From positions 1 through 15,618 of the forward strand of contig JAIPHU010000018.1 in the NCBI GenBank assembly GCA_021735045.1: a stretch of 15,618 nt of DNA, given 5' to 3'. The stretch is from Candidatus Omnitrophota bacterium (GTDB lineage: Bacteria; Omnitrophota; Gorgyraeia; Duberdicusellales; 4484-171). A model generated the notes under the pieces. The model saw only the letters and a list, made by a program, of their open reading frames with translations. It searched no databases and had not been told where the DNA came from. A program made the translations under genes and the position numbers. Shown piece by piece: positions 1 through 15,618 of the stretch (position 1 is its first letter; every line of letters begins with the position of its first letter).

Positions 1-145
1 CAGCCACTTCATTAAAAGTTACATATAAATTATAACCTTCTTTTTTAAAGCTTACTTTTCCCGTCTTAAAAGTGATTGCTGCCAAACCTAGAATACAAAT
101 TAAGAAAAATAAACCTACTTTAAACTCGTTACCATATTTCTTCAT
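1..145 (-). CDS. mlaD: MlaD / MCE-domain protein, N-terminal fragment (continues beyond the left edge)
   Basis: ATG is the reverse complement of 143-145, preceded by AGGAG (reverse complement of 153-157). My translation is MKKYGNEFKVGLFFLICILGLAAITFKTGKVSFKKEGYNLYVTFNEVA, a single N-terminal membrane anchor followed by the start of an MCE-like domain. It lies directly downstream of mlaE-mlaF on the same strand. Confidence 0.6.
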   Translation of the reverse strand, partial: MKKYGNEFKVGLFFLICILGLAAITFKTGKVSFKKEGYNLYVTFNEVA

Positions 146-185
146 GTTCACGCTCCTTACATATTATTAAATTCTAATATACAAA

Positions 186-308
186 CTACAAATTACAAAC
201 AATATACAATTTCAAATACCAAAATTACAAACAAAATATAAATGTTTTGGCAATTGTAATTTGAGATTTGTAATTTGTTTGGAATTTGTTATTTGTAATT
301 TGTAATTT
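186..308. repeat. AT-rich inverted-repeat array built from the 9-mer AAATTACAA / TTGTAATTT, in the mlaF-mlaD spacer
   Basis: Forward copies of AAATTACAA lie at 190-198 and 222-230. Reverse copies (TTGTAATTT) lie at 254-262, 268-276, 293-301 and 300-308. Bases 187-199 (tacaaattacaaa) are exactly complementary to 292-304, and ccaaaa (219-224) is complementary to ttttgg (245-250). Confidence 0.7.
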
Positions 309-311
309 CAT

Positions 312-1109
312 CTATTCTATTACGTCTTGAATATCAACATCACTAAAAACGTTCATCGGGCCTTTTGGATTGCCTTCAATAAACTGTTTTACATAAGGAT
401 TTTTCGTTTCTTTCAAGCCCTGATTAGAATTAATTTCTACAACTTTTCCTTTATGAATCATCGCTGAACGATCAGCGATATTAAAAACAGATTGCATATC
501 ATGTGTTACAACTACCGAAGTAATCAGCAATTTTTTACTTAAATCTTTAATTAATTTATCAATTACCCCACCGACTACCGGATCAAGCCCAGATGTGGGT
601 TCATCATAAAATACAATATCCGGATCAAGAACAATAGCCCGAGCTAATCCTACCCGTTTGCGCATTCCGCCTGAAATTTCGGAAGGAAAATAATCTTGGA
701 ACCCCCGTAACCCAACTAAAGAAAGTTTCATTTTAACTATAATACTTATTATGTTTTCTGCTAATTTCGTATGTTCACGAATCGGAAGCGCAACATTGTC
801 TTTTACCGAAAGTGAATCTAACAGCGCTGAATATTGAAAAAGCATTCCTGCTGCTCGTTTTATCTTGTTTAGTTCAGAATCTTTAGCGGTAGCTATATTT
901 TTATCTTTAATAATTACCTCTCCTGCATCCGGTTTTAGAGCACCCGTCATAATCCTCATTAAGGTAGATTTACCTGATCCCGAACAGCCCATAATTACAA
1001 AAGTTTCACCGCGATATATATCTAAACTTATGTTATCAATAACAGTTACACTGCCAAAAGTTTTGGTAACATTTTTTAAAGAGATAATTACTTCTTTATT
1101 ATTAGACAT
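312..1109 (-). CDS. mlaF: ABC transporter ATP-binding protein, MlaF family
   Basis: Walker A GCSGSGKST, ABC signature ISGGMRKRVGLARA, Walker B IVFYDEPTSGLD and H-loop VVTHD. ATG start at 1107-1109 overlaps the mlaE stop by 8 nt. Confidence 0.9.
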   Translation of the reverse strand: MSNNKEVIISLKNVTKTFGSVTVIDNISLDIYRGETFVIMGCSGSGKSTLMRIMTGALKPDAGEVIIKDKNIATAKDSELNKIKRAAGMLFQYSALLDSLSVKDNVALPIREHTKLAENIISIIVKMKLSLVGLRGFQDYFPSEISGGMRKRVGLARAIVLDPDIVFYDEPTSGLDPVVGGVIDKLIKDLSKKLLITSVVVTHDMQSVFNIADRSAMIHKGKVVEINSNQGLKETKNPYVKQFIEGNPKGPMNVFSDVDIQDVIE

Positions 1110-1890
1110 TTGAAAAATAAAACATTGTAGTTAATACGCAATCTGCCAAAATTATTAAAATAAAACTAATTACTACACTTTTAGTTGTAGCCTTACCTAC
1201 TCCTTCTGCCCCGCCTTTAGTGTTAAAACCTTGGTAACAACCAATTAAAGCTATAATTATTCCAAACACAAAAGATTTCGATAGGCCGGTATAGATATCT
1301 TTTAGTTCTAGATACTTAAAAGTAGTCTGAATATAAAGTGAGGAACGTAGGCCAAGACTGGTTATCCCTACTAAATACCCTCCTAACATCCCAGAAATAT
1401 TACCTAAAACAGTCAAACAAGGCTGCATGAAAAACAAAGCAATAAATTTAGGCACGGCTAAAAATCGCACCGGATCTATAGCCATTATATCCAGGGCCTC
1501 AATTTGTTCACTGACTTTCATCGAGCCGATTTCTGCAGTTATTGCTGAACCAACTCGGCCCGCAATAACTAAACCTACAAGTACAGGGCTTAGTTCCCTA
1601 GTTAAAGATACTGCAACCAGTGATGCCACATAAATGGTTGCTCCCATCTGCTCCAACTGATAAGCAGACTGCATTGCTAACACAATACCAGTAAAGATAG
1701 TTACAAAAAATACAATTAAAGCCGAACGCAGTCCGACAAAAACCATCTGGTGGAAAATACTTTCCCGGCGAGCTGGTTTAGACTTAAACGGCCCAATAAA
1801 TATCCAATAAAGGATATCTAGAAAAAGAGCTATAACTCCAACTATTGAGTTATAAAATGAAATTATGCCTTTACCAATTCTTGAAATCAC
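1102..1890 (-). CDS. mlaE: ABC transporter permease, MlaE family
   Basis: 262-aa polytopic membrane protein of typical MlaE length and pattern (VGLRSALIV, LTRELSPVLVGLVIAGRVGSAITAEIGSMKVSEQIEAL). GTG start (reverse complement of 1888-1890) forms a GTGA overlap with the upstream STAS gene stop. Confidence 0.88.
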   Translation of the reverse strand: MISRIGKGIISFYNSIVGVIALFLDILYWIFIGPFKSKPARRESIFHQMVFVGLRSALIVFFVTIFTGIVLAMQSAYQLEQMGATIYVASLVAVSLTRELSPVLVGLVIAGRVGSAITAEIGSMKVSEQIEALDIMAIDPVRFLAVPKFIALFFMQPCLTVLGNISGMLGGYLVGITSLGLRSSLYIQTTFKYLELKDIYTGLSKSFVFGIIIALIGCYQGFNTKGGAEGVGKATTKSVVISFILIILADCVLTTMFYFSNV

Positions 1891-2222
1891 TTAAACCTCT
1901 CTACTGCTTGTTCTTGATTGAGACAAATATCAAATAATTTATCCAGCTTTGTTACCTCAAACACACTTTTTACTTTCTCGGCTAAATTACAAATTTTTAA
2001 TTCTCCATTTTCTTTTTTCAGACGCTGCAAGAGTTCAATTAAAGTAGCTAGGCCGGAACTATCAATATAGGCAAGATTTTGGCAATCAATAATTACTTTT
2101 TTTATTCCCTGATCAGTGTATTGATCAAAAGCCTTGCGTAGCTCAGGAGAGGTATCAATATTAATTTCTCCCGAAATCGAAGCAATAATTATGTCCTCTT
2201 TTTTTTCTTCATTTATTTTCAT
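1887..2222 (-). CDS. STAS-domain protein (anti-sigma-factor antagonist, SpoIIAA/RsbV type; possible MlaB analogue)
   Basis: About 111 aa with the conserved phospho-acceptor context YIDSSGLATL. The track ORF starts at GTG 2225. I prefer the ATG at 2220-2222 (MKINEEKK), which overlaps the kinase TGA by 1 nt (TGATG). Confidence 0.85.
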   Translation of the reverse strand: MKINEEKKEDIIIASISGEINIDTSPELRKAFDQYTDQGIKKVIIDCQNLAYIDSSGLATLIELLQRLKKENGELKICNLAEKVKSVFEVTKLDKLFDICLNQEQAVERFK

Positions 2223-2641
2223 CACTCCCCCTTATTTAAATACTTTATCATTTTTAGCTTACACCCTCCCTCAAAAAAATCAAGTTTATCCATAAATTTT
2301 TTAATTAAAAATACACCCCTGCCTGACTGTTTAGTTAAATTATTTTTAACGGTAGGCAACTTTAAATTTTTATGATCAAACCCCTTACCTTTGTCTTCAA
2401 TGCAAATTTCTAATTTATCTTTCTTTTTAATTATTTTTAAAAAAACAGATTTACGCGAGTCTAAATTGTTGCCATGCTTTATCGCATTAATCAACGCTTC
2501 GTTTAAGGCAAGTTTGAGATCAAAAAGGACATCTTCTTTAATGCCACTATTTTTTAATTTTTTCAGAATTTTTTCAACCAGTTGGGGGACTTCTTGCGGA
2601 AATAGTTTGATTTCTTTATCAACTATCAAGGTTAGCCTCAA
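2222..2641 (-). CDS. HATPase_c anti-sigma-factor-type serine kinase (RsbW/SpoIIAB-like)
   Basis: N-box NEALINAIKHGN, G1 box EDKGKGF and G2 box GRGVFLI, with a size of ~135-139 aa. No ATG is available. Candidate starts are TTG at 2639-2641 or TTG at 2627-2629, the latter preceded by GAGG with 6-nt spacing, so the exact start is uncertain. Confidence 0.8.
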   Translation of the reverse strand: MRLTLIVDKEIKLFPQEVPQLVEKILKKLKNSGIKEDVLFDLKLALNEALINAIKHGNNLDSRKSVFLKIIKKKDKLEICIEDKGKGFDHKNLKLPTVKNNLTKQSGRGVFLIKKFMDKLDFFEGGCKLKMIKYLNKGE

Positions 2642-2642
2642 A

Positions 2643-3125
2643 TTATTTTTTTAAGGTCTTCTTTAAATTAACTAAATCAGTGTAGTGCTTTTTTTCTTGC
2701 TCGATTACTTGATCAATCAATTCTTTTCTTTCTGCTTTCATGTACTCTTTAAAAGAAGTATAGACTAAAATTGACTCTTTCTCAATGCTGATACCAAAGT
2801 TAACTGCTTCCAGGTCATCTTTAAAATCTTGCCTTAGTTTTTCTTCAATTAGTTGAGGGCTAAAAATATATTCAGAAGAAATGGCCCGAATATAATTATC
2901 ATACTCACCCGGCTTGAGCTCATAAACTATATAATCACCAGCCTTGGCTAAAATTTGAGAAAATATTTTTTTGTGTTCTACTTCTTGTTCTTTTAGGTAA
3001 TCCCAAATTTTTTTAGCTTCGGGATTATCTGTTTTTTTTGATAACTTATCATAAAGTTTAGCTCCAATCTCTTCAACTTCAATCGATATCCTTAATATTT
3101 CTTGAGGGCTAAATTGATTTTCCAT
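2643..3125 (-). CDS. Ferritin-like di-iron four-helix-bundle protein (rubrerythrin/ferritin-like superfamily, no rubredoxin domain)
   Basis: Two E...ExxH pairs: EVEEIGAKLY...EQEVEH and IEKESILVY...EQEKKH. ATG at 3123-3125 is preceded by GAGG. Its stop is 1 nt from the kinase start. Confidence 0.7.
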   Translation of the reverse strand: MENQFSPQEILRISIEVEEIGAKLYDKLSKKTDNPEAKKIWDYLKEQEVEHKKIFSQILAKAGDYIVYELKPGEYDNYIRAISSEYIFSPQLIEEKLRQDFKDDLEAVNFGISIEKESILVYTSFKEYMKAERKELIDQVIEQEKKHYTDLVNLKKTLKK

Positions 3126-3151
3126 AAATACCTCTACGTCTTAAAGGTTTT

Positions 3152-3209
3152 CAGTTGCCATGTCACCAGTTTTCAGTATATTACTGGTGACATGGTGACT
3201 TGGCAACTG
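3152..3209 (-). terminator. Long imperfect GC-containing hairpin between the DpsL-like and ferritin-like genes. It could be a terminator without a U-tract or an RNA processing/stability stem.
   Basis: cagttgcca+tgtcaccagt (3152-3170) pairs with actggtgaca (3183-3192) and tggcaactg (3201-3209), leaving an 8-nt bulge. There is no U-tract on the minus strand. Confidence 0.3.
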
Positions 3210-3222
3210 GTAACTTTATGAC

Positions 3223-3714
3223 TTATTTAACTGGAGTTTCTAAATCTTCTAAAATTGCTTCTAAATCTTCTTCGTGCTCGACTTCGTCAGACAAAATATC
3301 TAAAACCATATTAGAGGTAATTGGGTCTTTATCCCCAATAAACTCTAACAAACTCTTATATACTTCTATAGCACACTGTTCCCCATCGATGTTTTGTTTG
3401 ACTAATACTTTGGTGTTTGGATTAGAAGGTACTTCATACTTACAATTTGTCTGGTTATACCACTCTTTTGGCTCTAAAATTGGAGTTCCCCCTAACTGCA
3501 AAATTCTTTCTACTAATTGATTCGCATGTTCCAACTCTTCATTAGCATGTTCTTCTAATTCTGAAGCAACAATCCCTCTCATTCGCCCTTTTGCAACCTT
3601 TGCGCCTGTCCAATACTGATAATAGGCTAGCCACTCATCAGCTAAAGCTTTGTTTAAAAGCTTTAGTAGTTCTTGCAAATCAACACCTACGATTTCACGT
3701 CCTTTTGTTCCCAT
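3223..3714 (-). CDS. DPS-like (DpsL-type) ferritin-superfamily protein
   Basis: 163 aa with bacterioferritin-like di-iron ligands (ELEEHANEELEHANQL and SDEVEHEEDLE). The N-terminal pattern LLKLLNKALADEWLAYYQYW is typical of the Dps-like family. ATG at 3712-3714 is preceded by AAGGAGG. Confidence 0.8.
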   Translation of the reverse strand: MGTKGREIVGVDLQELLKLLNKALADEWLAYYQYWTGAKVAKGRMRGIVASELEEHANEELEHANQLVERILQLGGTPILEPKEWYNQTNCKYEVPSNPNTKVLVKQNIDGEQCAIEVYKSLLEFIGDKDPITSNMVLDILSDEVEHEEDLEAILEDLETPVK

Positions 3715-3729
3715 TTTAACCTCCTTTAT

Positions 3730-3891
3730 TTACTCTACTTTTTCAAATTGATCTTTTCCTACTCCACATTCAGGACAAACCCATGAATCAGGGATGTCTG
3801 AAAAATTTGTTCCTGGCTCTACTCCATTGTCTGGATCCCCTTTTTCCGGATCATAAATATAACCGCAAACAGTACATCTATACTTATCCAT
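3730..3891 (-). CDS. Rubredoxin (53 aa). It is not in the supplied ORF track.
   Basis: Hand translation of the minus strand gives [53 protein letters not shown], followed by TAA at 3730-3732. It has the two canonical rubredoxin knuckles CxxCG and CPxCG. GGGAGG lies 5 nt upstream of the ATG. Confidence 0.92.
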
Positions 3892-3918
3892 ATTGCCTCC
3901 CTAATTTAAATTTAAATA

Positions 3919-3946
3919 ATTCTACCATAAAGAAAATAGTTGTAAA
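3919..3946 (-). promoter_or_regulatory. Candidate sigma70-type promoter for the rubredoxin-DpsL unit
   Basis: On the minus strand the sequence reads TTTACA (3941-3946), a 16-nt spacer, then TGG-TAGAAT (extended -10 TGn; hexamer at 3919-3924). It sits ~28 nt upstream of the rubredoxin ATG, just after the MFS stop. Confidence 0.45.
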
Positions 3947-3952
3947 GAAAAC

Positions 3953-5137
3953 TCAATAATTTTCTGAATTAAGTTTTTCTTTTAAGACAAAAAATAAAAT
4001 ACCAGCTATCCCCGTAACCAAGCCTCCATAAATAAAAGCCCAGAAAGGAGAAATCCATTGCCAGATAACGCCAATTATAATCCCTTCAATGATGCTTGTG
4101 ACTCCCACTACAGCATGAAATGCCCCTAAAGCTGATGCTCTTAGGTTTTTTGGCGATAAATCAGAAACATAAGCTCTCTGGTTTGCATCAATAATCGCAT
4201 TCACAAAACCATAGGTAGAAAATAATAGAGAGTAAGCAATTAAGCCTTCAAAATAAGCAAAGCCTAAAGCTAATAGAGAAAACAAAAGATAACCAAAAGC
4301 TAAAACTCTCCTTCTACCGATTTTGTCTGCCAAGACTCCAAAGGGGTAAGAAAAGCTAGCATAAATTAAATTAGATAATATATATAAAACTATCGGCAAA
4401 ACATTTGCTACTCGCAAACTATAAATTGTTGCAAAAAAATCCTTACTTTTTAAAATAAAAAACATATAGCTAAAGTTAGCTAAATAAAAAATAGCTGAAA
4501 TAAAAATCAATGTTTTAACCTGGCTGGGTAAATTTTTAAAAGTTAAAACAAAAGAAATCTGCTGAGGTTTATTTGCTTTCGCTTTCACAAAATAAAGAGG
4601 AAACAAAGAGAAAAAAGAAATTACAGCAGCTACAATAATTATGGTGCGAAAATCTAAATGTATCAGCCAATATAAAAATAGAGCAAAAAAAGCACCTAAT
4701 ACCGCTCCCATCGTATCAAAGGTGCGGTGTAGGCCAAAACTTCTGCCTCTATTTGTGTCCGTTGAATCAGCAATGATTGCATCCCGAGGCGCGGTGCGCA
4801 GGCCCTTGCCTACTCGCTCTAAACCGGTAAAAACAAGTACATGTTGCCAAATAGTGGATAAGCCAATAAATAATTTAAATACTGCAGAATTTAGGTAACC
4901 GGCAAAAACAAAACTCTTTCTTTTTCCGGTTTTATCAGTCCAGTAACCAGATAAAATTTTAAAAATACTCGATAATCCTGCCCGCAAACCTCCAATTAAA
5001 CCAATTGCAAAACCGCCGCCTCCTAAAGAAGCAATAAATAAAGGTAGAATCGGCATAATCATTTCACTACTTAGATCATTTAAGAAACTTACCCAGCTAA
5101 GATACCAAACATTGGGACTTATTTTGTTTTTCTTCAT
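3953..5137 (-). CDS. MFS transporter (substrate unknown)
   Basis: 394 aa with ~12 predicted hydrophobic spans and MFS-like loop motifs (GYWTDKTGKRK between TM2/3, LADKIGRRR between TM8/9). ATGA overlap with the upstream DHH gene. Confidence 0.85.
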   Translation of the reverse strand: MKKNKISPNVWYLSWVSFLNDLSSEMIMPILPLFIASLGGGGFAIGLIGGLRAGLSSIFKILSGYWTDKTGKRKSFVFAGYLNSAVFKLFIGLSTIWQHVLVFTGLERVGKGLRTAPRDAIIADSTDTNRGRSFGLHRTFDTMGAVLGAFFALFLYWLIHLDFRTIIIVAAVISFFSLFPLYFVKAKANKPQQISFVLTFKNLPSQVKTLIFISAIFYLANFSYMFFILKSKDFFATIYSLRVANVLPIVLYILSNLIYASFSYPFGVLADKIGRRRVLAFGYLLFSLLALGFAYFEGLIAYSLLFSTYGFVNAIIDANQRAYVSDLSPKNLRASALGAFHAVVGVTSIIEGIIIGVIWQWISPFWAFIYGGLVTGIAGILFFVLKEKLNSENY

Positions 5138-6093
5138 CTTATTAATTTTTTCACTTCTCGGATAACTTTTTTTATTGATTGATCTGAATTTGGGATATAA
5201 AAACCGGCAATATCAAAATGGCCGCCACCTTGGAATTTAGAGGCAAACCGAGCAACATTAATTCTACCTTTTGATCTTAAACTAACTCTCAATTGGTTAT
5301 TACTTTTTTCTCGAAAAAATACCACAATTTGTACATTCTTAATTGCAAGCATTTCATTGGGGAAAGGATCTACATCTTCATCGGAAGCTTTAAATTGTTT
5401 AAAATCTCTGGTTCTAACTATCGACCAAACAATTTTATCCTTTTTTAAAAACTTCATTCTCTTTGCACACAAGCTCCAAAGCATCACTGCCTGTTTGGAT
5501 TTCGACCAATAAACAGTCTCAGAAATCCGCGAAAAGTTAATACCAGTTTTTAAAAGTTCTGCACAAATTGCAAAAGTTTTAGAATTTGTCGAAGGTAGGC
5601 GAAAAGAATTAGTTTCGACAATGATTGAGGTTAAAATATTTTCCGAAATATTTTTAGTAAGATCTATACCAAAATTTTTTAAAAGAAAATAAATCATCTC
5701 TCCTGCTGCAGATGCTTTCGGATCAACTACCGAAATTTGAGCAAATTTATTTCTGATTCGATGATGATCGATGGCAATAGATTTTTTAGCATTTTTAAAA
5801 TCAGTTAAATTTTTTCCTAACAGAGAACCTTTGCCACAATCAACTGCTATTGCAAGGTCGATATTTTTCTTATTCAAACTTTTTTTTATTAATTTAGCAC
5901 CGGGAAGAGTTTGATATACTTTAGGTATGCTATCAGCATTTAACATAACAACCTTTTTACCTAAAGATTTAAGCCCCAGCCCTAAAGCTAACATCGAGCC
6001 AATTGTGTCACCATCTGGATTTATATGGCTAAATATTGTTATTGATTTAGCAGATAAAATTTCTTTTTTAACTCTTTTAAACTTGTTCAACAC
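5134..6093 (-). CDS. nrnA: DHH/DHHA1 phosphoesterase, NrnA-like (oligoribonuclease / pAp phosphatase family)
   Basis: Motifs [20 protein letters not shown] and the C-terminal DHHA1 motif GGGH. GTG start at 6091-6093 overlaps the nfu 3' end by 17 nt, so the start is uncertain by a few codons. Confidence 0.8.
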
Positions 6094-6301
6094 TTTTAAT
6101 TTCCGGTATTTTTTCTTTTAGCTTTTGCTCAATAGCAAGCTTTAAAGTATAGGTGCTCATCGGACAATGCCCGCAAGCACCAGTTAGTTTTACTTTAACA
6201 TCCCCTTTATCTGAAACTTCAACTAGTTCAACATCGCCTCCGTCAGCTTTTAGAGCCGGACGAACTTCTTCTAATACTTTTTCAACCTTTTCCGTAAGCA
6301 T
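6077..6301 (-). CDS. nfu: NifU C-terminal-domain (Nfu-type) Fe-S cluster carrier
   Basis: 74 aa with [11 protein letters not shown] and the CGHCPMS (CxxC) motif characteristic of Nfu/NifU C-terminal domains. ATG at 6299-6301 is preceded by GGAGG. Confidence 0.85.
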
Positions 6302-6312
6302 ATCTTTACCTC

Positions 6313-6386
6313 CATTAAAAATGCAATTATTTAGCGAATACCTTTATTTTTAATGGCACTTAAGCCAAATTCCTTGGCGAAGTGCC
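6313..6386 (-). repeat. Copy A of a 74-nt structured leader element (10-bp AT stem plus GC hairpin) abutting the nfu SD
   Basis: 68/74 identical to 15473-15546. cattaaaaat (6313-6322) is complementary to atttttaatg (6346-6355). The hairpin at 6355-6386 has a 7-bp outer stem, a 5-bp inner stem and a 5-nt loop. Confidence 0.85.
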
Positions 6387-6398
6387 TTTACTTTATTA

Positions 6399-6427
6399 AT
6401 TATATCTATTAAATACTATTTTAAAAC
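6399..6427 (-). promoter_or_regulatory. Weak candidate promoter upstream of element copy A
   Basis: There is a perfect TATAAT on the minus strand (reverse complement of 6399-6404), but only a poor -35 (GTTTTA/TTTTAA at 16-17 nt). TATAAT is expected by chance in DNA this AT-rich. If the promoter is active, the whole 74-nt element would be 5' UTR. Confidence 0.25.
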
Positions 6428-6462
6428 CAGCTAATTCTACTAATTACTGACTTTTTTCGTTT

Positions 6463-6966
6463 TTAAAACTTCTGAAATCTTTCCTTTTTGGCTTTACAAA
6501 TTGGACAAACAGCAGGAGTTTCCCCTTCCACTGTATAGCCGCAAACATCACAAATGTAAAGATTAGACAAGGTTATATCTTTAGCTTGGCTGACTTCTTC
6601 TTTTGCTTCCTTATACATTTGGGCATGTATTTTTTCTGCCTCAAGTGCATAATGAGTCGTTCTTACAGCCTCCGGCTCATTCTGTTGCTTCGCTTGATTG
6701 TAATAAGCCGGATACATCTGGTCAACTTCAAAAGTTTCTCCTTCGATGGCCACATCTAAATTATCCTTTGTATCAGAAACCTTGGCTAAAGCCTTTAGAT
6801 GATTGGTGGCATGAACTTTTTCCGCAAAAGCTATTCCCCGAAAAAGTCTTGCAATATTGGAAAAACCTTGAGCTGCGGCTTTTTCCGAAAATATTAAATA
6901 TTTCATATGCGCTTGAGATTCTCCGGCAAAAGCTTTTTCTAAGTTTTCTTCAGTCATTTTATGCAT
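6463..6966 (-). CDS. rbr: Rubrerythrin (di-iron ferritin-like domain plus C-terminal rubredoxin-like CxxC...CxxC domain)
   Basis: Motifs FAGESQAHMKY, EKVHA, EGETFE, LEAEKIHAQMY and CDVCGY...CPICKA. I start it at ATG 6964-6966 (MHKMTEEN), which has GGAGG 7 nt upstream. The track's GTG start at 7071 adds 35 non-homologous residues that run through intergenic hairpins. Confidence 0.9.
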   Translation of the reverse strand: MHKMTEENLEKAFAGESQAHMKYLIFSEKAAAQGFSNIARLFRGIAFAEKVHATNHLKALAKVSDTKDNLDVAIEGETFEVDQMYPAYYNQAKQQNEPEAVRTTHYALEAEKIHAQMYKEAKEEVSQAKDITLSNLYICDVCGYTVEGETPAVCPICKAKKERFQKF

Positions 6967-6972
6967 TTTTTT

Positions 6973-6998
6973 ACCTCCATTAAAAATGAAATTATTTA
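6973..6998 (-). repeat. 26-nt core of the leader element (SD-proximal part only) in front of rbr
   Basis: acctccattaaaaatgaaattattta is 25/26 identical to 6308-6333 in front of nfu. The GC hairpin of the full element is absent here. Confidence 0.75.
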
Positions 6999-7012
6999 AT
7001 AACCAACTATCA

Positions 7013-7028
7013 GTTCCGATCCCGGAAC
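7013..7028 (-). other. Small GC hairpin in the rbr upstream region
   Basis: gttccg (7013-7018) pairs with cggaac (7023-7028) around a 4-nt loop. It occupies the position that the larger GC hairpin holds in the nfu and EF-G-like leaders. Confidence 0.35.
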
Positions 7029-7067
7029 GACATAAAATAAGAATTGATTTTATTATCTTTTTTCTGT

Positions 7068-7082
7068 CCACCTCATAGGTGG
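7068..7082 (-). terminator. Short hairpin 7 nt after the FNR-like gene stop. It is a weak terminator candidate with no U-tract.
   Basis: ccacc-tcata-ggtgg. On the minus strand it is followed by an A-rich rather than a U-rich tract. Confidence 0.25.
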
Positions 7083-7089
7083 AATGAAG

Positions 7090-7803
7090 TTAATATCCTA
7101 AAAATCCTTCTTTTTTGACTTTACCAGGATTACAACCTAGATCATCACATAGTTTGGCCATCGAATCAGTCATCTGCGGCGGGCCAAAGATAAAAAATAC
7201 CCTTTCTTTAAAATCTTCTAAATTCTTTAATACTAAATCTTTGTCAATATACCCCTCAATGTAACCTTTGTTTTTTGGTTTAGAATCAGTTATAGTATAT
7301 ACTACTTTTATATTTGAAAATTCATTCTGCCAGTTATCCAGTCTTTCTTTAAAAGCAATATCTCGATCGGTTCGATTAGAATAAAATAAAACTACATTAG
7401 TATCTAATTTTTTATTAATGATATATTCAATTATTGAAATAACCGGAGTTATTCCAATGCCTCCAACTAAAAAAGCAATTTTTTGATACTCTTTTTTAAA
7501 TATGCAATCTCCCAAAGGAGCTTGGATAAAAATTTCATCTCCCTTAGTTAAATTATCTAATTTTTGAGAAAATTCACTTTGGCTTAATTTTTTAGTAAAT
7601 TCTAAATAATCTTTATCTGGTGAAGATGAAAAAGAAAGATATTTATTGACTTTTTTATTAGAAATATTGCCTTTATCAAATATAATTTTCCCAAACTGCC
7701 CCGGTATAAATTTTATCGGTTTATCTGAATAAAAACGAAAACTTTTAACCGAAGCTGATCTTTGGATTTTTTGATAAAATTCTAAATCAATTATTTCTGG
7801 CAT
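7090..7803 (-). CDS. FNR-like FAD/NAD(P)-binding oxidoreductase (ferredoxin-reductase-type two-domain flavoprotein, no Fe-S domain)
   Basis: 237 aa. It has an N-terminal FAD-binding beta-barrel pattern (FRFYSDKPIKFIPGQFGKI...YLSFSSSP) and the NAD-binding motif FLVGGIGITP, followed by FIFGPPQM. Confidence 0.75.
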   Translation of the reverse strand: MPEIIDLEFYQKIQRSASVKSFRFYSDKPIKFIPGQFGKIIFDKGNISNKKVNKYLSFSSSPDKDYLEFTKKLSQSEFSQKLDNLTKGDEIFIQAPLGDCIFKKEYQKIAFLVGGIGITPVISIIEYIINKKLDTNVVLFYSNRTDRDIAFKERLDNWQNEFSNIKVVYTITDSKPKNKGYIEGYIDKDLVLKNLEDFKERVFFIFGPPQMTDSMAKLCDDLGCNPGKVKKEGFLGY

Positions 7804-7814
7804 AAATAATTTTT

Positions 7815-8366
7815 TTATGAAATTAAGCTTAATGCTTCTTGTCGTGTCTTCTGATTTTCTCTAAATATTCCCCTAACTACTGAAGTAACAGTTTTTGTTC
7901 CCGGCTTTTTTGCTCCTCGCATAGTCATACAAAGATGCTCAGCCTCAACAACCACCATTACTCCTTTTGGTTTTAATTTTTTCATAATAATATCAGCAAC
8001 TTCAGTAGTAAGCCTTTCTTGGACTTGTAGCTTCTTGGCTAAAGTATCCACAACTCTAGCGATTTTGCTTAAACCCGTTATCCTTTCATCCGGAATATAA
8101 GCCACATGGGCTTTACCGATAAAAGGAATAATATGATGCTCACAAACAGAGTAAATAGGTATATCTTTTACCAAAATTATCTCATCATGAGTTTGTTCTA
8201 AGATAACTTCTAACTCCTTACTTGCATCTTTAAACTGACCCGCTAAAATTTCTTCATACATTTGAGCCACCCTTTTAGGGGTAGAAGCTAAGTCCTTTTT
8301 TTTCAAATCTGCTCCCAATGCTTCCATCACAAGCTTTATTCCTCTTTCTATCTTTTTTTTATCCAC
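7815..8366 (-). CDS. folE: GTP cyclohydrolase I (FolE type I)
   Basis: Motifs TPKRVAQMYEE, SVCEHHIIPF, QERLT and EHLCMTMRG. GTG start at 8364-8366 has AGGAGG 7 nt upstream. Confidence 0.92.
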   Translation of the reverse strand: MDKKKIERGIKLVMEALGADLKKKDLASTPKRVAQMYEEILAGQFKDASKELEVILEQTHDEIILVKDIPIYSVCEHHIIPFIGKAHVAYIPDERITGLSKIARVVDTLAKKLQVQERLTTEVADIIMKKLKPKGVMVVVEAEHLCMTMRGAKKPGTKTVTSVVRGIFRENQKTRQEALSLIS

Positions 8367-8377
8367 AATTAACCCTC

Positions 8378-9796
8378 CTATTTACCGATACAAAAATTAT
8401 TAAATATATTTTCTAATATCTCTTCTACAATAACTTCTCCGGTAATTTTTCCAATAGAATCTAGACATTCCTTTAAAGAAAAATTTATAAAATCAAGAGT
8501 ATAACCTTCTTTTAGATATTTTTTTGTTTTAAATAGATTTTTGGCTAAACTTTCTAACTCTCTTTTTTGATATTGGTTTAAAAATATTAGATCTTTTTTA
8601 TCTACCCCTTTTGTATAAACAGATTTATACACCAATTTTTCAAATTTCTTTAAATCTGCATCCTTTAATGCACTCATTTTAATAAACTTATGCTGTTTTT
8701 TAATTTTTTGGCTTAAATTTAGCTTTTGTTTAAGATCAGATTTATTAATTACTAAGATTGTATTTTTATTTTTCGTTTTAGCTAAAAGAAACTTATCATC
8801 TTTACCTAATTTTTTTGAACCATCAAAAAGTAAAATAACTAAATCTGACTTATCAAATAGCTGCTTTGTTTTCTCTAGAGCTTTTTTAGTAATAAAATCA
8901 TCCGGTTCTAAAATCCCGGCTGTATCATAAATTTTTACCGGAACCCCCTCTATATTGATAGTTTCCTCTATCACATCTCTAGTAGTCCCGGGAATTTTAC
9001 TCACTATCACTCTTTCTTGACGTAAAATACGGTTAAAAAGAGTAGATTTACCTGCATTAGTTCTTCCGCAAATTACACAACGTAGGCCTTGAGAAAGCAT
9101 TTTTGCCGGTCTTTGACCTTTTTTAAAACTATCTACCTGTTTTATAATCTTATCTATCTTTTTGCTTAAACTAACTTTATCAAATTCTATATCTTCTTCA
9201 GGAAAATTAATAGCACTCTCTGTTTGAGTAAAAAGAGTTTTAATTTCTTCCTTAAGGTTTTTTAACTTAGTTGAATTTTCTCCTTTTAATTGTTTTGACG
9301 ATAAAGAAACTGCCTCGGGTGTTTTTGCATCAACTAAATTTAAAATTGCCTCTGCCTGCAAAAGGTCAATTCTGTCATTTATAAGAGCTCTGTAACTAAA
9401 CTCCCCTGGTTTTGCTAATCTGGCTCCCTTATTTAAGATAAGTTCAACTATTTGATTTAAAATTAAAACCCCTCCATGTGAAGATATCTCTACTACATCT
9501 TCGGTGGTATAAGAATTCGGTGCTTTCATAATACTAACTAACACCTCATCAATTGTTTCTCCTTTATCCTTTAACCTTGAACCTTTATCCTTATTTATAA
9601 TCCAGCCATAATGAAGGGTAAAAGTTTTTGCTTTTTTTATATCTTTTTTCCTCTTTGGTATAAATATCTTATCTAATATAGATAAAGATTTTTTTCCAGA
9701 TATTTTAACTATCCCTAAAGCAGCTTTTGAAGGTGAAGTTGCTATTGCAGCTATCGTATCAGCTAATTTGTAATCTTTTAAATTAAACTCTGGCAT
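8378..9796 (-). CDS. mnmE: tRNA modification GTPase MnmE (TrmE)
   Basis: G1 GRTNAGKSTLFN, G3 DTAG, G4 NKSD and the invariant C-terminal FCIGK tail. It also has an N-terminal folate-binding-domain pattern (TEDVVEISSHGG). Confidence 0.92.
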   Translation of the reverse strand: MPEFNLKDYKLADTIAAIATSPSKAALGIVKISGKKSLSILDKIFIPKRKKDIKKAKTFTLHYGWIINKDKGSRLKDKGETIDEVLVSIMKAPNSYTTEDVVEISSHGGVLILNQIVELILNKGARLAKPGEFSYRALINDRIDLLQAEAILNLVDAKTPEAVSLSSKQLKGENSTKLKNLKEEIKTLFTQTESAINFPEEDIEFDKVSLSKKIDKIIKQVDSFKKGQRPAKMLSQGLRCVICGRTNAGKSTLFNRILRQERVIVSKIPGTTRDVIEETINIEGVPVKIYDTAGILEPDDFITKKALEKTKQLFDKSDLVILLFDGSKKLGKDDKFLLAKTKNKNTILVINKSDLKQKLNLSQKIKKQHKFIKMSALKDADLKKFEKLVYKSVYTKGVDKKDLIFLNQYQKRELESLAKNLFKTKKYLKEGYTLDFINFSLKECLDSIGKITGEVIVEEILENIFNNFCIGK

Positions 9797-11129
9797 ATTT
9801 CCTCTGAAAAGATTGATTTTTCTTTAAAAGCATTTTTGCTTCAGCAGCTAGGAAAAAAGAACCACAAATTAAAATTAAAGAATCTTTATTGTGTACACTT
9901 TTAGCTCTTTCTAAAGCATCTTTTAAATTTGTTGTTGCTATGGCTCTTTTTTTTAAAACTTTTTTTAACTCAAAAACATCAAAAACACGCTGATGCTTGA
10001 ATTGGGTCAAGATAATACTATCATAATTTATTAAAGAAATCATCTGATTAGGATTTTTATCATTTGAACAAGCAAATATTAAAATTACCTTTTTCTTTGG
10101 ATAATATCTTCTAAGATTATCAGAAACTACTTTAGCCGAAGATTGATTGTGTGCAACATCAACAACGATCAAAGGATTTCTAGATACAGGTTCAAACCTA
10201 GCTGCTAACAAACACTGACTTAAAGCCTGTCTCAGCAAAGATGCTTTCATCTTTTGTTTCTTTAAAATAAAAACTGAAGCTAGAGATAACCCGGCATTTT
10301 CTACTTGATGAATACCTTTGGGATGAACCTTTAAATTTTTTATCTTGTTTTCTTTGAAAACAAAATCAAAATATGTAAAATTTTTCTTTACCTTTATATT
10401 CATTGTTTGAAAATCTTTTCCCAAAATAAAAAGAGGAGATCGATTTTTTTTGGCTATTCGTTTAATAGCTTGAGCTGCTGACTTTCTCTGAAGAGTAGAA
10501 ACAACCGGAACTTTATTTTTAATTATTCCTGCTTTTTCACTAGCTATTTTAGCTAAACTATTACCCAACAAATGCACATGATCATACCCAATATGAGTAA
10601 TAACTGAAACCAAGGGTTTTACTATATTAGTTGAATCAAGCCTACCGCCTAAACCCACCTCAACCACCAGATAATCTATTTTTTTGTCTAGAAAATGTTG
10701 AAACCCGATAAGCGTTAACAACTCAAAATAAGTAGGTTTTTCTTTTTTAAAAAATATTAATTTATCTTTAAATTTTTCTATGATTTTAGTTACTGCTTTT
10801 GGAGAAATTAATTTTTCTTTAAATTTATTATTTATAAAGTTTATAATTTTAATTCTTTCCCGAAAACTAAAAAAATGAGGAGAAGTAAATAGCCCTACCT
10901 TATAACCTAAAGAAGCTAAAAGATAGGCAGTAAAATGAGCAGTTGAACCTTTACCTTTTGTCCCAGCAATATGGATAACTTTTAAATCTTTATAAGAAAC
11001 ATCTAGATAATCGGCTACTTGATAAACTCTCTTTAATTTTAAAGAGTCTTTATAGGAATAAAAAGATTTTTTTTCAAAATCAAGAAATGAATTAAGGTAA
11101 TGAAGGGTTTGTGAGTAGTCTTTTGTCAT
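9783..11129 (-). CDS. folC: Folylpolyglutamate synthase / dihydrofolate synthase (FolC)
   Basis: Mur-ligase P-loop HIAGTKGKGST, plus SPHFFSFRERI, VVEVGLGGRLDSTN and DVAHN. I start it at ATG 11127-11129 (MTKDYSQTLHYLNS), which aligns with FolC N-termini. The track's TTG start at 11237 reads through a structured intergenic element. No clear SD precedes the ATG. Confidence 0.85.
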   Translation of the reverse strand: MTKDYSQTLHYLNSFLDFEKKSFYSYKDSLKLKRVYQVADYLDVSYKDLKVIHIAGTKGKGSTAHFTAYLLASLGYKVGLFTSPHFFSFRERIKIINFINNKFKEKLISPKAVTKIIEKFKDKLIFFKKEKPTYFELLTLIGFQHFLDKKIDYLVVEVGLGGRLDSTNIVKPLVSVITHIGYDHVHLLGNSLAKIASEKAGIIKNKVPVVSTLQRKSAAQAIKRIAKKNRSPLFILGKDFQTMNIKVKKNFTYFDFVFKENKIKNLKVHPKGIHQVENAGLSLASVFILKKQKMKASLLRQALSQCLLAARFEPVSRNPLIVVDVAHNQSSAKVVSDNLRRYYPKKKVILIFACSNDKNPNQMISLINYDSIILTQFKHQRVFDVFELKKVLKKRAIATTNLKDALERAKSVHNKDSLILICGSFFLAAEAKMLLKKNQSFQRKYARV

Positions 11130-11148
11130 GTAATTATGGAAATTTAAT

Positions 11149-11224
11149 CTGCCGTGAACCAGAACAAAGTACGGTTCACGGCAGCTCTGAATCGTGATTT
11201 TGCAAAGCAAAATCTCTGGTTCAG
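11149..11224 (-). promoter_or_regulatory. GC-enriched structured element (two hairpins plus an alternative long-range pairing) between purH and folC
   Basis: A 12-bp perfect stem pairs 11149-11160 with 11173-11184. An 8-bp stem (11196-11203 with 11207-11214) is extended by ctgaa/ttcag (11187-11191 with 11220-11224). An alternative 9-bp pairing joins 11155-11163 to 11215-11223. Confidence 0.5.
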
Positions 11225-11233
11225 GGCTGTGGT

Positions 11234-12748
11234 TCAATGACAGAAATGACGGATACCTGTAAAAACCATAGCAATCTTGTAACGATCACAAGCCTCAATG
11301 ACTTCTTTATCCTTGATCGAACCACCAGGTTGGATTATAGCTTTGATTCCGCGTCGATGAGCTAATTTTATTGAATCTGGGTGGGGGAAAAATGCATCTG
11401 AAGCCAAAACCGCTAGTTTGGTTGACTTTTTTGCTTGATCTAAAGCAATCTTTACCGCTCCAACCCGAGAAGGTTGTCCTCCACCAAGACCTAAAACTGA
11501 GTTGTTCTTTGCAACAACAACTGCATTCGATTTTACATATTTAACAACTTTCCAAGCAAAAAATAAATCGTTTAATTGCCGTTTAGTTGGTTTCTTTTTT
11601 GTTATTACTTGAAGTTTAGTTTTATCTAAAGTTAATTTATCTCTTCTTTGCACTAAATAACCAAAGTGAGTACCTTTTATATCACTATAATCAGAGTCTT
11701 TAGAAAAATTAGTCTCTAAAACTCTCATATTTTTTTTGGCTGAGAAAATTTTTAAAGATTCTTTAGAATAAGATGGAGCAATAATGCATTCTTTAAACCC
11801 GCTTCTTAAAATCTGATGAGCTGTATCTTTATCTACCTTTCGATTTAGGCCCACTATTGCTCCAAAACTTGATAAGGTGTCTGTTTTATAAGCTTTCTTA
11901 TAGGCCGAAGCTAATTTTTTATCTATAGCTGTTCCACAGATAGATACATGTTTTATAACAGTTGCCGCCGGTTCTTTAAACTCTTTTACCTGCATCATGG
12001 CGGTATTTATATCTAGATAATTATTATAAGATAAAGTTTTACCTTGATATTGTTTAATCGGTAAATCTTTTGACCTTATTTTTTTATAGAGAGAAGATTT
12101 TTGATGAGGATTTTCTCCATAACGTAATGAAGATTTCTCTACCATATTCCAACTTATAGTGTCTCTGCCTTTAAAATAGTTATAAATTGCATTATCATAT
12201 TCTTTTGTCAAATAAAATGAGGACTCTGCTAATTTTTGCAAAACATCTTCAGAGATAGCCCCTCTATTTTTCTTTAACTCTGAAAGAACAAGTTTATACT
12301 GAGAAGGAGAACTAACTGAAGCAACATTCCTAAAGTTTTTAGCTGCTGCTCTAAGCATCGAAGGCCCTCCAATATCTATATACTCAAGCATCTGAGTCCA
12401 AGCTAAATTCTCTTTCATTTTTTGAGTAAAAGGATAAAGATTGACTACAACCATATCTATAGGCTGGATGCCTAAAGTTGAAATTTCTTCTAAATGTAGG
12501 GGGTGTTTTTTATTAGCTAATATCCCTCCAAAAACTTTAGGGTGGAGAGTTTTTACTCTCCCTGATAAAATCTCAGGAAAAGCTGTAATCGAAGAAACTT
12601 CTTTTACCTTAATCTTATGCCTACGCAATAAAAGAGCTGTTTTACCAGTTGAAACTATTTCTATATTCAACTTTTGCAGTTCTCGCGCAAAATCAGCAAT
12701 ACCTCTTTTTTCCCAAACACTAATTAATGCTCTTCTTACTTTAATCAT
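11234..12748 (-). CDS. purH: Bifunctional AICAR transformylase / IMP cyclohydrolase (PurH)
   Basis: 504 aa with an N-terminal MGS-like domain (ALISVWEKRGI...STGKTA, VKTLHPKVFGGIL), a C-terminal AICARFT domain (RYGENPHQ, SNAVV, GGGQPSRV) and the ending FTGIRHFCH. Confidence 0.95.
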   Translation of the reverse strand: MIKVRRALISVWEKRGIADFARELQKLNIEIVSTGKTALLLRRHKIKVKEVSSITAFPEILSGRVKTLHPKVFGGILANKKHPLHLEEISTLGIQPIDMVVVNLYPFTQKMKENLAWTQMLEYIDIGGPSMLRAAAKNFRNVASVSSPSQYKLVLSELKKNRGAISEDVLQKLAESSFYLTKEYDNAIYNYFKGRDTISWNMVEKSSLRYGENPHQKSSLYKKIRSKDLPIKQYQGKTLSYNNYLDINTAMMQVKEFKEPAATVIKHVSICGTAIDKKLASAYKKAYKTDTLSSFGAIVGLNRKVDKDTAHQILRSGFKECIIAPSYSKESLKIFSAKKNMRVLETNFSKDSDYSDIKGTHFGYLVQRRDKLTLDKTKLQVITKKKPTKRQLNDLFFAWKVVKYVKSNAVVVAKNNSVLGLGGGQPSRVGAVKIALDQAKKSTKLAVLASDAFFPHPDSIKLAHRRGIKAIIQPGGSIKDKEVIEACDRYKIAMVFTGIRHFCH

Positions 12749-12750
12749 AA

Positions 12751-13452
12751 TTACACGCTAAATTTTATATAGATTATATCTCCCGGCTCAACAATATAAT
12801 CTTTACCTACAGTTTGTACTAACCCTTTACTTTTTGCTTCAGCCATATTATAAAAATCATCTAAATTTTTACAGTTGACTACTTCGGCTCTAATAAAACC
12901 TCTCATTAAATCACTATGGATTCTGCCGGCTGCTTCAAGAATAGTTTTACCTTTTTTTAGATCCCAAGCCTTAACCTCTTTTTCAGAAGCAGTAAAAAAT
13001 AAAATTCTACCCGCAGCATCCATAACCTCTTGAATCAAATCTTGTATCTGCTGATCTTGATCCTGGAGACTATCTTTTATTACTGTTGGTTTTAGACTAA
13101 CCAACTGCAAATTTTTCAAAAAAGCTATTTTTTCTTCTTCTAAGTTACAGTTTGATAATACTTTTTCCGATTCTAGTTGCTTTTGTGCTTGTTCTAGGAT
13201 TTCTTTTTCTTTTGAATCTTGAGCCCTATCTAACCGTTGCTCAATTTTTTCAAGATCAATTAAGACAAAGTCAAGCAGCTTAGATTTTTTAATAACTACT
13301 GCATCAGATTTATCTAGATCCTCATTTATAAATTCAACCGTATAAGGATTCTTTTTAGCTGGTGAAAATTTATCAATTAGCCTTTTAAACTCATCGCTTT
13401 GATAACTATATTTCTTAGCCGTAAACTCAAAACCAAAGTTGAATATTTTCAC
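12751..13452 (-). CDS. YchF/Ola1-related protein lacking the N-terminal P-loop (coiled-coil insert plus C-terminal TGS-like/DUF933 domain retained)
   Basis: The C-terminal 70 aa (FFTASEKEVKAWDLKKGKTILEAAGRIHSDLMRGFIRAEVV...GKDYIVEPGDIIYIKFSV) align closely with the E. coli YchF C-terminus as I recall it. The central part matches the YchF helical insert and LKPT motif. The N-terminus (MKIFNFGFEFTAKKYSY) has no GxxxxGK[ST]. GTG start forms a GTGA overlap with the EF-G-like stop. Confidence 0.7.
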   Translation of the reverse strand: MKIFNFGFEFTAKKYSYQSDEFKRLIDKFSPAKKNPYTVEFINEDLDKSDAVVIKKSKLLDFVLIDLEKIEQRLDRAQDSKEKEILEQAQKQLESEKVLSNCNLEEEKIAFLKNLQLVSLKPTVIKDSLQDQDQQIQDLIQEVMDAAGRILFFTASEKEVKAWDLKKGKTILEAAGRIHSDLMRGFIRAEVVNCKNLDDFYNMAEAKSKGLVQTVGKDYIVEPGDIIYIKFSV

Positions 13453-15461
13453 GCTTTGCTATGTTCCTTTTCTTTTTCTTGTTTAGCCTTTGTGATAATA
13501 TCTTGAGCTACGCGACTGGGAACAATCTCGTAGTTTGAAAAACTCATTGAATAAGAACCTCTTCCACCTGTCACCGAGCGGAGGTCTGAAGCATATCTAA
13601 ACATCTCAGCTAAAGGCACCTGAGCTTTAACTACTTCATTTTTGCCTTTAGGCTCCATTCCCATGACTTTACCTCTTTTGCTGTTTATGTCTCCGGTAAT
13701 CTGGCCAGTTAAGTCTGAAGGAGCAATAATTTCTACATTCATTATCGGCTCAAGTAAAACAGAACCTCCTTCGGAGAACGCATTTTTTAAGGCCATTGAA
13801 CCAGCAATTTGAAAAGCCATATCAGAAGAATCTACAGGATGATAAGAGCCATCAAAAAGAGTTACTTTAATATCAGTTATTGGATAGCCGGCTAAAAAAC
13901 CCTCCTCCATTGTATTTTTAATTCCCTTTTCAACTGAAGGAATATAACCCCGAGGAATTTTTCCTCCTACAATTTTATTTACAAATTCAAACTTTTTACT
14001 TCGCTCTAAAGGTTCAACTTTGATAGAAACTTCTCCAAACTGGCCCTTCCCGCCAGTTTGTTTTTTATAACGATAAGAAACTGTTGATTCCTTAGCAAGA
14101 GTTTCAAGATAAGGGACTTTAGGTGTACCTAAATCTACATCTGCCCCATAGTGTTCTTTCATTCTTTCAATAGTAAGCTTTAGGTGAAGCTCTCCCATTC
14201 CGGATAATATCAACTCTTTAGTCTGTGCATCCCGTGAAACACGACAAGTAGGATCTTCTGAAGTTAAACGATCTAGAGCTGTCGATATTTTATCTTCATC
14301 TTTTCGAGTCTTAGGTTTAACTGACGAAGAATAAGCAGGTTCTGGAAAATCTAAGGGTTTAAACTTTATTACTTTTGAGCTGTCACAAATAGTATCACCG
14401 GTTTCAGTTTCTTTTAATTTTGCGATTGCCCCAATATCACCCGGTAGCATACAATCTAGATTTTTTTCTTCTTTACCCTCTAATTGATAGATTTGTCCGC
14501 CTTTTTCTTTAGCTTCTTTATTTGCATTATAAAAACTCTGATTAGCTTCTAATTTTCCCGAAAAAACTCTAAAAATTGTTAACTGCCCCACAAAAGGATC
14601 AATTACTGTTTTAAAAACTTGGGCTGAAAAAGGCTCCTCCGGGCTTGGTTTAACTTTAATCTCCTCTCCTTGGTTCCCTGTAGCTACTCTTGCTTTTGCC
14701 TGATCAACCGAAGGCATAATTTCAACTATTAGCTTCATCAAAAAATCAATACCTATCTCTTCTGTCGCTATCCCCGCTGTAACCGGAAAGACTTTAGACT
14801 CAAGCACCGCCTTTTTTAAAGCCTGATTTAACTCATCTAGCTCTAAGGCTCCTTTTTCAAGATACTTTTCTAACAAAGCATCATCAGTTTCAGCAACTGA
14901 ATCCAATACTCCGCTGTATAAAGAACCATATTTATCTTTGTTATCTAAAACACTTTCTATATTTTTACCTTCTGGAGCTCCTAAACTAACAATCTTTTTA
15001 GTAAGACTATTTTTTATATCTTCTAATACTTTATTATAATCTGTATTTTCCTTGTCTAGTTTATTAATAAAAAATAAACAAGGAATATTTTCGCGTTCTA
15101 TAATCTGCCATGCTTTTTCAGTTCCAATACCTACACCTTCTTGAGCATCCACTACAATAACCGCAAAATCAGCAGCCCTTGCTGCCCCCACAACTTCACC
15201 AATAAAATCAGTATATCCAGGGGTATCGATAAATTCAAATTCCTTATCACCTAAATTTGCAGATAAAACAGAAAGATTTATAGAGCTCTTTCGTTTTTTT
15301 TCATCTTCTTGATAATCACTGACTGTATTACCTTGATCAACTTTTCCTAACTCATTAATTGTTCCAGACTTATGGAGAATAGCTTCTGACAAAGAAGTTT
15401 TACCAGATTGGGCATGTCCAACTATCAAAAATGTTCTTTTTTTTGAAATATCAGTTGCCAT
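13449..15461 (-). CDS. Elongation factor G paralogue (EF-G-2-like translational GTPase)
   Basis: 670 aa with five-domain EF-G-like length and pattern. G1 is GHAQSGKT, G3 is DTPGYTDF and G4 is NKLD. Domain IV/V motifs are present (GELHLKLTIERM, GYPITDIKVTLFDGSYHPVDSS, LLEPIMNVEI). ATG at 15459-15461 is preceded by GAGGGGG. Confidence 0.85.
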   Translation of the reverse strand: MATDISKKRTFLIVGHAQSGKTSLSEAILHKSGTINELGKVDQGNTVSDYQEDEKKRKSSINLSVLSANLGDKEFEFIDTPGYTDFIGEVVGAARAADFAVIVVDAQEGVGIGTEKAWQIIERENIPCLFFINKLDKENTDYNKVLEDIKNSLTKKIVSLGAPEGKNIESVLDNKDKYGSLYSGVLDSVAETDDALLEKYLEKGALELDELNQALKKAVLESKVFPVTAGIATEEIGIDFLMKLIVEIMPSVDQAKARVATGNQGEEIKVKPSPEEPFSAQVFKTVIDPFVGQLTIFRVFSGKLEANQSFYNANKEAKEKGGQIYQLEGKEEKNLDCMLPGDIGAIAKLKETETGDTICDSSKVIKFKPLDFPEPAYSSSVKPKTRKDEDKISTALDRLTSEDPTCRVSRDAQTKELILSGMGELHLKLTIERMKEHYGADVDLGTPKVPYLETLAKESTVSYRYKKQTGGKGQFGEVSIKVEPLERSKKFEFVNKIVGGKIPRGYIPSVEKGIKNTMEEGFLAGYPITDIKVTLFDGSYHPVDSSDMAFQIAGSMALKNAFSEGGSVLLEPIMNVEIIAPSDLTGQITGDINSKRGKVMGMEPKGKNEVVKAQVPLAEMFRYASDLRSVTGGRGSYSMSFSNYEIVPSRVAQDIITKAKQEKEKEHSKA

Positions 15462-15472
15462 AGTTACCCCCT

Positions 15473-15546
15473 CATTAAAAATGCAATTATTTAGCGAATA
15501 CCTTTATTTTTAATGACACTTAAGCCGAATTACTCGGCGTAGTGTC
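15473..15546 (-). repeat. Copy B of the 74-nt leader element, abutting the SD of the EF-G-like gene
   Basis: The first 43 nt are identical to 6313-6355. The hairpin at 15515-15546 differs from copy A at 6 positions, and 4 of those form 2 compensated base pairs. Confidence 0.85.
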
Positions 15547-15554
15547 TTATACTT

Positions 15555-15618
15555 AATGCAATTATTTAGCGAATACCTTTATTTTTAATGACACTTAAGC
15601 CGAATTACTCGGCGTAGT
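15555..15618 (-). repeat. Copy C, a tandem 75-nt-period duplicate of copy B truncated by the window edge
   Basis: 15555-15618 is 64/64 identical to 15480-15543. Confidence 0.85.

Follow-up and report, generated by a model that had tools for sequence, protein, structure and literature searches.

The window, which is the whole stretch of 15,618 nucleotides that was analysed, is the reverse complement of the start of contig JAIPHE010000021.1 of the Omnitrophota MAG GCA_021735365.1. The genes for the Fe-S carrier Nfu, for rubrerythrin and for a paralogue of EF-G lie on its minus strand, and in front of each of them a complete or partial copy of a short structured element was found. The relevant features are as follows.

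6299 to 6313, minus strand: Shine-Dalgarno sequence GGAGG (6309-6313) and start codon (6299-6301) of nfu, from the ORF list and the NifU Pfam annotation.
6313 to 6322, minus strand: 3' arm of the AU helix of the nfu copy, sense ATTTTTAATG, ending in the G with which the Shine-Dalgarno sequence begins.
6323 to 6345, minus strand: 23-nt loop or 'core' of the nfu copy, sense AAAGGTATTCGCTAAATAATTGC; an 18-mer from this loop recurs exactly in 7 Omnitrophota MAGs.
6346 to 6354, minus strand: 5' arm of the AU helix of the nfu copy, sense ATTAAAAAT; the two final C of the hairpin (6355-6356) can lengthen it.
6355 to 6386, minus strand: GC hairpin of the nfu copy, by folding; an internal loop separates its outer stem (6-7 bp) from its inner stem (5 bp), which is capped by a loop of 5 nt.
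6387 to 6395, minus strand: left box of the nfu copy, sense AAAGTAAAG, family consensus AAGTATAAG, conserved in sequence across copies.
6399 to 6404, minus strand: -10 (sense TATAAT) of a putative older nfu promoter, ~15 nt upstream of the hairpin, in a block conserved in L048, which has the element, and in L044, which has none.
6978 to 6999, minus strand: partial copy before the rubrerythrin gene, sense TTAAATAATTTCATTTTTAATG followed by GAGG, consisting of the loop end and the 3' arm only.
15473 to 15554, minus strand: Shine-Dalgarno-proximal unit before the EF-G paralogue, covariance model score 109 bits.
15473 to 15482, 15483 to 15505, 15506 to 15514, 15515 to 15546 and 15547 to 15554, minus strand: 3' arm, loop, 5' arm, GC hairpin and left box of this unit, respectively.
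15555 to 15618, minus strand: next tandem unit of the EF-G array, 100% identical with a period of 75 nt and truncated where the window, and with it the contig, ends; the array resumes on JAIPHE010000015.1 (L053).

The copies before nfu (6313-6386) and before the EF-G paralogue (15473-15546) are identical at 68 of 74 positions, with differences at 6356, 6367, 6372, 6375, 6380 and 6385, and the probability of such an identity arising by chance is ~1e-30 for one offset. A repeat search of the window extended the match to 76 nt (92% identity, offset 9160). An earlier note made from the letters alone had reported the identity and the six positions, as well as two compensated pairs within the GC hairpin (6356/6385 and 6367/6375), and all of these were reproduced exactly upon recounting. 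The 10-bp AT stem around a 23-nt loop and the GC hairpin at 6355-6386 that were described in the same note are both predicted by folding, on either strand. It is also true of both copies that the identity starts at the Shine-Dalgarno sequence: G6313 and G15473 form the last stem base of their respective copies, and both are either part of the ribosome-binding site or its immediate neighbours. The rubrerythrin gene, which had been said to be preceded by the core alone, indeed has the partial copy at 6978-6999, which is conserved at the orthologous site in L041 and L048 and has a different hairpin upstream of it. The tandem unit at 15555-15618 was absent from the earlier note; given that the window represents the start of a contig, the EF-G array coincides with the contig end. 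Read 5' to 3' on the gene strand, the unit is composed of the AAGTATAAG box, the GC hairpin and, connected without a linker, an AU helix of 9-11 bp that closes the 23-nt A/U-rich loop, after which the Shine-Dalgarno sequence or the 5' end of a tRNA follows.

The exact 18-mer from the loop was recovered ~25 times in seven other Omnitrophota MAGs and elsewhere only at chance rate. Each of the Omnitrophota matches abuts CCTCC and CAT, or a tRNA, on the opposite strand, and all of them share the orientation of the downstream gene, with the 3' arm (ATTTTYAATG) at 0-1 nt from the Shine-Dalgarno sequence. The exactness of the 18-mer is in part an ascertainment effect of the search pattern: orthologous nfu copies have diverged at 7 of the 23 loop positions (3 of 32 in the hairpin and 1 of 20 in the arms), which implies that the extreme loop conservation seen in that search is partly due to the way the copies were found. 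Altogether at least 8 Omnitrophota assemblies yielded 14 distinct full copies and ~12 partial copies. A covariance model of 13 copies, searched against the collected loci including those of relatives without the element, recovered 27 copies in gene-sense orientation and one degenerate inverted remnant, and yielded no matches in the element-less relatives. The earlier note had reckoned with a scatter of the MITE/REP type, irrespective of gene starts; further copies do exist, and all but the one degenerate remnant are locked to the orientation of a gene start. No matches to the element were found in viral contigs, and none to the core pattern in JGI metagenome contigs. A pattern anchored on the arms gave two matches, one of which is a true distant relative before proB (L054), with the Shine-Dalgarno sequence inside the loop and the ATG inside the 3' arm, and the other of which is probably due to chance.

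The element had not been recognized as a member of any known family, and this still holds after comparison with Rfam: when the whole window was run through cmscan at E<=1, two chance matches appeared elsewhere and none at 6300-6400 or 15470-15618, and a scan of L025, L029 and L032 returned tRNAs only. The element itself is neither a tRNA nor a tmRNA. Several other candidate features were discarded. A plus-strand ORF of 10 codons is not conserved, as several copies have lost its ATG or have a stop at codon 2, and an upstream ATG within the 3' arm has no consistent frame or Shine-Dalgarno sequence. Inspection by eye gave no convincing fit to promoter motifs of the sigma-54, sigma-B/H/28 or ECF type, to CIRCE, to CodY boxes, to CsrA GGA sites or to boxA. 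A sense-strand terminator was rejected, considering that no U-tract follows the hairpin and that tandem hairpins occur between a promoter and its gene.

The genes that follow the element form a broad housekeeping set and not a redox regulon. Besides nfu and the EF-G paralogue of the window, they include genes for proteostasis and core functions (dnaK in four genomes, clpC, clpP, rpoA and rpsF) and for metabolism and the envelope (dapA, mlaD and the genes for an OmpA-family lipoprotein, a GT4 glycosyltransferase, a NIF3 protein and a nitroreductase), while three copies precede tRNAs, namely tRNA-Gly(CCC) twice and tRNA-Ala(GGC) once. Conservation at orthologous sites was observed across species for dnaK (4 genomes), nfu (4) and tRNA-Gly (2). 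The upstream genes are nearly always co-oriented, with their stop codons at 1-48 nt from the element, and intercistronic copies are present within classical operons (grpE-dnaK, rpsD-rpoA, mlaF-mlaD and dapF-dapA). The GC hairpin begins a few nucleotides past the upstream stop codon; in copies that lack the hairpin it is the loop that begins 1-10 nt past the stop or overlaps it, like in L019, where the dapF stop lies inside the loop. The GC hairpin and/or the 5' arm are missing from around 8 copies, as before dnaK in three of the four genomes sampled and before rpsF and mlaD. These copies have kept the sequence of the loop and of the 3' arm, the latter being the most widely conserved piece of the family, which points to a sequence-specific function (a -10 and transcription start, or a cleavage site) and not a purely structural one. 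At seven loci the units occur in tandem or decayed tandem, with a common junction of ...GCATT to AAGTATAAG..., and several contigs, like that of the window, end inside copies.

Both helices are supported by covariation. Within the alignment of 13 copies, 96.2% of the cells form standard pairs and 9 of the 20 pairs have changed on both sides, a number that was reached by none of 500 shuffles; when the partner columns were slid, pairing fell to 30-47%. RNAalifold recovered the same two helices on the gene strand. In the GC hairpin 6 of the 11 pairs have changed on both sides across the family, and at the pair that extends the AU helix (columns 40/86) 7 copies have C-G and 5 have U-A. In the tRNA-Gly copies the arms have become GCTGAAAAT and ATTTTCAGC, the 5' arm having changed such that the stem pairs with nucleotides 1-4 of the tRNA. 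Orthologous EF-G copies, of the window and of L051, differ by one compensated pair (A-T to G-C), and the L048 copy before nfu shows G.U intermediates on the sense strand. The proposal that selection acts on the fold, originally based on two copies, is thus borne out over 13-14. Column 40, the penultimate base of the hairpin, covaries both with its hairpin partner and with the base just 5' of the Shine-Dalgarno sequence; on the basis of the alignment, this three-way correlation may reflect an alternative pairing or simply the existence of two subfamilies.

The aligned copies contain 298 Watson-Crick pairs against 8 wobble pairs, of which five are G.U on the gene strand and three on the opposite strand, and L054 adds one more on the gene strand. 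The three opposite-strand pairs all belong to a single degenerate copy (L032), and the six on the gene strand are distributed over five others. This comparison (6 sense versus 3 antisense) leans to the gene strand and, judged from so few pairs, is suggestive only; pairing of such nearly pure Watson-Crick nature would also fit a palindrome that acts at the level of the DNA or a young family. Fold z-scores of single copies are modest on the sense strand (-1.3 to -2.5) and amount to -3.5 and -2.8 on the plus strand. As to the suggestion that the AT stem could occlude the Shine-Dalgarno sequence, its first one or two nucleotides can indeed join the stem (columns 85-86), but the GGAGG core is free. 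Accordingly, the arrangement differs from that in RNA thermometers of the fourU/ROSE type, where the core is paired, as only the nucleotide(s) at the 5' edge can pair here. Before tRNAs, sequestration of the 5' end in the stem would be awkward for RNase P, unless the stem is cut or absent from the functional transcript.

The arrangement upstream of the EF-G paralogue became clear when the far side of the assembly gap was found via queA. On JAIPHE010000015.1 (L053), which belongs to the same genome, queA is followed by a predicted promoter (TTGACT-N17-TATAAT, 11/12), by AACAGTTTACCAAG and by at least three tandem units that run to the contig end; the window supplies the Shine-Dalgarno-proximal end of this array. 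Five related lineages with an EF-G that is 80-94% identical possess the same promoter block and a short A-rich leader without the element, and a sixth relative, L051, has a single copy at the identical EF-G junction. The hexamers of the EF-G promoter are invariant in 7 lineages, two element carriers included, and its spacer is variable, which indicates that this promoter has stayed under selection. Given that the predicted promoter is retained upstream of the array, the element should be located inside the transcribed 5' leader. Of the two options that the earlier note had left for the strand, the 5' leader on the gene strand is therefore favoured. The phylogenetic distribution is also informative: L051, with a filled site, is closer to L041, with an empty one (94%), than to the window, with a filled one (88%), and this implies at least two gain or loss events at one EF-G junction.

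A comparable picture was obtained for nfu, where the element is present in the window, L043 and L048, downstream of the conserved TATAAT, and absent from L041, L044 and L047. In L041 the spacing between rbr and nfu is just 13 nt, in L044 nfu has a different leader and in L047 it has a short spacer without the element. Comparison of filled and empty sites made clear that the old leader was replaced and not interrupted, and that there is no target duplication. The right boundary of the replaced block is fixed at the Shine-Dalgarno sequence, the gene-specific version of which is kept (e.g. GGGGG at EF-G), and the left boundary is variable. Judged from these boundaries, the cassette may well have been spread by recombinational copying and not by transposition.

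Taken together, we observed a strand-locked family that abuts ribosome-binding sites and tRNAs, has two covarying helices, lies downstream of a retained predicted promoter at EF-G, is gained and lost as a block and forms tandem arrays. The reading that we prefer, tentatively and without placing the larger part of our confidence in it, is that the element is a portable structured gene-start cassette, which forms part of the 5' leader or intercistronic RNA transcribed from the gene (minus) strand and acts as RNA punctuation, in the sense that it would serve the stability, the processing or the insulation of transcripts. The GC hairpin could then provide a protective end-structure, either for the upstream cistron, at its 3' end, or for the leader, near its 5' end, and the AU helix would keep the functional RNA that follows paired over its first nucleotides, in a defined duplex. 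This duplex might subsequently be opened or cut, for instance by cleavage of the RNase III or RNase E type at the conserved Y-A step before AUUUUU, such that the 5' end of the downstream mRNA or tRNA precursor would come to lie a few nucleotides ahead of the Shine-Dalgarno sequence or the tRNA, whatever the upstream context. The features that bear on such a putative processing signal are the geometry of the element and the conserved Y-A-UUUU step.

Known systems offer partial precedents for RNA punctuation of this kind. The early RNase III signals of phage T7 (R0.3-R1.3) are repeated hairpins before each ribosome-binding site, the cleavage of which leaves a protective hairpin upstream and a short leader downstream. 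The element resembles these signals as a repeated and structurally conserved hairpin family between cistrons, just upstream of ribosome-binding sites, but differs in that cleavage is only putative, in that its helices are shorter (an AU helix of 9-11 bp and a GC hairpin of 12 bp, stacked end to end), and in that it is chromosomal, variable between relatives and present before tRNAs too. The 5' UTR of E. coli ompA is a stabilizing leader of the form hp1-ss1-hp2-SD that can be transferred between genes. It shares with the element a hairpin near the 5' end and a second hairpin beside the Shine-Dalgarno sequence, but it represents a single locus, whereas the Omnitrophota element is a dispersed repeat family for which a stabilizing role is putative.

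A real possibility, though on the whole a doubtful one, is that the cassette constitutes a reusable internal promoter. In that case the -35 (TTGAAA or TTAAAA) would be taken from the 5' arm and the -10 (AATAAT, TATAAT or TATATT) from the loop, at a spacing of 16-18 nt, and the transcript would begin at the conserved Y-A ahead of ATTTTT, with a leader of ~10 nt, while the GC hairpin would act as an upstream insulator or as a terminator that faces antisense transcription. A simple scan flagged TTAAAA-16-AATAAT (9/12) in every unit; however, matches of 9/12 are found at chance level in DNA this rich in AT (4 found against 3.5 expected from shuffles). Similarly, the tRNA-Gly copy has a perfect TATAAT at the relevant position, yet there are copies without any hexamer that has an A at position 2 and a T at position 6 (e.g. 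AATAAA in L017). The sequence varies most in the 5-6 nt that separate CTAAAT from the Y-A step, which is reminiscent of a discriminator, and a promoter would serve tRNAs and mRNAs alike, would explain why the hairpin-less copies retain exactly the part from the -10 to the Shine-Dalgarno sequence and would be multiplied by the tandem arrays. What it leaves unexplained is the compensatory upkeep of the GC hairpin and of the AU helix, including the pairing with tRNA nucleotides 1-4; moreover, in two lineages the canonical EF-G promoter is intact upstream of the element. The leader model and the internal-promoter model would both place the RNA 5' end at the same site, and they would differ in whether that end is a processed or a primary one.

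Reuse of promoters has already been documented (PMC3575422). The survey of putative mobile promoters by Matus-Garcia, Nijveen and van Passel (2012; PMC3575422) covered the region from -150 to -50, required no structure and defined such promoters by an identity of at least 80% over at least 50 nt, in front of non-paralogous genes of a single genome. With 92% over 76 nt before nfu and the EF-G paralogue, the pair in the window falls under this definition, which is one of identity and not of promoter activity. The element has in common with the putative mobile promoters that highly similar non-coding blocks precede non-homologous genes, are common to related taxa and possibly have a post-transcriptional role. 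Unlike them, it is located at about -12 to -95, ends at the Shine-Dalgarno sequence, has two covarying helices, precedes tRNAs as well and lies below a retained promoter at EF-G.

We consider it rather unlikely that the family is a selfish or neutral small repeat of the MITE, REP or PATE class, the palindromes of which would act in single-stranded DNA and be tolerated mainly in leaders, with only incidental effects on expression. Such a nature would agree with the polymorphic presence between close relatives and the two or more events at one EF-G junction, with the tandem arrays and decayed partial copies, with the contigs that break at copies and with the almost purely Watson-Crick pairing. 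Against it stand the strict orientation and the fixed position at a Shine-Dalgarno sequence or tRNA start in 27 copies, the replacement of the old leader and the conservation at orthologous sites across species described above for dnaK, nfu and tRNA-Gly. With respect to MITEs, the unit does not end in inverted repeats (AAGTATAAG... on one side and ...GCATT or ...TTTAATG on the other), there is no duplication of the target site and the orientations are 27 versus 1. With respect to REP/REPIN, the imperfect GC palindromes, their compensatory upkeep and the multicopy intergenic occurrence are shared, and a gene for a Y1 transposase (Y1_Tnp, RAYT-like) is present in relatives (L044 and L048). That gene, however, is flanked by hairpins of another type (GGGGACGTTTCCC), and in contrast to REPIN-RAYT systems the family has a single orientation, no inverted pairs and an additional AU stem-loop; a hairpin HMM found the GC hairpin only together with the core and in one orientation. 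Correia/NEMIS of Neisseria, ERIC of enterobacteria and BOX of pneumococcus are short multicopy elements that are co-transcribed, form hairpins that affect processing or stability, in some cases carry promoters and are polymorphic between strains. The Omnitrophota family is like these in being short, multicopy and hairpin-forming, in its location within leaders and intercistronic spacers and in its polymorphic presence. They occur, however, in both orientations, with terminal inverted repeats and/or target duplications and without a register to the Shine-Dalgarno sequence, whereas the Omnitrophota family is orientation-locked, abuts the Shine-Dalgarno sequence and replaces leaders. The element is set apart from the systems compared by the orientation lock, the exact end at the Shine-Dalgarno sequence, the co-evolution with the RNA that follows, tRNA included, and the replacement of leaders as a block.

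A more far-reaching version of a leader function, which we regard as improbable, is that the element represents a type of autonomous, cis-acting 'expression module' RNA as yet undescribed in bacteria, in other words a natural leader insulator that resets the transcript. The reset could be brought about by self-cleavage or guided cleavage at the 3' edge or by modification of the polymerase, like in a put-type antiterminator. Such a module would explain the copying before both mRNAs and tRNAs, the co-evolution of the 3' helix with the following RNA and the tandem amplification below an intact promoter.

The second option for the strand in the earlier note, by which the GC hairpin and a T-rich tail on the plus strand would form the intrinsic terminator of a short cis-antisense RNA, appears very unlikely, and so does a variant in which they would end divergent transcripts that head from the gene start back to the upstream gene. 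The hairpin is followed on that strand by TTTACTTTATT or TTATACTT, the plus strand has the better fold z-scores (see above) and the three mismatches of L032 are G.U pairs there only. The tail (TTTACTTT) has a T at 6 of 8 positions after the GC stem, but it is conserved as a sequence (CTTATACTT) and not merely as T-rich, and no plus-strand gene or conserved promoter is present. In fact, a conserved promoter is not possible, considering that the sequence ahead consists of the coding starts of at least 17 different and unrelated genes, and this speaks against an antisense RNA. In addition, the hairpin is missing from many copies and was not called by a terminator scan, and the six G.U pairs in five other copies, which sit on the gene strand, argue weakly in the same direction. 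Finally, a ligand- or stress-responsive leader (riboswitch or thermometer) that defines a redox or stress regulon, of the kind with which the earlier note had held the genes compatible, is scarcely tenable: the copies before nfu and, in part, rubrerythrin in the window, those before dnaK, clpC and clpP elsewhere and an AU-rich helix that could melt with temperature beside the Shine-Dalgarno sequence would suit it, but the element also precedes rpoA, rpsF, dapA, mlaD, the glycosyltransferase and nitroreductase genes and two tRNAs (tRNA-Gly and tRNA-Ala), its loop is the fastest-evolving part in orthologues, its 5' arm is absent from three of the four dnaK copies, the core of the Shine-Dalgarno sequence is unpaired and there is no match in Rfam.

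The family of gene-start cassettes provides a concrete case of the reuse of regulatory modules, in which leaders are swapped before unrelated genes and tRNAs in a streamlined and uncultivated phylum, with the right edge locked to the ribosome-binding site. It is a repeat that breaks assemblies and, at the same time, a covariation-supported motif absent from Rfam with which gene starts and operon punctuation could be annotated in MAGs of Omnitrophota. If it is true that the module defines RNA ends or insulates expression, it would be a natural counterpart of the synthetic leader insulators.

Mechanical calling of the rubrerythrin reading frame (window 6964-7071 region) placed the start at a GTG at 7071, which is overextended. 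The true start is the ATG at 6966, which is preceded by a GGAGG and the partial copy of the leader cassette (the end of the loop and the 3' arm only) and yields a 167-aa product, in agreement with the annotated gene.

Several further elements were recovered from the window and from related contigs, as listed below.

Window 3143-3218: long near-perfect hairpin between a ferritin-like gene and a rubrerythrin-like gene
Window 180-308: tandem repeats (heptamer and 32-nt) in the intergenic spacer that separates mlaF from the mlaD-like gene downstream
Window 11150-11233: purH-folC spacer, hairpin-forming, GTGAACCGTACTTTGTTCTGGTTCACGG
L029 45-136, minus strand: degenerate, inverted GC-hairpin remnant (covariance model E=0.0017)
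L044 8037-8591: Y1_Tnp gene (PF01797, RAYT/IS200-like) between a GGDEF gene and queA
L026 4150-4195 and L036 1625-1690 (gene orientation): second repeat, hairpin-forming unit GTCATTGCGAGGAGC...GCGACGAAGCAATC
L054 3023-3070 (JGI contig Ga0265294_10036716): distant cassette relative upstream of a proB-like gene

The remnant in L029, flanked by two sense cassette copies upstream of tRNA-Gly, was the sole inverted occurrence of the cassette found. The Y1_Tnp gene is present as a single gene with conserved synteny in some relatives (L044, L045, L048-L050) and absent from L041, L043, L047, L051 and the genome of the window itself (L053). Hairpins of the GGGGACGTTTCCC type, in inverted arrangement and accompanied by GTTATAA(C/G)T boxes, flank the gene on either side, which is a REP/RAYT-like layout. 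The second repeat, which is unrelated to the cassette, occurs immediately upstream of the tandem cassette arrays at two loci of the CAZSDJ genome.

Within the window, the 3143-3218 hairpin has arms of 25 nt with 84% complementarity, and its only Rfam match was to a miRNA model, at chance level (E=0.88). The mlaF repeats include TTGTAAT, with TACAAAC on the other arm; in another genome (L033) the same spacer carries the leader cassette. The purH-folC spacer is relatively GC-rich and measures around 100 nt, against 26 nt in the relative L041; it gave no Rfam match and could be another inserted repeat.

The element in front of the proB-like gene differs from the cassette in its GC hairpin (GGCACTGAGCGG/CCGCTCAGTGTC). 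Its Shine-Dalgarno lies within the loop and the start codon within the 3' arm, and formation of the AU helix would mask the AUG of this gene.
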